Origin: Escherichia phage VEc33 | DNA: 64,000 bases | Direction: 5' to 3' (one strand) | Sequence record: NC_048818.1 | Shown here: positions 1-64,000 of the stretch, one piece after another | How positions within the stretch are numbered: position 1 is the first letter of the stretch | How the letters are laid out: each line of letters begins with the position of its first letter | Position numbers and translations under genes: made by a program | Notes under the pieces: generated by a model | The model's database searches: none | What the model was told of the DNA's origin: nothing | Seen by the model: the letters and a program-made list of their open reading frames with translations, nothing else

Positions 1-112
1 TCTAGAACCTCTCCCAAATCGTAGGGATCGTGCTTTTTGGCAGCCAGTCCTAGGTCGAGCTAATACCTTAGTGAACTAAGATGAGGATTTCTCCTCATCA
101 ATTTATATAAAT

Positions 113-141
113 ATTATAACAAGAAATTAAGCATTAAGCAA
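113..141 (-). promoter_or_regulatory. sigma70-type early promoter (RC: TTGCTT-17nt-TATAAT)
   Basis: Plus strand shows attata at 113-118 and aagcaa at 136-141; same motif recurs upstream of most minus-strand genes. Confidence 0.5.
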
Positions 142-247
142 CTGCGTTTTTGAAATTTCTTGGACTTGGTACTCGGTGATAGAATCTAACTATCGCTACC
201 GCCGTGTAAAGACGGGGTTCTCTCATTAAACTAACCGAGCAAAAATT

Positions 248-325
248 TGGTGGATTGCCTGGGATTCGAACCCAGAACTGACGGATTAAAGGTCCGCTAC
301 TCTTATCCAGTTGAGCTAGCAATCC
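248..325 (-). tRNA. tRNA, anticodon loop CCUUUAA (UUU, Lys-type)
   Basis: RC gives acceptor GGATTGC/GCAATCC, D-arm GCTC..GAGT, T-arm CTGGG-TTCGAAT-CCCAG, encoded CCA. Confidence 0.6.
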
Positions 326-789
326 AAATTCTCTACTAATAGTTTAAAAGCGTCTAACAGAGGTACTTCAAACCATTCTCCTGATACTTTGTAGTCTTTC
401 AGAAGATTATGTAATGCTTTTTCAGTTCTTCTCTTGTCCGAGGAGAATCTAAAATGGTATAACTTGTAATCACGATAGGGCGAATATGTTTGATAACTAG
501 ACAGTCTTTCATTTACGTCTACTGTCATACCTATCTTATAGAGTCCAGGCCACGCTGGGTTACCTATTACATATACAAACCCTTCTGTTATAGGGATTTT
601 ATGCTCCCTTTTATACTTCAGTAAGTTTAACGCTGCCATTCTATAACAGAACTTAAACTCTGAGGATTTTAGTTTACCTTCTTTACCGGATATTTCGTTA
701 TACTTCTCCATATACCTACGTATTAAGGAGTCAGTAATAGTAAAGTGCTTTGGAAGATCCAGGGCTTGAAGTACACGGTTAATAAGCAT
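316..789 (-). CDS. T5orf172-domain (GIY-YIG-like) protein, possible homing endonuclease
   Basis: ORF 157 aa; motif GFVYVIGNPAWPGLYKIGMT...RLSSYQTYSPY typical of T5orf172/GIY-YIG fold; embedded in tRNA array. Confidence 0.6.
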   Translation of the reverse strand: MLINRVLQALDLPKHFTITDSLIRRYMEKYNEISGKEGKLKSSEFKFCYRMAALNLLKYKREHKIPITEGFVYVIGNPAWPGLYKIGMTVDVNERLSSYQTYSPYRDYKLYHFRFSSDKRRTEKALHNLLKDYKVSGEWFEVPLLDAFKLLVENLDC

Positions 790-963
790 AAACTTCCTTA
801 ATAGAATGGACTTTTAAGTAAGAATGATTAATCCCAAACTCCGCCATTACTTCTTTTTCATCTTTTCCATAATGTGCAAGTAAGGATCTTGAGGTATTAT
901 TACCTAAACGTTTGTCGCTTACTACTAATCGAAATACTTTCATTTCGAAATCCTCTATTAAAA

Positions 964-1041
964 TGGAAGCGGGTGCAGGAATCGAACCTACCTCTTTCTA
1001 GCTTATGAGACTAGCGATCTCTACCAGAGATCTAACCCGCA
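964..1041 (-). tRNA. tRNA, anticodon CAU (Met or Ile2)
   Basis: RC: acceptor AGCGGGT/ACCCGCT, anticodon stem CTAGT/GCTAG with loop CTCATAA, T-arm AGGTTCGATTCCT, CCA encoded. Confidence 0.6.
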
Positions 1042-1047
1042 ATTGTT

Positions 1048-1125
1048 TGGTCTCCGTGGGAGGATTTGAACCCCCGACCCTATCGCCCCAAACGAAACGC
1101 TCTGGCCAAACTGAGCTACACGGAG
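1048..1125 (-). tRNA. tRNA-Pro (anticodon UGG)
   Basis: RC: acceptor CTCCGTG/CACGGAG, D-arm GCTC-AGTTTGGCCA-GAGC, loop TTTGGGG, T-arm GGGGG-TTCAAAT-CCTCC, CCA. Confidence 0.6.
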
Positions 1126-1129
1126 AATA

Positions 1130-1288
1130 TTATCTTTTTAACCACAGTAAAGATAAGCCTAGCATAGTGAATCCAGTACCTAATCCAATACATTTCTCTA
1201 TAAGAGTAAATGTATCTATGTTGAATGCTGTTATAACAATTGGGATACACCACAATAGCATAAAGACTTCGGCTATCTTATACTTCAT
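1130..1288 (-). CDS. small hydrophobic peptide (52 aa, predicted membrane), below the ORF-track size cutoff
   Basis: ATG at 1288 preceded by GAAGGAAAG RBS and by promoter 1322-1350; translation MKYKIAEVFMLLWCIPIVITAFNIDTFTLIEKCIGLGTGFTMLGLSLLWLKR. Confidence 0.3.
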   Translation of the reverse strand: MKYKIAEVFMLLWCIPIVITAFNIDTFTLIEKCIGLGTGFTMLGLSLLWLKR

Positions 1289-1321
1289 TTAGCTTTCCTT
1301 CTCTTCACTTTATAAGATATA

Positions 1322-1350
1322 TTATACAGAGAATTAAGTAAAATAGCAAA
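1322..1350 (-). promoter_or_regulatory. sigma70-type early promoter (RC: TTGCTA-17-TATAAT)
   Basis: attata 1322-1327 and tagcaa 1345-1350 on plus strand. Confidence 0.5.
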
Positions 1351-1496
1351 TGAATTTTTAATAAATTTACTTATTGTGTAGGCCACCTGGAGGCTACCAA
1401 CCCCACGGCTGACAAAGAAGTTTGCGAGACCTCTCTTAAAAGCCAGAATAGACCCGCCGGTCTATCGGAACCTACATAATAAGTAAACTTTATAGT

Positions 1497-1619
1497 GTCA
1501 TTCTAGGCAGGATTCGAACCTGCTATCACTTGTGCGGACTTACGAGAACCATTCTTTCACTCGAATCGAACGAGCTTCTGCCCTAGCCAAGCTGGTTTCC
1601 CCATCAACCACGCTAGAAT
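1497..1619 (-). ncRNA. atypical tRNA-like element (about 120 nt, two T-arm-like motifs)
   Basis: RC contains GCAGGTTCGAATCCTGC and TCGAGTTCGATTCGA T-arm-like motifs; termini CATTCTAG / CTAGAATG are complementary; too long for a canonical tRNA. Confidence 0.3.
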
Positions 1620-1741
1620 GTTAGATTGTTTTCAGTGCAAGAGTCCGAGTCTTGGACACGACCGCTTCGCAAGTACATAGGCAGCTTATCATGAGTCAGC
1701 ACTTCCGAATTGCTAGCTCCGTGTTCTGCACTGAAATTTTA

Positions 1742-2089
1742 TTAGTTTAACCGTAAAGTATTATCTACTTCACCATTAATTGTTCGGCATTCCTCTGGGA
1801 ATGCCGGGGTGGCTTTGTATTCCCACCACTCAGCACCATCATATTCCCCACGTTCTAGCCAAGTTCCATCGGCAAACCATACATTACCATAAAGTAATTG
1901 TCCACCGTATCCAGAATCATATTCAAAGTCTAGGTTATTAAGAAAATCCTCAATATCTTCTTCTGTATAACCTAAAGGTAATACCCAAACTTTTTTATCC
2001 CCATAATACCCAAATTCTATTTTAATACACTTAACTTCAGAATTAGTATTTTTTAAGGCAAGTAACAACTCTTCTTTGGCATTACGCAT
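1742..2089 (-). CDS. hypothetical protein
   Basis: 115 aa ORF in minus-strand early block; no recognisable motif. Confidence 0.5.
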   Translation of the reverse strand: MRNAKEELLLALKNTNSEVKCIKIEFGYYGDKKVWVLPLGYTEEDIEDFLNNLDFEYDSGYGGQLLYGNVWFADGTWLERGEYDGAEWWEYKATPAFPEECRTINGEVDNTLRLN

Positions 2090-2114
2090 AGTATATTCTC
2101 ATACTGAATTAATT

Positions 2115-2191
2115 TGGCGCGACCGATGGGATTTGAACCCACATTCTCTCCCGTGACAGGGGAGTACCATTACCAAGCCAGCCCCGGTCGC
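2115..2191 (-). tRNA. tRNA-Asp (anticodon GUC)
   Basis: RC: acceptor GCGACCG/CGGTCGC, anticodon stem CTCCC/GGGAG with loop CTGTCAC, T-arm GTGGG-TTCAAAT-CCCAT, CCA. Confidence 0.7.
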
Positions 2192-2200
2192 ATAATTTAT

Positions 2201-2386
2201 TTACTCAGCTTTGAGTTTTTCAATAGCTGCATTAAGTTCTTTAAGAAACTCTTTTCGTACATTAAGACGATTGAGACTTACTAGTATATCATGTTTAAGT
2301 TCTTCGATATATTTCTTCTCAACTTCAATATTGTTGATAGTGCTATCACGATGAACTTCTAGCTGCGCAATCACATTCTTGGACAT
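2201..2386 (-). CDS. hypothetical small coiled-coil protein
   Basis: 61 aa ORF; RBS GAGGAAATAAGT before ATG. Confidence 0.45.
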   Translation of the reverse strand: MSKNVIAQLEVHRDSTINNIEVEKKYIEELKHDILVSLNRLNVRKEFLKELNAAIEKLKAE

Positions 2387-2468
2387 ACTTATTTCCTCAG
2401 TTATTAATGAAAATGGTATCTGTGGCTGAATTCGATGTCAGCAATGATAGCTGGTTGGCTACCGGTTT

Positions 2469-2546
2469 ACTTAACTCTACACAGAATTTGGCGGTTCCTG
2501 CTGGATTCGAACCAGCAACCCTCAACTTAACAAGATGCCGCTCTAA
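2469..2546 (-). tRNA. tRNA, anticodon loop UUGUUAA (GUU, Asn-type)
   Basis: RC: acceptor GGTTCCT/AGGAACC, D-arm GCTC-TAATTGGTTA-GAGC, T-arm GCTGG-TTCGAAT-CCAGC, CCA; anticodon stem imperfect. Confidence 0.55.
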
Positions 2547-3061
2547 CCAATTAGAGCTAAGGAACCATATAAGTCAGAACTAGAGTTAATACGTTCTAGA
2601 TATTTACTAAGATCTCTAGAATTTATACTAAACCACTCATGCTCTTTTAAATCTTTGAAATACCGGTGAATTAGTTTTTCACCTTTTCGTTTGTCAAACC
2701 AAAAAGACCAGTGCTCTAACTTATAATCCCTATAAGGGGAATAAGTCTGATATTGAGCTAATCTCTCTTTTGGATTTTGACTCATACCTATTTTATACTG
2801 ATTTTTCCATGCAGGATTACTAATACAGTATACAAAACCTTCAGAAATAGGAAGTTTATTTTCCTGCTTAAACTTTATAAAGGAAAGTGCAGCAAGTTTT
2901 CTCGAATACATAGTATTCGTATTCTTTTTGGTATTACCATTGGTTCCTGAAAGATTTATATATTCTTCCATAAATCTTTGGATTAGTTCTGCGGTTATAT
3001 AGAAGGGCTCATTAGTAACAACGCCTTTCTTTACCAAACTATCAAAAACTTTTGTATGCAC
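2543..3061 (-). CDS. T5orf172-domain (GIY-YIG-like) protein, paralog of 316-789
   Basis: 172 aa; ISEGFVYCISNPAWKNQYKIGMSQNPKERLAQYQTYSPY aligns with the 316-789 product. Confidence 0.6.
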   Translation of the reverse strand: MHTKVFDSLVKKGVVTNEPFYITAELIQRFMEEYINLSGTNGNTKKNTNTMYSRKLAALSFIKFKQENKLPISEGFVYCISNPAWKNQYKIGMSQNPKERLAQYQTYSPYRDYKLEHWSFWFDKRKGEKLIHRYFKDLKEHEWFSINSRDLSKYLERINSSSDLYGSLALIG

Positions 3062-3082
3062 TACTTCTTTCCTTTAGCAAAT

Positions 3083-3158
3083 TGGACGACCGCATGAGAT
3101 TTGAACTCACATAAAAAGGATTTGCAATCCTTCGCCTAAGCCATTCAGCCAACGGTCG
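3083..3158 (-). tRNA. tRNA-Cys (anticodon GCA)
   Basis: RC: anticodon stem AAGGA/TCCTT with loop TTGCAAA; T-arm GTGAG-TTCAAAT-CTCAT; CCA encoded. Confidence 0.65.
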
Positions 3159-3206
3159 GTTTATCTTGTTCTGTCATGTTGCTTCTCCAGTTCAATTTAT
3201 GTAATT

Positions 3207-3236
3207 ATTATACAGAACTTTTGGAAACTAAGCAAC
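3207..3236 (-). promoter_or_regulatory. sigma70-type early promoter
   Basis: attata 3207-3212 and agcaac 3231-3236 on plus strand (RC GTTGCT-18-TATAAT). Confidence 0.45.
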
Positions 3237-3514
3237 TACATTTTTAAGAATTTGATGCCTTTCTTTTTCTTCTTATATTTCCACGTTAATGGATTCTGCC
3301 GATTGTGAACGCTTGAGATCTTCGTCTCGTCAAAGTTCTTCAATATCATGTAATCACAAGATAATTGTTCTAATGGAATGTGATCACCGTCAAAAGCATA
3401 TACATAAGGTTGTTGACTAGCACGATAATGATAGACTTTGTTAATTCTACGTTTTAGCGACTTATCAGCGCAGTAAATAAAGAAGTTTTCAGGATGCATC
3501 AGCATCTCCTTCAA
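3236..3514 (-). CDS. hypothetical protein
   Basis: 92 aa ORF. Confidence 0.45.
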   Translation of the reverse strand: MKEMLMHPENFFIYCADKSLKRRINKVYHYRASQQPYVYAFDGDHIPLEQLSCDYMILKNFDETKISSVHNRQNPLTWKYKKKKKGIKFLKM

Positions 3515-3516
3515 TT

Positions 3517-3592
3517 TGGTGCACCCTGTTCGTATCGAACGAACCTCTCAAGCTCTTCAGGCAAGCGCTAATCCATCTCAGCTAAAGGTGCA
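3517..3592 (-). tRNA. tRNA, anticodon loop CUGAAGA (GAA, Phe-type; low confidence)
   Basis: RC: acceptor GCACCTT/AGGGTGC, perfect T-arm GTTCG-TTCGATA-CGAAC, CCA; anticodon stem pairs poorly. Confidence 0.5.
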
Positions 3593-3597
3593 AATTT

Positions 3598-3676
3598 TGG
3601 CAAACCTACTAGGACTCGAACCTAGACCGTACGGTTTTAGAGACCGACATGCTGTCCAGTAACACTCTAGGAATGC
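3598..3676 (-). ncRNA. tRNA-like element with anticodon-type stem-loop CGGU-CUCUAAA-ACCG (anticodon position CUA)
   Basis: T-arm CTAGG-TTCGAGT-CCTAG and 3' CCA present, but no canonical acceptor pairing found by hand; either pseudo-tRNA or non-canonical tRNA. Confidence 0.35.
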
Positions 3677-3682
3677 AGAAAT

Positions 3683-3759
3683 TGGCGTCCTGTGCGGGGA
3701 TCGAACCCGCAAATCCTACCTTGAAAGGGTAGTGACTTTACCAGTTTGTCTAACAGGAC
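3683..3759 (-). tRNA. tRNA-Glu (anticodon UUC)
   Basis: RC: acceptor GTCCTGT/ACAGGAC, anticodon stem CTACC/GGTAG with loop CTTTCAA, T-arm GCGGG-TTCGATC-CCCGC, CCA. Confidence 0.7.
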
Positions 3760-3766
3760 TTAAATT

Positions 3767-3856
3767 TGGTGTTGGATGATGGAGTCGAACCACCCGAGAC
3801 CCTTCCGAGTCGGCAGATTTACAGTCTGCTTCGCTACCTCTACGATACTAATCCAA
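3767..3856 (-). tRNA. tRNA-Tyr (anticodon GUA), type II with long variable arm
   Basis: RC: acceptor GTTGGAT/ATCCAAC, anticodon stem GCAGA/TCTGC with loop CTGTAAA, long variable arm, T-arm GTGG-TTCGACT-CCAT, CCA. Confidence 0.7.
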
Positions 3857-3985
3857 CATATTTAAAAGTATTCAAATACTAGTTTAAACACTTTTAAATA
3901 TGTTTCCGAATTAGATAACTATTATATCAAGTTTTAAGGCACTGAGCAAGTCAAATTTTAAAGAACTTGCTCAGTGCTGTATTAG

Positions 3986-4261
3986 TTAGTCGAACTTAGG
4001 AGTGACAGTTAAGGAGAACGGAAGTTCGAAAACTTCTTCGCCCTCATTACTAACGGTAACTACACGACCTTTAAGTTCAGACATTAAAATATCAATATCA
4101 GCTTTTGCATCTGGAGCCATGCCAGCTTCAATACATTTAGCTTTAACTTCCGGTAAAAGCTCTACGTTATAGAGATAGAGCCACTCAATCTCACCTTCCC
4201 AGTCTTCCCAGGATTTGCAGATTGCACTTTCAATACCAGTTGCTACAACACGATTTTGCAT
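3986..4261 (-). CDS. hypothetical acidic protein
   Basis: 91 aa ORF, Glu/Asp-rich; promoter 4292-4320 upstream. Confidence 0.5.
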   Translation of the reverse strand: MQNRVVATGIESAICKSWEDWEGEIEWLYLYNVELLPEVKAKCIEAGMAPDAKADIDILMSELKGRVVTVSNEGEEVFELPFSLTVTPKFD

Positions 4262-4291
4262 TAATTAACTCCTCCATCAATTTATATAATT

Positions 4292-4320
4292 ATTATATCA
4301 GAAATTTAAGGCAAAAGGCA
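4292..4320 (-). promoter_or_regulatory. sigma70-type early promoter
   Basis: attata 4292-4297 on plus strand with -35-like element about 17 nt away. Confidence 0.4.
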
Positions 4321-4351
4321 AGTACATTTTTAAAAATTCTGTTTGGAGGAG

Positions 4352-4558
4352 CTAAACTCCAGATTCTTCAGCTAAGTCTAGGCTAATAAGAGTTATAGCC
4401 ATAATTGCTGCACCGTGTTCTTTTTCTCCGGTGTTTTTAGCAGAGTCTATAATAGTCTTAATCTGTTCGTAATAGCCCTTTACTTCTTGTTCAATACCTG
4501 CCTCGGCTATCATGCCTTTAGTCATGATTCGTTGCATAGTAATTTCACGGTTAGCCAT
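4352..4558 (-). CDS. hypothetical protein
   Basis: 68 aa ORF; start ATGGCTAA overlaps the stop of the upstream small ORF. Confidence 0.45.
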   Translation of the reverse strand: MANREITMQRIMTKGMIAEAGIEQEVKGYYEQIKTIIDSAKNTGEKEHGAAIMAITLISLDLAEESGV

Positions 4559-4720
4559 GATGTTTCTCCAATTTCATCTTTAATAGTCTACAAATAAAAT
4601 CAATGTCTTCATCCGTGCCTAGATCTCTATCTTCAAGAGTTGCCTTGAAGTTTTTAGTCAATTCCATGAGGATAACTTCTCTAGAACGACGTGTTGGCGG
4701 AGGTGGATGTCTATACATCT
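4553..4720 (-). CDS. small ORF (about 55 aa), below the ORF-track size cutoff
   Basis: ATG at 4720 after GGAAATAAG; translation MYRHPPPPTRRSREVILMELTKNFKATLEDRDLGTDEDIDFICRLLKMKLEKHHG; stop overlaps next start. Confidence 0.3.
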
Positions 4721-4733
4721 TATTTCCTTAATT

Positions 4734-4810
4734 TGGTAGGGGTGGTGGGATTCGAACCCACAAAACCTGAATTTTAAGTCCAGTACCTATGCCAATTCGA
4801 TTACACCCCC
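4734..4810 (-). tRNA. tRNA with anticodon loop CUUAAAA (UAA, reads UUA Leu) but short variable arm
   Basis: RC: acceptor GGGGGTG/CACCCCT, anticodon stem CTGGA/TTCAG, T-arm GTGGG-TTCGAAT-CCCAC, CCA; 77 nt, type-I architecture. Confidence 0.55.
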
Positions 4811-4817
4811 GTGTAGT

Positions 4818-5006
4818 TTAGTCAATTACTTTTGAGGCTTCAAGGTAGTCGATATAGTGTATGTTTTCTACCGTAATCATATAATCTGCCACTTTATCCA
4901 TAGCTTGGGCTTCAGAGGTAGCTCTGGCTAACCTATATCCTTTTTTATATTCATCCTGGTATTCTCTATCTTGGATAAACACAACATAAACTATATATAG
5001 ATCCAT
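4818..5006 (-). CDS. hypothetical protein
   Basis: 62 aa ORF. Confidence 0.4.
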   Translation of the reverse strand: MDLYIVYVVFIQDREYQDEYKKGYRLARATSEAQAMDKVADYMITVENIHYIDYLEASKVID

Positions 5007-5023
5007 TTGTTACCTCTATTTAA

Positions 5024-5101
5024 TTTGGTGGCTCCCCGAGGATTCGAACCTACGTACCTTCCGGTTATGAGCCGGGTGCTCATACCATATGAGCTTGAGA
5101 A
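5024..5101 (-). tRNA. tRNA-Met-type (anticodon CAU; loop CUCAUAA)
   Basis: RC: acceptor GGTTCTC/GGGAGCC (two G-U pairs), D-arm GCTC-ATATGGTAT-GAGC, anticodon stem CCGG/CCGG, TTCGAAT T-loop, CCA. Confidence 0.6.
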
Positions 5102-5107
5102 CCAAAA

Positions 5108-5197
5108 TCTGGCGGAAGAAGTGGGAATCGAATCCACAAGGCTATATTTCAAACCGACAGATTAGCAATCTGCTGCAATACCGTTATGCTATTCTTC
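5108..5197 (-). tRNA. tRNA-Ser (anticodon GCU), type II
   Basis: RC: acceptor GGAAGAA/TTCTTCC, anticodon stem GCAGA/TCTGT with loop TTGCTAA, long variable arm, T-arm GTGGA-TTCGATT-CCCAC, CCA. Confidence 0.65.
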
Positions 5198-5219
5198 CGA
5201 ATTTATAAGATATATTATA

Positions 5220-5738
5220 TTAGAAATTTAGCTTCATAGCAAGAAAATTTTTCAAGTTTTCGGTAGACATCTCATCTACGTCTACAGGAGAAACAAAGCC
5301 GTTTAATTTTCTAGCAAATTTTTCACCCGCAGGATCATTATCCCCGACAGCTACCAATTTAAAAGGTAATAATTTCAGTTGCTTTAATAACGCTTTTCCT
5401 GGAGAAGAACCCAACATTGCTAGGGCTGGATAACCAGCGTTATGTAACGCAACTGCCTTAAATACAGATTCAGCGATCAATACTACTTTTTCATCTCCAT
5501 TGAGAGTTTCTAGTCCCCATACACACTGGGTAGTAGAATAAGTAAAGTATTTAGCTTCAAAAGGGCACTTACCATGACCTTTTGGAGCAGAAGGATTATA
5601 AGTTTGGTAGCCCCTCAACATCCCAGAGAAATCATATAACGGGACTGTTAGCCATCCTTCCGGACTTAACCAGCAATGATATTTTTCTGTATCAAATCCT
5701 CTAGATAAGAGGTGCTGTGTTAGCTCATCAACATTCAT
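5220..5738 (-). CDS. Toprim-domain protein (primase/topoisomerase-like fold)
   Basis: 172 aa; conserved Glu in VVLIAESVF and DxD in VAVGDNDPAGEKF. Confidence 0.5.
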   Translation of the reverse strand: MNVDELTQHLLSRGFDTEKYHCWLSPEGWLTVPLYDFSGMLRGYQTYNPSAPKGHGKCPFEAKYFTYSTTQCVWGLETLNGDEKVVLIAESVFKAVALHNAGYPALAMLGSSPGKALLKQLKLLPFKLVAVGDNDPAGEKFARKLNGFVSPVDVDEMSTENLKNFLAMKLNF

Positions 5739-5770
5739 ACCTGGTTCCTCTCTCTCAAATTTATAGATAT

Positions 5771-5799
5771 ATTATACAGAGAATTTAGCATTCAAGCAA
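5771..5799 (-). promoter_or_regulatory. sigma70-type early promoter
   Basis: attata 5771-5776 and aagcaa 5794-5799 on plus strand. Confidence 0.5.
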
Positions 5800-5915
5800 T
5801 CAAATTTTTTAACTTTTTAGAGGAAAATCATAGGGCACTTAAGGGTAGCAGATAAGTGGTGAGGACCAAAATTTGTGACCCCACTAAAAATCCGGGGGCA
5901 ATTTTTAAAGACCCC

Positions 5916-5944
5916 TTGACATTTTCGCTGGGGTAGTGTAAAGT
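5916..5944 (+). promoter_or_regulatory. strong sigma70 promoter (TTGACA, extended -10 TGnTAAAGT) for the plus-strand cassette
   Basis: TTGACATTTTCGC box at 5916; same -35 context recurs at 21943 and 34125. Confidence 0.5.
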
Positions 5945-6006
5945 ATATGTTATGGATGAGTGATCAAAGAGACACACATTTTCTATATACTAGGAGGTGT
6001 CAAAAA

Positions 6007-6978
6007 ATGACAGAAGAAGTAGCTAAGAGTCCTGAAACCGTCGCTAGCGTAGCAGCAGAACTGCATCGTCACGAGGAATCAGATAAGAAAAAGTGGGAGA
6101 AGGTCAGAGCCTACGAAGAAAAACATCGTGTTCACGATGAAGAAGATGATGATGAACATTGTCATAAATATGGAAAACATAAAATGCAAGAACCAGTAAA
6201 CGTATTCACTAGTGGCTTCCCTGGCCTACTGGGTGGTTACCCAGCAAACGCAAGTGCTTTCGGTGGTGAAGGTATGGGACTATTCGGAGCTATCCTAATC
6301 GGTGCTCTATTAACAGGCGGATTTGGTGGTTTTGGTGGTTTTGGCCGTGGTGCTGGCGTTGCCGCTGAAGGGACTGCTGTGGACGCGATCCTTTCTAACC
6401 AAGATACTGCAAGTATTCTAGCTGCAATCAATACTACTCGTACAGAAGCTAACCAGGGCACTGGGGCTGTTCTAAGCGCAGTAAACGGTGTGGGAGCTGC
6501 TCAAGCTGCTAGCACTCAGCAAGTTCTGACTACTATCTACGGTACAGGTGCTAATCTGTCAAACCAGATCTGTGCTGAAACTCGTAACGTTATTCAGGGT
6601 CAGTTCGATCTTTCTCGTCAGATGGATCAATCTTTCGCTGCTAACCAGATCGCACGTGCTCAAGATAAATTTGACTCTGCTCAGATTGCTTTCCAGCAGT
6701 CTATTCAGACCAATAACCAGTTTGCCGCTGTTCAGGCTCAGATGTGTGCTAACCAGAATGCTATCGAACGTCAGCTTGCCGAATGTTGCTGTGAGCTTCA
6801 GACTGCAATCGCTGGTGTAACTACTGCACGTATCCAGGACGAACTGAATGAATGCCGTCTGCGTGAAGCAATCGCTGCAGGTAGCGGTGCTAACGGTCAG
6901 GTAATTAATCAAATCGCTGTAAGTCTTGGTGCTATCACTCAGACTCTGGCTGGTCTGCAGGCTAAACTGCCGGCTTAA
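6007..6978 (+). CDS. low-complexity protein: His/acidic N-terminus, Gly-rich hydrophobic segment, Ala/Gln/Asn-rich region with Cys cluster
   Basis: ATG 6007 after TAGGAGGTG RBS; GLFGAILIGALLTGGFGGFGGFG; ECCCEL; GC-richer, codon usage of a highly expressed gene; opposite strand to neighbours. Confidence 0.55.
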   Translation: MTEEVAKSPETVASVAAELHRHEESDKKKWEKVRAYEEKHRVHDEEDDDEHCHKYGKHKMQEPVNVFTSGFPGLLGGYPANASAFGGEGMGLFGAILIGALLTGGFGGFGGFGRGAGVAAEGTAVDAILSNQDTASILAAINTTRTEANQGTGAVLSAVNGVGAAQAASTQQVLTTIYGTGANLSNQICAETRNVIQGQFDLSRQMDQSFAANQIARAQDKFDSAQIAFQQSIQTNNQFAAVQAQMCANQNAIERQLAECCCELQTAIAGVTTARIQDELNECRLREAIAAGSGANGQVINQIAVSLGAITQTLAGLQAKLPA

Positions 6979-6999
6979 TATTAAGGGGAGGAGCCCATT

Positions 7000-7416
7000 A
7001 TGAGTAAATATGGTTTTGTAAATAACGGACTTAATCAAAGTATGGGCTCCCAGCAGCCCGTTCCGGGACTGGATAACCCTTACCTACAACAGTTGCAACA
7101 GCGTTTAGCAGAAGCGCAACAGATGCAGCAACAACTCCAGCAAAACCCTGGAAGTGTGAGTCCTATGCAAATGATGCAGCAAATGAGCGGGCAGTCGCAA
7201 ATGCCTCAACAAATGCAGCAACAGGTGCCTCAGCAGCAAGTTCAGCAGCAAACCCAACAACCGCAGGTTTCTGCGGAAGGACAGGCAGTACTAGCCCTTT
7301 TCGAAGACTTCGCAAAGACAGAGGATGGGAAGCAGCTTGTATCACTTATGGGTAAGTTTAATAGCTTCTGCCAAAGCCAAGTTGCAAAAGCTCAAAATGG
7401 TGGTAATAACTCCTAA
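7000..7416 (+). CDS. Gln/Met-rich low-complexity protein
   Basis: 138 aa; RBS AAGGGGAGGAG; QQMQQQLQQNPGSVSPMQMMQQMSGQSQMPQQMQQQ. Confidence 0.55.
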   Translation: MSKYGFVNNGLNQSMGSQQPVPGLDNPYLQQLQQRLAEAQQMQQQLQQNPGSVSPMQMMQQMSGQSQMPQQMQQQVPQQQVQQQTQQPQVSAEGQAVLALFEDFAKTEDGKQLVSLMGKFNSFCQSQVAKAQNGGNNS

Positions 7417-7425
7417 GGAGGAATT

Positions 7426-7620
7426 ATGTGTTGCAGAAAATCTGTTTCGTGCTGCCCAATGCCTGTAGCACGTTGTTGCTCTCCAGCAATGTTTACGCAA
7501 ATACCGGCGTTCAATCCGTTTGCCTTTAAGCCTACTCTTATCCTGCCCCCTAGAGTAGATTTTCAGTCAAGATTGGCCTCCCGTATGGGTGGTTGCTGTA
7601 ACAAGAGTATATGGTTCTAA
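7426..7620 (+). CDS. small Cys-rich protein (CC motifs)
   Basis: 64 aa; RBS AAGGAGG; MCCRKSVSCCPMPVARCCSP...GGCCNK; followed by terminator. Confidence 0.5.
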   Translation: MCCRKSVSCCPMPVARCCSPAMFTQIPAFNPFAFKPTLILPPRVDFQSRLASRMGGCCNKSIWF

Positions 7621-7633
7621 AGAACCAAACAAT

Positions 7634-7672
7634 AAAGCCCCTAGTCGAAAGACTTAGGGGCTTTTTCTTTTG
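7634..7672 (+). terminator. rho-independent terminator of the plus-strand cassette
   Basis: hairpin AAGCCCCTAGTC-GAAA-GACTTAGGGGCTT followed by TTTTCTTTT. Confidence 0.7.
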
Positions 7673-7675
7673 CCT

Positions 7676-7716
7676 TAAATACAGAAAAGCCCGCGCTCTC
7701 GGAGGAAACGCGGGCT
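7676..7716 (-). terminator. rho-independent terminator after the SPFH gene
   Basis: hairpin AAGCCCGCG...CGCGGGCTT followed by U-run on minus strand; convergent with 7634-7672. Confidence 0.6.
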
Positions 7717-7740
7717 TGGTTCGAAGATTACGTGTAACTA

Positions 7741-8688
7741 TTACTTGTTACGCATATCCATGATCATTTGACCATCGTAACCAGTACCTACTACAGTCTG
7801 AGGCACACCACCTTGATATTTCTGAGCACGAATCATATCAACTTCCAGTTGTTTCCAACGAATCATCTCAGGAGTAATGGTACGTTGCAGTGCGGCGTTA
7901 GCTTCAGCTTCTTTCTTAGCTGCGTACAGTTTAGCATCTGCGTCACGTTCATTAGCGATAGCTTGGTTGTTGCGAGCTTCACGATCTGCTTCTGCTTGTT
8001 TAACTTTTTGCTGTGCTTCCTGTTCAACACGAGCTAATTCAGCTTTAGCAGCATTAGCCTGTTCTTCACGAACTTTGGTATTCTGTACCTGTTCCATGAT
8101 TACCGGTGGCAAAGTAATATCCTGAAGGAATACCTGCTTAACTGTGTAACCATATGGGCGTGCGTACTCTTCAACTTCCTGTTGAATTGCAGTTTGCAAT
8201 TGAGCCTGAATTTTAGCATCAAACAAATCTTGTGCTTTAGGTACAGACTTACCAAACTCACGAATAGTAGACAGTAATTTTTCAGTTACATATTTGTCTA
8301 ACGCTTGATCCTGAGTACCTGCATTAATACGGTTAATCGGTGCCTTAGAACCATCAAACTGCAACATAACAGTCAGATCAACAGTGGATTTAAACTTATC
8401 CTGACTAGGAACCTGAAGTTTATCTAATTTTACAGCAATATCTTTAGTACTAAAAGTATCGAAAGAAGCAAAAGGATTTACAATATGAAAGCCGGGTAAT
8501 ACTGGATTAGGGTCTACTTTACCCAGGAATGTTTGAGTTTTAACCGTACCATCAGAAACAATAGTATATGAATTAAAAGCTAGAATTAAACCTGCTAAAC
8601 CAACTACAGCACCAATCCCCCAACGTTTAATAGTACGAATTACTTTCTGCTCAGAAGTTAGTTCTTTCATATTTTTAGTATTAAACAT
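7741..8688 (-). CDS. SPFH/band-7 (HflC/prohibitin-like) membrane protein
   Basis: 315 aa; N-terminal TM WGIGAVVGLAGLILAF, SPFH core, Ala/Glu/Gln-rich coiled-coil. Confidence 0.65.
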   Translation of the reverse strand: MFNTKNMKELTSEQKVIRTIKRWGIGAVVGLAGLILAFNSYTIVSDGTVKTQTFLGKVDPNPVLPGFHIVNPFASFDTFSTKDIAVKLDKLQVPSQDKFKSTVDLTVMLQFDGSKAPINRINAGTQDQALDKYVTEKLLSTIREFGKSVPKAQDLFDAKIQAQLQTAIQQEVEEYARPYGYTVKQVFLQDITLPPVIMEQVQNTKVREEQANAAKAELARVEQEAQQKVKQAEADREARNNQAIANERDADAKLYAAKKEAEANAALQRTITPEMIRWKQLEVDMIRAQKYQGGVPQTVVGTGYDGQMIMDMRNK

Positions 8689-8720
8689 ATATTTCCTTTG
8701 TTTTAGTTACAGTTAATAAA

Positions 8721-8795
8721 ATTGGCCGAGGTGACAGGATTCGAACCTGCATAAAGGAATTTAGAAGACTCCTGCCTATCCCTTAGACTACACCC
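8721..8795 (-). tRNA. tRNA-Arg (anticodon UCU)
   Basis: RC: acceptor CGGGGTG/CACCTCG, anticodon stem GGAGT/ATTCC with loop CTTCTAA, T-arm GCAGG-TTCGAAT-CCTGT, CCA. Confidence 0.6.
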
Positions 8796-9299
8796 CGTTT
8801 AAGTATTTTTAAGAACTCTCGTAAAAACTCTTAAAAATACAGACGATACCGGGAGAGTCATAAGTCTCACTCATTAAGTATTTCAAGACAAAATACGGTA
8901 ACGTCTATTATTTTCCAGTTTAAGTCAGGGTGACTTAGTGGTTATGTCCTGCGGTATATTGAGGACTCGGTTAGGCTTGGGGTCATGACTTCCCGCCTTT
9001 TGCTGCTACTCAACAGGAGTTATCGCGAATTACCTGTGCTATTGTGCACCATTAGTGACATCTCTCATGTCAGCATTTCCCACTTTGTGGATAGCTTGAA
9101 AAACTACTCCGATATGGAGAAAGAACTTCACTACCCTAGAATACCTTCTAAAGTTCTTCTTTAGCCTGGACATAGTTAAATCGTAATAAAACTATTCAGC
9201 AGACTGGTTGGTTAGTCTGGAACCAACTACCGCGTGGTTTAGGCAGTGCGCAACTAACCTCGGAAGCTTTTACGTTAAAAGCATCAGTTATCCAGTTCT

Positions 9300-9372
9300 T
9301 ACCGACCGTAGGATTCGAACCTACATCTTCCACCAGTTACGGCTTGATAATACCAATTATACTAGGACGGCA
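9300..9372 (-). ncRNA. tRNA-like element (T-arm GTAGG-TTCGAAT-CCTAC; anticodon undetermined, no CCA)
   Basis: clear T-arm on minus strand; acceptor and anticodon stems could not be folded cleanly by hand. Confidence 0.4.
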
Positions 9373-9610
9373 GTGTTACTACATAAGTGATTTCCACACC
9401 CCACTATTTATAAATTAGAGAAGAGTTTAGGGGAGAGGTTTCAGACGCCTCATTTTACACGTTCTAGCCACTAACCGGGATTGCCGCCCCCCTGTGTACT
9501 AGTTTTACAACTAACCCACCGACTCTATTCAACGAATCTTAGTGCTCGACGCATCTTACATTAAGACAAGTTCAGCGTAATCGGCTCGCTGTTCCCTAAT
9601 TTATGAATAT

Positions 9611-9639
9611 ATTATACAGAATTTAAAGGCATTTAGCAA
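9611..9639 (-). promoter_or_regulatory. sigma70-type early promoter driving the ORF-free RNA region, tRNAs and the SPFH gene
   Basis: attata 9611-9616 and tagcaa 9634-9639 on plus strand. Confidence 0.5.
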
Positions 9640-9647
9640 ATAAATTT

Positions 9648-10091
9648 TTAATTAAATTCGCCAGCAATCTGAGCAGCAGTACCACCATCATAACGCCCAG
9701 AAAATTCTTCCTTAATCGCTTTCATCAGCATACCTTTTGTAATTCCAGGGTTTAGCTTAACTAATTCTGCAAAGTATTTACGAATCTCAGTATCAGATAA
9801 CTGAGGAGGCAGATACTCCTGCAACCACTTAGTTAGAATGTATTCATACTGAGCGGACTGCAAGCTATAACTATCAAGATCTTGACCATGAAGTTTAGCT
9901 TTCATCTGGTTAATGCTTTTTAGTTGAGCTTTGAGATAAGACACAAATTGTTCAGAAGTGATGAAATCTTTATCAATACGCTGAAGATCCCCGATTATGG
10001 TCTGATAGCTTTTAGCGACTTCTTTATCAGAACCATTAAACTTAGAATCCTGCAAAGCTCTACGCAAAACATCTAAAATATTCTCTTCCAT
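9648..10091 (-). CDS. GatB/YqeY-domain protein
   Basis: 147 aa; C-terminal LNPGITKGMLMKAIKEEFSGRYDGGTAAQIAGEF typical of YqeY. Confidence 0.6.
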   Translation of the reverse strand: MEENILDVLRRALQDSKFNGSDKEVAKSYQTIIGDLQRIDKDFITSEQFVSYLKAQLKSINQMKAKLHGQDLDSYSLQSAQYEYILTKWLQEYLPPQLSDTEIRKYFAELVKLNPGITKGMLMKAIKEEFSGRYDGGTAAQIAGEFN

Positions 10092-10094
10092 TAT

Positions 10095-10262
10095 TTCATT
10101 CCTAACGCTTGGTTAAAAGATTGTTCTGTCATAACTGCTGAGACTTTGGCGAAATCAAACTTTTTAGGGTTCGTAGTGATCTCAGCAACGTTAGAAGTTT
10201 TAACAGTTTTCGTAGTACGAATACCGCGAGTGTTAACGCCAATAATTACAACTGATTTCATA
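10095..10262 (-). CDS. small ORF (55 aa), below the ORF-track size cutoff
   Basis: ATG at 10262, stop overlaps next start (ATGAAATAATGG); MKSVVIIGVNTRGIRTTKTVKTSNVAEITTNPKKFDFAKVSAVMTEQSFNQALGMK; promoter 10293-10321 upstream. Confidence 0.35.
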
Positions 10263-10292
10263 TTTCGCTTCCTCTCATTAATTTATGAAAGT

Positions 10293-10321
10293 ATTATACA
10301 GAAATTTAAGTACTTAAGCAA
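10293..10321 (-). promoter_or_regulatory. sigma70-type early promoter
   Basis: attata 10293-10298 and aagcaa 10316-10321. Confidence 0.5.
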
Positions 10322-10329
10322 GTAAATTT

Positions 10330-10797
10330 TTAAGTTTTAGTGACAACAGGTTTATAAAACGTATGTCCCTTAATCTTAGTTGTTTTCTTAAACTTCTTTG
10401 TCCAGTAAGGTTTATCTTTACCACTATGGAAGTACAATGCTCCATGCGTAGGATCTTGTGGTAAATCAACGTAGTATATCACTCTAGCTAAATTCTTAGC
10501 GGTTTGCCAAGCCTCATCAGTTTTATCAACTTTTGGTCTCTTAGACACCCAAGAGAACTGGTTAGACTGATATACTACTTTACAGTAGGAATCTGGGAAT
10601 TTACCAGAGTTTACACGGTTTTTAGTAACGTGTGCAATCGCCGTCATTCCCTTTATGCCCTCACCACGACTTTCGAAATAGATATTTTTAGCAATGCAAT
10701 CTATTTCTTTTGCATCGTGCGATGCCTGACTACTAAAGCTGAAGGTAAGGGCAGCTACTAAAAGCAAAGCTGCCTTCATTCTTTTTACTCCTGCCAA
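10330..10797 (-). CDS. SleB-like cell-wall hydrolase with N-terminal signal peptide
   Basis: 155 aa; signal-like MKAALLLVAALTFSFSSQA; IDCIAKNIYFESRGE...AIAHVTKNRV...VVYQSNQFSWV resembles Hydrolase_2/SleB. Confidence 0.6.
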   Translation of the reverse strand: MAGVKRMKAALLLVAALTFSFSSQASHDAKEIDCIAKNIYFESRGEGIKGMTAIAHVTKNRVNSGKFPDSYCKVVYQSNQFSWVSKRPKVDKTDEAWQTAKNLARVIYYVDLPQDPTHGALYFHSGKDKPYWTKKFKKTTKIKGHTFYKPVVTKT

Positions 10798-11102
10798 TCA
10801 TATTCAACACGATTGGGGTTTTCTTTGTACCCTAAGTCAAGCAAATCATTACGCATATGTTGCTTAGCTACTGGGTTCGAGGTTACTAGTACCACTTTCT
10901 TTGGTCTCTGCCCAAATTCTAAGAGTAAACGAAGAATTTGATAACCTTCCATACCATCTACAGCCAAGTCATTATCCATATAAACGAAGTGGCCTGTGGT
11001 ATCAGTTTTATTCAGAAACTCTACAGCGGCTTCTGGGGTTCGAATGATAATGTCCATTCCGTGAAGATTACGCACATCATCAATCAAAATATGAAAAGTC
11101 AT
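10785..11102 (-). CDS. stand-alone CheY-like receiver (REC) domain protein
   Basis: 105 aa; HILIDDV (DD pair), FVYMDNDLAVDGMEGYQILRLL (phospho-acceptor region), VVLVTSNP (Thr), YKENP (Lys) align with CheY. Confidence 0.6.
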   Translation of the reverse strand: MTFHILIDDVRNLHGMDIIIRTPEAAVEFLNKTDTTGHFVYMDNDLAVDGMEGYQILRLLLEFGQRPKKVVLVTSNPVAKQHMRNDLLDLGYKENPNRVEYDWQE

Positions 11103-11132
11103 AATAGCCTCGTTTCATCAATTTAAAAATAT

Positions 11133-11161
11133 ATTATACAGATAACTTAATAAATTAGCAA
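11133..11161 (-). promoter_or_regulatory. sigma70-type early promoter
   Basis: attata 11133-11138 and tagcaa 11156-11161. Confidence 0.5.
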
Positions 11162-11544
11162 ATACATTTTTAAATTGTGAAACTAGTAAACCGATAAACA
11201 GCCTAGAGGCGCCACAGGCCATATCTTATGAGCCATGTACCTTTGATCTAGGGTTTGAATCATCAACGAATACTTTGCATCTTTTAGCTTTAGAAGTTTA
11301 GAAGTTTGAGTTCTTTAAACTTTTCAGCTTTCATACTTAAATGTTGATCTTTGAAGTTGTGTCGGTAATATCAACGACGCTTTGTTTTTACGTGTCAGAT
11401 TAAGTGTCTGATGTAATAAACATAATCTCCAATAGATTATACTTTATAGTATGGTCAGCGGTCTTATTTAACCTCGTATTTCAACCGCTGCTGCGAGGTA
11501 AGATGCTTGGGCTTTCGTCTACCGATTTACTAGCTTTTAAATTA

Positions 11545-12183
11545 TTACTCTACTTCAATGAAGGTAGAGGCGTTAGACTCGGACAGAACAAAGTCAACAT
11601 TTGTTGCAAAGTCCTGATATTCCTCGTCATGCTGCTTAATCAGCTTCTCCAGTTCCAGCGGATCAATCAAGAATGGAGTATTCTTGAGTTCCAGCAGGTT
11701 GAGCTGCATTTTAACTTCATCTTCGGAAGTTTTCTTATCGCGGGTAGCCATGCTATCCTGCAAACGCTCATATTTAGCATCAAACTGTGCTTTCTGCGTA
11801 TTAAACTTAACCGTAGCGGCATGGAACTGCTTACGCATGTTAGCCAGTAGCTGAGCTTTAAGCTCCATAGAACGCTTAGCTTCAATTGCTTCCGCAACAG
11901 TCATCTTACGAGAGCCAATCTCAACGATTGTTTCCGCATTGCTCTTAATCAGAGCAGCTTTGATACAATCACGCTGGGACATCATATCTAGGAGAGATTG
12001 GAAATCTGCCTTAATACGAGCAGATAGATCGTCTACTTCGATTGCAGCGCCAACTACAACCTTATTTTTATCCTTACCTTCACCAACAGCGATCAGAAGC
12101 TGTTGTTCAGTAGCTTTACGGATTTTAGCTTCCAGAGATTTGATAGTTGCCAGAGCGCGAGTTTTAGAAATACGAGTAGTCAT
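11545..12183 (-). CDS. hypothetical protein
   Basis: 212 aa ORF, coiled-coil-like; no catalytic motif recognised. Confidence 0.5.
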   Translation of the reverse strand: MTTRISKTRALATIKSLEAKIRKATEQQLLIAVGEGKDKNKVVVGAAIEVDDLSARIKADFQSLLDMMSQRDCIKAALIKSNAETIVEIGSRKMTVAEAIEAKRSMELKAQLLANMRKQFHAATVKFNTQKAQFDAKYERLQDSMATRDKKTSEDEVKMQLNLLELKNTPFLIDPLELEKLIKQHDEEYQDFATNVDFVLSESNASTFIEVE

Positions 12184-12236
12184 TATTTGCTTCCTTATAT
12201 GAAGTTTGAGATTTGAATTTGTTTAAATTTGATCTA

Positions 12237-12419
12237 TTACAGACCAATTGCCAGCAGAGTGCGCAGAACAGTATCATTACTGTTATCAATTTTAGGATTA
12301 GCACGATTTAACAGATCAAAGATTTTCTGGATACCTGATTGACGTTCAGCCATACGACGGATACCAAGATTACGAGTAGCTTTCTTACCATTTTTACGAA
12401 CATTTTTAGATACTGGCAT
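12237..12419 (-). CDS. hypothetical small basic protein
   Basis: 60 aa ORF; promoter 12460-12488 upstream. Confidence 0.4.
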   Translation of the reverse strand: MPVSKNVRKNGKKATRNLGIRRMAERQSGIQKIFDLLNRANPKIDNSNDTVLRTLLAIGL

Positions 12420-12459
12420 ATTTGTTTTCCTTTTATTGTTTTATCAAATTTATGAATAT

Positions 12460-12488
12460 ATTATACAGAATTTTGGGGACGGAAGCAA
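12460..12488 (-). promoter_or_regulatory. sigma70-type early promoter
   Basis: attata 12460-12465 and aagcaa 12483-12488. Confidence 0.5.
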
Positions 12489-12489
12489 A

Positions 12490-13191
12490 TCAAATTTTCA
12501 TTTTTTCGATCATAGCTGCAACACAATAGCTTTCAACTAAGGCATCAAATGCAGGATCATGCTTAACCGGATAGATCCCATAACGAATAGTGTCCATCTT
12601 CTCCATTTTAGCTATTGCCCAGCTAATACCTTCGGTCTCTAGAGCCTTATAACTGTATCCAGCTTGCATCCAGAGATTACGAAGAGATCGAACATTACCC
12701 AAATTCCAGAATTTCCACGGAACTACCTCTTCATTGGTTCCAGCATGGAACGTGTTTGCAGAGTAGATAGTCATATCAAACTCTGGGCCATTGCCATAAT
12801 ACAAAGCATTTTCGCCTAGAGCCAACTCCATAATATTTTGAGCCATAGAGAAGGCAGCATAGTTTGAGCCTAATTTATTAGTGCAATGATGTTTACCATT
12901 TTGGAAGGCAATCAGTTTTGGATTACGTTCCTTCATAGCTTCCATAATGTGGATAGCAGACGGGCTATTTTTAGCTTGATCCATCCAGAATGCTAGAGTA
13001 GATGCTGTAACTTTGGCACCAGAATTAAGCTGATCCTGCACATCCAAAGTAACAAATACTAGATCAGGGTCTTTATCAACCCCATGCATAGCCACAAAAG
13101 CGAAAGAAGGCATTACGATATGAGTAGTACCACAATCTCCTGGAGTTCCTAGAGATTCAATATCTAGCATACCAAATGGTTTTACTTTCAT
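12490..13191 (-). CDS. DEDDh-type 3'-5' exonuclease (DexA/Orn-like)
   Basis: 233 aa; Exo I MLDIESLGT (D-x-E), Exo III YPVKHDPAFDAL (H-x4-D). Confidence 0.55.
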   Translation of the reverse strand: MKVKPFGMLDIESLGTPGDCGTTHIVMPSFAFVAMHGVDKDPDLVFVTLDVQDQLNSGAKVTASTLAFWMDQAKNSPSAIHIMEAMKERNPKLIAFQNGKHHCTNKLGSNYAAFSMAQNIMELALGENALYYGNGPEFDMTIYSANTFHAGTNEEVVPWKFWNLGNVRSLRNLWMQAGYSYKALETEGISWAIAKMEKMDTIRYGIYPVKHDPAFDALVESYCVAAMIEKMKI

Positions 13192-13219
13192 AACTTATCC
13201 TTTATTGTGTAGAAAACTA

Positions 13220-13456
13220 TTAAAGAGCTGTCTCTTTAATAGACTCCCACTTCTTGGGGTCTTTAAAACCAGGAAGCATATCCTCACTGACATCCCAGTT
13301 CTCCTCCATAGAGAGGTCGGGCCATTCATTCCAGCTACCTTCCAGCTCTTCATAACAGGTATCCATTACCTCATGACTAGAAAGTCGTGTATAATCCCTA
13401 GCTGACTTATGGGTGCTAGCACGGTTAAAATCATTCTTTGCTACAAAATTACGCAT
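13220..13456 (-). CDS. hypothetical protein
   Basis: 78 aa ORF. Confidence 0.4.
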   Translation of the reverse strand: MRNFVAKNDFNRASTHKSARDYTRLSSHEVMDTCYEELEGSWNEWPDLSMEENWDVSEDMLPGFKDPKKWESIKETAL

Positions 13457-13497
13457 AGTTTCTCCAAATAAGAGGGGCTTTCGCCCCCTGATTTAAA

Positions 13498-13713
13498 TCA
13501 CTTGCCCAGCAGTTTAAGGATATTTTCCATAATAGTTTGGGCAGATTTTTCACTCTTGTTGGTTTCAGCCAACTTTAAAGCGAGTTCTTCCTGCTGTTTC
13601 TGAATATCCGCAGCAATTTTTTGATCAGCCTCAATACGAGCTTGAAGCTCATCAGTGATAGTGGTAAAGGAAGCAACGATTTCAGTAACAGAACGTGGTT
13701 TCTTAGAGAACAT
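13498..13713 (-). CDS. hypothetical protein
   Basis: 71 aa ORF; GC-rich hairpin (GGGGGCGAAAGCCCC) downstream at about 13468-13492. Confidence 0.4.
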   Translation of the reverse strand: MFSKKPRSVTEIVASFTTITDELQARIEADQKIAADIQKQQEELALKLAETNKSEKSAQTIMENILKLLGK

Positions 13714-13776
13714 AAAAATATCCTTGATTAGTTAGAGAATTAGTAGATTGTAGGGGCAGAAGCCCCTATTTATCTA

Positions 13777-14292
13777 TTACTTCGCTTTACGCTTGCGAGC
13801 TGGTTTAGCAGATTTACGAGCAGAATCACCAGTGAACTTAATGCCTACACCGTAACACAGAGCACGAACATTATCTTTACTATACTCTACGCCAAAGATA
13901 TTTGGCTTAACAGAACCAAACTGTCCACGAGTATCACGCAATACATCTGCTGTTGGTTTACGCTTCTGGTTAACTGCTTTCTCGTAATCTTTCATGGCCA
14001 TGCCATTACGAGGGAACAATTCTGCTCCAGCATTGAAACTCAGTACTACTGGAACAGATTTGTGACCGTAACCCTGTACATAGGTCACAAGGTGGGCTAC
14101 AGAACGAGTAGCGTTCTTAGCCTTCGGCTTTTGACGAATCGGAGCCGGATTATTTAGTGCTTGCGCAGCCTGAGTATCGGTAGGATGCTTACGCAGGTGG
14201 CGTTCCAGACGAGCTTTACGGTTAGCCTCAGTCTGAGGGAAAGTTTTAACTGTAGTAGCTGCTTGAGTTTTTGCGTTTTTCTGCTTAGCCAT
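13777..14292 (-). CDS. hypothetical basic protein (possible nucleic-acid binding)
   Basis: 171 aa, Lys/Arg-rich termini. Confidence 0.5.
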   Translation of the reverse strand: MAKQKNAKTQAATTVKTFPQTEANRKARLERHLRKHPTDTQAAQALNNPAPIRQKPKAKNATRSVAHLVTYVQGYGHKSVPVVLSFNAGAELFPRNGMAMKDYEKAVNQKRKPTADVLRDTRGQFGSVKPNIFGVEYSKDNVRALCYGVGIKFTGDSARKSAKPARKRKAK

Positions 14293-14324
14293 TATTTGTT
14301 TTCCTTTTTGTTTATCAATTTATG

Positions 14325-14353
14325 AAGTATATTATACGGTAATTTGAAGCGTT
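14325..14353 (-). promoter_or_regulatory. sigma70-type early promoter
   Basis: attata 14325-14330 and tagcaa 14348-14353. Confidence 0.5.
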
Positions 14354-14375
14354 TAGCAAATGAATTTTTTAAAAA

Positions 14376-14654
14376 TTATCTACCAACCATCTTGGCTTGT
14401 TCTGCATCGGAAACATATTGATACGCTCCTTTATTATACGCTGGAGCAGTACACATTTTCTTACGCTCAATCTCTTCTTGGGCTTTTCTTTCGCGTTCAG
14501 CTAATTCTTCATCCAGATAAACTAAACGTTGTTCTGGAGGAGGTGGAAGACGTGTTTCTGGCTCACCAATATTAGCCTTTCTTATTTGACGAGGTGATTG
14601 TGCACGTTTTCTCAACGGTTTAAATCCTAATGAATTTGAGTTATAAATTCGCAT
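14376..14654 (-). CDS. hypothetical protein
   Basis: 92 aa ORF. Confidence 0.4.
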   Translation of the reverse strand: MRIYNSNSLGFKPLRKRAQSPRQIRKANIGEPETRLPPPPEQRLVYLDEELAERERKAQEEIERKKMCTAPAYNKGAYQYVSDAEQAKMVGR

Positions 14655-14681
14655 AAAGCCCTCCTCACTTTCAATACGAAT

Positions 14682-14710
14682 ATTATACTAAATTAGAGGG
14701 CTTTAAGCAA
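14682..14710 (-). promoter_or_regulatory. sigma70-type early promoter
   Basis: attata 14682-14687 and aagcaa 14705-14710. Confidence 0.5.
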
Positions 14711-14730
14711 GAAGATTTTTAATTTATTTA

Positions 14731-15207
14731 TTACATCTCAGCCATTTCAGCTTCAGTAATAACTGTGTTACACAATGCATCTACAGCTTCATTACCACTA
14801 ATACCAGAATGTCCTTTAACCTTAATAAAGGTAGGATTAGTATTGTGAAAGTTGATATACTGCTGTGTTAATTTAAATGCTTCCTGCCAAAGTTCTAGAT
14901 TAAGAGGGACTTCACCATCTGCTTTCTTCCAGCCTTTCCTTTGCCAAGAAAACATCCAACTTTCCATACCATTTTTGCAATAAGCAGAGTCAGTATAGAT
15001 AGCAATTGGTCTATTATCTTTTTTAACAGACCAACGTAGGGCTTCTACGATAGCTGTGAGTTCCATCTCATTATTTGTAGTTTTAGGATTATAACCAGAT
15101 TTAGAACCTAAACGATCGTCGTTATCATCATAGACAATAAAACCCCAAGCACCTGGACCTGGATTAGACTTACAAGCACCATCTGTGTAAATGTGGAAAA
15201 CCGACAT
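14731..15207 (-). CDS. rnhA: ribonuclease HI
   Basis: YTDGACKSNPGPGAWGF...TNNEMELTAIVEAL...IYTDSAY...HSGISGNEAVDALC; ATG at 15207 overlaps upstream stop (TAATG) with GGAGGT RBS. Confidence 0.8.
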   Translation of the reverse strand: MSVFHIYTDGACKSNPGPGAWGFIVYDDNDDRLGSKSGYNPKTTNNEMELTAIVEALRWSVKKDNRPIAIYTDSAYCKNGMESWMFSWQRKGWKKADGEVPLNLELWQEAFKLTQQYINFHNTNPTFIKVKGHSGISGNEAVDALCNTVITEAEMAEM

Positions 15208-15488
15208 TATACCTCCCAACTAATTTTAAGACCCATGTCTACAAAGGTGGCTTCTCGGTAGTATTGTGAGAGATGATACCCCTTATCCGATAAGGTTTTT
15301 AGTACCGATTTAGCTGCTCCTGGCATTTCTCTAGGATTATATAGCCACCTAGCGTAAGGATTATCTCGAATAATTACTTCTGTATTTCCAGACTTAGCAG
15401 CTTCTACAATCTTTTCTTCTATAAACTTTAGAAATGCGGGTACTTCTGTTAATCCTGCAAGTTCTTGGGCTTCTTTGGCTGAAATCAT
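15207..15488 (-). CDS. hypothetical protein
   Basis: 93 aa ORF translationally coupled to rnhA. Confidence 0.45.
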   Translation of the reverse strand: MISAKEAQELAGLTEVPAFLKFIEEKIVEAAKSGNTEVIIRDNPYARWLYNPREMPGAAKSVLKTLSDKGYHLSQYYREATFVDMGLKISWEV

Positions 15489-15513
15489 TGTATACCTCCA
15501 ATTTATAAAATAT

Positions 15514-15542
15514 ATTATATTTAAATTTCACTAAATAAGCAA
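15514..15542 (-). promoter_or_regulatory. sigma70-type early promoter
   Basis: attata 15514-15519 and aagcaa 15537-15542. Confidence 0.5.
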
Positions 15543-15544
15543 AT

Positions 15545-15576
15545 GAAATTTAAATATAATAGCCCCGAAGGGCTAT
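15545..15576 (-). terminator. rho-independent terminator after the thymidylate synthase gene
   Basis: hairpin TAGCCCCGAAGGGCTA flanked by A/T-runs. Confidence 0.55.
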
Positions 15577-15581
15577 TTAAG

Positions 15582-16421
15582 TTAAGAGGACATTTTAGCT
15601 TTAAGAGCCGGATGCGGATCATATCCTTCAAGCTGGAAAGACCAAGCTGCCGTATTATTTTCTAATAAATCGTAAAGATCTACAAACTCTGGCATTACTA
15701 GAGTAGGTAAAGCACGAGGTTTACGTTTTACCTGTTCTTCTACCTGTTCCATGTGGTCATTATAGATATGAGTATCACCACCACTAAAGATAAGATAACG
15801 AGGTTTTAATCCTGTCAGTTTTGCTAATATATGCGTTAATAAAGCATAGCTAGCAATATTGAAAGGTAAACCGAGGAAACAATCCACCGAGCGTTGTGTC
15901 CATTTAAGATCTAGGTATCCATCGTTACTTACATAGCACTGGAAGCCATAGTGACAGGGTGGTAATGCCATTTTATCAAGTTCAGCTACATTCCATGCAG
16001 ATACTAGGTGTCTACGACCATGTGGATTATTCTTGAGACCCTCAATGAGTTCTAGGATCTGATCTCGTCCACCAAAGTTGCGCCATTGTTTACCATATAC
16101 TGGCCCTAGATTACCATTGTCATATCCCATACTTATGGCTTGGTCTTCATAATTTGGAGTCCAGATGGTCCACTGTCCTTCGTCACGCCCAAATGTGAAT
16201 ACTCGCAGATCATGGAGATTTGTAGATCCAGATAAAAACCATAAGAGTTCTCCAACTACCGACTTCCAAGCTAGACGTTTAGTGGTTACAGCTGGGAATC
16301 CCTCACGTAGATCGAACTTAGCATAGGAATCAAAAATTGAAACTGTGCCTGTTCCTGTACGATCGTTACGTGGTTCACCTAGTAGAATTACATCTGTTAG
16401 AATTTTTAAATATTGTTGCAT
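15582..16421 (-). CDS. thyA: thymidylate synthase
   Basis: 279 aa; NDRTGTGTVSIFD, PPCHYGFQCYV, LGLPFNIASYALLTHI. Confidence 0.9.
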   Translation of the reverse strand: MQQYLKILTDVILLGEPRNDRTGTGTVSIFDSYAKFDLREGFPAVTTKRLAWKSVVGELLWFLSGSTNLHDLRVFTFGRDEGQWTIWTPNYEDQAISMGYDNGNLGPVYGKQWRNFGGRDQILELIEGLKNNPHGRRHLVSAWNVAELDKMALPPCHYGFQCYVSNDGYLDLKWTQRSVDCFLGLPFNIASYALLTHILAKLTGLKPRYLIFSGGDTHIYNDHMEQVEEQVKRKPRALPTLVMPEFVDLYDLLENNTAAWSFQLEGYDPHPALKAKMSS

Positions 16422-16954
16422 TAATAAGTAACCAATTCCTGTACAAATCGCAGGCTGTTATCACTGTTTGCGCCAACTGCATAGACTAATCGAGTGGATT
16501 CATAGTTATAATCCAGTATCATACTATCTAGGTGTATATCTGCCTCTAGCTTCTGCTCGCTAAAGATTGTAGATACAAAAGCACTTTCAATATGCCCATG
16601 TTGGTACATTTCTAGAAGAAGATTAGCTCCACCTAGAACTACTGTTTGCTGATCTTTTAGAAAAGTAGGTAATGTATCACCTATCATTGATATGGGAGTG
16701 TAAATATCGTGTGTAATATCATCTGGCAGTGGACGATCAGCACGAATAAATAGGTCAGAAGCTCCAATCATACGTTCCCTAACGGCGTATGGAAGAGCTA
16801 AATAAGTACCTGCCCCAATAATAATATTATCAGGATTTAGTACATCTAATTGTGAATAAAAAGCATCTAGTTCTTCTTTAAAAGAACCCCAGGGAAGCTT
16901 ACCTCGGAGGCCGAACTCCCCATTCGGCCCAACTGCATACATTGCTGTAATCAT
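16421..16954 (-). CDS. frd: dihydrofolate reductase
   Basis: 177 aa; MITAMYAVGPNGEFGLRGKLPW, overlaps thyA start by 1 nt as in the T-even frd-td arrangement. Confidence 0.75.
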   Translation of the reverse strand: MITAMYAVGPNGEFGLRGKLPWGSFKEELDAFYSQLDVLNPDNIIIGAGTYLALPYAVRERMIGASDLFIRADRPLPDDITHDIYTPISMIGDTLPTFLKDQQTVVLGGANLLLEMYQHGHIESAFVSTIFSEQKLEADIHLDSMILDYNYESTRLVYAVGANSDNSLRFVQELVTY

Positions 16955-18096
16955 AGGAAATCTCCAAATTCATTGCCCAGATCTTTCAGAGTATCAGTAG
17001 AGGTCTCAGTTACCTGACCTACACGGTAAGCTGCACCAATCTGGATTTCTTGTGGAGCAGGCTGTAGAGAAGTAGTATCCAACCAGTTCATGATCCACGG
17101 AATAGGGTTTTTGGTGATTACTGGTAAGTGACTAGGCCATTCTACACCAATGTGTATAAATGCGTTACGTCCCACAAAGTACAAGTATTCTTCTAGAAGT
17201 TCTGCATTCAAACCAATCAGACTACGACCTTTGAAGATGAAATGACCCCATTCAATTTCAGTTTTCAGAGTTTTCAGGAGCTGTGCTGGTGCTTTAGCCA
17301 CTGCTTCATCTACCAGATCTTTGTCAAACTGCTGGAACATAATCTGGATGATTGTTTTAGACATCTGAGTATGTAGGGCTTCATCTTTAGCAATCAATTG
17401 CAGATTTTTAGCAATACCTTGCAGAATATCGTTCTCTGCTAACGCAAAGGTACATGCAAAGGATGCGTAGAACTGCATTGCTTCCAGACCGTAGATTGCA
17501 AAATAAGCATCTAACAGTTTAGCCTGAGTTTCACGCTTAACTTCAGGGAACTCAGTTTCTGGATATGTATTGTCACCACGATGATCACGTACTGCAATGA
17601 AATACTGACCTAACTGGTACAGTTCATCAAACAGTTCAACAGAATCTGCGATACGTGCAAATGCTTCTTGGTTTTTAGTTACAGAATCAATAAATTCTGC
17701 CGGATCAGTCAGCACATTACGGATAATGTTGCTATACGCACGGCTATGCAGGTCTTCGAAGTAGCTCCACTGTTTTAGCATTCCTTCCAGTTCAGGGCGG
17801 CTTACAAGTGGCATAATAGCTGCTTCAGGCGCTCGACTGATAAAGGAATCAGTTTGGGTCTGCCATGCTAAGTTCAGGAGTGTAATTTCCTGAATTTCAC
17901 GTGGGAGGTTGGGCCATTGTTTCTTATCTGCTTCCAGACTGATTTCAGTTTCAGTCCAAAATTGAGAGCGTTGCAGAAGTGCCAGACGCTCTAATTCTGG
18001 ATGGGCTACACGCACATAGTCTGCGATACCAAGAGAGTCTCCCAGGAAAAGATCAGCGTTAGTATGATCCCAGTTCAGGTTTAGTAAAGTAGTCAT
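16951..18096 (-). CDS. nrdB: ribonucleotide reductase class Ia beta subunit
   Basis: 381 aa; ferritin-like di-iron fold motifs, C-terminal tail; overlaps frd start. Confidence 0.85.
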   Translation of the reverse strand: MTTLLNLNWDHTNADLFLGDSLGIADYVRVAHPELERLALLQRSQFWTETEISLEADKKQWPNLPREIQEITLLNLAWQTQTDSFISRAPEAAIMPLVSRPELEGMLKQWSYFEDLHSRAYSNIIRNVLTDPAEFIDSVTKNQEAFARIADSVELFDELYQLGQYFIAVRDHRGDNTYPETEFPEVKRETQAKLLDAYFAIYGLEAMQFYASFACTFALAENDILQGIAKNLQLIAKDEALHTQMSKTIIQIMFQQFDKDLVDEAVAKAPAQLLKTLKTEIEWGHFIFKGRSLIGLNAELLEEYLYFVGRNAFIHIGVEWPSHLPVITKNPIPWIMNWLDTTSLQPAPQEIQIGAAYRVGQVTETSTDTLKDLGNEFGDFL

Positions 18097-18118
18097 TGAT
18101 TTTCCTCTTTCTCACTAT

Positions 18119-18147
18119 TTCAGGAATATTATAGCAAATCAGGTAGC
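18119..18147 (-). promoter_or_regulatory. sigma70-type promoter upstream of nrdB
   Basis: attata 18119-18124 and tagcaa 18142-18147. Confidence 0.5.
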
Positions 18148-18167
18148 GATTAGCAAGTAAAATTTCA

Positions 18168-18200
18168 AAGAAAAAGGAGACCCGAAGATCTCCTTGTTTT
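18168..18200 (-). terminator. hairpin terminator after nrdA (T-runs on both sides)
   Basis: AAGGAGA-CCCGAAGA-TCTCCTT stem-loop flanked by A-run and T-run. Confidence 0.5.
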
Positions 18201-18202
18201 TA

Positions 18203-20533
18203 TTATAACTGGCAACCACCAGAAGCACAACCCGCTGCTTCTTCTCCAGCCCCACCACCATTTGCAGTGTTGAAGTTTGCGTAGTACCAAGTTTTTATAC
18301 CGTACTTAACAGCAGTCATGAAATCACGAACTACTACTGGGCCAGGGATGATTTCATTCTCGAATTTAGAGTAATCATAATACATCTGGAAACTTGATGA
18401 CTGATTCAAGAATTTTTGGTAAACGGCGTTCCACTTGATCCACTCAGTGCGATCAATATCATAGGCCAGTTTATAGCTCATGAGAGTATCCCAATCGGTT
18501 GCACCTGGAGCAATTGCAATTACTTTATTCACTGCACTACCTTTGATAGATACAATCTTACGAGGTGGCTCAATTGAGTTGGTAACACCCAATAGTACAG
18601 AAGAGCTTTCTCCCGGCATCTGCGCAGTCAGAACAGAGTTACGCATACCGTATTTCAGAATATCTGCACGCAGAGATTCCCAGTCCATTTCTAGACCTAC
18701 GGATACCAGTTCATCAACAGTTTTCTTGTACGTGTCGATTACCAGAGTTCCTTTAGATGGTTTAGTACGATCGAACCATTCACATGCACCTTGCTCTTTG
18801 GCTAGACGTACAGAGGCTTTATGCAGGAAGTAAGACAGTTTTTCAGCCTCACGATGAATCCAGTTACGTGCTTCAACACCTTCGTAGGCCAAACCTTCCG
18901 CCGCCATTGCACCTGCTGCGTTCATCAGACCAATACCAACATTACGACGTTTCTTAGCCGTATATTCCATAGTTGGGAACGGATAATCCTGAATTTCAAT
19001 GATGGTATCAACGAATTTCAGAAGAATATAGCAAGTCTTTTCCCACTCAGCCAGAGATTCCATGCGTCCTAGTACAACACCACCTAAGTTACACAGAGAT
19101 ACTTCCCCAATATCCTCCGGCTTCATTTGATCAAGTTGTTCTTTTGTTTTATACAGTTCCGTGATATGATGGAACGGGCGTGTAGGCTGAGTAATTTCAA
19201 CACAAAGGTTTGTCATACGGATTGGATCAAGGAAGTTACCGTGACGATTAGATTCCCCGATGTGGTGTGCATACATACGTCCTGTTTCCATTCGGATACG
19301 TAGCCAAGTATCTAGGATTTCTTTTGCTGAGACTTTAGGAGCTGCTGGAACTGTTTTTCCTTCGTGGTCGATCTTTGTAAGAGATGCCACACGTTTCTCC
19401 GCTGCCACATAGATTTCTTCAAATTTAGCCTCGTCATCACTATAAAACGCTTCATGAACTTCTGGAGCATAGAAGTATGACATTAGCGTAATATCTTCAT
19501 TTTTCAGATAACGTTTTAACAAAAGATTGTTGAAGCTCAGAGAATAATCCATCTTATCGATTTTATTCTCATCTGTAGCACGTTGTTGCTTAACCTGCAT
19601 CAATTGAATGATTTCAGGGTCAAAGTATGGATAAGACACTGTAGCAGAACCACCACGAGTTTGCTGAGTATTGGCCTTTACTGAGCGGTCAATGTGTCGA
19701 TAATATGGCAGTTTTCCGGAATGCGGGAATGCCCCATTTCGCACCGGATCAGCAATTGATCGGCTTTCAAGATGATACCCGATTCCAGCTCTGGCTGCGA
19801 CCATTTTGAAGACGATGTGCTCGGCTGTGTCGATTGAATCCAACGTGTCAGTGGAATCCACGAGGCAGCAACTAGCAAATCCACGGTCACTAGAACGCAA
19901 ACCAACCAGTGGCGGCGTAGGAACGTTGATTTTGTGGAGCGACATTGCATTGTAGAGATCGATTGCATCTAGAATTGTCCAGTTGGGTTGAGATAACATC
20001 GCCATTGCCATGCCCATATAGGCAAATTGCGGGGTTTCGTAAATTTCGCCAGTTGCGATATTACGACGAGAATACTTATCAAAGAATTGTTTCAATCCTC
20101 CGCTAGTGAAAAGACGGTCGCGATCATGGTCGATAACCTGATTCAGAGCTTCAAATTGCTCATCGGTAATCCATGCACTCATGTCTTCCCATGCACCTAC
20201 ACTAACCATATGATCGTGGAAAAAGCGCAGAGAAGGTGGTTCGAAGGAATCATAAAGGCGTTTACGCATTTGCGCAAGACGTAATTCCTTTGCTGGCACG
20301 TCGTATGCTGGATTATCTTTGATAAGACTTTCAGCAGCCTTAATTAAAGCATCCATCAGAGTGTCGGAATCTACAATCCCCTTAGGTAGAGTTTTTTGAG
20401 CAGCCATAGTAATGGCTGACCAACTTACATCAACTGTTTTGCAACCATACTCTGCCCAACCATTGAGTTTTTCAGGAGCAAAGTCTTCTACAGTACCGTC
20501 ACGTTTAATTACTTTTTCGATGCGATGGCTCAT
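18203..20533 (-). CDS. nrdA: ribonucleotide reductase class Ia alpha subunit
   Basis: 776 aa from ATG 20533 (MSHRIEKVIKRDG, ATP-cone) with AGGAAAA RBS; track ORF extends 35 codons upstream without RBS. Confidence 0.9.
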   Translation of the reverse strand: MSHRIEKVIKRDGTVEDFAPEKLNGWAEYGCKTVDVSWSAITMAAQKTLPKGIVDSDTLMDALIKAAESLIKDNPAYDVPAKELRLAQMRKRLYDSFEPPSLRFFHDHMVSVGAWEDMSAWITDEQFEALNQVIDHDRDRLFTSGGLKQFFDKYSRRNIATGEIYETPQFAYMGMAMAMLSQPNWTILDAIDLYNAMSLHKINVPTPPLVGLRSSDRGFASCCLVDSTDTLDSIDTAEHIVFKMVAARAGIGYHLESRSIADPVRNGAFPHSGKLPYYRHIDRSVKANTQQTRGGSATVSYPYFDPEIIQLMQVKQQRATDENKIDKMDYSLSFNNLLLKRYLKNEDITLMSYFYAPEVHEAFYSDDEAKFEEIYVAAEKRVASLTKIDHEGKTVPAAPKVSAKEILDTWLRIRMETGRMYAHHIGESNRHGNFLDPIRMTNLCVEITQPTRPFHHITELYKTKEQLDQMKPEDIGEVSLCNLGGVVLGRMESLAEWEKTCYILLKFVDTIIEIQDYPFPTMEYTAKKRRNVGIGLMNAAGAMAAEGLAYEGVEARNWIHREAEKLSYFLHKASVRLAKEQGACEWFDRTKPSKGTLVIDTYKKTVDELVSVGLEMDWESLRADILKYGMRNSVLTAQMPGESSSVLLGVTNSIEPPRKIVSIKGSAVNKVIAIAPGATDWDTLMSYKLAYDIDRTEWIKWNAVYQKFLNQSSSFQMYYDYSKFENEIIPGPVVVRDFMTAVKYGIKTWYYANFNTANGGGAGEEAAGCASGGCQL

Positions 20534-20677
20534 TTGGTTTTCCTTTTTATAGTTATCAGGATTTAGGAAATAGTTTACTTTATTCTCAGTCATTTGGCAA
20601 ATAAAATTTTCTGATAGAAAAGGCCCGAGTATTTTCATACCCAGGCCTTCTGTGTTGTCAGTCTAGTTTTTGGCCAC

Positions 20678-20875
20678 TTAAGTTCTCAGCAGAATATCTA
20701 TTGAGGTACTTAGTTCATTATAATTGAAGGGCCGATTTGGATTTGAGGTTACAATTTTCCACGCTAGGGTAGTCTTAGGACTATCTTCCCCTTCCTTACG
20801 TGTAATCATATTAGCAGCACTCAGTGAAGTACGATGTATTTTTGTTTTACGGTGTAGATGTACGACGTTTCCCAT
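20678..20875 (-). CDS. hypothetical protein
   Basis: 65 aa from ATG 20875, coupled to phoH stop (TAATATG). Confidence 0.35.
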   Translation of the reverse strand: MGNVVHLHRKTKIHRTSLSAANMITRKEGEDSPKTTLAWKIVTSNPNRPFNYNELSTSIDILLRT

Positions 20876-20876
20876 A

Positions 20877-21638
20877 TTACACCTTCCCCATGTCTTTAAA
20901 AATATCGTAGAATGCTTTAGACTCAGCAGAACGAACGTTATCAATCAATTCGATCATTGAGAATGGAGCATTTTCATATTTCTCATAAACTTCCATAAGA
21001 AGAGCTAGACCTGAGTCACCTTTAATATCTTTCTGAGCTATATCTCCGCAGATAATTAAACGGCAGTCTTGTCCTACACGAGTTAGGAGACAAACCATTG
21101 CCTCAACGGAAATATTCTGAGCTTCATCGACAATTACATAGGAGTTGTTGAAAGTTCTGCCACGAGCATGTTCTATAGCCAAAAATTTAATTTTCTGACG
21201 TTCGACATATCCCTTATAGGCATGATCACCGATGGCCCATTTCATACCATCAGCTATTGGCTCCAACCAAGGCTCTAGCTTTTCTGCTAGATCACCAGGA
21301 AGCATACCAAGAGACTTACCTAGAGGTTCATTAGGACGTACGAGGATCACTTGCTCAATATCTGAGTGAATGTCTACGAGTTCCTGAGCTGCAAGAACAG
21401 ACGGGATAAAGGTTTTACCTGTACCTGGCTCACCGATACCCACAGTCACTGTGTTGTTCTTGATCATATTGATATATGATTTTTGCTCTCGGTTTTTACC
21501 TACTAGGGATTTAGCAACTGGGTTAGCGTAATCATTAGAAAAATCAGCCTGAATTACGTTATTCTCATATTTGTTGCCACGCTTTCTTGAACCATTGCGG
21601 TTCTCTCTTTTTTGACGTGCTTTTCCCATAAATAACAC
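20877..21638 (-). CDS. phoH: PhoH-like ATPase
   Basis: 253 aa; Walker A GEPGTGKTF, Walker B VIVDEAQN. Confidence 0.85.
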   Translation of the reverse strand: MLFMGKARQKRENRNGSRKRGNKYENNVIQADFSNDYANPVAKSLVGKNREQKSYINMIKNNTVTVGIGEPGTGKTFIPSVLAAQELVDIHSDIEQVILVRPNEPLGKSLGMLPGDLAEKLEPWLEPIADGMKWAIGDHAYKGYVERQKIKFLAIEHARGRTFNNSYVIVDEAQNISVEAMVCLLTRVGQDCRLIICGDIAQKDIKGDSGLALLMEVYEKYENAPFSMIELIDNVRSAESKAFYDIFKDMGKV

Positions 21639-21702
21639 TCCTATAGTGTACTTCGCTAACAGAGGATCAACAAAAAGATCTTGTTTATCAACTTACAAAT
21701 AT

Positions 21703-21731
21703 ATTATACCAGTATATGCAGTAAAAAGCAA
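21703..21731 (-). promoter_or_regulatory. sigma70-type promoter for the phoH operon
   Basis: attata 21703-21708 and aagcaa 21726-21731. Confidence 0.5.
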
Positions 21732-21843
21732 CTACAATTTTAAATAAGCCTATGATATTGCATTTAAATAAAAAATTTGCTTGCTTTTAACTGGAAATGT
21801 ATGGTATTAGATAATCATTTTATACCGCGTACATAGGCGCGTG

Positions 21844-21872
21844 ATTATACTATTTTAAGTACAAAATAGCAA
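21844..21872 (-). promoter_or_regulatory. second upstream minus-strand promoter in the divergent hub
   Basis: attata 21844-21849 and tagcaa 21867-21872. Confidence 0.45.
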
Positions 21873-21942
21873 ATAAATTTTTTAACAATTTGCTAACTTT
21901 TTAGCACAGATCAAAATACAATATCTAAGAGAAAAATTATAT

Positions 21943-21970
21943 TGACATTTGCCCTTGAATAAGCTATAAT
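21943..21970 (+). promoter_or_regulatory. consensus sigma70 promoter for nrdD (TTGACA-16-TATAAT)
   Basis: TTGACA 21943-21948, TATAAT 21965-21970, about 30 nt before the RBS AAAGGAGGG. Confidence 0.6.
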
Positions 21971-21999
21971 AGTAGTCTTAGTTAGAAAAGGAGGGTATA

Positions 22000-23874
22000 A
22001 TGAATCGCAATGATGAACTAAAATACAAGGAAATGCAGTCCTTGATTAGAAACTGCAAAGAAATTATTGAGGGTTCTGCTGATGAAGAGCTTCTCTTTAA
22101 TAATGCGAATAAACCCTCTGAGCGTTTCCCTACACAAAGGGATATGCTCGCAGGGGAATTGAGTAAATATCTGATTCTAGAAGAAATGCCAGTTCAGATT
22201 CGAAATGCTCATATGATTGGAGATATTCATTTCCATGATGCTGATTACGCTGCTTTAGGCATGACTAACTGTTGCCTAGTAGCCCTGGAAGATATGTTGA
22301 AAAATGGTATGAAAGTTGGTAATGCTGAAATTAGCACTCCAAACTCTATCACTACTGCGGCTGCTATTACAGCTCAGATTATCACACAGGTTAGCTCCCA
22401 TCAGTATGGGGGTACTTCTGTAGACCGATTAGATGAAGTATTGGCTCCTTATGTTCGTAAGTCTTATGATAAGAATCATGCGTTTGCAAAACGTTGGACT
22501 AAGGATGAAGCCAAAGCATCAGTAATGGCTACGGAGATGACTGAAAAAGAAGTCTATGATGCTTGTCAGGGTCTAGAGTATGAAATCAATACGATGTTCA
22601 ACTCTAATGGTCAGAGTCCATTTATTACCTTTGGTTTTGGTCTAGGAACTTCTTGGGAAGCACGTCTAGTACAGAAAGCAATACTGAAAGTACGTATGGA
22701 TGGCTTAGGTATCAATAAACGTACAGCTATCTTTCCGAAACTGGTGTTTGTTCTGCGTGATGGCGTAAATATGAAGCCAGGGGATGTTAATTATGACATC
22801 AAGAAGTTAGCTATGAAATGTACTGCTGAACGTATGTATCCAGACTATATCAGCTATGATAAGGTTGTGGAAGTTACTGGTGACTATAAAGTTTCTATGG
22901 GCTGCCGTTCATTCCTAGCTGCTGCAGAAGATGGTGAAACTGCCGGTCGTAATAACTTAGGTGTTGTTTCTGTAAACTTGCCTAGAATTGCTATCGAAGC
23001 TGAAGGGAATATTGATCTATTCTTTGATTTGCTTGAGCTACGTGTTGATACAGCGTTAAAAGCGTTGGAGTGGAGAGTTGATCGCTTAAAATACATTCAA
23101 GCTAAAGCCGCGCCCATCCTCTATATGTCAGGAGCCTTTGGGTTACGCTTAGGGCCTGATGAATATGTATTCGATCATTTCTATAACCGTGCTTCTGTAT
23201 CTCTGGGGTATATTGGTTGCCATGAAATGCTACAGTTCATGTTTGGCAAAGATGTAGACACAATGTCCGAGACTTGCATCAAGTTTGTTCAGCGTGTATT
23301 GCAGTACATGCGAGATAGAGTCGATCAGAAGAAGGAAGAGACTAAGTTAGGTTATAGCCTGTATGCTACACCGTCAGAGTCCCTATGCGATCGGTTTTGT
23401 CGTCTAGACCGTGAATATTTCCCGGAGCATGAAGATATTCTGTCTAAAGGATACTACACTAACTCGCACCACCTTGATGTAGAACGCAAAGTTGCTCCCA
23501 ATGTGAAATTTGATTATGAATCTAATTTTACTCCGATTGCTTCTGGTGGGTGCATTTCCTATGTAGAACTACCAGATATGAAACGATTCCCAGATGCACT
23601 GGAATGGGTTATTAATTATGCTGCTAGTAAAGTTCATTACTTCGGTATTAATACTCCAGTGGATTCTTGTAGTAAATGTGGATTCTTAGGTGAAACAATA
23701 GCATCTGAAGATGGATTTAAGTGCCCTATCTGTGGTAATCATGACCCCGAAACTCTTGAAGTAACTCGTCGAGTTTGTGGGTATCTTGGAAATCCGGGTG
23801 CTCGTCCATTTAACCCCGGCAAACAGCACGAGGTGATGGGCAGAGTGAAACATCAGGATATTCGAGCTAAATAA
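22000..23874 (+). CDS. nrdD: anaerobic ribonucleoside-triphosphate reductase (class III)
   Basis: 624 aa; C-terminal Zn ribbon CSKCGF...CPICG and glycyl-radical motif RVCGYLG. Confidence 0.9.
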   Translation: MNRNDELKYKEMQSLIRNCKEIIEGSADEELLFNNANKPSERFPTQRDMLAGELSKYLILEEMPVQIRNAHMIGDIHFHDADYAALGMTNCCLVALEDMLKNGMKVGNAEISTPNSITTAAAITAQIITQVSSHQYGGTSVDRLDEVLAPYVRKSYDKNHAFAKRWTKDEAKASVMATEMTEKEVYDACQGLEYEINTMFNSNGQSPFITFGFGLGTSWEARLVQKAILKVRMDGLGINKRTAIFPKLVFVLRDGVNMKPGDVNYDIKKLAMKCTAERMYPDYISYDKVVEVTGDYKVSMGCRSFLAAAEDGETAGRNNLGVVSVNLPRIAIEAEGNIDLFFDLLELRVDTALKALEWRVDRLKYIQAKAAPILYMSGAFGLRLGPDEYVFDHFYNRASVSLGYIGCHEMLQFMFGKDVDTMSETCIKFVQRVLQYMRDRVDQKKEETKLGYSLYATPSESLCDRFCRLDREYFPEHEDILSKGYYTNSHHLDVERKVAPNVKFDYESNFTPIASGGCISYVELPDMKRFPDALEWVINYAASKVHYFGINTPVDSCSKCGFLGETIASEDGFKCPICGNHDPETLEVTRRVCGYLGNPGARPFNPGKQHEVMGRVKHQDIRAK

Positions 23875-23881
23875 GCTAATC

Positions 23882-23916
23882 AGCCGGGTTGCTAGTCGAC
23901 CTGGCTTTTATTTTAT
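23882..23916 (+). terminator. rho-independent terminator after nrdD
   Basis: hairpin AGCCGGGT...ACCTGGCT followed by TTTTATTTTATTT. Confidence 0.6.
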
Positions 23917-23945
23917 TTGCTTTCAGCCAAAAATTTATATATAAT
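23917..23945 (+). promoter_or_regulatory. sigma70-type early promoter (TTGCTT-17-TATAAT)
   Basis: TTGCTT 23917-23922, TATAAT 23940-23945, then conserved TTTATAAATTTGAGAGGAG leader. Confidence 0.55.
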
Positions 23946-23973
23946 AGATTTATAAATTTGAGAGGAGAAAGCT

Positions 23974-24264
23974 ATGAGCGAGTTGCTTCCTAAAGTAGAT
24001 GTCTCCCATCTTGGGGAGCCTAGTGAAGAACGTAAGGCTCTAGATTGGTTGGGTGGATTTGATTATCGTCGTGTTGTTGCAACATGGAATGATAAGAATG
24101 ATAAGAAAGTTAAGAAGTTTCGGGTACATTATGTAGGTAAAGACAAGTGGCTCTGGATTGATTATGAAGAATCAAAGGGGTCTACTAAGGCTGTGAAAAT
24201 TTATTGTATGTATGGGTATTATTATGCTCACTGTGATAAGAATGAATTTACAGTACAGAACTAA
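23974..24264 (+). CDS. hypothetical protein
   Basis: 96 aa ORF downstream of promoter and RBS. Confidence 0.5.
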   Translation: MSELLPKVDVSHLGEPSEERKALDWLGGFDYRRVVATWNDKNDKKVKKFRVHYVGKDKWLWIDYEESKGSTKAVKIYCMYGYYYAHCDKNEFTVQN

Positions 24265-24273
24265 GGAACAAGA

Positions 24274-24477
24274 ATGAAAAACGTAAAACATCTTAAATAT
24301 CGCTTAATTTACAACGGACGTATGGAAACAGAAGATCTGGCCCAATTAGCTATTACTTCTAATGAGGTTACGGTGCGTGCTCTGGCAATTGAAAAGTTGC
24401 GTGCCTCTTATGAAAATCGTGTTATGGAACTGGAGGAGAAACTTTATGGACTTCTTGAATCAGAATCTAAAAAGTAA
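24274..24477 (+). CDS. hypothetical protein
   Basis: 67 aa; RBS AAGGAACAAGA. Confidence 0.45.
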   Translation: MKNVKHLKYRLIYNGRMETEDLAQLAITSNEVTVRALAIEKLRASYENRVMELEEKLYGLLESESKK

Positions 24478-24640
24478 TCCAGAAAACATGCTTATTGAGC
24501 AATGGAACTTTGGTTATAATGCTGGTGTAGCTACTTGTATTGCTAGATTGGATACGCTTATTAAGCAAGAAAAGGTACGCCCTGAGGAAGCAATTTTACT
24601 CCGAAATATTATCGAAGGATTTAAGCAAGGAATCGTATAG
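24446..24640 (+). CDS. hypothetical protein
   Basis: 64 aa from ATG 24446 with GGAGGAG RBS; overlaps previous ORF end. Confidence 0.4.
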   Translation: MDFLNQNLKSNPENMLIEQWNFGYNAGVATCIARLDTLIKQEKVRPEEAILLRNIIEGFKQGIV

Positions 24641-25476
24641 TGCGTAGATTAATTATTATTAGCGGTGCAGGTTTGAGTGTTGAAAGTGGTGTACGAGCTT
24701 TTCGTACTGATACTGCTAGTGGTAAAGCATTGTGGGATGATTATGATCTAGAAGAAGTATGTAATATTCATGCCTTTCGTGGTAATTTTTATCATAAAAC
24801 CCATATGTTTTACAACAAACGTCGTGAAGAGCTAAAAACTGTTGAACCCAATCTTGCACATTTGCGTATTGGTGAATGGTATAAACAATATCCAGGTCAA
24901 GTAGTAAACTTGACTACCAACGTTGATGACCTTATTGAGCGTGCTGGCGTTCCACATAGTGACATTCTGCACATTCACGGATATTTAAAAGAGGTTGTTG
25001 TAGCTGATAGCTACAATAGTAGCAATAAACGGATTATTGATGTAGGGTATAATTCTATTGATCCAGATGATTATAAATGGGTTAAACCTAATGTAATCTT
25101 CTTTGGAGAACATGCTCCTGCATACGCAGAAATGTATAATGTTTTTGATGGTATTACCAGTCAAGATATGATCATTGTGGTTGGTTGCTCTAATCAAGTA
25201 ATTAACTTCTACTGGGAATTATTTCCTGTTCTTAATTTGACTGCTGCCAAACTAATGGTAGTTAACTACTATGATAGTGCCATAGCAGCAGAGCCAGGCT
25301 ATCAAGGTATGACTCGTAGTGAGATGTACCAACTGGAAGATCGTGGTATTCCTTACTGGAGTAATGGTGCGGTAGATGCTTTTAGTGACCCTGATTTTAT
25401 TGCTCGTGTGGAAGCCCATTTAGAGGGTAGACCTTATGTGCCGGAGAGAAGGGGAAACAGATATGTCCATAGTTAA
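24640..25476 (+). CDS. Sir2-family (sirtuin-like) NAD-dependent enzyme lacking the canonical Cys4 zinc ribbon
   Basis: 278 aa, GTG start after AAGGAA; GAGLSVESGVRAFR, TTNVDDL, HIHG; no CxxC...CxxC. Confidence 0.65.
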   Translation: MRRLIIISGAGLSVESGVRAFRTDTASGKALWDDYDLEEVCNIHAFRGNFYHKTHMFYNKRREELKTVEPNLAHLRIGEWYKQYPGQVVNLTTNVDDLIERAGVPHSDILHIHGYLKEVVVADSYNSSNKRIIDVGYNSIDPDDYKWVKPNVIFFGEHAPAYAEMYNVFDGITSQDMIIVVGCSNQVINFYWELFPVLNLTAAKLMVVNYYDSAIAAEPGYQGMTRSEMYQLEDRGIPYWSNGAVDAFSDPDFIARVEAHLEGRPYVPERRGNRYVHS

Positions 25477-25645
25477 ATCTGTTTATACACATCCCGATGA
25501 TATATTTGTATGGGCGGACGGTAGTTGGTGCTATCGCTGTGAGCTATGGGAAATGGACTATAAATCCGATGATTATGGTGTCATATATGTTGATACGGTT
25601 GAGTATGATACGTTCTTAGAAAGGGACAAAAATGGAAATAAGTAA
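25463..25645 (+). CDS. hypothetical small protein
   Basis: 60 aa from ATG 25463 with AGGGGAAA RBS. Confidence 0.35.
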   Translation: MSIVKSVYTHPDDIFVWADGSWCYRCELWEMDYKSDDYGVIYVDTVEYDTFLERDKNGNK

Positions 25646-26138
25646 TACTCCAATTATTTTTCTAGATATTGATGGGGTGCTCAACTCGAGCATCTCCCAT
25701 CACCATGCACCTGATGATGAAAAGATTTTCTTTGGAAGTGACTGGGTTTTTAAACCGCTTCTCAAGGCTTTTCAGGATTTTATTCGTCCTTCTCCAATAA
25801 TGATTGTTGGGGTATCTTCATGGTTCTCTGTCAGGAATGAGATGGAGAACGTTCAGATTATGACCGGATTAGATCTTATCGATCGTTTTCTTGGTACAAC
25901 GGATTTTACTGGTGGTGGATTATCTAGGGGTAATTCTGTTCTTCGCTTCGTTGAAAAGCATAAGCTCAAACATTGGTGTGTGCTGGATGATGCTGGTGCT
26001 ATGATGTATCAGTATCCAACGGTTATAGTCAATGGTAGAACTGGAATAAATCTTCAAGATTTAAGAGCTGTTAGCTATATGTTAGAATTTAGTCCAGATC
26101 TTGAAATGTGTAAAGCCCTGCAACAATTTAAGGTGTAA
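25632..26138 (+). CDS. HAD-superfamily phosphatase-like protein
   Basis: 168 aa; HAD motif I FLDIDGVLN near the N-terminus, acidic motif CVLDDAG near the C-terminus. Confidence 0.55.
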   Translation: MEISNTPIIFLDIDGVLNSSISHHHAPDDEKIFFGSDWVFKPLLKAFQDFIRPSPIMIVGVSSWFSVRNEMENVQIMTGLDLIDRFLGTTDFTGGGLSRGNSVLRFVEKHKLKHWCVLDDAGAMMYQYPTVIVNGRTGINLQDLRAVSYMLEFSPDLEMCKALQQFKV

Positions 26139-26140
26139 AT

Positions 26141-26569
26141 ATGTTCAATAATGTATTCTCTAAAGAGGCTAACCCGATATTGGTTAATTTTTGGCGTACT
26201 CTTCCAGCCAACCTGTACAATGAGGCTATTAATGCTTTGAAAATATGGTGTGAGAATAATGAAATCTCCTTTGCTTTTAAAGGTGAGATTGAAGAGGCTC
26301 CCTGTATTGGTTTAATTGTGCAGGTGGAGGATGGTCTTGAAGAGATTGTCGGCTGGAAAGAGTTGGATGAAATGGGCTTGGTTTTTGCGTTAAACTATAA
26401 GCTGTTTATGCCCAATAAACACCGTATTGTTGTTAACTATAAAACCAATGAATCTCCTGGTTTTCAAGTTAATGAACGGTATGGTTGGTCTTACTCACCA
26501 GAAGAAGTAAATGATGGTATCCAAAAACTTCGTCGTTTTGGTTATCAAATTCCGGGTTTAACCGCCTAA
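26141..26569 (+). CDS. hypothetical protein, tandem paralog A
   Basis: 142 aa; shares PCIG, ELxxMGL(V/I)xALN(Y/F)xLF and (Q/Y)(I/V)PGL motifs with 26579-26971. Confidence 0.5.
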   Translation: MFNNVFSKEANPILVNFWRTLPANLYNEAINALKIWCENNEISFAFKGEIEEAPCIGLIVQVEDGLEEIVGWKELDEMGLVFALNYKLFMPNKHRIVVNYKTNESPGFQVNERYGWSYSPEEVNDGIQKLRRFGYQIPGLTA

Positions 26570-26578
26570 GGGGGCACA

Positions 26579-26971
26579 ATGGAACAAGTATATTGGCGTC
26601 AGATCGACCCTAGTTTGGTGAAGCGTGCAGAGAAGCTGCTACAACGTTGGTTGGGGGTAAGACAAGCCTCCTTCACTTTTCCGGAGCAGCAAATAGACGA
26701 TCCCTGTATTGGTGTTTTCCTATCAGGCTACGCTAGGGAATGGGAATTGGATTGGAATGAGTTGTCTGCTATGGGTTTAATTGTTGCCCTAAATTTCTCT
26801 TTGTTCCATACACGTGGTTTGGCTATATGTCGTGTGCCTGATGACGGTTGTTCGCCCCATCTTTTACAGGTGGAAGATGATATTTGGGAGTACACTCCAG
26901 ATATTCTCAAAGAAGCTAAAGAACAATTAAATCGTGCTGGGATTTATGTTCCAGGCCTGAACGATGAATGA
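26579..26971 (+). CDS. hypothetical protein, tandem paralog B
   Basis: 130 aa; paralogous to 26141-26569. Confidence 0.5.
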   Translation: MEQVYWRQIDPSLVKRAEKLLQRWLGVRQASFTFPEQQIDDPCIGVFLSGYAREWELDWNELSAMGLIVALNFSLFHTRGLAICRVPDDGCSPHLLQVEDDIWEYTPDILKEAKEQLNRAGIYVPGLNDE

Positions 26972-26987
26972 GTTTTATTAGCTGAAC

Positions 26988-27016
26988 TCTGATTACCGAG
27001 CCATTTTGACTCGGTT
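26988..27016 (+). terminator. hairpin terminator after the paralog pair
   Basis: ACCGAG-CCATTTTGA-CTCGGT followed by TTTCTC. Confidence 0.45.
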
Positions 27017-27062
27017 TTCTCTATGTTCAAAGACACTGGTAGCAGCTCCTGGAAAAATCTAC

Positions 27063-27091
27063 TTGCAGGATGCCCAAAATCTTGATATAAT
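27063..27091 (+). promoter_or_regulatory. sigma70-type promoter followed by an unusually long (about 500 nt) leader
   Basis: TTGCAG 27063-27068, TATAAT 27086-27091, conserved TATTTATATTGAATTGAGAG downstream element but no ORF start. Confidence 0.5.
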
Positions 27092-27590
27092 ATTTATATT
27101 GAATTGAGAGACATTAGTAAAAATTGATTTTGCTAATTTTTCTTGTTTACAATCCGCGATACGGAACAGTTAGGCTGCCCCATTAAGGGTTGTTTTAACT
27201 GTTACGTGTTAGTTTTTAAACAAATAGTTAATAGAATACTTAGCGATCTGCGTCCCGTAGGAACCCTGGTAAGGCCTCGAAGCAACCTAGATAGAGGTGG
27301 TTGTGAAGTGAGACGGGAGGAGTGAAAAACTCCGAGACGTGATTCTGTAAGTTATATTGCATCTAGTATGAGCTAGTATATGAAGCATTAGGTGAGCAAA
27401 TCTGGCTTAGCGGCCATCCTCAAGGATTTGTGCGGTATAGCAAAGCAGCAGCGCAGCGTGAAAGTGGAAGTTGCCACCCCACTTCAGTATTTGCGATTAA
27501 TTTGTTGAGAAATTGACAGTAACAGTTGTTCTATTCTTTCTGAATAGTCCTAAAGAAAACTTATTTCATTTCCAACACAGGAGTATTGTT

Positions 27591-30380
27591 GTGTTTTCAA
27601 TCCTACAAGGTCATGCAGGATTTCATCGCGATTTAGCCACAGGCAATTGGCGAGAAGTTAAAGCAGAAGATTATCTTTTTGCTAAAAGATTTTCCTCAAA
27701 GCATCCTGAAGGTAAACCAGCTTCAATGCCCTTCAAGTTTGATGTAATTGACGAAGTTGATCCTCAAACCCTAGTAGAAATGCTTCCCATTATGAGACGT
27801 TTAACGTCTGACCCTCATATCGTTGCGGTACGAGGTCGATGTCTTGCACCTAAAAATAATGTGCGGCGTAAGAAGGGCAACTTTAATGTATCTAACCCAA
27901 GTCATATAATCGCAATGGATGTGGATGGTATTGTAGATACAGGTGGTTGTAACAAGTTTGATCTTGTTGGCATGGCTCGACATATTATTAGAATGTTAAA
28001 TAGTATTAGTGAGGATATGTTCCCTCTTGATGCAGGGTTTATCGCTCATGCATCATCTTCGGCTGGGCTAAAACCAGGTATCCGAATGCACTTAATACTA
28101 GAATCTAATGTTAAAGTAACTCAGGGTCAAATCAAATTCTTATTTACATCTATCAACGAAAGTAGTAGACAAAAGTATGGCTTTGATATTGCCGACCTAG
28201 CTTATTACTCTTCCGTACAGCTTCATTATTTTGCAGATCCGTTATTTATCGATGGTATAGTAGATCCGTTTAAAGCGGAGGGTGCTTCACGTCTGGTATT
28301 TGTTAAGGGTTCTAAAGTAAATTTACCCAATAATCTGGTTGACTATGAAACAACTAGAGGAGAGTTTAAAGAGGAGTTCTACTCCTTACTCGATCAAATT
28401 AAAGGTAAAAAGGCTGCCTCTGATAAAGTAGAAGAAACCATCAGCGAGTTAGAAGAAGCCGAGGATGGAGTGTATCTACGTATTATTCCTAAACTCTATC
28501 ACAGAGCTTTAGAGGATGGTGTTGATTTTGCATGGCTAGAAAAAGAAATCCGCCCAGCCTTATCAGAATATATTGCAACTAAAGATAATAGTCGTAATAT
28601 TCAAGACTACTTTAATAACGGTCGTAAACAGGCTCTGAAAGCGTTTGTTAATAATTCTAAACGCGATATACCTGATGTTTTAAAAGGTATTCCACTTAAA
28701 AAGCTAGAAACTAATTCTCTAGAAACTGATAACTTCTTGAAATTAAACACTGTACCACCAGAAGGTTATATGACTTTTGTAAAAGCAAGTCTAGGTACAG
28801 GTAAAACCACGGCAGTTGTGCGTTGGTTAGATTCAGGGGTTATTAAAGGTAATTTCTTAGCAATTACCAATACTAGAGCACTGGTATCTTCAAATGCTAA
28901 GAAATTTAGTGCAGGACAGTATGATAAGTCTGTAGATATGCTTAATTTTAAGCGTGGTGCTATTGACCGTATGTCCACAACTATTCACTCTTTGCATAAA
29001 TTCAAGAGTTTTATTGGTCAAATTGACGCAATCTTTATCGATGAATGTGATGCAGTAATGAATGACCTATTATTCGCCCCGGTTGTTAAGCAACGTCGAG
29101 AGTGTATTCAGGTTCTTCGGGATATTCTTGCAACTGCAAAAATCATTATATTATCTGATGGGGATATTAGTGCAGAAACAATTGAAGCATATGGTTCTTT
29201 GATTGAGTTTGATAAACCGGTTGCATTTTATAATCATCACCGTAAAATGCTATCAAAAGCTCATGCTTATGAGTTTCCTGATGAATCCAGTATTTGGGTT
29301 GCACTTCAGACTTCCCTGGAGATGGGTGAGAAATCTATCCTAGTATCTGACTGTGGGCCAGATGAACTGAATGAGAAGGGCATGGCGTTGCGTCGTAATA
29401 CGGGTGCGTTAGTTAAGGAAATCCATTCAAATTCTACGTCTGATGTGGATATTAGACGTATCCTGGATTACACAACTAATGAGTTAATTGACCAACAAAT
29501 TGATTGCTTATTATGTAGTCCATCCGTAACGAGTGGTGTTGACTTCAACTATTTTGATAACGTATTCGTTATTACTAGAACCTCAAACCAAGCGCCAAAC
29601 ATGCGTTTCCAAGCAATCAGGCGCGACCGTGGTGCTCAGAATATCTATTATTTTATTGATAAATCCACTAGTGGATTCTCCGCAGGTTCTGAACAATATA
29701 ATATTGATGAAGGTTGGCTGGAGTTAGCACAGCAATTATATGCACGTCGCAGAGAGCTGGAATCTAGGAACTATACTAGTACTTTACGTTATTACTTGCT
29801 TGATCAGGGTGCAACTATTGATATTTTCAGCGAAAGCTGGGGAACTATTGAAGGTGCTGGTAAAGAGTACACAGAAGAGCGAATCAAAGCTATACTGTAT
29901 TCAACTCCTGATTATTGTGCTCCACGCCATGCAGATGCGTATGAAGCTAAACTACTTCTTGTTCGCTATTATCATCTTGAGTCTATTAAAGATGTAACAG
30001 TTGAGCATGTTGAACAATATATCAAGGATAAACCTAATGATCGAGCGGCATTCTTCCATAAAATGCACGAGATGTTTTGGGAAGATATTAAGAAGTGTTC
30101 AAATGTCACTATCAAACCATTCATAGAAGCTCTGAAAGGTAAGAAGAAAGATTTCTTCCTTAAAACAGGTCAGAGTGCTAACCCAAAATATGCGAGAATG
30201 TATCTTGGTATGATGGGTATTGGTAAGGATATGAACACTGAAAATATTGTAGACTGGTACAGAACCTATTGTAAAATCGAGTGTATGCCAATCCCGTATA
30301 AGTTTATGACTGATGAGGAGAAACATATGCATGATGAAGCAATGGCAGAGCTAGGTGCTAGAAATGACAGTGAAGAATAA
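27591..30380 (+). CDS. primase-polymerase-like / P-loop NTPase fusion (putative replication initiator, origin-binding type)
   Basis: GTG 27591 after ACAGGAGT RBS; N-terminal AEP-like IIAMDVDG...AHASSSAG; Walker A ASLGTGKTT, Walker B FIDECDAV. Confidence 0.6.
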   Translation: MFSILQGHAGFHRDLATGNWREVKAEDYLFAKRFSSKHPEGKPASMPFKFDVIDEVDPQTLVEMLPIMRRLTSDPHIVAVRGRCLAPKNNVRRKKGNFNVSNPSHIIAMDVDGIVDTGGCNKFDLVGMARHIIRMLNSISEDMFPLDAGFIAHASSSAGLKPGIRMHLILESNVKVTQGQIKFLFTSINESSRQKYGFDIADLAYYSSVQLHYFADPLFIDGIVDPFKAEGASRLVFVKGSKVNLPNNLVDYETTRGEFKEEFYSLLDQIKGKKAASDKVEETISELEEAEDGVYLRIIPKLYHRALEDGVDFAWLEKEIRPALSEYIATKDNSRNIQDYFNNGRKQALKAFVNNSKRDIPDVLKGIPLKKLETNSLETDNFLKLNTVPPEGYMTFVKASLGTGKTTAVVRWLDSGVIKGNFLAITNTRALVSSNAKKFSAGQYDKSVDMLNFKRGAIDRMSTTIHSLHKFKSFIGQIDAIFIDECDAVMNDLLFAPVVKQRRECIQVLRDILATAKIIILSDGDISAETIEAYGSLIEFDKPVAFYNHHRKMLSKAHAYEFPDESSIWVALQTSLEMGEKSILVSDCGPDELNEKGMALRRNTGALVKEIHSNSTSDVDIRRILDYTTNELIDQQIDCLLCSPSVTSGVDFNYFDNVFVITRTSNQAPNMRFQAIRRDRGAQNIYYFIDKSTSGFSAGSEQYNIDEGWLELAQQLYARRRELESRNYTSTLRYYLLDQGATIDIFSESWGTIEGAGKEYTEERIKAILYSTPDYCAPRHADAYEAKLLLVRYYHLESIKDVTVEHVEQYIKDKPNDRAAFFHKMHEMFWEDIKKCSNVTIKPFIEALKGKKKDFFLKTGQSANPKYARMYLGMMGIGKDMNTENIVDWYRTYCKIECMPIPYKFMTDEEKHMHDEAMAELGARNDSEE

Positions 30381-30597
30381 AAAATGGGAAACAAGGAAGT
30401 TCCCAGTAAAAGAGCGTAAAGTTCCTGTTTACGATACTTCGGAAAAGCTATGTAGGGTGGTACCGCACAGACTAGCTGGCATCCCTAACATATCCGAGTG
30501 GTTACTTAAACAACGGAGGACTAACGTATCTCTTCGCATAGGGTTTGAATTAGATAAAGTATATGCTGAACTTTCTTCTTTGCTCAAGGAATCGTAA
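30364..30597 (+). CDS. hypothetical protein (overlaps end of upstream gene)
   Basis: 77 aa from ATG 30364; weak RBS. Confidence 0.3.
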   Translation: MTVKNKKWETRKFPVKERKVPVYDTSEKLCRVVPHRLAGIPNISEWLLKQRRTNVSLRIGFELDKVYAELSSLLKES

Positions 30598-30604
30598 AAA
30601 TTTA

Positions 30605-30633
30605 TTTGCTTTCAGGAAAATTTTTCTGTATAA
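30605..30633 (+). promoter_or_regulatory. sigma70-type early promoter
   Basis: TTGCTT 30605-30610, TATAAT 30628-30633, conserved leader ATAAATTTGAGAGAGAGGAG. Confidence 0.55.
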
Positions 30634-30667
30634 TAGATTCATAAATTTGAGAGAGAGGAGTTTAAAT

Positions 30668-31372
30668 ATGGCTGGTTCTCGCAGAAAGAAACATATCCAT
30701 GAAATCCCGGATGAAGTCTTTAAAAAAGTTATAGAGCATCTGGAGAACGGTGGTACTAAGAAAGCAGCATGTGAAATGCTTGGCGTATCATCCAACCCAA
30801 CTATGGAAAGGATGATAGAAGAGTGGCAAGATCGCCAAATTCAAGTTGCCGAGATGAAGAAAAAGAAACGTGGCACACTCATTGAAGGCATTGAGTTAGC
30901 TAACGTTATTGAGCAGTATTTATCTGGTGATTCTTTTGAAGAAATTGCCGATCGTAATTACCGCTCTGTAGCAATGGTTAAATCTGTTCTGGAACGATAT
31001 GGTGCTCTACTTCGTTTGAACGATATTGTAGATCCATTGAATCCTCCAATTATTCCTGATGATGCTGTAGCAGAAGAATTTGCAGTTGGTGAGCTTGTTT
31101 GGGTTCCTGGGTACCAGTGTATCGGTGAAATCAAAAAAGCAATGGATAACCCTGTTGGTTGTTACCGTGTATGGCTTCTATCAGAAGGCAAACAACAGAA
31201 CGTTCATTATATGAATTATGAGTTGGCTTCTGTAAAGCATTTGGAAAAGCTAGGAGTAGACGTAAAATCTCTGGGGTATAAATGGACTCGGGAAGAAGTC
31301 ATTACGTTGATTAACGAAGCTGTTAAGGCCGCCTTGAAACTTGATAAAGAAAAAGGAAAACGCCGTGAGTAG
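30668..31372 (+). CDS. putative HTH DNA-binding protein
   Basis: 234 aa from ATG 30668; N-terminal HTH-like NGGTKKAACEMLGVSSNPTMERMIEEW. Confidence 0.5.
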   Translation: MAGSRRKKHIHEIPDEVFKKVIEHLENGGTKKAACEMLGVSSNPTMERMIEEWQDRQIQVAEMKKKKRGTLIEGIELANVIEQYLSGDSFEEIADRNYRSVAMVKSVLERYGALLRLNDIVDPLNPPIIPDDAVAEEFAVGELVWVPGYQCIGEIKKAMDNPVGCYRVWLLSEGKQQNVHYMNYELASVKHLEKLGVDVKSLGYKWTREEVITLINEAVKAALKLDKEKGKRRE

Positions 31373-31616
31373 ACTAACTGATTTACTTAAAGATGGGGAA
31401 GTAAAAACACTATATCGTAGAAGCTGGGATAACGATAATAACGGCTTAGTGTTACTAACTTTAGATGCTGACTCGGATGTAGCTACTCAGCATACCTGGG
31501 TAGCCGGTAACTATCCATACAGCGAGGTTGTTTCATTAACGGTATGCGAAGCTATTGCTGATGATTGGGAGATTGCCAGCATTGATGATATGCTCGCTGT
31601 TGGCCTGGTGGAGTAA
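31365..31616 (+). CDS. hypothetical protein
   Basis: 83 aa from GTG 31365 after AAAAAGGAAAA RBS; overlaps upstream stop. Confidence 0.4.
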   Translation: MSRLTDLLKDGEVKTLYRRSWDNDNNGLVLLTLDADSDVATQHTWVAGNYPYSEVVSLTVCEAIADDWEIASIDDMLAVGLVE

Positions 31617-31633
31617 CTACTTAAAAATTTCAG

Positions 31634-31662
31634 TTGCTTAATCCTACAATTCTTGATATAAT
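31634..31662 (+). promoter_or_regulatory. sigma70-type early promoter
   Basis: TTGCTT 31634-31639, TATAAT 31657-31662. Confidence 0.55.
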
Positions 31663-31719
31663 ATTCTCATAGTTTGAAAGAACTATTCTGTTTAATTCTT
31701 AATTAAGGAAATATAAAAT

Positions 31720-32130
31720 ATGACTACTCCAACTCAGTGGACTGATGAACTGTTTGAAAAAATGTCTTCCGAATATGTTGCTCGTATGGAGCAATTCCCA
31801 GAGGATGAACGTCCGGGCGTTAGCATGGAAATTGTTAGTGAAATTGCCCAGGAAAATGGTGTAACTCCGAACGGTTTTCGTATGAAGCTGACTAAAGCAG
31901 GTTTGTATATCAAGAAAGCTGCTGGTTCTACTTCTAAATCTAGTGCATCTACTGGAGAAAAAGCTTCCGGTGGTTCTCGTACCTCCAAAGCCCAAGCTCA
32001 TGCTGATCTTCGTTCAGCGTTCTCTGATGCTGGCTTAGCACCAGATTTTCTGGATGATGCAATTATCGACAAACTGACCGGTAAAGCGGCTGCTCATCTG
32101 GCCGAAGCAATCCGAGCTATCACTAAGTAA
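31720..32130 (+). CDS. hypothetical protein
   Basis: 136 aa; RBS TTAAGGAAATA. Confidence 0.5.
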   Translation: MTTPTQWTDELFEKMSSEYVARMEQFPEDERPGVSMEIVSEIAQENGVTPNGFRMKLTKAGLYIKKAAGSTSKSSASTGEKASGGSRTSKAQAHADLRSAFSDAGLAPDFLDDAIIDKLTGKAAAHLAEAIRAITK

Positions 32131-32167
32131 TATTTAGATAAATCCACCAACAAAAGGAACTACAGTT

Positions 32168-32464
32168 ATGACCAAAGCTGAAATTATCGCACAGTGTGAA
32201 AAATTTGGTGAGTTTTATCTTCATTACGAGAAACTTCGTCAGAAAGGAACCACATACCTTCAGGGTACAATGGAATTTGATCCAGCCCAGGATAAATATC
32301 TGGCTGAGCGTATTAAACGTGAACGTATTCGTAAAGCGAAAGATGATGAAATCCTTGTCTTCTCTCGTACTAATGATAGCTTCCGTTTTATTCCTGTCGA
32401 GAAAGTTCGTCGTGTGACTAGCCTTCAATCAGAGTTAGATCGTGCTTCTCCAGTAGGCCGATAA
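32168..32464 (+). CDS. hypothetical protein
   Basis: 98 aa; followed by terminator. Confidence 0.5.
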   Translation: MTKAEIIAQCEKFGEFYLHYEKLRQKGTTYLQGTMEFDPAQDKYLAERIKRERIRKAKDDEILVFSRTNDSFRFIPVEKVRRVTSLQSELDRASPVGR

Positions 32465-32473
32465 GAAAACAAT

Positions 32474-32497
32474 TAGCCCCTATATGGGGCTTTTTGT
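32474..32497 (+). terminator. rho-independent terminator
   Basis: AGCCCC-TATAT-GGGGCT followed by TTTTTG. Confidence 0.6.
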
Positions 32498-32514
32498 GTA
32501 TTTGGGATACGTAA

Positions 32515-32823
32515 ATGAGCGAACAGGTAAATCAAAACTATGAAGGACACGTTGATGACCAGTCCATCATACTTTGGGAGAAGGAGGGAGAACAAGTAAG
32601 ATTAACAGTATCTGAATTTCGTGGGAATCTATACATGGGTATTCGTTACTGGCTTCTTGATATTAATGATGAATGGTTTCCAACGAAATCTGGCTTCTCT
32701 TTTCCTTACACCCTAGAAACAACATCACAGCTTTTCTATGCGTTTACACAGATTCTTAGCGAATCTGAGGTTTTACATGAAGTACAGAAACGAGCTGAAG
32801 AACTCAAAGCCAAGAATGCCTAG
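32515..32823 (+). CDS. hypothetical protein
   Basis: 102 aa ORF bracketed by two terminators. Confidence 0.5.
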   Translation: MSEQVNQNYEGHVDDQSIILWEKEGEQVRLTVSEFRGNLYMGIRYWLLDINDEWFPTKSGFSFPYTLETTSQLFYAFTQILSESEVLHEVQKRAEELKAKNA

Positions 32824-32840
32824 TTCTTGGCTTTTTCTTT
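32810..32840 (+). terminator. rho-independent terminator
   Basis: CCAAGAA-TGCCTAG-TTCTTGG followed by CTTTTTCTTT. Confidence 0.55.
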
Positions 32841-32849
32841 ATAAATGTA

Positions 32850-32878
32850 TTTGCTTTCAACTCAGTTTTGTTATATAA
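32850..32878 (+). promoter_or_regulatory. sigma70-type early promoter
   Basis: TTGCTT 32850-32855, TATAAT 32873-32878. Confidence 0.55.
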
Positions 32879-32908
32879 TATTTATATAAATTAATGAGAG
32901 GATTAATC

Positions 32909-33109
32909 ATGGCAATGACAGTAACACTTCCCAAGATTCAAGCAAAACTTAATCTACTTTCCACAGCACGCATTAATTATCAGGATAACATAGGCACAGT
33001 AAATCAAAAGGTGTACAAAGATGCGTTTCTGAAAGAATCTGCTGATTTGATGGATATGGTTACACAATATAATAAAGAACTCAAGATGGAAATCGCCGAT
33101 GATGAATAA
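32909..33109 (+). CDS. hypothetical small protein
   Basis: 66 aa from ATG 32909 (GAGAGG RBS); stop overlaps ligase start (ATGATGAATAA). Confidence 0.4.
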   Translation: MAMTVTLPKIQAKLNLLSTARINYQDNIGTVNQKVYKDAFLKESADLMDMVTQYNKELKMEIADDE

Positions 33110-34073
33110 TATAAAAGACTTTATTAAGCGTTGTCAAGAAGCATATTATCAAGGCATGTCTTTAATCTCTGACGAAGAATATGATCGTCTGATTAAAAGA
33201 TTTCCACTAGAAGAAGAGATCGGGCCTAAGGGTGATATTCCACACCTGTATCGTATGTATTCTTTACAGAAAGTTTATTATAATCGTGGAGATAAACCTC
33301 CGTTTAACCCATTAGGTCAGGTAGAAACTGATAAGTTAGATGGTTGTGCGATTTCTCTGCTATATATTAATGGCGATTTTGTTCAAGCACTAACTCGTGG
33401 TAGCGGTATTTTAGGAAATGATGTCACAAGCAACGTAAGATTGCTGAACATCCCCAAAAAGATTTCCCAAAAAGTACCTACTCAAATCACTGGTGAAGTT
33501 CTAATTACAAAAGAAGTAGAAAATAAACGTAACTTTGCCTCTGGTGCTATTAACCTCAAAGATAGCGATGATTTCGTACAACGTATCGGGGAAGGTGGTT
33601 TAATCTTCGTTGCATATGGTATCCAGTGTTCTGCTGAATCTGTAGGTATTACAGAAGCGTATTTAAAAGATATGCTTTGGCTGGAGAATGAGAACTTCTT
33701 AACAGTTGTTAATGTGCGTTCCTTCTTTAAATGGATTCCGACTGATGGTAAAGTTGTTCGTATTAATGACAACAACAAATTCTTCCGAGAAGGCTGGACT
33801 AATAAATTCCCTCGCGGGGCATTCGCTATTAAAGAGGATGAAGAAGGCGAGATTACAACTCTTACTAAAGTTGAATGGCAGGTAGGGGCTTCTGGTAAAG
33901 TAACTCCAGTTGGTTATTTCGAACCGGTAATTATTGATGATGCTACAATTGTTAAGGCGACTCTTAATAACGTTGATTATATTAACTCTCTTGATCTAGA
34001 GATCGGTTGCCAGATTCGAGTGATTCGTGCTGGTGGTGTAATCCCGTGCATAGTAGAGCGAGTATACGATTAA
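33099..34073 (+). CDS. ligA: NAD-dependent DNA ligase, N-terminal fragment (adenylation and OB domains)
   Basis: 324 aa; KxDG adenylation motif ETDKLDGCAISL; ends at the OB/Zn-finger junction (IRVIRAGGVIPCIVERV). Confidence 0.8.
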   Translation: MMNNIKDFIKRCQEAYYQGMSLISDEEYDRLIKRFPLEEEIGPKGDIPHLYRMYSLQKVYYNRGDKPPFNPLGQVETDKLDGCAISLLYINGDFVQALTRGSGILGNDVTSNVRLLNIPKKISQKVPTQITGEVLITKEVENKRNFASGAINLKDSDDFVQRIGEGGLIFVAYGIQCSAESVGITEAYLKDMLWLENENFLTVVNVRSFFKWIPTDGKVVRINDNNKFFREGWTNKFPRGAFAIKEDEEGEITTLTKVEWQVGASGKVTPVGYFEPVIIDDATIVKATLNNVDYINSLDLEIGCQIRVIRAGGVIPCIVERVYD

Positions 34074-34124
34074 TACATAACCCTTTGCTACCCATCTACC
34101 ATATCGGAATTATAAAGTGGTTAT

Positions 34125-34152
34125 TGACATTTTCGCCGCTTAGGTATATACT
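34125..34152 (+). promoter_or_regulatory. consensus-like sigma70 promoter inside the ligase gap
   Basis: TTGACATTTTCGCCGCTTAGGTATATACT. Confidence 0.5.
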
Positions 34153-34216
34153 ATTATCATTCAGTTGAGGGATAGAAAGTTATGGCGAGGGTAAGCAAAG
34201 TTAGTTAAAATTGTAG

Positions 34217-34245
34217 TTGCTAAATGCTTAAATACTTGCTATAAT
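34217..34245 (+). promoter_or_regulatory. sigma70-type early promoter driving the ligase C-terminal fragment
   Basis: TTGCTA 34217-34222, TATAAT 34240-34245, then TTTATATAAATTGATAAGGAAG RBS. Confidence 0.55.
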
Positions 34246-34275
34246 ATTTATATAAATTGATAAGGAAGAAATTTG

Positions 34276-35055
34276 ATGAAAATCGAAATTCCAACACAAT
34301 GTCCCTCTTGTGGTTCTAAGCTAGATCTTGTCAACGGACAATTATTCTGTCGGAATAAGTCCAACTGCCCAGCGCAATCAAGTAAGTTAATTGAGAACTT
34401 CTGTACAAAAATGAAGTTAAAGGGCTTTGGCCCAAAAACTATTGAGAAGCTGGAGCTGACGAAGATTTCAGAACTATTTTACCTAACCGAAGAAGATTTG
34501 GTTAGAGCCGTGGGTAGCAAGGTTGCCGCTAAGTTAATTAGCGAATTAAATACTAAAGTTCGCGGAGACATTGACTTTGGTTCAGTTCTCGGTTCTTTAG
34601 GAATCCCTCTAATTGGAGAGGTTGCAGCAAAGAAATTATCCCAAAATTGCACTAGCTTCCATGATGTGAAGGCTGACGGCAAAGCTGGAGAAAATTATAA
34701 AGCCTGGCTAAATTCCCCACAAGGCAAGGATGTTATCGAATTACCGTGGAAATTCACAACGGGTATTAAAGGTGCTAAAGCTGAGGTCATCATCACTGAT
34801 GGTCTAGTAGCCCAACCAAACGGAATAACGGTATGTATTACCGGATCTTTGCAAGATTTTGCAAATAGAACGGATGCAACAAACTATTTAGAAGGTCTAG
34901 GATATACGGTTAAGAAATCCGTTACCAAAGACGTCAAATACCTAATCTGTGAGGATGAATCGAAGCGTTCTTCCTCATCTTATAAGAAAGCCGAAACGAA
35001 TGGGATAGAAATCCTGTCGATTAAAGAACTATTGGAGAAAAATAATAATGTCTAA
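34276..35055 (+). CDS. ligA: NAD-dependent DNA ligase, C-terminal fragment (Zn finger, HhH, BRCT-like)
   Basis: 259 aa from ATG 34276; CPSCGSKL...CRNKSNCPAQ zinc-finger motif directly continuing the N-fragment. Confidence 0.8.
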   Translation: MKIEIPTQCPSCGSKLDLVNGQLFCRNKSNCPAQSSKLIENFCTKMKLKGFGPKTIEKLELTKISELFYLTEEDLVRAVGSKVAAKLISELNTKVRGDIDFGSVLGSLGIPLIGEVAAKKLSQNCTSFHDVKADGKAGENYKAWLNSPQGKDVIELPWKFTTGIKGAKAEVIITDGLVAQPNGITVCITGSLQDFANRTDATNYLEGLGYTVKKSVTKDVKYLICEDESKRSSSSYKKAETNGIEILSIKELLEKNNNV

Positions 35056-35815
35056 ACTGAACTGGAACGTAGAAGGTGTAACCGAGTCTCTGAAAGCAAA
35101 AGCCACTGCCCTGGGTGTTGCTGTAATCTCTCAAGAACAAGTAGCTGCTATTGCTGCTGAACTGGCTGCTGAAACTGGCAAAGACGTTACCGCTCGCTCT
35201 GTTGGCTCTAAGCTGCGTAAAGAAGGTTTTGAAGTACAGAAAGCTAACGAAGTACAGAAATCCCCGTGGACTCCTGAGCAGGAAGCTGAACTGGTTGATT
35301 TCCTGAACGCTCATGCTGGTCAGTATACCTATGCTGAAATCGCTGCTGCTGTAGCTGGTGGTCAGTTCGGTGCTAAGCAGGTACAGGGTAAGATTCTGAG
35401 TCTGGAAATGACCGCTTCTGTTAAACCAACCGAAAAAGCTGCTGCTGTTCGTTCCTTCACTCCGGATGAAGAAACTGATTTTGTTAATCAGGTTGTTGCT
35501 GGTGCTACTATTGAAGCTATCGCTGCTCACTTCGGTCGTAATATCAAGCAGATCCGCGGTAAAGCTCTGAGCCTGCTTCGTGAAGGTCGTATCGCCGCTA
35601 TGCCGGTACAGGAAACCTCAAGTGCTAAAACTCGTGAAGATCTGTTAGAAGGTCTGGATCTGGTTAACATGACTGTTGCTGAGATCGCTGAGAAAACTGG
35701 TAAATCTGAGCGCGGTGTTAAATCTATGCTGTCTCGTCGTGGTCTGGTTGCTAAGGACTATGATGGTGCCGCTAAGCGTGCTAAACTGGATGCAAAAGCT
35801 GCGGCTGCTGAATAA
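35048..35815 (+). CDS. Ala-rich hypothetical protein with high-expression codon usage (possible abundant DNA-binding protein)
   Basis: 255 aa; strong bias to GCT/CTG/CGT/GGT codons; internal repeats (VISQEQVAAIAAELAAETGK / VAGATIEAIAAHFGRNIK). Confidence 0.5.
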   Translation: MSKLNWNVEGVTESLKAKATALGVAVISQEQVAAIAAELAAETGKDVTARSVGSKLRKEGFEVQKANEVQKSPWTPEQEAELVDFLNAHAGQYTYAEIAAAVAGGQFGAKQVQGKILSLEMTASVKPTEKAAAVRSFTPDEETDFVNQVVAGATIEAIAAHFGRNIKQIRGKALSLLREGRIAAMPVQETSSAKTREDLLEGLDLVNMTVAEIAEKTGKSERGVKSMLSRRGLVAKDYDGAAKRAKLDAKAAAAE

Positions 35816-35832
35816 TCTGGTAAATTAAACCT

Positions 35833-35868
35833 AAGGGGAGGGGGCTATGCTCCTTCCCCTTTTTGCAT
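35833..35868 (+). terminator. rho-independent terminator
   Basis: AAGGGGAGGG-GGCTATGC-TCCTTCCCCTT followed by TTTGCATTT. Confidence 0.65.
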
Positions 35869-35897
35869 TTAGAAGGCACGAAAGCGTGCAAAGGAGA

Positions 35898-37370
35898 ATG
35901 ACCTTGTTTAACGTGCAAGCTGTAGTGTTGAAGATGCTTCTAGCTTCCGAACAGAAGCAAATAGCATTGGAAACATTCTCAAAACTGCATAAAGATCATT
36001 TTAATGACGCTTTCTCCTCAATTTACCAAGCCGTCCAGAATTATTATAAAAAATATAACACAATGCCGTCCATTGACGCACTTATGCTTGAAGCTAATAG
36101 GAACGCCCGCCTTTCTCAAGCTCTAGTCGTCTTAGCTAACACTCAAATTCCAGAAGTGAGCATGGAACAGGCACTTGAAGTCCTAGAAGCCGAATATACA
36201 CAGGATTTATTCCTGAAGCTTCTAGAAACAGACGTGCTTCAAGATTTAACAATGCTGGATCAGGGAGAAATTCTCAACCGAGTTGCCTCCCTTCACTTAA
36301 AATTAGAAGAGAAAGTAACGAATACTGGAAAAGTATTCAACGCAGATAACATGCGTATTTTCCAGAGAGAAGAAGATACCAAACTGAACTTAATCGCTCT
36401 TGGTATTTGTAATGAGTTCGACGCTCAAATCGGTTTAGCTCGCACAGAAACGTTACTGCTTGGTGGTTGGCGTGGTACTGGTAAATCCATTATCTGTTCA
36501 AACATACAGGTTCAGCAATATTTGAATGGGGATATTGCTCCATACTTCTCAATTGAGATGAAAGAACATGAAGTATTTAGACGTAATCTAGCCATGTTAG
36601 CTGGTGTATCGGCATTAGCAATGCGTAATAATACTCTAGAAGGTGCAGCTCTGTTGAGATTAGCCAGAACTAGAGCTAGAATGTTTAATGGTGGTGAAGA
36701 GCTTTTCGACAACTTCGTTAAACAGTACACAATGGCTAAGATGAGTGATTTCTACGATATGGAGAGTAAGCTAATAGAGGGATATGAACTACATACTCCT
36801 ATGATTATCGTTTATGACCCTGAACTGTCCATTACAACAGTTGACGTAGAATTAAATAAATTAGTTGCTAGATATGGGGATAAAGTTACAGTAGCTTTAC
36901 TGGACTATATTAACCAAACCCGACTTCCAGACTCTAAAACCATTGATATGTATGACTGGAAAGAACAGATGGTTGTTAGCTCGTCTTTCAAATCTATCTG
37001 CCAGAAACATAACGTGGCTGGTGTAGCTCCTTACCAGATTGATCAAGATGGTAGAACACGTATGTCAAAGGGGATTCTTGATTCCGCAGACATGGCTGCT
37101 AATCTTAATGCTGCAAAAGCTGATAATGGTCAAGGTGCTATTATGTTTGACTTCGTTAAGACTCGTTCTTCTGATAGCGTGAAGTTTATGCCTAAAATGA
37201 ACTGGGAAACCCTGCGGATGGATAACACTACCAACCTAGCAATGGAAGATATATCTCAAATGGAAGCTGAGTTCGTTATCCCTATTGAGAAGGATAAGCC
37301 GGCTCAATCTAAACGTGCTAAGAAAGACAAAGCTGAAAATTCAACAGGTGAACAGGCCAGCGATATATGA
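35898..37370 (+). CDS. DnaB-like replicative helicase
   Basis: 490 aa from ATG 35898 (AAGGAG RBS; track start 35847 lies inside the terminator hairpin); RecA-like core with GGWRGTGKS P-loop. Confidence 0.6.
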   Translation: MTLFNVQAVVLKMLLASEQKQIALETFSKLHKDHFNDAFSSIYQAVQNYYKKYNTMPSIDALMLEANRNARLSQALVVLANTQIPEVSMEQALEVLEAEYTQDLFLKLLETDVLQDLTMLDQGEILNRVASLHLKLEEKVTNTGKVFNADNMRIFQREEDTKLNLIALGICNEFDAQIGLARTETLLLGGWRGTGKSIICSNIQVQQYLNGDIAPYFSIEMKEHEVFRRNLAMLAGVSALAMRNNTLEGAALLRLARTRARMFNGGEELFDNFVKQYTMAKMSDFYDMESKLIEGYELHTPMIIVYDPELSITTVDVELNKLVARYGDKVTVALLDYINQTRLPDSKTIDMYDWKEQMVVSSSFKSICQKHNVAGVAPYQIDQDGRTRMSKGILDSADMAANLNAAKADNGQGAIMFDFVKTRSSDSVKFMPKMNWETLRMDNTTNLAMEDISQMEAEFVIPIEKDKPAQSKRAKKDKAENSTGEQASDI

Positions 37371-37900
37371 TAACACAGGAAAGGCTAAAAGAGTTATTTG
37401 ATTACTCCCCAGAAACTGGGGAGTTTACTAGAAAAGTATCTAGAGGTAATCAGAAAGCTGGTAGTATAATAACCAGAAAAGACTCTAACGGTTATATAAT
37501 TATTGGTATAGATGGCAAGGATTACAAAGCCCATCGGATGGCTTTTCTATTTATGGAAAATACATTGCCGAAAAAAGTAGACCATGTAAACAGAATACCT
37601 TTTGATAATAGGTGGTGTAATCTAAGAGACGCCACAGCTCAGGAAAATAGTAGAAATAAAACCGCATGTAGTAAGTCTGGATATTTGGGAGTTGCTTGGG
37701 ATATCGAAAAACAAAGATGGAGAGTTCAAGTAAGAGACTCTAATAGCACTCTTAAAAATGGTGGCAGATTTAAGCATGAAGAGCTAGAGCTAGCTGTAAA
37801 TTCAGCAAATATATTAAGGACTAAGTTACATGGAGAACGTGCTGTTATAGAAATTTTTGATACATCTAATTATCCTTCACTGGAGGAGTTAAATTCATGA
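37367..37900 (+). CDS. HNH homing endonuclease
   Basis: 177 aa; HVNRIPFDNRWCNLRDATAQENSRNK HNH motif; ATGA overlaps with both neighbours. Confidence 0.7.
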   Translation: MITQERLKELFDYSPETGEFTRKVSRGNQKAGSIITRKDSNGYIIIGIDGKDYKAHRMAFLFMENTLPKKVDHVNRIPFDNRWCNLRDATAQENSRNKTACSKSGYLGVAWDIEKQRWRVQVRDSNSTLKNGGRFKHEELELAVNSANILRTKLHGERAVIEIFDTSNYPSLEELNS

Positions 37901-38787
37901 GTCGAATAACAGAATTACTTGATCTTAAGGGAATTGAGTATAAAGATACTGGTGGAGATATTTTAATCTGTTGTCTCAATCCAGATCATGACGATAAACA
38001 CCCGAGTTTGCGTATTGACCCTGAAACAGGTATTATGCACTGCTTGAGTTGTGGCTTCGGTAAAGGTATACCGAGCATTTACCATTATTTTAATGAGACC
38101 CAGTACCGACAGTCCCCAAGGCTATCACAAGTACGTAAAAAAATTTCTGAGATTAGAAATGGATCTACGAATCTTGCAATCCCAGAATCTGCCTTTCTTT
38201 TTGAAGGTGATTTCCGAGGTATCAGTTCTAAGACCTTGAAGAAATATTTTGCTTTCCAACATCAAGAGAACTGGGAAGGCAGAATTGTATTCCCAATCAC
38301 AGATGCTGTTGGACGCAATATCCTATTTTTGGGTCGTTCTATAAACAGTTCTGCCCCTCCTAAATACTTAGTAAAACCAAAACAAGTTTCACCACCGATT
38401 TTCCCTGTACGATATAATACTCCAGTTCTTGTTCTAGTTGAAGGTATCTTTGATATGCTGAACCTAGAGGATAATGGTATAGACTATGCTTCTTGCTGCT
38501 TTGGTACACATCAGTTTACCTCGGATAACATTGCAGATAAGTTCAGTCCTTATATTATTGCTGGTGTTAAAGTTGTTGTTATCTTACTAGATAATGATGC
38601 TTCTGGTAATAAGGCCGCACAAGCATTGGCCAAGTTAATTCGTACAAAAACGCGTTTAACACCTGTAGTTGCTAATTTTCTTCTGCCTGAAGGTAAAGAC
38701 CCGGGTGACTTAAATAAAGAAGAGATCGATATGTTAGCAAAACGTATTGAAATTTTAGTTGCTGAATCGCTTAAAGATTTGGTATAA
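37897..38787 (+). CDS. DnaG-like DNA primase (zinc-binding and Toprim domains)
   Basis: 296 aa; CLNPDHDDKHPSLRIDPETGIMHCLSCGFGKG zinc ribbon; Toprim VLVEGIFDML...LLDNDASGNKAA. Confidence 0.75.
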   Translation: MSRITELLDLKGIEYKDTGGDILICCLNPDHDDKHPSLRIDPETGIMHCLSCGFGKGIPSIYHYFNETQYRQSPRLSQVRKKISEIRNGSTNLAIPESAFLFEGDFRGISSKTLKKYFAFQHQENWEGRIVFPITDAVGRNILFLGRSINSSAPPKYLVKPKQVSPPIFPVRYNTPVLVLVEGIFDMLNLEDNGIDYASCCFGTHQFTSDNIADKFSPYIIAGVKVVVILLDNDASGNKAAQALAKLIRTKTRLTPVVANFLLPEGKDPGDLNKEEIDMLAKRIEILVAESLKDLV

Positions 38788-38849
38788 TATATTGGTAAGT
38801 TAGAGAAGAAACACTGAAGTTATACTTACTTACCAAGAGGAGATTAAAT

Positions 38850-41417
38850 TTGAAAATCGCAGTAGTTGATAAAGCCCTAAATAACACTCGTTATGATAAA
38901 CATTTCCAGCTATATGGCGAGGAAGTTGATGTATTCCATATGTGTAACGAGAAGTTGTCCGGTCGTTTGCTCAAAAAGCATATTACTATCGGGACTCCGG
39001 AAAACCCATTTGACCCGAATGATTATGATTTTGTTATACTGGTAGGTGCCGAACCTTTTCTGTACTTTGCAGGTAAGAAAGGTATTGGTGATTATACCGG
39101 TAAACGTGTAGAGTATAATGGATATGCTAACTGGATTGCGAGTATCAGCCCAGCCCAGCTACACTTTAAACCTGAAATGAAACCAGTTTTTGATGCAACA
39201 GTAGAGAATATCCACGATATTATCAATGGTCGTGAGAAGATTGCAAAAGCTGGTGATTACCGTCCTATTACTGACCCTGACGAGGCGGAAGAATATATCA
39301 AGATGGTGTATAATATGGTTATCGGACCTGTCGCATTCGACTCCGAAACCTCAGCACTATACTGTCGAGATGGTTATCTGCTTGGTGTTTCTATATCTCA
39401 CCAAGAGTATCAGGGTGTGTATATTGATTCTGATTGTCTCACAGAGGTTGCAGTATATTATCTCCAGAAAATTCTGGATAGTGAAAACCACACTATTGTT
39501 TTTCACAACTTGAAGTTTGATATGCACTTTTATAAGTACCATCTGGGACTTACCTTTGATAAAGCACATAAAGAACGCAGGCTCCATGATACCATGTTGC
39601 AGCATTATGTTCTAGATGAGCGTCGTGGTACTCATGGCTTGAAATCTCTAGCAATGAAGTACACCGATATGGGTGACTATGACTTTGAACTAGATAAGTT
39701 CAAGGATGATTACTGCAAAGCACATAAAATCAAGAAAGAAGATTTCACCTATGATTTAATTCCGTTTGATATTATGTGGCCTTACGCTGCAAAAGATACC
39801 GATGCAACCATACGTTTGCACAACTTCTTCTTACCAAAAATTGAGAAGAATGAAAAACTTTGCAGTCTATACTACGATGTTTTGATGCCTGGTTGTGTGT
39901 TCCTGCAACGTGTTGAAGATCGTGGTGTACCAATTTCTATTGATCGCTTGAAAGAAGCACAGTACCAGTTAACCCATAACCTGAATAAGGCTCGTGAGAA
40001 ACTGTATACTTATCCAGAAGTCGTTCAGCTAGAAAAAGACCAGAACGAGGCGTTTAACCCAAACTCTGTTAAGCAGCTGCGTGTTCTTCTGTTTGATTAT
40101 GTTGGCTTAACTCCAACAGGTAAATTGACAGATACGGGAGCGGACTCTACAGATGCAGAAGCTCTGAACGAACTGTCTACGCAGCATCCAATTGCTAAAA
40201 CTCTGCTAGAGATTCGTAAGCTGACTAAGCTGATCTCTACTTACGTTGAGAAGATTCTTCTGAGCATTGATGCTGATGGTTGCATTCGTACTGGCTTCCA
40301 CGAACACATGACTACTTCTGGTCGTCTGAGTTCTTCTGGTAAACTGAACCTTCAACAGTTACCGCGTGATGAATCTATTATCAAGGGTTGTGTAGTAGCT
40401 CCTCCCGGGTATCGTGTAATCGCGTGGGACTTAACAACTGCGGAAGTTTATTATGCTGCTGTTCTATCTGGTGATAGAAATATGCAACAAGTATTTATCA
40501 ACATGAGAAATGAACCTGATAAATACCCTGACTTCCACTCTAACATCGCACACATGGTATTTAAGCTCCAATGCGAACCTCGTGATGTTAAAAAGTTATT
40601 CCCAGCTCTGCGTCAAGCAGCTAAAGCAATTACCTTTGGTATTTTGTACGGTTCTGGCCCAGCTAAAGTAGCTCATTCTGTTAACGAAGCTCTTCTGGAG
40701 CAGGCTACTAAGACAGGCGAACCGTTTGTAGAGTGTACTGTTGCAGATGCTAAAGAGTACATTGAAACTTACTTCGGTCAGTTCCCACAGCTTAAGCGTT
40801 GGATTGATAAGTGCCACGATCAGATCAAGAATCATGGATTTATCTACAGTCACTTTGGTCGTAAACGTCGTCTACATAATATCCACTCCGAAGATCGTGG
40901 TGTTCAGGGTGAAGAAATCCGTTCTGGATTTAACGCAATCATTCAGTCTGCTTCTTCTGATAGTCTCCTTTTAGGTGCTGTAGATGCAGATAATGAGATC
41001 ATTTCTCTTGGCCTAGAACAAGAGATGAAGATTGTTATGCTGGTTCATGACTCCGTAGTTGCTATTGTTCGTGAAGACTTGATCGACCAATACAATGAAA
41101 TCCTGATTCGTAATATTCAGAAAGACCGTGGTATCAGTATTCCTGGTTGTCCGATTGGTATTGATTCTGATTCTGAAGCTGGAGGTTCTCGTGACTACTC
41201 TTGTGGTAAGATGAAGAAGCAGCATCCATCAATCGCTTGTATTGATGATGATGAATATACTCGTTATGTCAAAGGTGTGTTACTTGACGCAGATTTCGAG
41301 TATAAGAAACTAGCTGCAATGGATAAAGAGCATCCAGATCATAGCAAATACAAGGATGATAAGTTTATTGCTGTATGTAAAGATTTGGATAACGTGAGAA
41401 GGATTCTCGGTGCTTGA
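38850..41417 (+). CDS. family-A DNA polymerase (T5-type, with 3'-5' exonuclease domain)
   Basis: 855 aa, TTG start after AAGAGGAG RBS; exo motifs AFDSETSALY; pol motif B RQAAKAITFGILYGSG, motif C LVHDSVV. Confidence 0.9.
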   Translation: MKIAVVDKALNNTRYDKHFQLYGEEVDVFHMCNEKLSGRLLKKHITIGTPENPFDPNDYDFVILVGAEPFLYFAGKKGIGDYTGKRVEYNGYANWIASISPAQLHFKPEMKPVFDATVENIHDIINGREKIAKAGDYRPITDPDEAEEYIKMVYNMVIGPVAFDSETSALYCRDGYLLGVSISHQEYQGVYIDSDCLTEVAVYYLQKILDSENHTIVFHNLKFDMHFYKYHLGLTFDKAHKERRLHDTMLQHYVLDERRGTHGLKSLAMKYTDMGDYDFELDKFKDDYCKAHKIKKEDFTYDLIPFDIMWPYAAKDTDATIRLHNFFLPKIEKNEKLCSLYYDVLMPGCVFLQRVEDRGVPISIDRLKEAQYQLTHNLNKAREKLYTYPEVVQLEKDQNEAFNPNSVKQLRVLLFDYVGLTPTGKLTDTGADSTDAEALNELSTQHPIAKTLLEIRKLTKLISTYVEKILLSIDADGCIRTGFHEHMTTSGRLSSSGKLNLQQLPRDESIIKGCVVAPPGYRVIAWDLTTAEVYYAAVLSGDRNMQQVFINMRNEPDKYPDFHSNIAHMVFKLQCEPRDVKKLFPALRQAAKAITFGILYGSGPAKVAHSVNEALLEQATKTGEPFVECTVADAKEYIETYFGQFPQLKRWIDKCHDQIKNHGFIYSHFGRKRRLHNIHSEDRGVQGEEIRSGFNAIIQSASSDSLLLGAVDADNEIISLGLEQEMKIVMLVHDSVVAIVREDLIDQYNEILIRNIQKDRGISIPGCPIGIDSDSEAGGSRDYSCGKMKKQHPSIACIDDDEYTRYVKGVLLDADFEYKKLAAMDKEHPDHSKYKDDKFIAVCKDLDNVRRILGA

Positions 41418-41907
41418 TTTCAAATTGCCCGTATATGCTTTACGGGCGTTTGTATCAATTGAGCAAGAAGGTGATTATTCCGTAATTACAACAAGGTATA
41501 ATAAATATGTGCTAGATAACAGGAAGTTGCCTGGCACTTTTTCTCAACGTAGGCTTATTCTATTTGAGAAACGGAAAGAATTACCATACAAGCTCTATCC
41601 TATTAGGGGTAGAATATCAATGTTGTCTCAATTAGTTGGGTCAAAGCGTAACCAATTTATAGATTCTGATGGAAATCTTATTAATTGGAAGAAAACTACG
41701 TTCTATGATGTTGTCACCTCTAAAGTTTTGCATTCAGCTAGAATTTATAATGGAAAATACCAATGCTATGTGGCTAAAGTCCCTTATCCATTTGTATTAT
41801 CCTATGTTCCAGCATATATAAGCTATATTCTGGTAAATAATAGCCCTGTTATTTACCAAGTCCATCAAGAGGAGCCTGAAATTCCTAGACTTAGAATAAA
41901 ATTATGA
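41410..41907 (+). CDS. hypothetical protein (AT-rich, atypical codon usage)
   Basis: 165 aa ORF overlapping the polymerase stop and the helicase start. Confidence 0.45.
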   Translation: MLDFKLPVYALRAFVSIEQEGDYSVITTRYNKYVLDNRKLPGTFSQRRLILFEKRKELPYKLYPIRGRISMLSQLVGSKRNQFIDSDGNLINWKKTTFYDVVTSKVLHSARIYNGKYQCYVAKVPYPFVLSYVPAYISYILVNNSPVIYQVHQEEPEIPRLRIKL

Positions 41908-43256
41908 AGGTTGTTATATCTAATAAAGCCTATTTCAAGCCCGATGATGAACTTTGGGATTATTGTAGTAAGCAAACCACTTATCACATAGAGACAATGA
42001 CTAGTAAATACCCTATTATGTATAAGAATAGTGGTGTTGTTGCCAAAGAGATTAAGTGGATTCCTATTACGCGTCTGGACTTACTGGATGCCAAAGGAGT
42101 AAAATACGAATTAGTCGATAAACGCACATTAGCACCGGTAGATATACCAAAACCGTCGTTTAAACTGCGTGAAGAAGATCAGCTTCCAATATACGAAGAA
42201 TGCGATGATACCTGTATTATTAATGGTAAGCCTGGATTTGGTAAAACTATCCTAGCTCTTGCACTTGCGTATAAATTTGGCCAGAAAACTTTGGTAATCT
42301 GTACGAATACATCCATCCGTGAAATGTGGGCGGCAGAAGTTCGTAAATGGTTTGGGTTTGAACCAGGTATCATAGGTTCTGGAAAGTACAATATTGATCC
42401 ACCAATTGTAGTCAGTAATATTCAAACAGTGAATAAACATGCGAATAATCTTTCTAAAGTATTCGGTACTGTTATAGTTGATGAAGTTCACCATTGTGTG
42501 GCTACAACTTTCACTAATTTCCTAGAAATATCATGTGCTCGCTATAAAATTGGACTATCCGGTACACTAAAACGAAAAGATGGTCTACAAGTTATGTTCA
42601 AAGACTTCTTTGGATATAAGATCTTTAGCCCACCGGTTAATAATACTGTTGCACCTACAATCCATAGGTACTCCGTGCCTGTTGAGCTATCAGGAAACCA
42701 AAACGTACCGTGGGCATTACGTGCTAACGATGTGTATAACCATCCTGAATATCGAGAGACTATTATAAACCTAGCACATTTATATGTGAATATGGGGCAT
42801 AAAGTACTCATTGTAAGTGATAGAACAGAGTTAATCCAAACAGTACTAGAAGCTCTTGCACAGCGTGGTGTTACAACATATGAAATTATAGGGGCGACCC
42901 ACTTAGATGACCGATTAAAAATTCAGGAAGATATAGCAAAAGGTGGACCTTGTGTACTTGCAGCAGCTCAAAGTATATTCTCTGAAGGTATTTCTCTTAA
43001 TGAGTTGTCTTGTTTAATAATGGGAAGCCTCATTAATAATGAATCTCTCATTGAACAGCTTGCAGGACGTGTTCAACGTATTGTCGATGGTAAACTCGAT
43101 CCTATTGTTGTAGATCTAATTATGAAAGGTGGCACTGGACTAAGACAGGCTTCTGGACGTATGGCAGTATATCGTAACAATGGGTGGAAAACTATTACCA
43201 TGACTCCGGAGAAAGCAGTTCAATTAGCTAAAATTGCATTTGGCAACAGCTCATAA
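41904..43256 (+). CDS. SF2 DNA helicase (D10-like)
   Basis: 450 aa; Walker A GKPGFGKT, Walker B VIVDEVHH, helicase C-domain motifs. Confidence 0.8.
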   Translation: MKVVISNKAYFKPDDELWDYCSKQTTYHIETMTSKYPIMYKNSGVVAKEIKWIPITRLDLLDAKGVKYELVDKRTLAPVDIPKPSFKLREEDQLPIYEECDDTCIINGKPGFGKTILALALAYKFGQKTLVICTNTSIREMWAAEVRKWFGFEPGIIGSGKYNIDPPIVVSNIQTVNKHANNLSKVFGTVIVDEVHHCVATTFTNFLEISCARYKIGLSGTLKRKDGLQVMFKDFFGYKIFSPPVNNTVAPTIHRYSVPVELSGNQNVPWALRANDVYNHPEYRETIINLAHLYVNMGHKVLIVSDRTELIQTVLEALAQRGVTTYEIIGATHLDDRLKIQEDIAKGGPCVLAAAQSIFSEGISLNELSCLIMGSLINNESLIEQLAGRVQRIVDGKLDPIVVDLIMKGGTGLRQASGRMAVYRNNGWKTITMTPEKAVQLAKIAFGNSS

Positions 43257-43267
43257 ATGATGTATAA
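43239..43267 (+). promoter_or_regulatory. sigma70-type promoter (TTGGCA-17-TATAAT)
   Basis: first of two tandem promoters; followed by hairpin TTCGGA-N12-TCCGAA at 43295-43318. Confidence 0.5.
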
Positions 43268-43339
43268 TATATACATAAATTTGAGAGAGAAAGTTTCGGA
43301 TTGATAAGGAAGTCCGAAGCAGAAAAATAAAAATTTTAG

Positions 43340-43369
43340 TTGCTAAATTCTCTCGAAATCTAGTATAAT
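43340..43369 (+). promoter_or_regulatory. sigma70-type promoter (TTGCTA-18-TATAAT)
   Basis: second tandem promoter upstream of 43477. Confidence 0.5.
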
Positions 43370-43476
43370 ATATACATAAATTCGAGGAGAAAACAAAAAT
43401 TAAATTCTTCGATTATGAAAAGCTATACTTACTAGCTAGAGGAAATTCCGACCTAATTATTAAGCTATTCAAAAGA

Positions 43477-43761
43477 ATGATTGCAGAGCCTGATGCTCAC
43501 CAATTATTGGTCGGTTCCTCATTCATTTTGAATGAATCAACAATAGTTGATAATCCAAATAAATTGTCTAATAGACAACTGGCAGAATATCTAGGAATTT
43601 TAAGTCTACGAAATTATGCCGAATACAAGTTTACAAACGATCCTAGTTTGGACATACAATATGTTCCAGTATGGATACCACGTTTAGTAATCGACACTAA
43701 CCCACTAATCGCAATTAACAAATCGAAATTAATCTTTAAAGAGGAAATAAAATATGGCTAA
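43477..43761 (+). CDS. hypothetical protein
   Basis: 94 aa ORF; weak RBS. Confidence 0.4.
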   Translation: MIAEPDAHQLLVGSSFILNESTIVDNPNKLSNRQLAEYLGILSLRNYAEYKFTNDPSLDIQYVPVWIPRLVIDTNPLIAINKSKLIFKEEIKYG

Positions 43762-44527
43762 GTCTTGGGGCGAAACTACTGGCGGTTCTAACGATAAAAT
43801 CGAATTCCTGAAGTTCAACAACGGTATCACTCGTGTTCGTATCGTTTCTGGTGTTCTTCCACGTTATGTCTATTGGCTGACTAATAAAGAGGGTAGCGTA
43901 GCTCCTTTCGAATGTCTTCGTTTCAACCGTGACAAAGAGAGCTTTGTTCGTGGTAAAGCTGATCCGGTTCATGAGATGGGCTTCTTTGAGAAAGAGCTGG
44001 ATAAAGATGGTAATCGCGTTCCGCTGAAACCGAAGAAAAACTATATCGCTTTTGTTATCGACCGTTCTGATAACAAACTGAAAGTAATGGAAGTCAAAGC
44101 TACTATTCTGAAAGGCATCCAATCTATTATGAAGCAGTTGAATCTGGCAACTCCATTTGATATTGATATTTCTATCGAGAAAAAAGGCAAAGGTTTCGAT
44201 ACTGAGTATGATGTACAGCAGATTGCTGCTATGCAGTTCCAGATTAAGCTGCAAGATCCTAACAGTGCAGAATCTAAGCAATATGCTGCGGATGTAGATC
44301 TGATTGGTGAAGCTATGTGTGATGAAGATGGCGACATCATTAAGTTCGAAAAAGTTCCTTCTCTGGAACAAACCTATCCGGTTCCTACCTATGAAGAGCA
44401 GAAAGAAGCAATTCTAGCCTTCATGGAAGGTCGTGAGAATAAAGATGATGATGCCAAATCTGGTAATAGCAATGCAGGTTCCCAGAAAGGTATTGACTCA
44501 GAAGCTGCAAGCGATCTGGACGACTAA
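43754..44527 (+). CDS. hypothetical protein with acidic C-terminal tail (possible ssDNA-binding protein)
   Basis: 257 aa; high-expression codon usage; C-terminus ...DSEAASDLDD; followed by terminator. Confidence 0.45.
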   Translation: MAKSWGETTGGSNDKIEFLKFNNGITRVRIVSGVLPRYVYWLTNKEGSVAPFECLRFNRDKESFVRGKADPVHEMGFFEKELDKDGNRVPLKPKKNYIAFVIDRSDNKLKVMEVKATILKGIQSIMKQLNLATPFDIDISIEKKGKGFDTEYDVQQIAAMQFQIKLQDPNSAESKQYAADVDLIGEAMCDEDGDIIKFEKVPSLEQTYPVPTYEEQKEAILAFMEGRENKDDDAKSGNSNAGSQKGIDSEAASDLDD

Positions 44528-44532
44528 TAAAT

Positions 44533-44558
44533 AGAGGGGCTTCGGCCCCTTTCTTTTT
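44533..44558 (+). terminator. rho-independent terminator
   Basis: GAGGGGC-TTCG-GCCCCT followed by TTCTTTTT. Confidence 0.65.
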
Positions 44559-44563
44559 AACCA

Positions 44564-45541
44564 ATGAGAATATTATTTAGTGCTGATCATCATATCAAAC
44601 TAGGACAAGATAAAGTTCCAAAGGAATGGCAGAAGCGTCGTTTCCTGATGCTAGGAGAACGGTTAAATGATATATTCCATAATCATAACTGTGATCTTCA
44701 TATTGCTGGTGGTGATATTCTTGATGTTGCCGACCCGTCGTCAGAAGAAATAGAACTGCTTGAACAGTTCATGTCAAGACTTGACCACCCAGGTAAAATC
44801 TTTACTGGAAATCATGAAATGTTAACTAAAACGATTTCATGTCTATATCATTATGCAGGAGTTATTAATAAGGTAACGAGTGGTAAGTGGGAAGTAATTA
44901 CCAAACCATATCGTTCCCCTGAATTTGATATTGTTCCGTATGATGAGATCCATAAATCCAAATGGAAACCGTCTGAATCAAAACTATGTTTCACGCATGT
45001 TCGTGGTGAAATCCCTCCACATGTAAAACCAGAAATTGATCTAACTAAGTATAACTGTTATGATACTGTAATTGCTGGCGATTTACATTCTTATACTAAT
45101 AGCCAGACTATCGGATCTACTAGACTTCTCTACCCAGGGTCTCCATTAACTACATCGTTCCATAGAGAACGCACAAAAGGTACAAATGGTTGCTTTATCG
45201 TTGATACCGACACATTAAAAGTAGAATGGATTGAACTAGGTGATTTACCACAACTGATTCGTAAAACAATCGGAGCCGGTGAAGAGATGGAACCTAGTGA
45301 TTATGATCGTGTAGTCTATGAAGTTACTGGTGACGTTGTTCAATTAAAGTCTATCAAAGACTCTGATTTATTAGATAAGAAGATTAACCATCGAGTTACT
45401 AAAGACGCTAAGTTAAATCTTGTTGATCTTGATATGTTAGGTGAACTTGAACTTTACTTCCGTGAAGTCGAGAAGCTATCTCAAGGCGACATTGATAGAA
45501 TCTTGGCTAGAGCTGCGAAATATGTCAAAGATTACAATTAA
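44564..45541 (+). CDS. SbcD/Mre11-like nuclease subunit (D12-like)
   Basis: 325 aa; calcineurin-like phosphoesterase motifs ADHH, GDILD, GNHE. Confidence 0.8.
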   Translation: MRILFSADHHIKLGQDKVPKEWQKRRFLMLGERLNDIFHNHNCDLHIAGGDILDVADPSSEEIELLEQFMSRLDHPGKIFTGNHEMLTKTISCLYHYAGVINKVTSGKWEVITKPYRSPEFDIVPYDEIHKSKWKPSESKLCFTHVRGEIPPHVKPEIDLTKYNCYDTVIAGDLHSYTNSQTIGSTRLLYPGSPLTTSFHRERTKGTNGCFIVDTDTLKVEWIELGDLPQLIRKTIGAGEEMEPSDYDRVVYEVTGDVVQLKSIKDSDLLDKKINHRVTKDAKLNLVDLDMLGELELYFREVEKLSQGDIDRILARAAKYVKDYN

Positions 45542-47360
45542 GACACTAAAATTTAGTAACGTTATGTCTTACGGTAAGGACATCGTAATTCATTTCGATA
45601 AGAATCCAGTTACTCAACTAATTGGTGGCAATGGGCTAGGGAAATCCACCATCGCTACGGTTATCGAGGAATTGTTTTATAACAAGAACTCACGTGGTAT
45701 TAAGAAGGATGCTCTGTTCTCCTGGTCTACTCCGAAAAAAGAGTATGATATGCACGCTTACTTCTCAAAAGATGAAGATGAGTATGAATTGCATAAAGTA
45801 GTTAAATCCACTGCTAAAGTAACCCTTATTAAGAATGGAGAGGATATTAGTGGACACACGGCAACCCAAACATACAAGATGATTGAAGAGATTATGGGTG
45901 GTGACTTCCAAACATTCACCAAACTGATCTATCAATCGGTGGGTTCCAATCTAGATTTTCTAAAGGCAACGGATGCAACACGTAAGGCTTTTCTTGTTAA
46001 CTTGTTCAATCAAGAACAGTACAAAGAAATGTCAGAAACTATTAAGGCTGATCGTAAAGAAATAGCAAATACCTTAAATAATTTGCAGGGCCAAATGGCT
46101 GTAATTACGAAAATTCTTAATGGAAAGAATAATCTGGGAACTTTGCAGGAACCTGTAGAAGTACCGGAGTTTGATGAAGAGCCATTAGCACAAGAACTTA
46201 CTGAATCGAAAATTAAGGCGGCATTAGCCAAGTCTCAAGAGGCTAATATTACTAAATTGCGTAATTTGGACAAAGCTGTACAAGTTGCCGAACAATCTTT
46301 CGAACCTTTCAAAAATTTACCCGCGCCCACCGACCAAAATGAAGAGATCTCGAGTGTTACGCGTGACCTAACGATTGTGACCTCACGTGCGGGCGAAGTT
46401 AAGAAACGTTATCAGAAGTTCAAGCAAGAGGCTTCAAATACTGAATGTCCTACTTGTGGTACTCATCTGGATACAACTGCTGCTCAAAAAGCAATGGATA
46501 TGGCTAGAGTAGAATATGATCCTCTGTTCAAAGAGAAGCAATCTCTTGAAGCTAAGCTAGAACAGTTGAAGAAAGAACAACTTGAGTACGTTGCGTATAC
46601 TAGAGCAAAGGATGCTTTGGATAAAGCAGTGGTAGCTAGAGACGAGTTCAAAAATTCAATGAGTGATGCTTCTTTTGAAGAACTCAATGTGCAAATCCTA
46701 CAGGTGCAAATCCGACAATTAGAACAGGAAATCGCTGATGGCCGTTCTAAGGTTGCAATTGCCAAAGAGCATAATGCAAATGTCGAATTAGCCAATGCAA
46801 AATATAAAGCAAAGCTAGAACAGATTGAGAAAGCAGAAGCAGAAATGACTGAGATTACTTCCAAACTGGATGGAGTATCAGAAGCTGTTGCTGATCTCGA
46901 TATTCTAATTGCTGCATTGAAAAATCTGGTTGGATATAAACTAGAGCATAGTGTGAAAGTATTTGAAGAGCTAATTAATAAATATCTTTCTATTATGACT
47001 GGTGGTAAATTCGCACTTGGATTTGAACTAGATGAAACTAAATTACAAGTAGTAATCTTCAATGATGGAAACCGTACCAGTATGGAAAACTGCTCTACTG
47101 GTCAGCAAAGTCGAATTAATCTAGCAACCCTGTTAGCTATTCGGATGCTGTTAACATCTATTAGTAAAGTTAATATTAATCTTCTATTCCTTGATGAAGT
47201 AATTAGCTTTATTGATACGAAGGGACTTGATACTCTCGTTGAGCTATTAAATGAGGAAGAAAGTCTAAATTCTATCATTGTTTCTCATGGGCATACGCAT
47301 CCATTAGCTCATAAGATTACTGTCAAAAAAGATGCAGAAGGATTTTCCTACTTAGAATAA
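45522..47360 (+). CDS. SbcC/Rad50-like ATPase subunit (D13-like)
   Basis: 612 aa from ATG 45522 (20-nt overlap with SbcD gene); Walker A GGNGLGKST, coiled-coil with CPTCG zinc hook, Walker B LLFLDEV. Confidence 0.8.
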   Translation: MSKITIKTLKFSNVMSYGKDIVIHFDKNPVTQLIGGNGLGKSTIATVIEELFYNKNSRGIKKDALFSWSTPKKEYDMHAYFSKDEDEYELHKVVKSTAKVTLIKNGEDISGHTATQTYKMIEEIMGGDFQTFTKLIYQSVGSNLDFLKATDATRKAFLVNLFNQEQYKEMSETIKADRKEIANTLNNLQGQMAVITKILNGKNNLGTLQEPVEVPEFDEEPLAQELTESKIKAALAKSQEANITKLRNLDKAVQVAEQSFEPFKNLPAPTDQNEEISSVTRDLTIVTSRAGEVKKRYQKFKQEASNTECPTCGTHLDTTAAQKAMDMARVEYDPLFKEKQSLEAKLEQLKKEQLEYVAYTRAKDALDKAVVARDEFKNSMSDASFEELNVQILQVQIRQLEQEIADGRSKVAIAKEHNANVELANAKYKAKLEQIEKAEAEMTEITSKLDGVSEAVADLDILIAALKNLVGYKLEHSVKVFEELINKYLSIMTGGKFALGFELDETKLQVVIFNDGNRTSMENCSTGQQSRINLATLLAIRMLLTSISKVNINLLFLDEVISFIDTKGLDTLVELLNEEESLNSIIVSHGHTHPLAHKITVKKDAEGFSYLE

Positions 47361-47363
47361 AAC

Positions 47364-47846
47364 ATGGCTGTAGATAGTAGAGAGAAAGGTAAACGTGGTG
47401 AATATCAGGTAAGAGATATTCTACGTGAGCGTACAGGTCTTGAGTGGGAACGTGTTCCAGGCTCTGGTGCTTTTGGCCAGAGTCATGGACTAAAGGGTGA
47501 TATCTACCTTCCCCCACAAAGTGGACATATTAGTAAATACTGCTTCGAAGTTAAGTGGTATAAAGATGATAATATTTCAAGCAATTTATTTAATGTTGGT
47601 GAATCCACTCTAGAGAAATGGTGGCAGCAATGCTCGCGTGAAGGTGAGCAAATGAACTCTAAACCAGCATTAATATTCAAAAAAGACAGAGGACAGTGGC
47701 TAATTGCTTTAGATAGTTCTGACCCAATGGTGGATAACCTAATGAGTCGTACACATATGGTGTTAAATAAGAAAGATATGGAAATTGTAATAGGGTTGTT
47801 TGAGCCGTGGCTACATCATGCATCTGTTGAGGACTTAATTAAATAA
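47364..47846 (+). CDS. D14-like protein (putative nuclease)
   Basis: 160 aa, conserved position between the SbcC-like and flap endonuclease genes. Confidence 0.45.
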   Translation: MAVDSREKGKRGEYQVRDILRERTGLEWERVPGSGAFGQSHGLKGDIYLPPQSGHISKYCFEVKWYKDDNISSNLFNVGESTLEKWWQQCSREGEQMNSKPALIFKKDRGQWLIALDSSDPMVDNLMSRTHMVLNKKDMEIVIGLFEPWLHHASVEDLIK

Positions 47847-48721
47847 TGAGCAAATCCTGGGGAAAATTTATTGAAGAGGAAGAGGCTGAAATGGCCTCTC
47901 GTCGTAATCTAATGATCGTTGACGGAACTAACTTAGGTTTTCGATTCAAACATAATAATAGTAAGAAACCCTTTGCCTCAAGTTATGTTTCAACTATTCA
48001 ATCTCTGGCAAAATCCTACTCCGCAAGAACTACGATTGTTTTAGGCGATAAAGGTAAATCTGTATTTCGTCTAGAACATCTACCAGAGTATAAAGGTAAT
48101 CGTGATGAAAAATACTCACAACGTACAGAGGAAGAGAAAGCACTGGATGGACAGTTCTTTGAGTACCTGCGTGATGCTTTCGAGTTGTGTGAAACTACAT
48201 TCCCAACTTTCACTATTCGTGGTGTAGAAGCAGATGATATGGCGGCTTATATTGTTAAACTCATTGGGCATCTATATGATCATGTTTGGTTAATCTCTAC
48301 AGATGGTGACTGGGATACTTTATTAACAGATAAAGTTTCTCGTTTTTCTTTCACAACACGTCGTGAATACCATCTTCGTGATATGTATGAGCATCATAAT
48401 GTTGACGATGTAGAGCAGTTTATCTCTCTAAAAGCAATTATGGGTGATTTAGGGGATAATATCCGTGGTGTTGAAGGTATTGGGGCAAAACGCGGGTATA
48501 ACATTATTCGTGAATTCGGTAACGTTCTGGATATTATTGATCAGCTTCCACTACCTGGAAAACAGAAATATATACAGAATTTAAATGCTTCGGAAGAATT
48601 GCTTTACCGAAACCTAATTCTGGTTGATTTACCTACCTACTGTGTAGACGCTATTGCTGCGGTAGGTCAAGACGTATTAGATAAGTTTACAAAAGATATT
48701 TTGGAGATTGCAGAACAATGA
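47846..48721 (+). CDS. 5'-3' exonuclease / flap endonuclease (T5 D15-type)
   Basis: 291 aa; N-terminus MSKSWGKFIEEEEAEMASRRNLMIVDGTNLGFRF; conserved acidic residues (VEADDMAAY, LISTDGD, GDLGDNIRGVEGIGAK). Confidence 0.9.
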   Translation: MSKSWGKFIEEEEAEMASRRNLMIVDGTNLGFRFKHNNSKKPFASSYVSTIQSLAKSYSARTTIVLGDKGKSVFRLEHLPEYKGNRDEKYSQRTEEEKALDGQFFEYLRDAFELCETTFPTFTIRGVEADDMAAYIVKLIGHLYDHVWLISTDGDWDTLLTDKVSRFSFTTRREYHLRDMYEHHNVDDVEQFISLKAIMGDLGDNIRGVEGIGAKRGYNIIREFGNVLDIIDQLPLPGKQKYIQNLNASEELLYRNLILVDLPTYCVDAIAAVGQDVLDKFTKDILEIAEQ

Positions 48722-49164
48722 TTAAAATTAAATTAACTCATCCAGATTGTATGCCTAAGATTGGTTCCGAAGATGCCGCAGGTATGGATCTACGAGCATT
48801 CTTTGGTACTAATCCTGCCGCAGACTTACGCGCTATTGCACCAGGCAAATCCCTAATGATTGACACCGGTGTCGCGGTAGAAATTCCGCGAGGTTGGTTT
48901 GGTTTGGTGGTTCCTCGTAGTTCTTTAGGAAAGCGTCATCTGATGATTGCAAACACCGCAGGAGTGATCGACTCAGATTATCGTGGCACTATTAAGATGA
49001 ACCTCTATAATTACGGTTCTGAAATGCAAACTCTGGAGAATTTCGAGAGACTTTGTCAACTAGTGGTACTCCCACATTATTCAACCCATAACTTTAAAAT
49101 CGTTGACGAACTAGAGGAGACTATTCGTGGAGAAGGTGGATTTGGAAGCTCAGGAAGCAAGTAA
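48718..49164 (+). CDS. dut: dUTPase
   Basis: 148 aa; dUTPase motifs DAAGMDLRA, VVPRSSLG, IANTAGVIDSDYRG. Confidence 0.9.
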   Translation: MIKIKLTHPDCMPKIGSEDAAGMDLRAFFGTNPAADLRAIAPGKSLMIDTGVAVEIPRGWFGLVVPRSSLGKRHLMIANTAGVIDSDYRGTIKMNLYNYGSEMQTLENFERLCQLVVLPHYSTHNFKIVDELEETIRGEGGFGSSGSK

Positions 49165-49180
49165 TTTTGTTCATCATAAT

Positions 49181-49384
49181 ATGGTAGGTATTGATACTAA
49201 TATGTCAACTTATCAGATTAAAACTACTGAACCAGAAAAGATTGTATTAAAAATAGATAAAGAAGGTAACGTTATTTTCTGGGATCCTGAAGGTTTTGTA
49301 GAGCTTTGTACTAATACAGATAATGAGCAGTTAAAATTACTATTAATTATTTATAATCTTGGTATTATAGAAGGCAGTAAATAA
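49181..49384 (+). CDS. hypothetical small protein (start uncertain)
   Basis: ORF 49127-49384 overlaps dut; internal ATG 49181 chosen; no clear RBS. Confidence 0.3.
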   Translation: MVGIDTNMSTYQIKTTEPEKIVLKIDKEGNVIFWDPEGFVELCTNTDNEQLKLLLIIYNLGIIEGSK

Positions 49385-49387
49385 ATA

Positions 49388-49428
49388 GTAAAACCCCAGT
49401 GGATTTTGTCCACTGGGGTTTCTTTTTA
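49388..49428. terminator. bidirectional rho-independent terminator at the convergence of early (plus) and late (minus) transcription
   Basis: AACCCCAGTGG-ATTTTGT-CCACTGGGGTT flanked by A-run and T-run. Confidence 0.7.
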
Positions 49429-49439
49429 CTATGTATACA

Positions 49440-52262
49440 TTATGAGTTATTTGGCTTAATGAGCTCGCTCACAAGTTTTTTCAGTTCAGTTAATTCTTGC
49501 TCAAGTTTGTTAACTTTGTCAGCTTGATAACGAAATGCACAAGCTAAATCAGCCATAATTACGTTATTATCAAGAGCTAATGTATCGTCCGCTTTATCAA
49601 CAACAATTTGACGGTCTACATATTCTTCACCTTCTTCATTAACACCTATAACGTCTGCAAAGATGTCCCCGCCAGGAATTAATTTTACATATTCCGGGTC
49701 TATTTTTAGTAGGTCTTGGGCTATTAAACCAAATCGCTGGATGTTGCTTCCATTGTACTTAAACATTGTAGGCAGCCACTGCATAACGCGATCATAGCTT
49801 TCTTTTCCATCTGTATAGATGATATCGTGCTTTAAATCTCTGTCAGAGTTAGCGGCCTTTTGAAAAATGAAATTTCCACTTGATGACCATGTAGTTATAT
49901 CATTTGATGCTGGCTGGAACTGGAAGTTACAGAAAAAATTACCATCACCACGAAGCCTTAACGAGCAAAAAGGCCATGCATTATTTCCCTGTGGAATAAG
50001 ACCCCAAGTTGCGCGAATAGGATAGCCACCGGTGGACTGGGTTCCCCATGAAAGACCCGGTGCCCAACCACCGTCATTGTTAGCAATAATCTCACCCCAA
50101 ACAAGAGCATTACCCCAATAGTTAGGATCGTCCCAGCCCATCTGTTGTGTCTTCCCTGTGTATTGGGCAGAATGCGTTCTGCCGTCCGGGTAAAACTTGT
50201 GCATATAGGCCTGTATCCCTGCTTGATACAATTCTATTCCAAAAGATTCAACGTGTGTATCGCCTCTTCTGATTAAACCAGCGATAGCGTAATCGTCATA
50301 CCAGTTGTAACGACTTACACCAGTCCATGTGTTGATTGGTGGATTCATAATTGAAAACAATTGCGACGCATTTCGCTCATTTCCGTCTACATAAATACCA
50401 GCCCCAGGAGCTAAGGAAATACTTTTCGCTCCTGAAAAAGTACCATTTTCATTAAACTGATAATAGTGAGACAAGTTATTATGAAATACACCTATAGTAT
50501 GTTTTCCTACGCCAAGTTGAGTTTCAAAGTAAGACTGAGAAGAACCAATATCCTCGCCTTGTGTATTCTTTAATTTTGAATGGTATATACCTGCGTTTGC
50601 AGTAGTTGCATTTTCAGTTTCATTTTCAACAGTAAGACTTAGGAACTTTGGCGCATGTTTTTCCCCGAGTCCTATATTATTTCTAATACCATTCGCATCC
50701 TTAGCACCCGTACCACCAAATTGAATACCTAGGGGTAGCCATTGCTCGGTTGTAGCATCATAAACGCCCCAATGATCCCCACCATCTGGAATGGTTAGAT
50801 ACTTGTTTTTATTTGGGGAATATAAAACTGTTTCACCAGAATTCTGAAACAGCCTATCAACTCCTAAATTATATCTAGCACCTTCAAGTGTATCCGCTCC
50901 AGTACCACCAGCAATAATTGATAATGGAAGAGATTCCCATGAGATACCATCACCATTTATGTTTTTCTGGAGTACAATAAGCCCATCATCTCTCATAACA
51001 AATCTATATAATCTATTATGCGAGTATAAAAAAGTATGAGCCCCATCCTGCACAAGTGAGTCTATAAGGAGCGTCTGACGAGAAGCATTAATATCCGACA
51101 GATCTGAAAGATTATTTTCTTTTAGTAACGATTTACCAATAATACCTTCAGCTTTTCCAGCAGCCACTTCTGCACGTCCAGCGTCGGTAGATGCGCTTTG
51201 TGCGCTACTAGCAGCATTACTAGCTTGTTGCCCAGCCTCAACAGCACTGTTACCCGCTTGTGTAGCGGAAATAGCAGCGGCGTCTTTTAGCACGGTAGTT
51301 TCGGACACAGCGGCATCCTTAATTGCTTGCGTCTCGCTTACTGCACTATCCTTAATAGTCTGTGTATCAGACTTTAATTTTTCAACATCTGCTTTTAAAG
51401 CTGTTGTTTCACCTACAGCGCTATCTTTAATTAGTTGAGTATCTGATTTTAGTTGCTCAACATCTGATTTTAAGCCTTGAATAGTGGTTACTGACTGACT
51501 AGCTGAGGTTGCAGAACTAGCTGCGTTAGTCTCACTATCTTTGGCTTTAGTCTCACTAGTTTTAGCATTTGTTTCACTAGTTTTAGCATTTGTTTCACTA
51601 GTTTTAGCATTTGTTTCAGAGGTTTTTGCAGCAGACGCTGATGTAGCAGCTTGTGTAGAGAATGTTTCCGCCTCATTCCTAAAACCACTGGAATCCGCAG
51701 CGGAAGCGGCAGCATTAGTCTCACTGATTTTTGCTTTATCTTCACTAATTTTTGCAGCAGCAGCAGATGCAGCAGCATTAGTCTCACTGATTTTTGCTTT
51801 ATCTTCACTAGCCTTTGCATTAATTTCGCTAGTTTTAGCTTTATCTTCACTAGCCTTTGCATTAATTTCGCTAGTTTTAGCTTTATCTTCACTAGTCTTT
51901 GCATTAGTTTCGGATATTTTAGCTGCTGCAGCGGATTCTGCAGATCTATCCGCTGATGCAGCAGATTGAGTAGCAGATGTAGCGGACTGAGCGGCAGAGG
52001 CTTCAGAAGCTCCAGCAGAAATAGCAGCTTCCTGTTCAGAGTTCTTAGCGTTAAGTTCTGAAGTCTTAGCAGCTATTTCAGAATCTTTTGCAGCCGCAGC
52101 AGATTTAGCAGCGGCCTCTATAGAAGATACTAACTCATTAGCAGTAATAGAGCTAATAGAATTTCCAAGAGTTACTGTGTATCTAGGAAATTTACTAGCA
52201 GTAGCTTTAGTATCATCAATATTTAATATTTGTTGTACAATAATCTTAGTAGTTATTGCCAT
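49440..52262 (-). CDS. ltf: L-shaped tail fibre protein with C-terminal intramolecular chaperone (peptidase S74-like) domain
   Basis: 940 aa; N-terminal repetitive Ala/Ser/Thr/Glu/Lys region; C-terminal DLKHDIIYTDGKESYDRVMQWLPTMFKYNGSNIQRFGLIAQDL. Confidence 0.75.
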   Translation of the reverse strand: MAITTKIIVQQILNIDDTKATASKFPRYTVTLGNSISSITANELVSSIEAAAKSAAAAKDSEIAAKTSELNAKNSEQEAAISAGASEASAAQSATSATQSAASADRSAESAAAAKISETNAKTSEDKAKTSEINAKASEDKAKTSEINAKASEDKAKISETNAAASAAAAKISEDKAKISETNAAASAADSSGFRNEAETFSTQAATSASAAKTSETNAKTSETNAKTSETNAKTSETKAKDSETNAASSATSASQSVTTIQGLKSDVEQLKSDTQLIKDSAVGETTALKADVEKLKSDTQTIKDSAVSETQAIKDAAVSETTVLKDAAAISATQAGNSAVEAGQQASNAASSAQSASTDAGRAEVAAGKAEGIIGKSLLKENNLSDLSDINASRQTLLIDSLVQDGAHTFLYSHNRLYRFVMRDDGLIVLQKNINGDGISWESLPLSIIAGGTGADTLEGARYNLGVDRLFQNSGETVLYSPNKNKYLTIPDGGDHWGVYDATTEQWLPLGIQFGGTGAKDANGIRNNIGLGEKHAPKFLSLTVENETENATTANAGIYHSKLKNTQGEDIGSSQSYFETQLGVGKHTIGVFHNNLSHYYQFNENGTFSGAKSISLAPGAGIYVDGNERNASQLFSIMNPPINTWTGVSRYNWYDDYAIAGLIRRGDTHVESFGIELYQAGIQAYMHKFYPDGRTHSAQYTGKTQQMGWDDPNYWGNALVWGEIIANNDGGWAPGLSWGTQSTGGYPIRATWGLIPQGNNAWPFCSLRLRGDGNFFCNFQFQPASNDITTWSSSGNFIFQKAANSDRDLKHDIIYTDGKESYDRVMQWLPTMFKYNGSNIQRFGLIAQDLLKIDPEYVKLIPGGDIFADVIGVNEEGEEYVDRQIVVDKADDTLALDNNVIMADLACAFRYQADKVNKLEQELTELKKLVSELIKPNNS
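51548..51910 (-). repeat. in-frame tandem DNA repeats (21-bp and about 42-bp units) inside the tail fibre gene
   Basis: TTTCACTAGTTTTAGCATTTG x3 at about 51554-51620; repeated CTTTATCTTCACTAGCCTTTGCATTAATTTCGCTAGTTTTAG units at about 51700-51900; encode (K/E)TSE(T/I)NAK repeats. Confidence 0.7.
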
Positions 52263-52684
52263 TATCTAGTTACCCCATCACTGATAAATACTTTACCCTC
52301 CATTATACGAAAAGAACTAATAGCTGATCCTATGACGTCTCGTGTCATAATTATATCATAGTATCCTGCAAAACGTTGGCGAGGGTTATACTTATCTCTC
52401 TCTTTGGTAGCTTTTTCGCCAATATTATCTACTGCCTCTACAGGTAAACTTATAGCTATAGCACCTTGAGCAGCATCAATAATTTTAGTAGTAAAAGATG
52501 CCAAAGTTTCCGCATTCTCATCAAGCCCGGCCTTTATAGTACCCCTTAGGGAATACCCTGTTAAGTTAACAGGGGTATTTGTAGGTGGATAAGTACTATC
52601 ATCAACATCTAAGAATTGCATCATTAGACCATAAGGTACTTTCTCATCTATCACTAAGTCTATAACTCTATTTTCAGTACTCAT
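52262..52684 (-). CDS. tail collar protein (T5 p132-like)
   Basis: 140 aa; conserved position between pb4-like and tail fibre genes. Confidence 0.55.
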
Positions 52685-52690
52685 TATTTA

Positions 52691-54748
52691 TTACCTTATA
52701 TGGATATACCCACTATTTAGGTCTATCTTCATCTTGTAGTATGCCTCAGGATTTCCTGATAACGCAGCGTTCCTATCATAAATGATGTTAACACCGATCT
52801 GAGATAAGAAAGCATTTCCTGCTACAATTTTATCTGCCGTCACCGTCCCGTTAACAATCATGTTTCCGTGGAGAACCATTGCAGGGTTAACCCAACCAGA
52901 CCCGTTCCATTGCCTTGTAAATGCTGATTGTGGGGCATTACTGTTAAATTCAGTTAATACATCATATTTAACTGGGGGAGAACCGAAGTTACTTTGAAAG
53001 AAGGAATTAGCTTGTCCATCATCCCAATCACCTAAACCTGCTATACCTACAGAGTACATCCCAGGACCACGTTGTCCATCATGCCCTATAGTACCTTCAG
53101 TACCACTCCACTGAACCACATCTGACCAGCTAGTACCCTCTAATAACCTATTAGTAACTGGATCAAGTGTACCCGTAGTCGCATAGATATTTTGTGTCAT
53201 ATCTGTACGGTTAGGTGGAGTTTTTGACCAACCAGGAGGTGGATAATCTTGTTCTAGTGGTTTAGCAGGTAGAGATGTTGCTAACTTATAAACAAATACT
53301 GTCTGTTTACCTTGTAAACCAGTTTCAATATCTACGTCACCATTTGGTGTCCCAATTACTACACCACTAGAGATACGCAAGGTAGTACCATCATAACGTA
53401 TCCATTGTGTAGCGTTACCAATGTCTAATTTAGCTTTGGCAGAGGTATTATCCATACCCATCCAAATACCGGAGTTATTATCCCCCCAAGATTTACCTTG
53501 AGTGTAAATTGCTGGGTTATCCTTACCAGATAAGTTAGTCATGATAAAGTTCGCAGCATTAATATCTCTAGTAATTACTTTACCATCAACGTTAACAACA
53601 CGGTTTATAGGGTCGAAAGAAATAGGTGCTTTTCCTTCTTCATCCAGTAGACCAATGTTAATAGCACCAGTAGCTGCGTCGATTAAGAATGTCTGTCTCC
53701 AGATTTCTCCATCTTTCATGCTACCCTTAATAAAGGCATAATTAACGTCAATACCTGTCTCATTGACAAAGCTATTGTCTAGAGGAGTATCTTCATTCAA
53801 TATAAATGTTACAGGAGCTGATTCTGTTATATCTTGCTTATTTGGTCCCCAGGCAATTGATGATACCTTAAAAGTATGCTCAACTTTCCATGGGAATGAT
53901 ATAATCGTTGCAGCTCTAGCAGCCCCAACGTTTATCTTTTGAGCTTTATCCCAGCCAGTCTTAGCGTATTCTTCAGAGTTTATATAAGTAACCAGAAATT
54001 CACGGACATTAGCACCCGCACCACGTTCCCAGTCCCACTCTATTCTGACATCATATCGTTCCTTACCATCTGCAATTCGTGCAGCTTTAAAGGCAATGTT
54101 AGTAGGTGCAGTAGGTGGTACAAAATTATAAGCTACAGTGAAAACGCTAGGATATTCATAATAACCAGATGAGTCAACTGTAACACCATCTGGCATCGTA
54201 ACTTGACCAGATATTCTGATCTTATAGTCGCCAACGGGAACACCACCAAATTTGATAGTAGGTCCCAGCGCGCCTATATAGTATTTAACCCATTCACTAT
54301 CTTCTGATGCAGTACTTTTTAATTCAATAGTGCAGTAACTAGCTTCACCAGTAGTCTCTACAACAACTATTGGAGCACCAACACCAACGTCAACGGGTTC
54401 TGATTCAGATCTTGCTGCAGTAATTATTGGCTTTTCCTTTGTTCTAAAGTTAGTTTCATTAGAGAGGTTTATACCAATTTTTGCATTTAAAAGTTCTGAG
54501 TCGATAATTGAATCATAGAAAGCCCCCTGAACCTGGTAGGTGGTTGAGGGGGTTAAATTATTAATCATTACGAAGAAAGTATCTATACCGGTATAATCAC
54601 GTCTATCTATACTTTCTCCTATTTTTAACCAAAAAGATCTACCAATAACATCATAATCAGTATAAATGGAGTGCTGGACATAAGCCAAAGTATATCCAGT
54701 CATTATACTATTTAAGACCATTTTGGCTGGTGCATTATTTGAAATCAT
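52691..54748 (-). CDS. baseplate/central fibre protein (T5 pb4-like)
   Basis: about 685 aa from ATG 54748 (TAATG overlap with upstream stop; alternative GTG at 54763); size and position match pb4. Confidence 0.65.
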   Translation of the reverse strand: MISNNAPAKMVLNSIMTGYTLAYVQHSIYTDYDVIGRSFWLKIGESIDRRDYTGIDTFFVMINNLTPSTTYQVQGAFYDSIIDSELLNAKIGINLSNETNFRTKEKPIITAARSESEPVDVGVGAPIVVVETTGEASYCTIELKSTASEDSEWVKYYIGALGPTIKFGGVPVGDYKIRISGQVTMPDGVTVDSSGYYEYPSVFTVAYNFVPPTAPTNIAFKAARIADGKERYDVRIEWDWERGAGANVREFLVTYINSEEYAKTGWDKAQKINVGAARAATIISFPWKVEHTFKVSSIAWGPNKQDITESAPVTFILNEDTPLDNSFVNETGIDVNYAFIKGSMKDGEIWRQTFLIDAATGAINIGLLDEEGKAPISFDPINRVVNVDGKVITRDINAANFIMTNLSGKDNPAIYTQGKSWGDNNSGIWMGMDNTSAKAKLDIGNATQWIRYDGTTLRISSGVVIGTPNGDVDIETGLQGKQTVFVYKLATSLPAKPLEQDYPPPGWSKTPPNRTDMTQNIYATTGTLDPVTNRLLEGTSWSDVVQWSGTEGTIGHDGQRGPGMYSVGIAGLGDWDDGQANSFFQSNFGSPPVKYDVLTEFNSNAPQSAFTRQWNGSGWVNPAMVLHGNMIVNGTVTADKIVAGNAFLSQIGVNIIYDRNAALSGNPEAYYKMKIDLNSGYIHIR

Positions 54749-57597
54749 TAAATGGATGCCCACTCCACAGACTGTTCTCCATCATCCCCTTCTGCCCTAA
54801 TACGAAAATACAATTTTCTATTTATACCTAGAGCACCGCTGTTCTGGAGAGCAAAGTCTGCCTTATTATATGTTAATAAATAGTCATAAGTATACTGATT
54901 TTCAATACGTACACTTCTTAACATCCTATTTTGCGAATCGTGTATTTCAAGTGTATAAAATATACTCTCTATTATATCTTCTTCAGGTATTCTATCCCAA
55001 GCTAGTTTTACATCTGGGCCAACAAACTCAGTTACATCTCCAGAAGCAGTATTAGTTACCCTAAAATTAGATACTACACTAAGGTTTTTAGCAGAGTTAA
55101 GTTCTATAGACAGAGTCACCGGGGAACTTCTTCTACCATTAATATCTACTGCTCTTATCTCAAATATAGCCAGACCTGCTGGTTCCCCAATTATTTCTTG
55201 GATCATACGTTCGTTAGGATTGGTCTCTAACTGTTGTACTATGTAAGGTTCGGCATGGCCTGAGTGCACAATAGAGTAATAAACTACATTATTGGTTAGA
55301 CTCGGAAGCCAGGATAACTCACCATTTTTACCTATAGAGCCTACTAAACCGCCAGGAGTAGGGGTATACTTAAAGTCCCTAGGAGGAAGGACATTATTAC
55401 TAATATCGGGAATATCATTACCGCTATTATCAACCTGCTCAGAGTTGATGAATACATCTTCTCCATACTCCTGTAAGGTAACATTTATCTTACCCTCTCT
55501 AGAGTTTTCAACCTCATCAACTAGGAAATACTTTTTGTTCCACCCGTAACGGTCATACGTGAATGCAATAGCATCATTGGGTTCAATCCCTATGAACTGG
55601 TATGGTAATGAGAATGAAAGTGTTCTTGAGTATCTGGATTTCTTAAGTTCTCTATCCGCAAAACTTCTTGCAGTATAGTAGTTAGTAATATTAGCAAAAG
55701 ATAGTTGTAATTTTTTATCTAGGTTCTTGTCCTGTTCCTTATACTTGGAATTATAGAATGTAATAGAATTAGTTTTCCAGCTAAGGGCGGGATCTACGAT
55801 AGATGCTTGAACTGAGTTGAATTTATTTCTACCAGTAGTATCTGATAGCTCCAAATCACCGTAAGTATCTAGAAAATTAATCTCTAAGGGAGTATTAGAG
55901 TATTTTTCTACAGTAACCCTATACTGGCCAGATAAATTGTTAATAGCCCCACCATAGGACTCTAACAAACCTTGCACATTTTTAAATACTGATTCAGATG
56001 TATCCAAAATAGTATTCATTTGTACTATTTGTCTATTTTCTGCTAGTGGATCAGTCCACCCAACGTATCTCCAATATGGCTGCCAAGATACCTGATAGGA
56101 TTCATCTATAATATCTAAAATAGCTGCCTCCTGTATTAATTGCTGAAGAGGGAACTGATCAATGGTAATATTAGCGCCATATCTATCAGAGGTTAAGTAA
56201 TCAAGTGTTTGCCAAATACCATTTAAACTAGTACTATTAGCAGTTACTCTACCATCAGAATGATAGACTTTTACTTTTTTACCTTGAATTTCAGCACTAA
56301 CTTCTGGAATCTCAGTCCTATTTTCATTAATAGTGAAGCGCACCACTGCGTATGCAGTATCTAGTAGCTTATATCTAGCATCCCAGTACTCCGGCCCATT
56401 GCCATTCATATTCTGAAGGTAGAATCCACGTTCTTTAGCTATATCTACTAGTACTTCAGAGGCTGTTTGATCAGATTTTCCGTGATAAGTCCAAATCCTT
56501 ATGTCACCATTTCCATCATTATACTTATACTCTTGACCATGGACGGATGGACTACTAGAAGAGGTTCCAGATGCTATCCTCTGCATTGTATCTCCTGCTA
56601 TTTTTTTAGTACCAAAGCAGGTTCTAGCGGAGCTGTCATTAGCATCTACGCAGATCATAGGGTTATCACCAAAGGAGAAATCAAGAAAACCATCAATCTC
56701 CCCCTCAGCAAAGGCGTATACGACATAAACTATGTTGGGATTGTGTAGTTCTGTATCAGCAAAAATGGGTATTCCAGGAATTTTTTGAACTCCATAAACC
56801 ACCGGTATGTATTTAGCAGCAAGGTTAAAATCTATATCCACTTCCTTAGTGACAGTTTCATAGTATTTTTTAAGGCTGTAGCTTCTAGATAAACCAAATA
56901 ATTTTTTCTTTGATTTTAGCTTGTATCTTTCTTCTTGAACCTGATATTTTGCTAGGATAGAGATACTTTTATTAGAGTGGAAGAACCCATAGTCTTCTTG
57001 GTACTCAGGTCTTTTAGCCCCGTTAGATGGAACTAATTGTCCTGCTACAACTTCAAGCCCCCTATGGGAAGCGTCATCAGTATATCTACCATTAACTCTA
57101 TCAAAGTCATAGAATTGGTTAGAACAATTCCAGGTAATTGTAGAGGTTCCTACTCCAGAGGTACTAATGTTATCTTTAATACCCCCTCCAGTAATCCTCC
57201 CCCTAAAGTATAGTAAAGGACCATTTGTATCTGGGTCTACTGGCAGAATAGAACCATCTTCAGTAATAATTGCTTGATGAATTGATACGGTTCTATCTAA
57301 GAAGGATACACCATTTTGTACTAGTTTTAGTACTTCATCCTGTGCTGTACCAGTAATAGTAAAAGATAGACTACCAATAGATAAATCTCTATTTTGTTTA
57401 TGTGAGCTAATAGACTTAACTTTACCCGCCTGGTATAAGATGCCATTATATAGTACATCTCTAAAATAATCAGTTAAATAGATAAAAGCAGTACTAGTAC
57501 CAGTAGAGCCAGGTAATTCTAGGGAAATTAGACTAGCAGTTTTTATTCTGCTATTATTTTTTAAGTAGTTTCTAGCACTATCTAGTATTTTCTTCAT
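54748..57597 (-). CDS. baseplate hub protein (T5 pb3-like)
   Basis: 949 aa; position downstream of the pb9-like gene. Confidence 0.7.
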   Translation of the reverse strand: MKKILDSARNYLKNNSRIKTASLISLELPGSTGTSTAFIYLTDYFRDVLYNGILYQAGKVKSISSHKQNRDLSIGSLSFTITGTAQDEVLKLVQNGVSFLDRTVSIHQAIITEDGSILPVDPDTNGPLLYFRGRITGGGIKDNISTSGVGTSTITWNCSNQFYDFDRVNGRYTDDASHRGLEVVAGQLVPSNGAKRPEYQEDYGFFHSNKSISILAKYQVQEERYKLKSKKKLFGLSRSYSLKKYYETVTKEVDIDFNLAAKYIPVVYGVQKIPGIPIFADTELHNPNIVYVVYAFAEGEIDGFLDFSFGDNPMICVDANDSSARTCFGTKKIAGDTMQRIASGTSSSSPSVHGQEYKYNDGNGDIRIWTYHGKSDQTASEVLVDIAKERGFYLQNMNGNGPEYWDARYKLLDTAYAVVRFTINENRTEIPEVSAEIQGKKVKVYHSDGRVTANSTSLNGIWQTLDYLTSDRYGANITIDQFPLQQLIQEAAILDIIDESYQVSWQPYWRYVGWTDPLAENRQIVQMNTILDTSESVFKNVQGLLESYGGAINNLSGQYRVTVEKYSNTPLEINFLDTYGDLELSDTTGRNKFNSVQASIVDPALSWKTNSITFYNSKYKEQDKNLDKKLQLSFANITNYYTARSFADRELKKSRYSRTLSFSLPYQFIGIEPNDAIAFTYDRYGWNKKYFLVDEVENSREGKINVTLQEYGEDVFINSEQVDNSGNDIPDISNNVLPPRDFKYTPTPGGLVGSIGKNGELSWLPSLTNNVVYYSIVHSGHAEPYIVQQLETNPNERMIQEIIGEPAGLAIFEIRAVDINGRRSSPVTLSIELNSAKNLSVVSNFRVTNTASGDVTEFVGPDVKLAWDRIPEEDIIESIFYTLEIHDSQNRMLRSVRIENQYTYDYLLTYNKADFALQNSGALGINRKLYFRIRAEGDDGEQSVEWASI

Positions 57598-58208
57598 AAA
57601 CTTTCCCGTAAATTTAATGAGATGCCGGAATATGTTCCGTTATTATTTAGTGTAGATCCGAAAGCATCACCATTCATGAGTTTTGTTCTAAATAGTATTC
57701 CGTTAAACACTGGTTTCTCAGCCCCAGTAGTAGTTATAAATAAATCAGGATATAAGTTTATAGACCACGTATTGCCTGATTTATTGAATGATGTTATTTT
57801 ATATACTTTTGGGTGGTTAGATAGCTTAAATAGATCCCCAGGTTTTGGAGTACCTGTTAGGAGCCCTTTTGTATCCATAGTTATAGTAGAACCCTTCTGC
57901 CCCGCAGGTATGTTTACTAGACTAGTATTACCTCTAACCCTGAAGGCCTCATATTGTGGTAGTATAACATCTATATAACCACCGGTCCTTTTGTACTCTA
58001 GAATAAAAGCATCTAGAACACTATATTCATCTGGAAATAATTCTGGGTAGGAAATATTTATACCCCAGTACTGAGCAGATACCTTAACTTCGTTAACTTT
58101 ACCATTAGGTAACTCATCACGAATTACTGGGTCATTATCAATCAGGTTAACACTTTCGAATCCTAATCCTGAAAGTTCTGGATTCGTGTATGGGTCTGGT
58201 AGTCTCAT
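57594..58208 (-). CDS. distal tail protein (T5 pb9-like, Dit)
   Basis: 204 aa; immediately downstream of the tape measure gene, overlaps pb3-like start. Confidence 0.6.
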   Translation of the reverse strand: MRLPDPYTNPELSGLGFESVNLIDNDPVIRDELPNGKVNEVKVSAQYWGINISYPELFPDEYSVLDAFILEYKRTGGYIDVILPQYEAFRVRGNTSLVNIPAGQKGSTITMDTKGLLTGTPKPGDLFKLSNHPKVYKITSFNKSGNTWSINLYPDLFITTTGAEKPVFNGILFRTKLMNGDAFGSTLNNNGTYSGISLNLRESL

Positions 58209-58235
58209 AGTTAATTTCTCCTCTTAGATACAATT

Positions 58236-58264
58236 ATTATAATAGTATTAGAAAATTTTATCAA
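58236..58264 (-). promoter_or_regulatory. sigma70-like promoter inside the tail gene cluster (RC: TTGATA-17-TATAAT)
   Basis: attata 58236-58241 and tatcaa 58259-58264 on plus strand, between the tape measure terminator and the pb9-like gene. Confidence 0.4.
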
Positions 58265-58271
58265 GAAATTT

Positions 58272-58313
58272 TTATTTTTCCATAAAGAAAAGGAGGACTC
58301 AAAGTCCTCCTCC
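58272..58313 (-). terminator. rho-independent terminator after the tape measure gene
   Basis: AGGAGGACT-CAAA-GTCCTCCT hairpin followed by U-run on minus strand. Confidence 0.6.
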
Positions 58314-58317
58314 AGTT

Positions 58318-61300
58318 TTAAGAATTTCCTAGTGTTTTTAGGCTAGCACCATTCTCATTCAGAGCTAATTCTACTGCATCCCTCAGAGCACCGCTATTAC
58401 TAGAGGCGAACTCTCTAAAACTAGCAGCATCCATAGCACTAATATTCAGGATGATAGGTCTTCCTGAGGTTGAATTAGAGGAATTTTTTAACTCATCATT
58501 AGGTGTAGCTTTCATAGGAATCATAGGTGTAATTACTTCTGTACCATGTTCTCCCATCTGATAGCTAACCCCTGGGTACATATTACCACCTTCGGCACGC
58601 GGCACAAATGAATTAGCATTACCAATACCTTGATCACCACGTACATAGGATAGTTCCCCAGCATTAGCAGACATAGATACATCAATGTTCTTCTGACGCT
58701 CTCCAAGAGTTAAATAACTAGTAGTATCCGCTCCAGAATCTGCAATACTTGACATACTAGAGGCAGAGGATGCCTGCGCTAATGCCAGAGCACCTGCTAA
58801 TCCTGCCGCTACCATCAGAGGGATAGAGAACGGGTATGGTACAGCTGTTGCTGCCTGCATAACTGCTACTGCAGTTTGGATGATAATCTGCTTCTTAGCT
58901 GCATCTTGTTGAATCTTCAGCTTTTCAGCTTCTAGCTTCTTCAATTTAGCTTTAGATGCTTCTGATTTACCATCACGTTTCTGCTCCGCTGCGATAGCTG
59001 CATCAATAGCACTAACCTGTTGACTAGTACTATACTGAATCATAGAAGATACAGTTTGCATGCCAGAAGCAATCAAGGAGGTAGTATCTAGGGATCCCTG
59101 AGAGAACTGAATCATGGCGTTAGTTAAGTTACCCATACTTTGAGCCACAGCGGTTGCTTCAGAATTTAATTCAGATAGCTTAGAGATTGCCTGATCATAA
59201 GAAGCCATTCTATTTTGCATATCTGCAAAATCTTTGTCTTCCCCAGATAGTCCAGTTGTAGGAGTGTACACAGCACCCACAGAAGACCCTACCTGTTGCT
59301 GCATTTGGCCTTCTCTTTGCTTTCTAAGTTGCTCTAGAGCAGCAGCAGTTTTATAGATCTCATTACGATATTTGATCTCTTCTTCGGTATTGCCCTTAGA
59401 TAGTTCTAGCTGTTCTTGCAAAACAGATAATCTTTCTGTAAGAATCTGGGCTTGGCCAGTAACATTTCTTTGTGTTTGGCTGACTTCTAATGCATCCATA
59501 AGAGCTGATACATGTGATGCAGTTGCCTGCTTCTCAGCCTCCCATAACTCCCGGCTTATTTGTGCTTGCGCACGTCTAGACTGTTCCGCCTCTTTCTGTT
59601 TGTCCGCTTGTTTTGTATACCATTCGTACTTCTCTTTCTCTACAGTTAGTTCTAGTTTTAGCTGAGCTAATCTATATTGAGTAGTAGTCATAGTACGGTC
59701 ATTCAGAAGAGCTATCTCACGATCTACACCAAGAATTTTATCTGTGTAATCCTTGACCTTCTTCTGAGCTTCCATACCCTGATTGGTAAGTTTAAGTTTC
59801 TCCAGCTGAATTTTTTCAATTTCTTTTTCAACAGCTTTATTCCCCTGGTTTGTTTGAAGAACACGGCGTAAAGCAGCTTCTTGCTCTTCTAACTGTTGCA
59901 ACTCTAAACGTCTACCAGCTTCCTGAGCCTTTTCCTTATCCTTAGTTTGATTATACACATCAGCTATTTTCTGTTGAACTGCTAATTGATTTTTAGTTTC
60001 ATTACCAGTTAGTTTAACATACTCAGATAGAGCCTGAGATGCAGTTTTCATTTCAGACAGGGTGTTATAGCCCAGGTTAAGGTTTTTAACATACTCATCG
60101 GCACTCTTACCAGTGCCTAAGGATAGAGATTCTATGTTTTTTATAGCATCTGCTAAAGTAGCACTAGTTTTAGCAGCAGTATCTGTATTCTGAGCAACGT
60201 TCTGTATATCATTAGCTAAGTCACTAGCAGTTTTCTTAGTTTGATTATATGCTTTCTGTTGTTCAGTTAGTCCTTTTAATACTGTGGAGTTAAAGTCATA
60301 TACAGCACCAGGATCAGTAGTATCCCTCTGTAGATTAATCTGTTTTTGGAATTCTGGATTAGCTTTTGCAGCAGCAGCACCCGCAGCTTGATAGGCTGAC
60401 TTCCAAGCATTAAGGTTTTCAGTAGAATCTTCTACTTCCTTACCTAGTCTGGTTACTTGTAGACCCATAGCCGCAGTTTCTTCTACGAACTTTTTATTAG
60501 CTTCGGAAGCACCAGCAGCAGCAAGACCAACAGGAATACCTTCACCAACTTGACGTATGGCTAATCTTGTATAGAAATCCGCTTGCTCCATTCGTTTATC
60601 GAATTCGGATTTTAGCTTATTACGCTTATCAAGAGATTCCTTATACATATCTAGAGCTTTATTATAACCTTCTTCAGAAGCGGCCAAACTTAAAGCAACA
60701 GCACCAACGTTGGTAGGATCTATCTGTCTATTGGTTTTTTCTTGAGCTCTAGCTGCTTCAGCAGATACAGAAGCCTGAGAAGTATAAAATACTGTGTTGA
60801 TAGCATCAATTACCGGCCCTAAATACTTAGCAGCAGCCTGCTGAATCTTTCTCAGCGCGGCATCAGCATTAGCGGCAAATTGCTCCCATGGAGTAGCACG
60901 TAAAACTTCATCTAAGTAACCAAAACGTTTAGTAGACTCTGCTATAACAGCATTAGCATACGCTTGCTGTTTCTGGAAGGTAGTAAGGCTATTAATATTA
61001 TACGTTATACCTGTGTTTGCAGCATTTAACTGTTTAACGTAATCAGCATAAGCATCATTAAGACGAATAGTAACACCAAGTTCATCCAGAAGTTCGATTT
61101 CCTGTTTAGATACACCCTTAATTACACGGTTAAGTGCATCAGTCATATCAACGCCAAGAACAGCAGCAGCACGACGAGCTACTAGACCAAATTTATTAAG
61201 TTGTTCAGCATCAAAACCGTATGCAGAAGCAGAGGATGCTTGTCTCATAGCTTCTTCAAAGGAAATAGCGTACCCGGCTGCTTCTTGTAGGGATCTAGCA

Positions 61301-61998
61301 AGGGACTGAACAGGAGTACCTGTCTGAGTACCTACTATAACACCAAATTTTTCTAGACGATTTAGCTGATCACCTAACTTAAGTTGTTCGAATGCAGATT
61401 GCAAAACGAAGATGTTGGAAGCAAGAGCTGCATACATAATAGGTAAACTACCACCTATCTTAGCCATTGCCGCAAAATCACGAGTTGCACCACGTGCTGA
61501 ACCAGAAGTATTACCAATAGCTCTAGAAGCTCTGCCAGCAGCACCAGTAGTATCATTAAAGCCCTTAGTTGTACCACCTAAAGCTCTATTAGTATCGTAT
61601 AACCTATCTTGAACTTTCTCTGTTGCAGCTGCAACATCATTGCCCATTGTTTTAACAGATCTAGAAACTCCATCAAATCCAACTTCTAGTTTATCTGCTA
61701 CTTCAATCATTGTAATAGCTAGGTCATCCAGCTTAGTCCCTATATCATTAATAGATTTAGTAATACCAAGCATGCCCCTACTAGCCTGCATTTTAGTAAG
61801 ACTTTTTGCTGCTCTATCTGCTGCCCTCTCAATGGAGTATAGAGTTTTGGGCATTTTACCTAACTGTTCATTCGTTAGCTCAGAAGCCGCAGCAGCATTC
61901 TCTAATGCATCAGATACGTTTTCAATAGACTTTGCAGTACGAGTTGCCCCCTTCTGTTTAACGTCTATCAGTAATTCTCGTATTAGCTTATCAGTCAT
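58318..61998 (-). CDS. tail tape measure protein (T5 pb2-like)
   Basis: 1226 aa; long Ala/Gln/Glu/Lys-rich coiled-coil, hydrophobic segment near the C-terminus. Confidence 0.8.
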   Translation of the reverse strand: MTDKLIRELLIDVKQKGATRTAKSIENVSDALENAAAASELTNEQLGKMPKTLYSIERAADRAAKSLTKMQASRGMLGITKSINDIGTKLDDLAITMIEVADKLEVGFDGVSRSVKTMGNDVAAATEKVQDRLYDTNRALGGTTKGFNDTTGAAGRASRAIGNTSGSARGATRDFAAMAKIGGSLPIMYAALASNIFVLQSAFEQLKLGDQLNRLEKFGVIVGTQTGTPVQSLARSLQEAAGYAISFEEAMRQASSASAYGFDAEQLNKFGLVARRAAAVLGVDMTDALNRVIKGVSKQEIELLDELGVTIRLNDAYADYVKQLNAANTGITYNINSLTTFQKQQAYANAVIAESTKRFGYLDEVLRATPWEQFAANADAALRKIQQAAAKYLGPVIDAINTVFYTSQASVSAEAARAQEKTNRQIDPTNVGAVALSLAASEEGYNKALDMYKESLDKRNKLKSEFDKRMEQADFYTRLAIRQVGEGIPVGLAAAGASEANKKFVEETAAMGLQVTRLGKEVEDSTENLNAWKSAYQAAGAAAAKANPEFQKQINLQRDTTDPGAVYDFNSTVLKGLTEQQKAYNQTKKTASDLANDIQNVAQNTDTAAKTSATLADAIKNIESLSLGTGKSADEYVKNLNLGYNTLSEMKTASQALSEYVKLTGNETKNQLAVQQKIADVYNQTKDKEKAQEAGRRLELQQLEEQEAALRRVLQTNQGNKAVEKEIEKIQLEKLKLTNQGMEAQKKVKDYTDKILGVDREIALLNDRTMTTTQYRLAQLKLELTVEKEKYEWYTKQADKQKEAEQSRRAQAQISRELWEAEKQATASHVSALMDALEVSQTQRNVTGQAQILTERLSVLQEQLELSKGNTEEEIKYRNEIYKTAAALEQLRKQREGQMQQQVGSSVGAVYTPTTGLSGEDKDFADMQNRMASYDQAISKLSELNSEATAVAQSMGNLTNAMIQFSQGSLDTTSLIASGMQTVSSMIQYSTSQQVSAIDAAIAAEQKRDGKSEASKAKLKKLEAEKLKIQQDAAKKQIIIQTAVAVMQAATAVPYPFSIPLMVAAGLAGALALAQASSASSMSSIADSGADTTSYLTLGERQKNIDVSMSANAGELSYVRGDQGIGNANSFVPRAEGGNMYPGVSYQMGEHGTEVITPMIPMKATPNDELKNSSNSTSGRPIILNISAMDAASFREFASSNSGALRDAVELALNENGASLKTLGNS

Positions 61999-62007
61999 AT
62001 TTTATTT

Positions 62008-62046
62008 TTCCCAATAAAAAAGGCTCTGGGCAAATCACCCAGAGCC
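62008..62046 (-). terminator. hairpin terminator/attenuator between the chaperone genes and the tape measure gene
   Basis: GGCTCTGGG-CAAATCA-CCCAGAGCC with U-run on minus strand. Confidence 0.5.
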
Positions 62047-62081
62047 AAGCCTCATCGTGGAACGCCCATTGGAGGAAACTT

Positions 62082-62450
62082 TTATCGTGCACGAGATCTA
62101 GCATGTGGCTTAACGTTAGGAATCCTTCCGTTTTGCGGTTTATGCTTCTCAGCACGTTTACGTGCAGCATCTACAGCTTTAGCATCAAATATATTGATAA
62201 TGTGTAGAACAAATTCTTTCTCTATAGGATCAGTAATCCCATAAATATCAAATAAAACACCTAGAGCAGCCTTATCTTTACCTATAAAGATAGGAAAGTC
62301 ACCTGGTATGAAGCAGTCAATTAGACTGTTATAAATATTCATACTAATAGATACAATAGGTGGAAAATCTTCGAGTTCAACAGGCATAGCCTTAGGATCA
62401 GGTTCTATACCCATTGACTCACAAAGTATTAAATATTGTTGTTTGGTCAT
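62082..62450 (-). CDS. tail assembly chaperone-like protein (downstream ORF)
   Basis: 122 aa; frame stays open 29 codons upstream of its ATG into the end of ORF 62512-62916. Confidence 0.45.
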   Translation of the reverse strand: MTKQQYLILCESMGIEPDPKAMPVELEDFPPIVSISMNIYNSLIDCFIPGDFPIFIGKDKAALGVLFDIYGITDPIEKEFVLHIINIFDAKAVDAARKRAEKHKPQNGRIPNVKPHARSRAR

Positions 62451-62511
62451 TTTAGATGCTGAGCTTTTAATACATTTATCTGCAAAATCAGCAACAGCAT
62501 CTAGGAGTTCT

Positions 62512-62916
62512 TTACGCTTTTGGGCTACGAAAAGTGTCTAAGTGGAACACTGTCTGGTTGATCCAAGAATCAAACGCAGCAGAGTTCTGCATGAGCATTA
62601 CAGCATTATCGCGGCTAAAAGGAACTTCAGTAGCAGGATCAGCATCTGTTTCAATCAGCATCAGTTTTTCAACGTCACCTACAGTCAAACCGGTCCAACC
62701 TTTAATAGCTGCGTCAACGAAGGCTTCAATGAACTTATCATCATCCTGTACCTGAATCAAAGTACCATTAACCCATTCATCGCGTTTAGCAGAAGAAATA
62801 ACACGTTTAGAGGTAGCACGAGACATATAGTTAAGTTCTAGTTTAAAGTTCGGCATACCCGGGTAGGAAAGAGTAATAGTACGAGTATCGAGAGTAATAT
62901 CTTTTAAATTAATCAT
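62512..62916 (-). CDS. tail assembly chaperone-like protein (upstream ORF)
   Basis: 134 aa; between the p140-like and tape measure genes. Confidence 0.5.
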   Translation of the reverse strand: MINLKDITLDTRTITLSYPGMPNFKLELNYMSRATSKRVISSAKRDEWVNGTLIQVQDDDKFIEAFVDAAIKGWTGLTVGDVEKLMLIETDADPATEVPFSRDNAVMLMQNSAAFDSWINQTVFHLDTFRSPKA

Positions 62917-63812
62917 TTTTTAATTTCTCCAAAGAAATCTATTCTCACTGGGTCTGAAGAAGCAGTAGGTATAATATCCCACTCAACTCTATACACATCT
63001 GAGAAATCTAGGCGTTTTGTAATACGTGCTGAAGGAAAATCTATAGAAATATTATTATTTCTTATCATTAAAGGTACATCTGTCTCCGGTTCTATATTAT
63101 AAACCATATCTCCTGCAAAACGTTTTAAGTAGTATAGAGAAATGGTTGCCGAAGCATTCATTTCAGTTACATAGGCTCTTTTATTATTATAAATTTTATT
63201 TATATCAAAAACACTCTTATCTTCTCTCCAAGAGCACTGCTGCTGGAAGGATAAAGAGGCAGAAATAAGACCAGGTAAGATACTACCATTAGTAGAAGCT
63301 ATTACTGGGCTATAAGACATAACTTCACCCTGTATAATAGAAGCTGCTTCTCTATATGTAGATACTTCGGAGAATTTCCCTGACTCAATACCAACGTTAA
63401 GAATTGGTATATTCTTATCTAAAGAAAAATCTACCGTAGATACATAACAGTTTTCAAAATATACACAGTTGTTATCTTTATTTACTATATAGATATTAAA
63501 CATAGTAGGTTCAATATTGTTACTATATAGTGGTAGTAAGAAAGTATTACCTTTTCTGTCAAAACCTAGCCATTCAAAAAAGTTAGCTTCAGTAAGTGTA
63601 TTACTAAAATTTATTGCTAATGATATAGAAGAAGGGGTTTGAGCATTTATAATAGAGTCTGCATAGTTAGTTCTACGATGAATAGTCCTACGAAGGGTCT
63701 TAAATTCTTCGTAGGAGGTTTGTACATCATAGTTTGATAGGGCATCAAAATGAAATGCCCTACCATCATACTCAACTATAACTTTTGACTCTCGCATTAG
63801 AGAGTAGTACAT
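62913..63812 (-). CDS. tail tube-associated protein (T5 p140-like)
   Basis: 299 aa; downstream of the tail tube gene. Confidence 0.55.
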   Translation of the reverse strand: MYYSLMRESKVIVEYDGRAFHFDALSNYDVQTSYEEFKTLRRTIHRRTNYADSIINAQTPSSISLAINFSNTLTEANFFEWLGFDRKGNTFLLPLYSNNIEPTMFNIYIVNKDNNCVYFENCYVSTVDFSLDKNIPILNVGIESGKFSEVSTYREAASIIQGEVMSYSPVIASTNGSILPGLISASLSFQQQCSWREDKSVFDINKIYNNKRAYVTEMNASATISLYYLKRFAGDMVYNIEPETDVPLMIRNNNISIDFPSARITKRLDFSDVYRVEWDIIPTASSDPVRIDFFGEIKK

Positions 63813-63816
63813 TTAT

Positions 63817-64000
63817 TTAACCACCAGCACTAACTGTGATAGTTTTAGTACCTTCTACACCAGAACCGTCTTTAGCTACAGCCTTCACAGTAACTGCACC
63901 AGTTTTAGAAGCATCAGCTGTTAATAACCCAGATTCTGCATCAATCGTAGCTGCGTTACCACTAGAAATAGACCAAGTTACAGCCTTATTAGTAGCTTCT
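63817..64000 (-). CDS. major tail tube protein, C-terminal Ig-like domain (5' end outside window)
   Basis: RC translation ends ...VTWSISSGNAATIDAESGLLTADASKTGAVTVKAVAKDGSGVEGTKTITVSAGG*, a Big_2-like Ig domain. Confidence 0.55.
   Translation of the reverse strand, partial: EATNKAVTWSISSGNAATIDAESGLLTADASKTGAVTVKAVAKDGSGVEGTKTITVSAGG

What the first reader, a model, noticed from the sequence alone, without database searches (positions are those of the whole stretch)
3598..3676. tRNA-like element whose anticodon loop would present CUA (amber-reading)
The region has a good T-arm (CTAGG-TTCGAGT-CCTAG), an encoded CCA, and a canonical-looking anticodon stem-loop CGGU-CUCUAAA-ACCG, which places CUA at positions 34-36. 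I could not fold a canonical acceptor stem by hand. It may therefore be a pseudo-tRNA, a non-canonical tRNA, or a suppressor-type tRNA. A phage-borne amber suppressor would change how stop codons are read during infection.
Basis: partly seen in the sequence, partly recalled or inferred. Interest (0 to 1): 0.45.

Follow-up and report, generated by a model that had tools for sequence, protein, structure and literature searches.

The report
Amber-suppressor allele of phage tRNA-Trp
This is a real tRNA gene in a T5-like phage: the family's tryptophan tRNA with one private base change that turns its anticodon from CCA into the amber-reading CUA, but the phage shows no sign of using a changed genetic code.

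Summary
A 77-nt tRNA gene lies on the minus strand at 3598-3674, with anticodon CUA and an encoded CCA (ARAGORN; Rfam tRNA 36.9 bits against a cut-off of 29). It sits in the tRNA array of a T5-like phage (Tequintavirus). It is the ortholog of the family's tRNA-Trp(CCA) and differs from it by one base, C35 to U (window 3639, + strand A where relatives have G). The CUA allele was found nowhere else: 0 phage records against 274 with CCA, and 0 in the viral, metagenome and genome collections. The window is not recoded. All 80 orthologous genes align without in-frame stops, and TAG ends only 6 of them, with read-through tails of 2-17 residues. It is not tRNA-Pyl; that is only ARAGORN's label for CUA. 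The most likely reading is a sporadic su+7-type amber suppressor. A GenBank note on a T5-like phage says this same change makes the tRNA an amber suppressor. By analogy with E. coli su+7 it probably inserts Gln and/or Trp. This is a new member of a known kind, of modest interest.

The parts
3598..3674 (-). tRNA gene with anticodon CUA and encoded CCA; ortholog of T5-family tRNA-Trp(CCA)
   Evidence: ARAGORN. Rfam RF00005 36.9 bits. It is 76/77 identical to the annotated tRNA-Trp of Salmonella phage 5, Elw, S131 and 17 IMG/VR contigs.
3638..3640 (-). Anticodon CUA (+ strand reads TAG). The middle base, 3639, is the private substitution: + strand A where relatives have G, which is tRNA C35 to U.
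   Evidence: Alignments. The CUA 32-mer is absent from 'phages' while the CCA 32-mer is in 274 records. The CUA 32-mer is also absent from viral, metagenome and genome contigs.
3767..3857 (-). tRNA-Tyr(GUA), first gene of the Tyr-Glu-[Trp/CUA]-Phe cluster
   Evidence: ARAGORN. Same order as in AJ604531 and OR621298.
3683..3759 (-). tRNA-Glu(UUC), 8 nt upstream of the CUA tRNA in the same cluster
3517..3591 (-). tRNA-Phe(GAA), 6 nt downstream of the CUA tRNA in the same cluster
3897..3973 (-). Region homologous to promoter P14a annotated in AJ604531, upstream of tRNA-Tyr. The extended -10 TGaTATAAT lies at 3929-3921. This is the presumed promoter of the cluster.
   Evidence: Annotation mapped through the alignment (about 95% identical, -10 hexamer intact). 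The generic sigma-70 scan did not call it, so the assignment rests on homology to an annotated feature.

Best explanation
The element is the phage's own tRNA-Trp gene carrying a single C35-to-U transition that converts the anticodon CCA to CUA. Everything else is unchanged from relatives: the body of the tRNA, the encoded CCA, the tight spacing within the Tyr-Glu-Trp-Phe cluster and the upstream promoter region. I therefore infer that it is transcribed and processed like the wild-type tRNA. The mature tRNA pairs with UAG and acts as an amber suppressor, which is the same mutation as E. coli su+7 (trpT CCA to CUA). The anticodon is the main TrpRS identity element and U35 is a GlnRS determinant. 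The tRNA also keeps G73, G10 and a weak A1-U72 pair. It is therefore most likely charged with glutamine and/or residually with tryptophan; this step is inferred, not shown. The phage uses the standard code, so the consequence is partial read-through of the few TAG-terminated genes, adding 2-17 residues to those in the window. The phage also loses its own Trp-decoding tRNA, which the host can replace. The allele looks like a sporadic, roughly neutral mutation in a dispensable gene region, not part of a recoding system.
For: It is a real tRNA with anticodon CUA. It occupies the slot between tRNA-Phe and tRNA-Glu that holds tRNA-Trp(CCA) in relatives and differs from them only at position 35. The cloverleaf is supported by covariation: 7 pairs with compensatory changes, 86.5% of cells paired, 0 of 500 shuffles as high. 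For this same tRNA, the GenBank record AJ604531 says 'replacement of the anticodon with CUA sequence converts this tRNA into amber suppressor'. E. coli tRNATrp(CUA) loses TrpRS recognition and is charged by GlnRS (PMC2965240, citing Yaniv et al. 1974). The anticodon, G73 and the 1:72 pair are the Trp identity elements (PMC9976931). The phage tRNA shares A1-U72, G73, G10 and an identical anticodon stem-loop (28-42 apart from position 35) with E. coli tRNA-Trp, whose sequence was confirmed (alignment). The promoter region is conserved. No recoding is seen: 80 orthologous genes have 0 in-frame stops, and their stops are TAA 60, TGA 14, TAG 6. No TAG-split ORFs exist outside known genes. Read-through tails are 2-17 aa. 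The window carries an ordinary load of private substitutions, 20 in 5,855 well-covered bases with a mixed spectrum. One of them damages tRNA-Ser. This fits drift in a region that T5 can lose: T5Mos lacks 16 of 23 tRNAs and is viable (PMC11464382).
Against: No expression, aminoacylation or suppression data exist for this genome. The suppressor claim rests on a database note whose primary paper I could not retrieve, and on analogy. The tRNA lacks G2-C71 and G3-C70, which are GlnRS determinants present in su+7 (established knowledge: Jahn, Rogers and Soll 1991). GlnRS charging may therefore be weak, and the inserted amino acid is uncertain. The allele occurs in a single sequence, so a base-calling error cannot be excluded from the sequence alone. 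About 45% of a typical T5-like genome lies outside the window. A selected role, such as rescuing an amber codon elsewhere, cannot be excluded.
Confidence: 0.7

Rival explanations
1. The suppressor is under selection. The phage carries one or more amber (TAG) codons inside essential genes outside this window, and the CUA tRNA rescues them. That would make it a phage-borne compensatory suppressor like the T4 psu mutants, or an early step towards TAG reassignment.
For: The mutation hits exactly the one base that makes an amber suppressor, and no other genome has it. Roughly 45% of a T5-like genome (about 108-120 kb) is not in the window. Phage-encoded suppressors that rescue phage amber mutations are a known kind (T4 psu; established knowledge).
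Against: None of the 80 orthologous genes in 64 kb has an in-frame stop, and there are no TAG-split ORFs. TAG is still used as a stop at the same positions as in relatives. Private substitutions occur at about 3.4 per kb, and another one damages tRNA-Ser, which suggests drift rather than selection.
Confidence: 0.1
2. The A at 3639 is a sequencing, assembly or consensus error, or a minority variant. The real phage carries an ordinary tRNA-Trp(CCA).
For: It is a single-base difference seen in one sequence only, at a site invariant in 274 relatives.
Against: The window differs from all well-sampled relatives at about 0.34% of positions with a mixed substitution spectrum. Genuine private substitutions are therefore far more frequent here than typical consensus errors, and nothing marks this site as low quality. 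The change is a simple transition, not a homopolymer indel.
Confidence: 0.08
3. The CUA tRNA is functionally dead. It is made but not efficiently aminoacylated by any host synthetase, or it is poorly processed because of G8/U14, the tandem U•U and the 27•43 mismatch. The mutation would then be a null allele of a dispensable tRNA-Trp gene.
For: The anticodon is the major TrpRS determinant. The GlnRS acceptor-stem determinants G2-C71 and G3-C70 are missing (sequence). The Rfam score is among the lowest in the array. The tRNA genes are dispensable.
Against: The AJ604531 annotation states that the CUA version of this tRNA is an amber suppressor. The odd structural features are conserved with covariation across genera, so they belong to a working tRNA.
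Confidence: 0.1
4. It is part of a TAG-to-sense genetic-code switch (code 15-like) of the kind described in crAss-like, Lak and other gut phages.
For: A phage-encoded CUA tRNA is the hallmark component of such systems (papers listed).
Against: There are 0 in-frame TAG codons in 80 orthologous genes, including the late tail genes. TAG terminates 6 genes at conserved positions. The allele is absent from all relatives.
Confidence: 0.01
5. It is a pyrrolysine tRNA, as ARAGORN's label says.
For: Only ARAGORN's label, which follows from the CUA anticodon.
Against: It has a standard G18G19 D-loop, a UUCGAGU T-loop, a 5-nt variable region and G73. It is 76/77 identical to tRNA-Trp. The hosts are enterobacteria, which have no Pyl system (established knowledge).
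Confidence: 0.01

Closest known systems
E. coli su+7 (supU; trpT with anticodon CCA to CUA)
   Same: It has the identical mutation (C35U) in a tRNA-Trp with A1-U72, G73, G10 and the same anticodon stem-loop sequence, and it decodes UAG. su+7 is charged by GlnRS instead of TrpRS (PMC2965240).
   Different: This gene is phage-borne, not chromosomal. Its acceptor stem has U2•U71/U3•U70 instead of G2-C71/G3-C70, so it lacks two GlnRS determinants. It also has a 27•43 mismatch, U11-A24, G8 and U14. The amino acid it inserts has not been tested here.
Engineered CUA derivative of the tRNA-Trp of the T5-like Salmonella phage 5 (annotation in GenBank AJ604531)
   Different: That derivative was made in the laboratory. 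Here the allele sits in a phage genome in its native cluster. I could not retrieve the primary publication.
Phage T4 psu suppressor tRNAs (anticodon mutants of T4 tRNA genes)
   Same: They are phage-encoded tRNA genes converted to nonsense suppressors by anticodon point mutation, within a dispensable tRNA cluster (established knowledge).
   Different: The T4 psu alleles were selected in the laboratory to rescue phage nonsense mutants. No rescued amber codon is visible in this window.
Suppressor tRNAs of stop-codon-recoded phages (crAss-like, Lak and others; TAG to Gln)
   Same: They are phage-encoded CUA tRNAs active in a standard-code host.
   Different: Those genomes carry many in-frame TAGs in late genes, and the tRNA is a conserved lineage trait. 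Here there are none in 80 genes, and the allele is private to one genome.
Su7 tRNATrp(CUA) variants with an unpaired 27:43 (Schultz and Yarus 1994), and 4-bp anticodon-stem tRNA-Trp
   Same: They combine a CUA anticodon with an unpaired top pair of the anticodon stem. In E. coli tRNATrp this combination also allowed reading of UAA (PMC13092985). The phage tRNA has U27•U43, unpaired in all 6 orthologs.
   Different: The body of the phage tRNA is different. An alternative 27:44 pairing with a bulged U43 covaries and might keep the stem closed. UAA reading has not been tested.

Membership tests
tRNA (Rfam RF00005 cloverleaf) | Covariance-model score above the gathering threshold over the full-length model | tested here: met
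   36.9 bits against 29, model positions 1-71 of 71. ARAGORN also calls it.
tRNA (Rfam RF00005 cloverleaf) | Four helices supported by compensatory changes among orthologs | tested here: met
   7 of 21 pairs have changes on both sides, 86.5% of cells are paired, 0 of 500 shuffles are as high, and slid controls give 36-48% paired.
T5-family tRNA-Trp (ortholog) | Same genomic slot (between tRNA-Glu and tRNA-Phe) and near-identical sequence | tested here: met
   76/77 identity to the annotated tRNA-Trp in AJ604531, OR621298 and NC_048009, with the same gene order.
T5-family tRNA-Trp (ortholog) | Anticodon CCA, decoding UGG | tested here: not met
   The anticodon is CUA. By descent it is a tRNA-Trp gene, but by decoding it no longer is.
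Amber suppressor tRNA (su+7 type) | Anticodon CUA in a 7-nt loop with U33 and a purine at 37 | tested here: met
   The loop is C32 U33 C34 U35 A36 A37 A38.
Amber suppressor tRNA (su+7 type) | Derived from a sense tRNA by an anticodon point mutation | tested here: met
   A single C35U change relative to 274 relatives.
Amber suppressor tRNA (su+7 type) | Is aminoacylated and inserts an amino acid at UAG in vivo | not testable with these tools
   Only indirect support exists: the AJ604531 annotation note and the su+7 analogy.
Stop-codon-recoded phage (TAG reassigned to sense) | In-frame TAG codons within conserved genes | tested here: not met
   0 in-frame stops in 80 orthologous genes. The only TAG-joined ORFs overlap real genes in other frames. 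The part of the genome outside the window was not seen.
Stop-codon-recoded phage (TAG reassigned to sense) | TAG avoided as a terminator | tested here: not met
   6 of 80 genes end in TAG. Four of these stops are TAG in the relative too; one (31370) is TAA in MM-1, and the sixth (24638) rests on a weak 31%-identity match.
tRNA-Pyl | Atypical fold: short D-loop without G18G19, a 3-nt variable loop, a 6-bp anticodon stem and no canonical T-loop | tested here: not met
   The D-loop is UACUGGACA with GG, the variable region is ACGGU, the T-loop is UUCGAGU and the anticodon stem has 4-5 bp.
tRNA-Pyl | A cognate PylRS and pylBCD in the phage or host | not tested
   The relatives' annotations list no such genes, and the enterobacterial hosts lack them (established knowledge). 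No dedicated search was run.

The most novel reading that the evidence does not exclude
The allele is functional and selected. In one version, conserved genes outside the window carry amber codons that this tRNA rescues, which would be an incipient TAG reassignment in a Demerecviridae phage. In another version, the family's unpaired 27•43 and Hirsh-like U11-A24 combine with CUA so that the tRNA reads both UAG and UAA. That would cause read-through at most of the phage's stop codons (75% TAA) during infection.
Probability: 0.1. Interest if true: 0.6.

Novelty: new member of a known kind. Interest (0 to 1): 0.3.

Why it matters
If the base call is real, this is a T5-like phage genome carrying, in its native tRNA cluster, the same anticodon mutation that defines the classical su+7 amber suppressor. 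No other sequenced relative has it (0 against 274 in the phage collection). It shows how one transition in a dispensable phage tRNA gene can produce a stop-codon-reading tRNA. That is the raw material from which recoded phage lineages are thought to start. It also matters for annotation, because ARAGORN's 'tRNA-Pyl' label is wrong here. On the evidence in the window it has no visible partner (no in-frame TAGs), so it is most likely a sporadic variant with small effects and not a new system.

Tried and rejected
1. Single-sequence MFE folding did not give a cloverleaf (z=0.32). I dropped it as uninformative and used the covariance model and covariation instead.

2. I searched for the CUA allele in the phages collection, IMG/VR, metagenome contigs and genome contigs. 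There were no hits.

3. I looked for recoding by running tblastn of 92 annotated relative CDS against the window and by scanning for TAG-joined ORFs. Nothing was found. A first attempt with all stop-to-stop ORFs of the relatives was too noisy because it included non-coding frames, so I discarded it.

4. I tested whether the private substitutions show a GC-to-AT mutagenesis signature, prompted by the two private tRNA hits. The spectrum is mixed, so I rejected this idea.

5. The generic promoter scan did not call the annotated P14a promoter. I relied on homology to the annotated feature instead.

6. Literature searches found nothing for the primary T5 tRNA-suppressor paper or for any report of a suppressor or Pyl tRNA in T5-like phages. 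A further search failed on a term that was too short.

7. The tRNA-Pyl and code-15 readings were considered and rejected; see the membership tests.

Full report
**What is there.** The minus strand of 3598-3674 reads AUUCCUAGAGUGUUACUGGACAGCAUGUCGGUCUCUAAAACCGUACGGUCUAGGUUCGAGUCCUAGUAGGUUUGCCA.
- ARAGORN reports a tRNA at these coordinates on the minus strand with anticodon cta. It labels the gene 'Pyl' only because of that anticodon.
- Rfam's tRNA model matches 3601-3674 end to end at 36.9 bits, against a gathering score of 29. The E-value is 4e-4 for the whole window and 1e-6 locally.
The gene ends at 3674, not 3676.
- The gene is one of 16 tRNA or tRNA-like genes, all on the minus strand, in the first 9.4 kb of the window.

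**Cloverleaf.** The Rfam alignment gives the following structure.
- Acceptor stem: A1-U72, U2•U71, U3•U70, C4-G69, C5-G68, U6-A67, A7-U66, then G73 and an encoded CCA.
- D-stem: G10•U25, U11-A24, G12-C23, U13•G22. The D-loop contains G18G19.
- Anticodon stem: U27•U43 (mismatch), then C28-G42, G29-C41, G30-C40, U31-A39. The loop is C-U-CUA-A-A.
- Variable region ACGGU. T-arm CUAGG/UUCGAGU/CCUAG.

MFE folding of the single sequence does not recover the cloverleaf either.

**Where it comes from.** The window is a T5-like phage (Demerecviridae, Tequintavirus).
- Its nearest database relatives are about 95-97.5% identical, and the best match changes along the window: vB_EcoD-Elw and S131 over the tRNA region, phiLLS over the replication genes.
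- In these relatives the slot between tRNA-Glu and tRNA-Phe holds an annotated tRNA-Trp(CCA).
- Alignment shows the window's gene and its flanks are identical to that tRNA-Trp except at one base, the middle of the anticodon (tRNA C35 to U). On the + strand this is A at window 3639 where relatives have G.

**How common the allele is.**
- None of the 277 phage records that match the 77-mer is 100% identical.
- A 32-mer centred on the anticodon finds 0 records with CUA and 274 records with CCA.
- The CUA 32-mer is also absent from IMG/VR, from the metagenome contigs and from the GTDB genome contigs. The CCA form is in 17 IMG/VR contigs.
- The allele is therefore private to this sequence.

**Is the parent tRNA a working tRNA?** I aligned six orthologs, including the Klebsiella phage SEL21 copy (about 80% identical) and the Serratia phage Slocum copy.
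- The canonical cloverleaf shows 86.5% of cells paired, and 7 of 21 pairs have compensatory double changes.
- No shuffle out of 500 reaches the observed values, and slid controls give 36-48% paired.
- The U2•U71/U3•U70 tandem is retained in the Klebsiella ortholog. In Serratia it becomes U•G/G•U. It is therefore a family trait and not decay.
- The 27:43 position is unpaired in all six sequences.
That describes the sequence found in the window. I could not retrieve the underlying paper.

**Expression context.**
- The gene lies 8 nt downstream of tRNA-Glu's CCA and 6 nt upstream of tRNA-Phe, within the cluster Tyr-Glu-X-Phe.
- The region upstream of tRNA-Tyr is homologous to the promoter P14a annotated in AJ604531 and is conserved. 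It includes an extended -10 TGaTATAAT at 3929-3921.
- A generic sigma-70 scan did not flag this promoter.
- Transcription and processing like the wild-type allele are inferred, not shown.

**No recoding in the window.**
- I compared 92 annotated CDS from S131 and vB_EcoS_MM-1 with the window by tblastn. Six had no counterpart.
- The rest mark out 80 distinct genes, and none contains an in-frame stop.
- Their terminators are TAA 60, TGA 14 and TAG 6. Four of the TAG stops are also TAG in the relative compared. The one at 31370 is TAA in MM-1, and the one at 24638 rests on a weak 31%-identity match.
- A scan for ORFs joined only by TAG found three cases, and all lie inside real genes on another frame or strand.
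- Reading through the six TAG stops would add 2-17 residues.
- The phage therefore uses the standard code in this 64 kb, which includes the replication genes and the late tail genes. The part of the genome outside the window was not available.

**Why the mutation is probably sporadic.**
- In the 5,855 positions covered by at least 8 relatives, the window has 20 private substitutions (0.34%). The spectrum is mixed, with no mutagen signature.
- Two of the 20 fall in tRNA genes. One is the anticodon change. The other is G53 to A in tRNA-Ser(GCU), which breaks the G53-C61 pair.
- T5 tolerates loss of much of its tRNA region. T5Mos lacks 16 of its 23 tRNA genes (PMC11464382).
- Private and even damaging changes in these genes are therefore expected under relaxed constraint.
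- A genuine substitution is also much more likely than a consensus error at this density of real differences. Only reads could settle that.

**Mechanism.** The change is the same as in E. coli su+7.
- E. coli tRNA-Trp (sequence confirmed) shares several features with the phage tRNA: A1-U72, G73, G10, the anticodon stem 28-31/39-42, the loop and the T-loop.
- For Trp identity, the anticodon, the discriminator and the first acceptor pair are the main determinants (PMC9976931).
- E. coli tRNATrp(CUA) is no longer recognised by TrpRS and is charged by GlnRS (PMC2965240, citing Yaniv et al. 1974).
- I therefore expect the phage tRNA to insert Gln and/or Trp at UAG. This step is inferred.
- A caveat is that the phage tRNA lacks G2-C71 and G3-C70. 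From established knowledge these are GlnRS determinants, so charging efficiency and identity are uncertain.

**A further lead.**
- In E. coli tRNATrp, unpairing 27:43 together with a CUA anticodon allowed reading of UAA. Unpairing 27:43 in the CCA form raises UGA read-through (PMC13092985).
- The phage tRNA naturally has an unpaired 27•43. It also has U11-A24, the state that the Hirsh G24A mutation produces.
- The window's allele might therefore also read UAA, and the family's wild-type tRNA-Trp might promote UGA read-through. Neither was tested.
- An alternative pairing of 27 with 44, leaving U43 bulged, covaries U-A to C-G and could keep the stem closed.

**Comparison and verdict.**
- By descent the gene belongs to the T5-family tRNA-Trp. 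By decoding it is an amber-suppressor tRNA of the su+7 type.
- It matches the laboratory CUA derivative noted in AJ604531 and is analogous to the T4 psu suppressors.
- It is not tRNA-Pyl, because the fold features are not met.
- It is not part of a code-15-type recoded phage, because there are no in-frame TAGs and TAG is retained as a stop.
- It is a new member of a known kind, of modest interest.
- Its interest would rise if the rest of the genome carried amber codons, or if the tRNA proved to read UAA as well.

Noticed in passing
window 5110-5198 (-), substitution at 5133: tRNA-Ser(GCU) carries a private G53-to-A change (+ strand T; all 15 aligned relatives have G in the tRNA sense). It breaks the near-universal G53-C61 T-stem pair. 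This is a second private, probably damaging, hit in the tRNA array.
   Followed up: partly
window 3598-3674 (-); L022:401-477; L023:383-457: The T5-family tRNA-Trp never pairs 27:43 (U•U or C•U in all 6 orthologs), so it has a '4-bp anticodon stem'. It also has U11-A24, the state made by the Hirsh UGA-suppressor mutation. In bacteria and eukaryotes such tRNA-Trp(CCA) promote UGA read-through (PMC13092985, which does not mention phages). The wild-type phage tRNA-Trp could be a natural UGA read-through tRNA. An alternative 27:44 pairing with a bulged U43 covaries.
   Followed up: partly
window 3598-3682 (-): The tandem U2•U71/U3•U70 in the acceptor stem is conserved in the Tequintavirus and Klebsiella-phage orthologs and becomes U•G/G•U in Serratia phage Slocum. 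G8 and U14 replace the usual U8 and A14. The last two leader bases (GC) could pair with G73-C74 in the precursor.
   Followed up: partly
window 9300-9371 (-): A tRNA-like element scores 35.5 bits against Rfam tRNA, but ARAGORN does not call it. The acceptor, D and T arms align, the anticodon arm does not, and there is no encoded CCA. AJ604531 annotates a 'tRNA-like RNA with unknown functions' elsewhere in its tRNA region; whether the two are related was not checked.
   Followed up: partly
window 5029-5103 (-): A tRNA with anticodon CAU scores 40.3 bits in Rfam but is missed by ARAGORN. Relatives annotate it as tRNA-Ile2 or tRNA-Met. It has a mismatched T-stem pair and a 27:43 mismatch.
   Followed up: no
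window 9651-10091 (-): The ortholog of a 147-aa protein that S131 annotates as 'tRNA amidotransferase' lies just past the tRNA array. It is conserved among relatives and was not examined further.
   Followed up: no
window 3934-3972: An 11-bp perfect inverted repeat (CACTGAGCAAG...CTTGCTCAGTG) lies within the region homologous to promoter P14a, just upstream of the -10 element. It is conserved in phage 5 and S131, and its role is unknown.
   Followed up: no
window 31370-31372 (+): The 234-aa gene that MM-1 annotates as a 'helicase' ends in TAG here but in TAA in vB_EcoS_MM-1. Read-through would add only 2 residues.
   Followed up: no

What the first reader, a model, noticed from the sequence alone, without database searches (positions are those of the whole stretch)
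5890..7680. Opposite-strand three-gene cassette encoding Gly-, Gln/Met- and Cys-rich low-complexity proteins
Inside a 21-kb block that is otherwise entirely minus-strand, three plus-strand genes (6007-6978, 7000-7416, 7426-7620) form a self-contained unit. It has its own near-consensus promoter (TTGACA at 5916), strong Shine-Dalgarno sites and a textbook terminator (7634-7672) that converges on the terminator of the neighbouring SPFH gene. The products are extreme in composition. Protein 1 has a His/acidic N-terminus (HCHKYGKHK), a Gly-rich hydrophobic segment (GLFGAILIGALLTGGFGGFGGFG), then a long Ala/Gln/Asn/Thr-rich region with an ECCCEL Cys cluster. Protein 2 is a Gln/Met-rich polymer (QMQQQLQQ...PMQMMQQMSGQSQMPQQMQQQ). 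Protein 3 is a 64-aa peptide with four CC doublets. GC content and codon usage look like those of highly expressed genes and differ from the AT-rich neighbours. I cannot assign any of them to a known family. As speculation only: His/Met/Cys richness suggests metal binding, and the Q-rich sequence plus membrane anchor suggests a condensate- or envelope-associated assembly.
Basis: partly seen in the sequence, partly recalled or inferred. Interest (0 to 1): 0.72.

Follow-up and report, generated by a model that had tools for sequence, protein, structure and literature searches.

The report
Mobile three-gene Cys-motif phage cassette
The three plus-strand genes are real and are the already-annotated but uncharacterised T5.077-T5.079 unit of a T5-like phage: a dispensable, self-contained cassette that also occurs in two unrelated phage types and whose main protein belongs to a large, phage-only family marked by an invariant Cys-Cys-Cys motif, with function still unknown.

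Summary
Observation confirmed. Genes at 6007-6978, 7000-7416 and 7426-7620 form one transcription unit with a promoter (TTGACA-17-TAAAGT, 5916-5944), three Shine-Dalgarno sites and a strong terminator (7634-7672). They equal T5.077/078/079 of phage T5 and the 326/138/64-aa ORFs of BF23, annotated since 2004 with promoter P12 and a bidirectional terminator, all as hypothetical proteins. All three are under purifying selection. The unit is dispensable: about half of T5-like genomes lack it, DT57C carries a deletion scar, and a published T5 knock-down screen scores all three 'Not Fit'. New here: the same cassette, in the same order, occurs in virulent Pseudomonas phage KPP23 and in a lambdoid phage between Q and the lysis genes, each with a terminator after gene 3. 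Protein 1 has an N-terminal helix, a variable acidic/His linker, a Gly-zipper hydrophobic segment and a ~154-residue helix bearing an invariant CCC. It belongs to a superfamily with no Pfam, NCBIfam, PADLOC, PDB or fold match and almost no members in cellular genomes. His and Met richness are not conserved; the Cys motifs are. Best guess (low confidence): an abundant early, envelope-associated, Cys-linked complex used in phage-phage or phage-host conflict. Function remains unknown.

The parts
5916..5944 (+). Sigma-70 early promoter (-35 TTGACA 5916-5921, 17-nt spacer, -10 TAAAGT 5939-5944); equals T5/BF23 promoter P12
   Evidence: 10 of 12 matches; annotated P12 at the homologous place in T5 and BF23
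5992..5997 (+). Shine-Dalgarno AGGAGG of gene 1
   Evidence: annotated RBS in BF23
6007..6978 (+). Gene 1 (323 aa; T5.077 / BF23 ORF 326aa; phrog_8119), the CCC-motif protein. Layout: helix aa 12-44; variable acidic/His linker aa 45-60; conserved MQEPVNVF motif aa 60-67; Gly-zipper hydrophobic segment aa 88-115; helix aa 124-160; long helix aa 166-319
   Evidence: family alignment; dN/dS 0.11-0.20; AF2 pLDDT 72; KD19 maximum 1.72 at aa 91-109; CAI 0.48
6268..6351 (+). Codons for the Gly-zipper hydrophobic segment (GEGMGLFGAILIGALLTGGFGGFGGFGR), a candidate membrane anchor
   Evidence: (58 of 109 remote relatives have an equivalent stretch)
6784..6792 (+). TGT TGC TGT = invariant Cys260-Cys261-Cys262 (motif Q-L-A-E-C-C-C-E-L), the signature of the superfamily
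   Evidence: invariant in 19 of 19; 76 of 109 remote hits; at least 90% in 75 sequences
7000..7416 (+). Gene 2 (138 aa; T5.078; phrog_7894). Conserved N-terminal helix (NPYLQQLQQRLAEAQ), variable Q/M/P-rich linker, and conserved C-terminal domain ALFEDFAKTEDGKQLVSLMGKFNSFCQS with one invariant Cys
   Evidence: orthologs in KPP23, lambdoid and divergent T5-like phages, E 1e-21 to 1e-28; dN/dS 0.06-0.20
7426..7620 (+). Gene 3 (64 aa; T5.079; no PHROG). Peptide starting MCC with four CC doublets and a Pro/Phe-rich centre; no signal peptide or lipobox
   Evidence: (identical in T5, BF23 and HdH2); syntenic Cys peptides in KPP23 and the lambdoid phage
7634..7672 (+). Rho-independent terminator of the cassette (stem 7634-7664 plus U-run); annotated in T5 as an efficient bidirectional terminator
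   Evidence: dG -21.4, z -4.8
7687..7717 (-). Convergent terminator hairpin of the SPFH gene. It contains the GCGC (about 7693-7696) of the T5 'major nick 3, 32.6%' site. It is retained in phages that lack the cassette, so it is not part of the mobile unit
5853..7590 (.). Extent of the segment missing in DT57C (promoter, genes 1-2 and most of gene 3). The last ~30 nt of gene 3 remain there as a scar, so this is the approximate extent of the dispensable unit

Best explanation
Shown: this is an autonomous, early-transcribed, three-gene accessory cassette (T5.077-079) that moves between phage genomes and is not needed for plaque formation on laboratory hosts. Predicted from sequence and model: gene 1 encodes an abundant protein with a conserved N-terminal helix, a Gly-zipper hydrophobic anchor and a helical rod of about 23 nm carrying an invariant Cys-Cys-Cys. 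Genes 2 and 3 encode soluble partners that also carry conserved cysteines (one Cys in protein 2; CC doublets in protein 3). Inferred mechanism: host RNA polymerase transcribes the unit from P12 soon after second-step DNA transfer. Protein 1 inserts into, or docks on, the inner membrane through the Gly-zipper and oligomerises through its long helix. Proteins 2 and 3 are recruited through thiol-mediated contacts (shared metal-thiolate or disulfide links) with the CCC site. The resulting envelope-associated assembly gives a conditional advantage in conflict, either by excluding competing phages or by blunting an envelope-linked host defence. It does not take part in replication, virion assembly or lysis. 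My confidence is about 0.9 that it is a real, expressed, mobile accessory module, about 0.5 that the three proteins form one membrane-associated complex, and about 0.3 that its role is exclusion or anti-defence.
For: Unit structure: promoter, SD sites and terminator (T5/BF23 annotation). Real genes: dN/dS of 0.35 or less. Co-inheritance of the three genes in the same order on three unrelated backbones: T5-like phages, virulent Pseudomonas phage KPP23/RSP, and a lambdoid phage between Q and the lysis genes on the opposite strand. A terminator follows gene 3 in each. Dispensable and variable: only 216 of 405 matching T5-like records carry it; DT57C has a deletion scar; Epseptimavirus chee130_1 lacks it, with NadR/PnuC adjoining the SPFH gene there. 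CRISPRi-ART scores T5.077, T5.078 and T5.079 as 'Not Fit' (PMC11879866 supplement). Conflict context: it abuts T5.076/ORF75, the anti-retron gene at the edge of the T5 tRNA-rich/anti-defence region. Not structural: absent from the KPP23 virion mass-spectrometry list, and driven by an early promoter in T5. Membrane anchor: KD19 of 1.72 at aa 91-109, with equivalent Gly-zipper stretches in 58 of 109 remote relatives. Rod: AF2 helix 166-319 with pLDDT up to 97. Abundance: gene 1 CAI in the 92nd percentile. Cys as the functional core: CCC is invariant across the superfamily, and all three proteins keep Cys in all backbones. Phage-restricted: no close homolog in 185,579 reference genomes, and the CCC pattern was confirmed only on phage-like MAG contigs.
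Against: No experiment or homology ties the proteins to any function. PADLOC gave nothing, though it covers host defence and not phage counter-defence. Known superinfection-exclusion proteins are usually single small proteins, not three-gene sets with a 23-nm rod. High codon adaptation suggests a stoichiometric, structural role, which is unusual for exclusion factors. The hydrophobic core is only about 13 residues between Gly-rich flanks, so true membrane spanning is uncertain. Many remote CCC proteins have no hydrophobic segment at all. Proteins 2 and 3 have no export signal, so if the rod is periplasmic the proposed Cys contacts with them cannot form. Physical interaction of the three proteins is inferred only from synteny. 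A sigma-70 promoter was found only in the T5-like copy. Azam et al. did not attribute any anti-retron activity to this region. Whether their fragment 9 covers the cassette was not verified.
Confidence: 0.35

Rival explanations
1. Thiophilic-metal or redox module. The CCC site and the CC doublets bind Zn(II), Cu(I), an Fe-S cluster or another soft metal, or act as a thiol buffer. This would sequester or supply metal, or quench an electrophile or oxidant, in the infected cell.
For: Invariant CCC and conserved CC doublets, with a conserved Cys in all three proteins. Vicinal Cys pairs are the metal ligands in metallothioneins, ArsD and MerT/MerF/MerA (established knowledge, not tested here). His-rich tracts (HHYHHHHHEH) occur in some T5-like protein 1 variants, and a His-rich protein sits in the eiAU/Seuratvirus module. 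Proteins 2 and 3 lack export signals, so they sit in the reducing cytoplasm where thiols are free.
Against: His and Met tracts are not conserved. There is no match to any metal-binding family or fold. Protein 3 is 12.5% Cys and rich in Phe/Pro/Trp, unlike classical metallothioneins. A 154-residue helix and a membrane anchor are not needed for simple chelation. There is no obvious benefit to a lytic phage, and knock-down has no fitness effect in rich medium.
Confidence: 0.2
2. Lysis-associated membrane device (spanin-like, or a lysis-timing or membrane-fusion factor). Protein 1 would act like an i-spanin or class-I-fusogen-like rod with a Gly-rich fusion-peptide-like segment and Cys staples, and protein 3 like a small Pro-rich partner.
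For: The architecture resembles Rz (N-terminal anchor, coiled coil, intermolecular Cys) with Rz1 (about 60 aa, Pro-rich, Cys). The rod length of about 23 nm is close to the width of the periplasm (the width is from general knowledge). The cassette lies next to holin/lysozyme/Rz in the lambdoid phage and near an M15 endolysin in L008.
Against: Protein 3 has no signal peptide or lipobox. The cassette is antisense to the lysis genes in the lambdoid phage, which already has its own Rz-family gene (PF03245). In T5 it is driven by an early promoter about 10 kb away from the lysis genes. The genes next to the CCC gene in eiAU and Seuratvirus are not lysis genes. The cassette is dispensable.
Confidence: 0.1
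3. Cytoplasmic scaffold or condensate. The Q-rich protein 2 and the long helix of protein 1 would build a filament or phase-separated body that organises early infection.
For: Protein 2 is 27.5% Gln. Protein 1 is predicted to be a long rod with FG-like Gly/Phe repeats and is probably abundant.
Against: The Q-rich tract is replaced by a Pro-rich or shorter linker in the lambdoid, KPP23 and L005 orthologs, so composition-driven condensation is not a conserved property. Heptad and hendecad periodicity of the long helix is not significant against shuffles. The cassette is dispensable.
Confidence: 0.1
4. Virion-associated or assembly protein, suggested by the position of remote CCC genes right after tail genes in eiAU, Seuratvirus and phiWae15.
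For: In eiAU and STP-SP5 the phrog_9288 CCC gene directly follows tail protein genes.
Against: The T5 copy has an early sigma-70 promoter in the tRNA/early region. KPP23 virion mass spectrometry did not detect ORF072-074. It is dispensable in T5 and missing from about half of T5-like phages.
Confidence: 0.05

Closest known systems
Phage 'morons' (autonomous accessory transcription units such as lambda bor/lom and the HK97/HK022 morons, as defined by Hendrix and colleagues)
   Same: Own promoter and terminator; inserted between genes that are adjacent in related phages; compositionally distinct; variable presence; dispensable; found in the Q-to-lysis moron slot of a lambdoid phage.
   Different: It has three co-transcribed genes instead of one. 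It is best represented in virulent phages (T5-like, KPP23), so prophage expression is not the main setting. Gene 1 is codon-adapted to its T5 host genome and not obviously foreign.
Two-component spanins (lambda Rz/Rz1)
   Same: A larger protein with an N-proximal hydrophobic anchor, a long helix and functionally placed Cys, paired with a ~60-aa Pro-rich, Cys-containing peptide.
   Different: No lipobox or signal peptide in protein 3; a third Q-rich protein; early expression; not embedded in or co-oriented with lysis genes; no sequence similarity.
Early-expressed superinfection-exclusion proteins (T4 Imm/Sp, T5 Llp, Cor)
   Same: Early expression from host-type promoters, predicted envelope association, dispensability, patchy distribution and placement among accessory genes.
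   Different: Those are single small proteins with defined targets (for example Llp blocks FhuA). Here there are three proteins, a 23-nm helix and conserved Cys motifs, and no exclusion phenotype is known.
Vicinal-cysteine metal binders (metallothioneins, ArsD, MerT/MerF)
   Same: CC and CCC motifs and a small Cys/Pro-rich peptide.
   Different: No homology; lower Cys density; aromatic-rich; attached to a long helical rod and a membrane anchor.
Class I viral fusion proteins (influenza HA2, retroviral TM with the CX6CC motif)
   Same: A Gly-rich hydrophobic segment (GLFGAI..., identical over six residues to the start of the HA2 fusion peptide) followed by a very long helix with a Cys cluster.
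   Different: The segment is internal, after about 90 residues, and not at a cleaved N-terminus. There is no C-terminal transmembrane anchor and no homology. The six-residue identity is most likely coincidence. This is a recalled resemblance, not a test.
PHROG families 8119, 7894, 9288 and 16490 (unknown function)
   Same: Proteins 1 and 2 are full-length members of phrog_8119 and phrog_7894. Remote CCC proteins fall in phrog_9288 and phrog_16490.
   Different: PHROGs keeps these as separate unknown families. The profile search here links them through the CCC motif and Gly-zipper.

Membership tests
T5.077-T5.079 orthologous cassette of Tequintavirus/Epseptimavirus | Collinear DNA identity with T5/BF23 between the T5.076 (primase-like) and T5.080 (SPFH) genes | tested here: met
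   95-96% DNA identity over 100% of window 5800-7750 to T5, BF23 and others; annotations
Moron (autonomous accessory transcription unit) | Own promoter and own terminator | tested here: met
   P12 and the bidirectional terminator annotated in T5/BF23. A terminator was also found in the KPP23 and lambdoid copies, but no consensus promoter there
Moron (autonomous accessory transcription unit) | Present or absent between genes that are adjacent in related phages | tested here: met
   DT57C has T5.076 and T5.080 homologs 211 bp apart with a gene 3 remnant; 216 of 405 records carry the full cassette
Moron (autonomous accessory transcription unit) | Nucleotide composition different from the surrounding genome | tested here: inconclusive
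   GC is 0.47 against 0.39, but gene 1's GC3 (0.33) matches the phage, so its excess is due to amino-acid content. Genes 2 and 3 have GC3 of 0.43-0.45
Moron (autonomous accessory transcription unit) | Expression from the repressed prophage | not testable with these tools
   T5 and KPP23 are virulent; the lambdoid copy is known only from metagenomic contigs
Two-component spanin (Rz/Rz1) | o-spanin with a lipoprotein signal peptide and lipobox Cys | tested here: not met
   Protein 3 starts MCCRKSVSCCPMP, with no hydrophobic signal (maximum KD19 0.85)
Two-component spanin (Rz/Rz1) | Located in, and co-transcribed with, the lysis cassette | tested here: not met
   Early promoter in the T5 tRNA region. 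The cassette is antisense to holin/lysozyme/Rz in the lambdoid phage, which has its own PF03245 gene
Two-component spanin (Rz/Rz1) | i-spanin type II topology with a periplasmic coiled coil | tested here: inconclusive
   A hydrophobic segment is present (KD19 1.72), but its core is only ~13 aa and it follows a 90-aa acidic N-terminal part. Topology cannot be determined
Known anti-phage defence system proteins (PADLOC-DB) | Significant HMM match | tested here: not met
   No family at E of 1 or less for any of the three proteins
Any Pfam / NCBIfam family or solved structure | Match above the curated cut-off, or E below 1e-3 | tested here: not met
   PDB profile search, 0 hits; Foldseek PDB, 0 hits; BFVD, none significant
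Metallothionein-like or vicinal-Cys metal binders | Stoichiometric metal binding by Cys clusters | not testable with these tools
   Only the motif resemblance (CC, CCC) is seen, with no homology
Metallothionein-like or vicinal-Cys metal binders | Very high Cys content with few aromatic residues | tested here: not met
   Protein 3 is 12.5% Cys and 9.4% Phe and contains a Trp; protein 1 has 7 Cys in 323 aa
'CCC-motif' phage superfamily (proposed here; includes phrog_8119, 9288 and 16490) | Motif [QK]-[LIM]-[ASE]-[ED]-C-C-C-[EDS]-x-K/Q inside a long predicted helix | tested here: met
   Window QLAECCCELQ at aa 256-265. The motif occurs in 76 of 109 remote profile hits and is nearly invariant in A4 and A5
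'CCC-motif' phage superfamily (proposed here; includes phrog_8119, 9288 and 16490) | N-proximal Gly-zipper hydrophobic segment (a subset of the family) | tested here: met
   aa 88-115; an equivalent stretch occurs in 58 of 109 remote hits, 30 of which also have CCC

The most novel reading that the evidence does not exclude
The cassette is the best-studied representative of a previously unrecognised, phage-restricted class of envelope-active machines. In this reading a Gly-zipper-anchored helical rod of about 23 nm is stapled or metallated at an invariant Cys-Cys-Cys site and works with a Q/P-linker adaptor and a CC-doublet peptide. Together they would form a new type of superinfection-exclusion or counter-defence system that spreads horizontally among virulent and temperate phages of Gram-negative bacteria, with distant relatives in phages of Clostridia and Bacteroidota.
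Probability: 0.2. Interest if true: 0.75.

Novelty: new variant of a known kind. Interest (0 to 1): 0.48.

Why it matters
T5 is a model phage, and this cassette sits beside its recently defined anti-defence region, yet three well-expressed, selected genes there have no function. Four results turn an anonymous 'hypothetical protein' trio into a defined target. The trio travels as a unit between unrelated phages. It is dispensable in the laboratory. It is essentially confined to phages. It belongs to a large family with an invariant CCC signature. Natural isogenic contrasts already exist (T5 versus DT57C), and knock-down tools for T5 are published. If the role is exclusion or counter-defence, it would add a structurally unusual member to the phage conflict repertoire and would annotate hundreds of genes in phage and metagenome databases. 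If the role is metal or redox handling, it would be a new kind of phage auxiliary function. The analysis also corrects annotation errors that are spreading: the label 'cAMP-dependent protein kinase catalytic subunit' on protein 2, a wrong reading frame for KPP23 ORF072, and gene 3 left unannotated in many genomes.

Tried and rejected
(1) The first AF2 run, with 19 close homologs, gave pLDDT 50 and was discarded. The 75-sequence superfamily alignment gave pLDDT 72. (2) Fold searches of the model found nothing: 0 hits in PDB and none significant in BFVD, as expected for an extended helix. (3) I first thought the 140-aa Q-rich protein downstream of the CCC gene in viral contig L008 was a protein 2 homolog. 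With default filters blastp finds nothing, so that link is rejected. Likewise the Seuratvirus peptide MCGNACC... shares only its N-terminal look with protein 3. (4) I suspected the genes after the CCC gene in eiAU and Seuratvirus were a lysis cassette. Pfam and PHROGs show unknown-function families instead. (5) Heptad or 11-residue periodicity of the long helix is not significant against shuffles (243 and 451 of 2000), so 'coiled coil' is not demonstrated. (6) Literature: no paper names T5.077-079 or T5p075-077 in its main text. HIDEN-SEQ and the transposon-mutagenesis papers do not cover T5-like phages. The stored Bas33 RNA-seq supplement is truncated, and I did not establish whether Bas33 carries the cassette, so I have no direct expression data. 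(7) Prophage search: no close homolog in 185,579 reference genomes. (8) The lambdoid backbone has no close DNA relative among cultured phages, and its host is unknown. (9) Spurious-ORF and non-coding explanations are rejected by dN/dS and cross-backbone synteny.


Full report
OBSERVATION. The window is a T5-like phage (Tequintavirus). The segment 5800-7750 is 95-96% identical over its full length to T5, BF23 and many relatives. The three plus-strand ORFs exist exactly as described: 6007-6978 (323 aa), 7000-7416 (138 aa) and 7426-7620 (64 aa). Each ATG is preceded by an AGGAGG-type ribosome-binding site. A TTGACA-17 nt-TAAAGT site lies at 5916-5944. A hairpin with a U-run lies at 7634-7672, with dG -21.4 kcal/mol, z = -4.8, and none of 200 shuffles folding as well. 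It faces the SPFH gene's own terminator hairpin at 7687-7717 on the other strand. All other ORFs of 110 aa or more, and all 14 tRNA genes, between 1 and about 21.6 kb are on the minus strand. GC is 0.46-0.48 in the cassette against 0.39 for the window.

The codon-usage claim is only partly right. Gene 1 has a CAI of 0.48, in the 92nd percentile of window ORFs, and its C-terminal two-thirds reach 0.55. Genes 2 and 3 are average at 0.25 and 0.23. Gene 1's GC3 is low (0.33), so its extra GC reflects Ala/Gly codons and not foreign DNA. The Sharp-Li weights used for CAI were typed in from memory.

ALREADY ANNOTATED. The unit is T5.077, T5.078 and T5.079 in T5 record AY543070, and 'ORF 326aa/138aa/64aa' in BF23 record AJ604530. 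Both records annotate promoter P12, ribosome-binding sites and an 'efficient bidirectional rho-independent terminator'. Both also place a major single-strand interruption of T5 DNA (nick 3, 32.6%) just downstream. All three products are 'hypothetical'. A second T5 record labels protein 2 'cAMP-dependent protein kinase catalytic subunit'. Nothing supports that label, yet it has spread to other genomes.

REAL GENES. Pairwise dN/dS among T5-like phages is 0.11-0.20 for gene 1, 0.06-0.20 for gene 2 and 0.19-0.35 for gene 3, which has few sites. The 64-aa peptide is identical in the window, T5, BF23 and HdH2. Gene 3 is often left unannotated, for example in Stitch, GSW6, STG2 and HdH2, but it is intact in all of those.

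A MOBILE THREE-GENE MODULE. tblastn with protein 1 found a homolog in Pseudomonas phage KPP23 (62.8 kb), which is not T5-like, is reported as virulent and looks more GC-rich in the stretch read (not measured). There, ORF074 (320 aa) has the Gly-zipper, the CCC and the conserved C-terminus. ORF073 (143 aa) is a clear protein 2 ortholog (E 1e-21 to 1e-31). An unannotated frame directly downstream encodes MCCNQPVPQCCGPF...RGRCCKKFDCCS, 60 aa with four CC doublets. The deposited ORF072 is called in the wrong frame.

A third backbone is a lambdoid phage known from metagenomic contigs. It has NinB, NinG and the Q antiterminator on one side and holin, lysozyme, Rz and terminase on the other. The cassette sits between Q and the lysis genes on the opposite strand, as genes of 316 and 139 aa plus an uncalled 64-aa peptide MCGCCPKIVPQCCG...PCC...GKCCGR. 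A divergent 114-kb T5-like contig keeps the trio as 310, 107 and 63 aa. In the KPP23 and lambdoid copies a strong hairpin-plus-T terminator follows gene 3. The three genes are therefore inherited and transferred as a unit.

DISPENSABLE AND VARIABLE. Of 405 phage records that match the segment, only 216 carry most of it. The rest match only the last ~130-160 bp. In DT57C the T5.076 and T5.080 homologs are 211 bp apart. Alignment shows the left flank running to about window 5852 and then joining the last ~30 nt of gene 3. That is a deletion scar that removed the promoter, genes 1-2, most of gene 3 and the first terminator hairpin. In Epseptimavirus chee130_1 the cassette is absent, and NadR and PnuC lie next to the SPFH gene. 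In Stitch, GSW6 and STG2 the cassette lies between NadR and SPFH. The published CRISPRi-ART screen of T5 lists T5.077, T5.078 and T5.079 as 'unknown function' and 'Not Fit' (PMC11879866, supplementary files 8 and 16). The same table marks the adjacent T5.076 as an anti-defence gene. It is the anti-retron ORF75/Rad of Azam et al., which lies in their ~8-kb tRNA-rich/'anti-defense island'. The cassette thus sits at the edge of an accessory, conflict-related region. I did not verify whether it lies inside the deletions described there.

THE PROTEINS. An alignment of 19 protein 1 homologs, down to 37% identity, shows these features:
- a conserved N-terminal helix;
- a hypervariable acidic/His tract, absent in several lineages and expanded to HHYHHHHHEH in others;
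- a conserved MQEPVNVF motif;
- a Gly-zipper hydrophobic segment;
- invariant C247 and C260-C262;
- a nearly invariant C-terminus (NGQVINQIAVSLGAITQTLAALQAK).

With a 75-sequence superfamily alignment, AlphaFold2 gives mean pLDDT 72. It predicts helix 12-44 (pLDDT above 90), disorder over 45-93, a short hydrophobic helix at 94-102, a helix at 124-160, and one continuous helix at 166-319 (pLDDT 88-97 over 180-260), which is about 23 nm long if straight. Hydropathy peaks at 1.72 over aa 91-109. Protein 2 has a conserved N-terminal helix, a linker whose composition varies by lineage (Q/M-rich in T5-like phages, P-rich in the lambdoid phage), and a conserved C-terminal domain with one invariant Cys. 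Protein 3 keeps its M-C start, its CC doublets (two to four) and a Pro/Phe-rich centre. It has no signal peptide. His and Met richness are therefore lineage-specific, while the cysteines are the conserved chemistry.

A PHAGE-RESTRICTED SUPERFAMILY. An exhaustive profile search of 1.84 billion representative proteins gave 112 hits at E of 1e-3 or better. Of the 109 more distant ones, 76 contain the motif L-[SA]-[RK]-Q-[LIM]-[AS]-[ED]-C-C-C-[ED]-[LIVM]-K, 58 have a Gly-zipper hydrophobic stretch, and 30 have both. None has a Pfam family or a source name. Cultured phages with remote members include Edwardsiella eiAU, Aeromonas phiWae15, Salmonella Seuratvirus STP-SP5 and Klebsiella P-K7R. In eiAU, STP-SP5 and phiWae15 the gene (phrog_9288) heads another conserved unknown-function module, and in eiAU and STP-SP5 it directly follows the tail protein genes.

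In 185,579 reference bacterial and archaeal genomes there is no close homolog. The CCC pattern was confirmed at only three places, all on MAG contigs. The two long ones (48.8 and 68.4 kb; Flavobacterium and Clostridia bins) carry phage genes: a virion protein and a phage DNA polymerase on one, NrdD and phrog_16490 on the other. Pfam, NCBIfam, PADLOC, a PDB profile search and Foldseek against PDB and BFVD found nothing.

MECHANISM. Shown: an autonomous, early-promoter unit; three co-inherited genes under selection; dispensability; phage restriction; conserved Cys in all three products. Predicted: a membrane-active Gly-zipper, a long rod, and high abundance of protein 1. Inferred: the three proteins form one envelope-associated complex, held or activated through the CCC site and the CC doublets. 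That complex would give a conditional advantage in conflict, by excluding other phages or countering an envelope-linked defence. The support for this is the moron-like behaviour, early expression, the neighbourhood of anti-defence genes, the patchy distribution, and the lack of any role in core functions. KPP23 virion mass spectrometry did not detect ORF072-074. I put about 0.3 on this function.

Rivals are a Cys-based metal or redox module (0.2), a lysis or membrane-fusion device (0.1; no lipobox, wrong strand and timing), a scaffold or condensate (0.1; the Q-richness is not conserved), and a virion-associated role (0.05). No tool available here can settle topology, oligomer state or partners.

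VERDICT. It is an already catalogued but uncharacterised part of T5-like genomes, non-essential in the laboratory. What is new is its mobility as a trio across unrelated phages, its deletion polymorphism, and its membership of a large phage-only CCC-motif superfamily. Interest is moderate: a well-defined, testable piece of phage dark matter, not a demonstrated new mechanism.

Noticed in passing
window 3598-3674 (-): ARAGORN calls a tRNA with anticodon CTA (CUA, which reads the amber stop; labelled 'tRNA-Pyl') between tRNA-Phe and tRNA-Glu. T5 has tRNA-Trp(CCA) in that slot, and the two sequences differ substantially (anticodon loop CTCTAAA against CTCCAAA). It is a possible natural amber-suppressor tRNA in this T5-like phage.
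   Followed up: partly
window 7687-7717 (GCGC at about 7693-7696): The SPFH-side terminator hairpin contains the consensus of the T5 'major single-strand interruption' (nick 3, 32.6% of the genome) annotated in T5 and BF23. The hairpin and site are kept in phages that have lost the cassette.
   Followed up: partly
window 5220-5738 (-): The Toprim/primase-like neighbour is the T5.076 homolog. The CRISPRi-ART re-annotation lists it as anti-defence (subverts retron defence), citing Azam et al., where it is ORF75/Rad. It marks the edge of the tRNA-rich/'anti-defense island'.
   Followed up: partly
window about 7590-7620; L014 (DT57C) about 5001-5052: Cassette-less T5-like phages keep the last ~30 nt of gene 3, and their matches begin at recurrent query positions (window about 7590 or 7618). 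This suggests a shared ancestral deletion spread by recombination, or a preferred breakpoint.
   Followed up: partly
L004 5969-6151 (KPP23, AB910392); also phage RSP MK803322: GenBank ORF072 of KPP23 is called in the wrong frame. The conserved product is the 60-aa MCC...CC peptide. In phage RSP the same stretch lies under an 'alpha/beta hydrolase like protein' annotation.
   Followed up: yes
L002 4191-4607 (AY587007) and derived records: Protein 2 is annotated 'cAMP-dependent protein kinase catalytic subunit' (kapc). There is no kinase signal in Pfam or NCBIfam, and the label has spread to ESCO30, ESCO40, EH3, UTK0010 and others.
   Followed up: yes
protein 1 aa 45-60 (window 6139-6186) and homologs P0007, P0009, P0012, P0013: The acidic/His linker is hypervariable in length. 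Some T5-like phages carry runs such as HHYHHHHHEHYEEDDEDDEEEDEHEH, while others lack the tract entirely.
   Followed up: partly
L013 3116-4850; L016-L018 left flanks: In Epseptimaviruses a NadR (NMN adenylyltransferase/ribosylnicotinamide kinase) gene, with PnuC in chee130_1, occupies the position next to the cassette slot. This points to an accessory-gene hotspot upstream of the SPFH gene.
   Followed up: no
L015 506-1491 (Salmonella phage INF11): Gene 1 is annotated as two overlapping CDSs (506-709 and 694-1491). This suggests a frameshift, either a pseudogene or a sequencing error. Gene 3 there has an altered, extended C-terminus.
   Followed up: no
L010 4839-6693 (eiAU), L012 3068-5114 (STP-SP5), L011 3599-5480 (phiWae15): A second conserved unknown-function module is headed by a remote CCC protein: phrog_9288, then phrog_9157 (His-rich N-terminus), phrog_8329 and phrog_7239. 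In STP-SP5 it is followed by a 69-aa Cys/Pro-rich peptide, MCGNACC....
   Followed up: partly
window 35048-35815 (+): This ORF has by far the highest E. coli codon adaptation in the window (CAI 0.71), so it is presumably a very highly expressed gene. I did not identify it.
   Followed up: no

What the first reader, a model, noticed from the sequence alone, without database searches (positions are those of the whole stretch)
8796..9640. About 840-nt ORF-free transcribed region containing a tRNA-like element
A promoter of the conserved early type at 9611-9639 fires into roughly 840 nt with no plausible ORF on either strand; the only track ORF (9208-9390, plus strand) overlaps a tRNA-like element and has no RBS. 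The region contains the tRNA-like element at 9300-9372 and several GC-rich stem-forming segments (for example around 8930-9010), and ends at tRNA-Arg (8721-8795). In a compact phage genome this much non-coding sequence is likely to be functional RNA, such as additional degenerate tRNAs, stable small RNAs or processing substrates.
Basis: seen in the sequence. Interest (0 to 1): 0.42.

Follow-up and report, generated by a model that had tools for sequence, protein, structure and literature searches.

The report
RNAX: structured stable RNA of T5-like phages
This gene-free stretch of a T5-like phage is the already annotated "RNAX" stable RNA, and comparison with related phages shows it is a large, intricately folded non-coding RNA that carries a tRNA-shaped domain and still has no known function.

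Summary
A strong early-type promoter (9639-9611, minus strand) reads into about 807 nt with no conserved ORF. This stretch contains one tRNA-like element (9371-9300) and ends at tRNA-Arg (8797-8723).

The region is not new. GenBank records of phage 5, BF23, DT57C and DT571/2 annotate it as "rnaX, stable RNA with unknown functions". The viable T5 st0 deletion removes it.

My added result is comparative. Homologues of 0.64-1.5 kb sit at the same place in Tequintavirus, Epseptimavirus, Klebsiella Sugarlandvirus and Pectobacterium Hongcheonvirus. They share eight invariant motifs in fixed order, separated by swappable helices.

Two formal covariation tests are positive: 14 pairs changed on both sides in each, against 8.0 and 6.5 in shuffles, 0/500. 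G·U outnumbers A·C by 97:1 and 62:5, so the transcribed strand is the one under selection.

The tRNA-like fold caps a conserved 14-bp long-range helix, and some lineages replace it with a non-tRNA element. No Rfam family other than tRNA matches.

Most likely RNAX is a trans-acting, accessory structured RNA released by RNase P cleavage at tRNA-Arg. Its function is unknown.

The parts
9606..9650 (-). Early-type sigma-70 promoter: A/T-rich upstream stretch 9650-9641, -35 TTGCTA 9639-9634, -10 TATAAT 9616-9611, discriminator ATATT 9610-9606
   Evidence: 10/12 matches, 17-nt spacer. Invariant in homologues. Annotated promoter P16-17 in AJ604531. The ATATT rule for T5 early promoters is from PMC7472727.
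8798..9604 (-). RNAX transcript body, about 807 nt. The 5' end is inferred at about 9604 (GenBank homologues start the feature at about 9598). The 3' end is inferred at the RNase P site of tRNA-Arg.
   Evidence: 96% identical to annotated rnaX of phage 5. No minus-strand terminator before 7717-7687. No conserved ORF.
9592..9604 (-). P1 5' strand (AUAAAUUAGGGAA). It pairs with 9422-9410, so the very 5' end of the RNA is base-paired.
   Evidence: The MFE fold pairs nt 1-13 with nt 183-195. Lineage L019/L021 has compensatory GAUG/CAUC in place of GAGA/UCUC, and in T5/DT57C P1 is a simple hairpin. No formal covariation test was run.
9410..9422 (-). P1 3' strand (UUCUCUAAUUUAU)
9423..9591 (-). Optional 5' domain ('block B') inserted in the loop of P1. 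It includes the invariant hairpin CAGCG...CGCUG at 9591-9573. It is absent from T5 and DT57C, variable or enlarged in other phages, and replaced by an HNH endonuclease gene in some.
   Evidence: Length classes and block map. Its structure was not formally tested.
9394..9406 (-). Near-invariant motif UAGUGGGGUGUGG just 5' of P2
   Evidence: Invariant columns in A1. Used as the search motif that found 83 loci.
9372..9391 (-). P2 5' strand (AUCACUUAUGUAGU...CU), the long-range helix that carries the tRNA-like domain
   Evidence: RNAalifold. 12 pairs, 99.6% paired, 6 pairs changed on both sides. Kept in 15 sequence types including DU_PP_V and types whose tip is replaced.
9300..9371 (-). tRNA-like domain. 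Acceptor 9371-9365/9307-9301 with G1·U72 and U5xU68. D arm 9362-9359/9350-9347. Short 3-4 bp 'anticodon' stem 9344-9341/9334-9331 with a 6-nt loop GUAACU. Canonical T arm 9324-9320/9312-9308.
   Evidence: Rfam tRNA 35.5 bits, with the anticodon arm skipped by the model. Not called by ARAGORN. Compensatory changes in acceptor, anticodon and T stems. Variant or replaced tips in other phages.
9283..9299 (-). P2 3' strand (AG.AACUGGAUAACUGAU)
9266..9282 (-). Hairpin M3 (GCUUUUA-ACG-UAAAAGC)
   Evidence: 6 pairs, 96% paired, 2 pairs changed on both sides; variants are GCUUAU/AUAAGC, GCUUC/GAAGC and GGUUC/GAACC.
9200..9262 (-). Region with the invariant motif AAACCACGCGG (9240-9230). It holds helix GUUGGUU 9227-9221 x AACCAAC 9213-9207 and two candidate pseudoknots: UUGCG 9253-9249 x CGCGG 9234-9230, and CAGAC 9219-9215 x GUCUG 9204-9200.
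   Evidence: Judged by eye from 9 distinct sequences. GUUGAUU/AAUCAAC and UUUCG/CGAGG are compensatory variants. These are candidates only and were not formally tested.
9107..9158 (-). Three-way module: AAGAACUU 9158-9151 x AAGUUCUU 9128-9121; hairpin UAGAA 9150-9146 x UUCUA 9141-9137; hairpin CUCC 9119-9116 x GGAG 9110-9107
   Evidence: The MFE fold. The small hairpin covaries (UAGGC/GCCUA, UAGUC/GACUA) in Klebsiella and Enterobacter phage homologues.
9001..9090 (-). Central conserved region: CCAC/GUGG hairpin and invariant AGUGGGAAA (9084-9076); hairpin UGACAU 9072-9067 x AUGUCA 9061-9056; long-range UGGUGC 9051-9046 x GCAGCA 9006-9001; hairpin ACAGG 9037-9033 x CCUGU 9017-9013
   Evidence: RNAalifold on 14 sequences gives 16 pairs, 4 of them changed on both sides, 3 of which lie in the 9072-9056 hairpin. 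The rest is sequence-invariant, so it is uninformative.
8915..8998 (-). 3' core. Helices 8998-8995 x 8976-8973 and 8994-8992 x 8982-8980 present the invariant palindromic loop AAGUCAUGA (8991-8983). Variable hairpin 8966-8962 x 8950-8946. Invariant AUAACCAC. Helices 8941-8939 x 8917-8915 and 8936-8931 x 8927-8922.
   Evidence: The hairpin 8966-8946 has all 5 pairs changed on both sides.
8840..8907 (-). Three-way junction. Closing helix 8907-8902 x 8845-8840 and 8900-8897 x 8850-8847. Hairpin 8896-8890 x 8884-8878. Conserved junction CUUAAU 8878-8873. Second hairpin about 8872-8853.
   Evidence: 16 distinct variants of at least 4 sequence types fold independently into the same junction with different closing-helix sequences. 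The second hairpin has 3 pairs changed on both sides.
8803..8840 (-). Terminal 16-bp hairpin, the most conserved piece of the RNA. It is followed by the 5-nt tail UUAAA (8802-8798).
   Evidence: 16 pairs, 100% paired, 3 pairs changed on both sides. It matches at 90-100% identity in 448 phage records including Pectobacterium phages.
8723..8797 (-). tRNA-Arg(UCU), co-transcribed. Its 5' processing site would define the RNAX 3' end.
   Evidence: ARAGORN and Rfam at 49.3 bits. A tRNA-Arg follows RNAX in the Tequintavirus, Epseptimavirus, Enterobacter KKP_3711, Klebsiella FZ41 and DU_PP_V homologues whose 3' flank was annotated or scanned.

Best explanation
The region is the gene for RNAX, a non-coding RNA of T5-like phages that is already annotated but uncharacterised.

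Shown: it is non-coding, and it is a conserved, elaborately folded RNA read from the minus strand. It has a core of invariant motifs joined by helices that keep their pairing while their sequences, lengths and even identities change. The tRNA-like element is one such peripheral domain, sitting on a 14-bp long-range helix.

Inferred: host RNA polymerase starts at the early promoter near 9604. It transcribes RNAX, tRNA-Arg and the SPFH gene as one unit up to the terminator at 7717-7687. RNase P cleavage at the 5' end of tRNA-Arg releases RNAX. The base-paired 5' end (P1) and the 16-bp 3' hairpin with its 5-nt tail protect it from RNase E and 3' exonucleases, so it accumulates as a 'stable RNA'.

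Inferred with low confidence: it then acts in trans as a folded RNA particle or RNA-protein scaffold with an accessory role. That role is dispensable on laboratory hosts and is plausibly tied to the tRNA island it belongs to, for example handling of phage tRNAs or host defences that target tRNA.
For: Identity with annotated rnaX.

Non-coding: ORFs reach at most 60 aa, none is preserved across genera, and there are no Pfam hits.

Homologues at the same locus in four genera or subfamilies, ORF-free over 1.03 and 1.47 kb.

Eight motifs in fixed order with variable spacers.

Covariation. A1: 40 pairs, 92.5% paired against 30-44% when slid; 14 pairs changed on both sides against 8.0±1.5 in shuffles, 0/500. 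A2: 41 pairs, 96% paired against 26-54% when slid; 14 against 6.5±1.9, 0/500.

The same junction and the same P2+tip+M3 architecture appear in independent folds of divergent variants.

Strand: G·U to A·C is 97:1 and 62:5.

Transcription unit: one promoter and no internal terminator, with the early-type discriminator.

Linkage to a following tRNA-Arg is conserved even where the tRNA-Arg sequence differs.

Dispensable: the T5 st0 deletion spans the region.
Against: No expression or end-mapping data were available to me. 'Stable RNA' rests on a GenBank note, and the 5' and 3' ends are inferred.

The MFE z-score is only -1.63.

Overall identity to Stitch (70.4%) is no higher than at fourfold-degenerate sites of the neighbouring gene (74.5%, n=47). 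Constraint is therefore confined to motifs and pairing.

The sequences are related phages and few independent lineages contribute. The tested structures were partly derived from the same alignments, which inflates the slid-control contrast.

In many Epseptimavirus a 170-aa gene lies between the terminal hairpin and tRNA-Arg. There, RNase P cannot set the RNAX 3' end.

Nothing here identifies a function.
Confidence: 0.7

Rival explanations
1. Cis-acting leader. The structure exists to control or assist maturation and expression of the downstream tRNA-Arg and the SPFH gene, for example by guiding RNase P or RNase E or by buffering the transcript. It is then degraded, and RNAX has no trans function.
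For: RNAX is always upstream of a tRNA-Arg and has no terminator of its own. The only promoter for tRNA-Arg in this stretch is the RNAX promoter.
Against: Eight hundred to 1500 nt with at least 10 conserved helices is far more than known tRNA leaders need. Other tRNAs of the same island lack such leaders. GenBank annotators call it a stable RNA. In some phages a protein gene separates it from tRNA-Arg without loss of the RNA.
Confidence: 0.12
2. tRNA mimic or decoy. The tRNA-shaped domain is the active part. It would titrate a host tRNA-binding or tRNA-cleaving factor such as a defence nuclease, or it would be bound by the phage YqeY-like protein encoded just upstream.
For: The cloverleaf is kept by compensatory changes, with conserved T and D loops. 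T5 tRNAs are known to neutralise the tRNA-targeting defence PARIS (PMC11464382). The upstream gene is YqeY-like (PF09424, 26.3 bits against a cutoff of 27; 1ng6 E=0.03) and is syntenic in Markadamsvirinae and DU_PP_V.
Against: Sepoy, L028 and L042 replace the domain with a 52-nt non-tRNA element, and KFSSM keeps only part of it. The 'anticodon' arm is the least conserved part. The acceptor end is buried in helix P2. YqeY presence does not track the tRNA-like tip: it is present in Sepoy and absent next to RNAX in Klebsiella phages.
Confidence: 0.12
3. Self-assembling RNA particle of the GOLLD/ROOL type. RNAX would multimerise, for example through the invariant palindromic loop AGUCAUGA, into a cage or scaffold in the infected cell.
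For: The genomic setting matches GOLLD and ROOL: phage origin, a tRNA island, and sometimes a tRNA inside the RNA. It shares the conserved core with variable periphery and a size of 0.6-1.5 kb (PMC12286853).
Against: No covariance-model match to GOLLD or ROOL in seven homologues. The palindromic loop never varies, so its pairing cannot be tested. Multimerisation is pure analogy.
Confidence: 0.08
4. Coding or junk. Either the region encodes small proteins (for example the 45-aa ORF 9333-9196 that matches PHROG 19105), or it is decayed remains of tRNA genes and homing-endonuclease genes.
For: PHROG 19105 hit, E=3.7e-38. Some annotation pipelines call short CDSs here. The region is a hotspot for HNH endonuclease insertions.
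Against: The ORF has a GTG start without a Shine-Dalgarno sequence. It lies inside the T arm, P2 and M3, and it is truncated to 21 aa in Stitch. There are no Pfam hits. Proteins from the inserted genes have no tblastn similarity to this region. No further tRNA remnants appear at E<=10. Compensatory changes and the G·U bias cannot be explained by coding or by decay.
Confidence: 0.03

Closest known systems
rnaX / RNAX of phage 5, BF23, DT57C and DT571/2 (GenBank AJ604531, AJ604530, KM979354, NC_047749: 'stable RNA with unknown functions')
   Same: Same locus, between promoter P16-17 and tRNA-Arg. 96% nucleotide identity to phage 5. It is the same gene.
   Different: The window's copy carries the 165-nt 5' domain, which DT57C and T5 lack. 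The public records give only coordinates, with no structure, family or function.
GOLLD and ROOL large ornate RNAs
   Same: Large structured RNAs of phages and prophages, often in tRNA islands. GOLLD sometimes carries a tRNA in a variable region and has a conserved part next to a variable part. Their function is unknown, and ROOL is non-essential (PMC12286853).
   Different: No sequence or covariance-model similarity. The hosts differ: this is a lytic Demerecviridae phage of enterobacteria. Multimer formation is untested. Here the tRNA-like fold is not a real tRNA, and it caps a helix.
MALAT1-mascRNA 3' end formation
   Same: A long non-coding RNA whose 3' end is made by RNase P cutting at a downstream tRNA-shaped element, and which is then protected by a terminal structure. 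An extended acceptor stem formed by leader and trailer is compatible with RNase P processing there (PMC8457004).
   Different: That is a eukaryotic nuclear system with triple-helix protection. Here a genuine tRNA-Arg would supply the cleavage site and a plain 16-bp hairpin the protection. Whether the internal tRNA-like domain is cut at all is unknown.
T4 RNAC and RNAD, and the other T5 misc_RNAs (RNAI, RNAIII, RNA1, RNA2H, RNAIV, rna2)
   Same: Phage stable RNAs of unknown function (PMC9697503). The T5 ones are annotated in the same tRNA region. That the T4 ones lie in the T4 tRNA cluster is from my own knowledge.
   Different: They are much smaller, about 80-170 nt. They show no sequence similarity to RNAX: only promoter repeats matched the T5 st0 tRNA region.
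Canonical tRNA (Rfam RF00005)
   Same: The domain at 9371-9300 passes the Rfam gathering score and has acceptor, D and T arms.
   Different: The anticodon arm is 3-4 bp with a 6-nt loop. U5xU68 and G1·U/A72 are conserved mismatches. No free ends are evident, because the flanks pair as helix P2. ARAGORN rejects it.

Membership tests
RNAX (annotated misc_RNA of T5-like phages) | Lies between early promoter P16-17 and tRNA-Arg, downstream of the ORF076/YqeY-like gene | tested here: met
   Synteny and annotation tables.
RNAX (annotated misc_RNA of T5-like phages) | Sequence homology to the annotated rnaX | tested here: met
   96.2% over 100% of the query to AJ604531, and 95.3% to DT57C apart from the 165-nt indel.
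RNAX (annotated misc_RNA of T5-like phages) | Accumulates as a stable RNA in infected cells | not testable with these tools
   Only the GenBank note supports this. No paper on RNAX was found in the searchable library.
tRNA (RF00005), for 9371-9300 | Score at or above the Rfam gathering threshold | tested here: met
   35.5 bits against 29.
tRNA (RF00005), for 9371-9300 | 5-bp anticodon stem with a 7-nt loop and a readable anticodon | tested here: not met
   The model skips 18 nt here. The supported stem is 3-4 bp with a 6-nt loop GUAACU. ARAGORN makes no call. The arm is enlarged or replaced in relatives.
tRNA (RF00005), for 9371-9300 | Free 5' and 3' ends after processing, with a CCA end | tested here: inconclusive
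   No CCA is encoded. Leader and trailer form the conserved helix P2. Processing itself cannot be tested.
GOLLD (RF01998) / ROOL (RF03087) | Match to the family covariance model | tested here: not met
   No hit at E<=10 in the window region, nor at E<=1 in six homologues.
GOLLD (RF01998) / ROOL (RF03087) | Phage-encoded, next to or inside a tRNA island, longer than 500 nt, multi-helix conserved structure | tested here: met
   The family description is from PMC12286853.
GOLLD (RF01998) / ROOL (RF03087) | Homo-oligomeric cage | not testable with these tools
   Needs native gels or cryo-EM.
tmRNA, bacterial Y RNA (YrlA), RNase P RNA, group I/II introns, HEARO | Match to the family model | tested here: not met
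   ARAGORN finds no tmRNA. No Rfam match other than tRNA.
Protein-coding gene (PHROG 19105) | Open frame conserved in relatives, with a start context | tested here: not met
   The frame is truncated in Stitch, L030 and L026. GTG start without a Shine-Dalgarno sequence. No Pfam hit.

The most novel reading that the evidence does not exclude
RNAX may be the founding member of an unclassified family of large 'ornate' RNAs (0.64-1.5 kb) conserved across Demerecviridae. It would have an invariant core, swappable peripheral domains including a tRNA-shaped one, and candidate pseudoknots. It would act in trans as a folded RNA particle or RNA-protein complex during early infection, making it a third, independent example beside GOLLD and ROOL of a big structured RNA tied to phage tRNA islands. 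Unlike those two, it sits in a classical and genetically tractable model phage.
Probability: 0.35. Interest if true: 0.7.

Novelty: already known. Interest (0 to 1): 0.5.

Why it matters
The gene itself has been in GenBank since about 2004, so the bare finding is a rediscovery.

The character of the RNA does not appear in Rfam 15 or in any paper I could search. It has a conserved core and at least 10 helices kept by compensatory change. Its tRNA-like domain rides on a long helix. Homologues reach from E. coli and Salmonella T5-like phages to Klebsiella and Pectobacterium phages.

Large structured phage RNAs next to tRNA genes (GOLLD, ROOL) are an open problem. Their shapes are known from cryo-EM but their functions are not.

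T5 offers an easy system for this question. Deletion mutants are viable, the promoter is defined, and there is now a growing panel of tRNA-targeting defence systems against which a clean RNAX deletion could be tested.

The analysis also flags PHROG 19105 and several 'hypothetical protein' calls in T5-like genomes as probable mis-annotations inside an RNA gene.

Tried and rejected
1. Decayed homing-endonuclease or inserted-gene remnant. tblastn of the HNH and 170-aa proteins found in relatives gave nothing against this region.

2. More degenerate tRNAs. A permissive Rfam scan found only the two tRNA hits.

3. Known RNA family. Nothing besides tRNA matched in the window or in six homologues.

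4. Parent tRNA of the tRNA-like domain. The best match is 52/72 identities, which is not informative.

5. Homologues in bacterial or archaeal genomes. A core-motif pattern found none. IMG/VR and metagenome scans returned only T5-like contigs.

6. Thermodynamic signal. It is weak, z = -1.63.

7. Literature on RNAX or T5 stable RNAs. No usable paper turned up in the library, and three searches failed on term length.

8. YqeY-RNAX co-occurrence. It does not track the tRNA-like tip.

9. Central-region covariation. It is weak because that region barely varies.

10. Pseudoknots and block B. Only 9 distinct sequences or poorly alignable ones were available, so these remain candidates.

11. A codon comparison of the SPFH gene with Stitch was mis-registered and is discarded.
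Full report
WHAT THE WINDOW IS. The window is a T5-like phage of the genus Tequintavirus. It is 99.7% identical over this region to Salmonella phages S130/S131 and Escherichia phage HdH2. The finding lies in the tRNA gene island, where ARAGORN finds 14 tRNAs, all on the minus strand.

THE OBSERVATION. Reading the minus strand, the layout is as follows.
- The YqeY-like gene ends at 9648.
- A TTGCTA-17-TATAAT promoter follows at 9639-9611. Its ATATT discriminator is the one reported for all T5 early promoters (PMC7472727).
- About 807 nt then follow with no ORF above 60 aa on either strand.
- tRNA-Arg(UCU) sits at 8797-8723.
- The SPFH/band-7 gene follows (Pfam Band_7).
- The next minus-strand terminator is at 7717-7687.

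Rfam's tRNA model scores 9371-9300 at 35.5 bits against a gathering score of 29, but it skips 18 nt where the anticodon arm should be. ARAGORN does not call the element.

ALREADY ANNOTATED. The region is a named gene.
- GenBank AJ604531 (phage 5 tRNA region) annotates a 785-nt misc_RNA 'rnaX: stable RNA with unknown functions'. It lies between 'promoter P16-17' and tRNA-Arg and is 96% identical to the window.
- DT57C, DT571/2 and BF23 carry the same feature.
- T5 record AY587007 marks the tRNA-like element as a pseudo-tRNA.
- The T5 st0 record shows the viable st0 deletion running from just after tRNA-Asp into the YqeY-like gene, which removes RNAX entirely.

I found no paper in the searchable library that describes RNAX.

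NOT CODING, NOT DEBRIS.
- The four longest ORFs have no Pfam hit.
- One of them, 9333-9196, matches PHROG 19105, a 45-aa family of unknown function. It has a GTG start with no ribosome-binding site, lies inside the T arm, P2 and M3, and is cut to 21 aa in phage Stitch. I read that PHROG as a collection of spurious ORF calls.
- No ORF keeps its full length across genera.
- Proteins of genes inserted here in other phages (an HNH endonuclease and a 170-aa protein) have no similarity to the window region.
- A permissive Rfam scan finds no further tRNA remnants.

RELATIVES AND MOSAIC ARCHITECTURE. I collected 99 loci from INPHARED, IMG/VR and metagenomes. The spacer from the YqeY-like gene to tRNA-Arg comes in several length classes:
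- about 850 nt (this window);
- about 835 nt (phage 5);
- about 690 nt (DT57C);
- 776 nt (T5);
- 1056-1527 nt (several Epseptimavirus loci, some with an inserted HNH or 170-aa gene).

Homologous, ORF-free regions also exist in Klebsiella Sugarlandvirus FZ41 (1.47 kb) and Pectobacterium phage DU_PP_V of the Mccorquodalevirinae (1.03 kb).

Six sequence motifs, the terminal-hairpin arm and tRNA-Arg occur in the same order in the types whose loci reach far enough. These are AAACCAYG..., AGUGGGAAA, RAGUCAUGACC, AUAACCAC, AGUCACCYUGAC and AACUGGARRAUA. The spacers between them vary, for example from 145 to 270 nt. This is the pattern of a conserved core with variable peripheral helices.

Overall identity to Stitch is 70.4%. 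That is no higher than the 74.5% identity at fourfold-degenerate sites of the neighbouring gene. Selection therefore acts on motifs and pairing, not on the bulk sequence.

STRUCTURE: THE TRNA-LIKE DOMAIN AND P2. On 23 distinct sequences covering window 9408-9251 (alignment A1), RNAalifold predicts that the flanks of the tRNA-like element pair with each other. For a 40-pair model comprising P2, the cloverleaf and hairpin M3, the counts are as follows:
- 92.5% of cells are paired, against 30-44% when the partners are slid.
- 14 pairs changed on both sides, against 8.0±1.5 in shuffles (0/500) and 0-2 when slid.
- P2 alone is 99.6% paired, with 6 of its 12 pairs changed on both sides.

P2 persists in 15 sequence types, including DU_PP_V, which adds further compensatory pairs. 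It also persists in types where the tip is not tRNA-like.

STRUCTURE: THE 3' END. On 17 sequences covering 8999-8796 (alignment A2), a 41-pair model is 96% paired, against 26-54% when slid. It has 14 pairs changed on both sides, against 6.5±1.9 in shuffles (0/500). The three-way junction before the terminal hairpin folds the same way in 16 distinct variants whose closing helices differ in sequence.

STRUCTURE: THE CENTRE AND THE 5' END. The central region is mostly invariant and so uninformative, but one hairpin there has three compensatory pairs. The 5' end pairs with 9422-9410 to form P1. In T5 and DT57C this is a plain hairpin. In the window, a 165-nt optional domain sits in its loop.

STRAND. 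G·U pairs outnumber A·C by 97:1 in A1 and 62:5 in A2. The constraint is therefore on the minus-strand transcript and not on the DNA.

CAVEATS ON THE STRUCTURE EVIDENCE.
- The MFE z-score is only -1.63.
- The phages are related, so few independent lineages contribute.
- The tested structures were partly derived from the same alignments.
- The two pseudoknots are candidates only.

THE TRNA-LIKE DOMAIN IN DETAIL. Acceptor, T and short 'anticodon' stems all show compensatory changes. Two mismatches are conserved even in DU_PP_V: U5xU68 and G1·U/A72. The anticodon arm is the most variable part:
- 3-4 bp with a GUAACU loop in most;
- an inserted hairpin in some Klebsiella phages and one metagenome contig;
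- a single hairpin replacing the D and anticodon arms in KFSSM;
- the whole domain replaced by a 52-nt non-tRNA element in Sepoy, L028 and L042.

It is therefore a swappable peripheral domain, not the conserved heart of the RNA.

HOW IT PROBABLY WORKS. What is shown is the transcription unit layout and the folded architecture. The rest is inferred. RNAX is made early as the 5' part of the tRNA-Arg precursor and is released by RNase P at 8798/8797. It is stabilised by its paired 5' end and by the 16-bp terminal hairpin. That hairpin is 100% paired, leaves a 5-nt tail, and is the most conserved segment, found in 448 records.

MALAT1-mascRNA is the closest mechanistic precedent for such 3' end formation. 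It also shows that an extended acceptor stem does not exclude RNase P cleavage (PMC8457004). Whether the internal domain is also cut therefore stays open.

FUNCTION. This is unknown.
- The setting resembles GOLLD and ROOL: phage origin, a tRNA island, a tRNA inside a variable region, non-essential (PMC12286853). No model match exists, however.
- The upstream YqeY-like protein, a family related to the tRNA-binding tail of GatB (my own knowledge), is a tempting partner. Its presence does not track the tRNA-like tip.
- T5 tRNAs counter tRNA-targeting defences (PMC11464382). That makes an anti-defence role worth testing, but nothing here shows it.

VERDICT. The entity is already known by name. Its nature as a family-wide, ornate structured RNA appears undescribed, and it is readily testable in T5.

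Noticed in passing
window 3598-3674 (-): A tRNA with a CUA (amber-reading) anticodon, which ARAGORN labels 'tRNA-Pyl' and Rfam scores at 36.9 bits as tRNA. It lies between tRNA-Phe and tRNA-Glu. T5 record AY587007 leaves the corresponding 86-nt gap unannotated. It is possibly a suppressor-type phage tRNA.
   Followed up: no
window 5029-5103 (-): Rfam calls a tRNA here (40.3 bits) that ARAGORN misses. It corresponds to the 'tRNA-Met' next to tRNA-Ser in T5 AY587007.
   Followed up: partly
L007/L017 (phage T5) and L088; equivalent to an insertion near window 8921: T5 and one metagenome contig carry an insertion of about 80 nt in the RNAX 3' core. It is a long hairpin flanked by a 24-nt direct repeat of AAGTCACCTTGACTTAAACTGGAA, and it looks like a duplication-insertion event.
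   Followed up: partly
L054, L055, L030, L095; equivalent to window 9423-9604: In mar003J3, KFSSM and relatives, a 161-aa HNH homing-endonuclease ORF starts about 6 nt after the -10 box of the RNAX promoter, with no Shine-Dalgarno sequence (leaderless-like). It replaces P1 and the 5' domain. A new local hairpin ACUAAC/GUUAGU then precedes the conserved core.
   Followed up: partly
L048, L051, L054, L026, L028, L050; between the equivalents of window 8803 and 8797: A conserved 159-170-aa gene with no Pfam match is inserted exactly between the RNAX terminal hairpin and tRNA-Arg in many Epseptimavirus and in Enterobacter phage KKP_3711.
   Followed up: partly
window 9196-9333 (-): PHROG 19105 (45 aa, unknown function) appears to be built from ORF calls that lie inside the RNAX gene. 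Several T5-like genome records annotate 'hypothetical proteins' here.
   Followed up: yes
window 9648-10091 (-): The gene upstream of RNAX is a borderline YqeY-like protein (PF09424 26.3 bits against a cutoff of 27; PDB 1ng6 E=0.03). Databases label it variously 'tRNA amidotransferase' or 'recombination related exonuclease'. It is syntenic with RNAX in Markadamsvirinae and in DU_PP_V (40% identity).
   Followed up: partly
window 7687-7717: A 12-bp GC-rich hairpin with T runs, equal to the 'bidirectional terminator ter1' of AJ604531. T5 AY587007 places its major single-strand nick 3 (32.6%) next to the corresponding terminators.
   Followed up: no
L006 (T5 st0, AY692264 30287-33086): The T5 tRNA island holds six more annotated misc_RNAs of unknown function (RNAIII, RNAI, RNA1, RNA2H, RNAIV, rna2). 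None resembles RNAX in sequence. They might repay the same comparative treatment.
   Followed up: no
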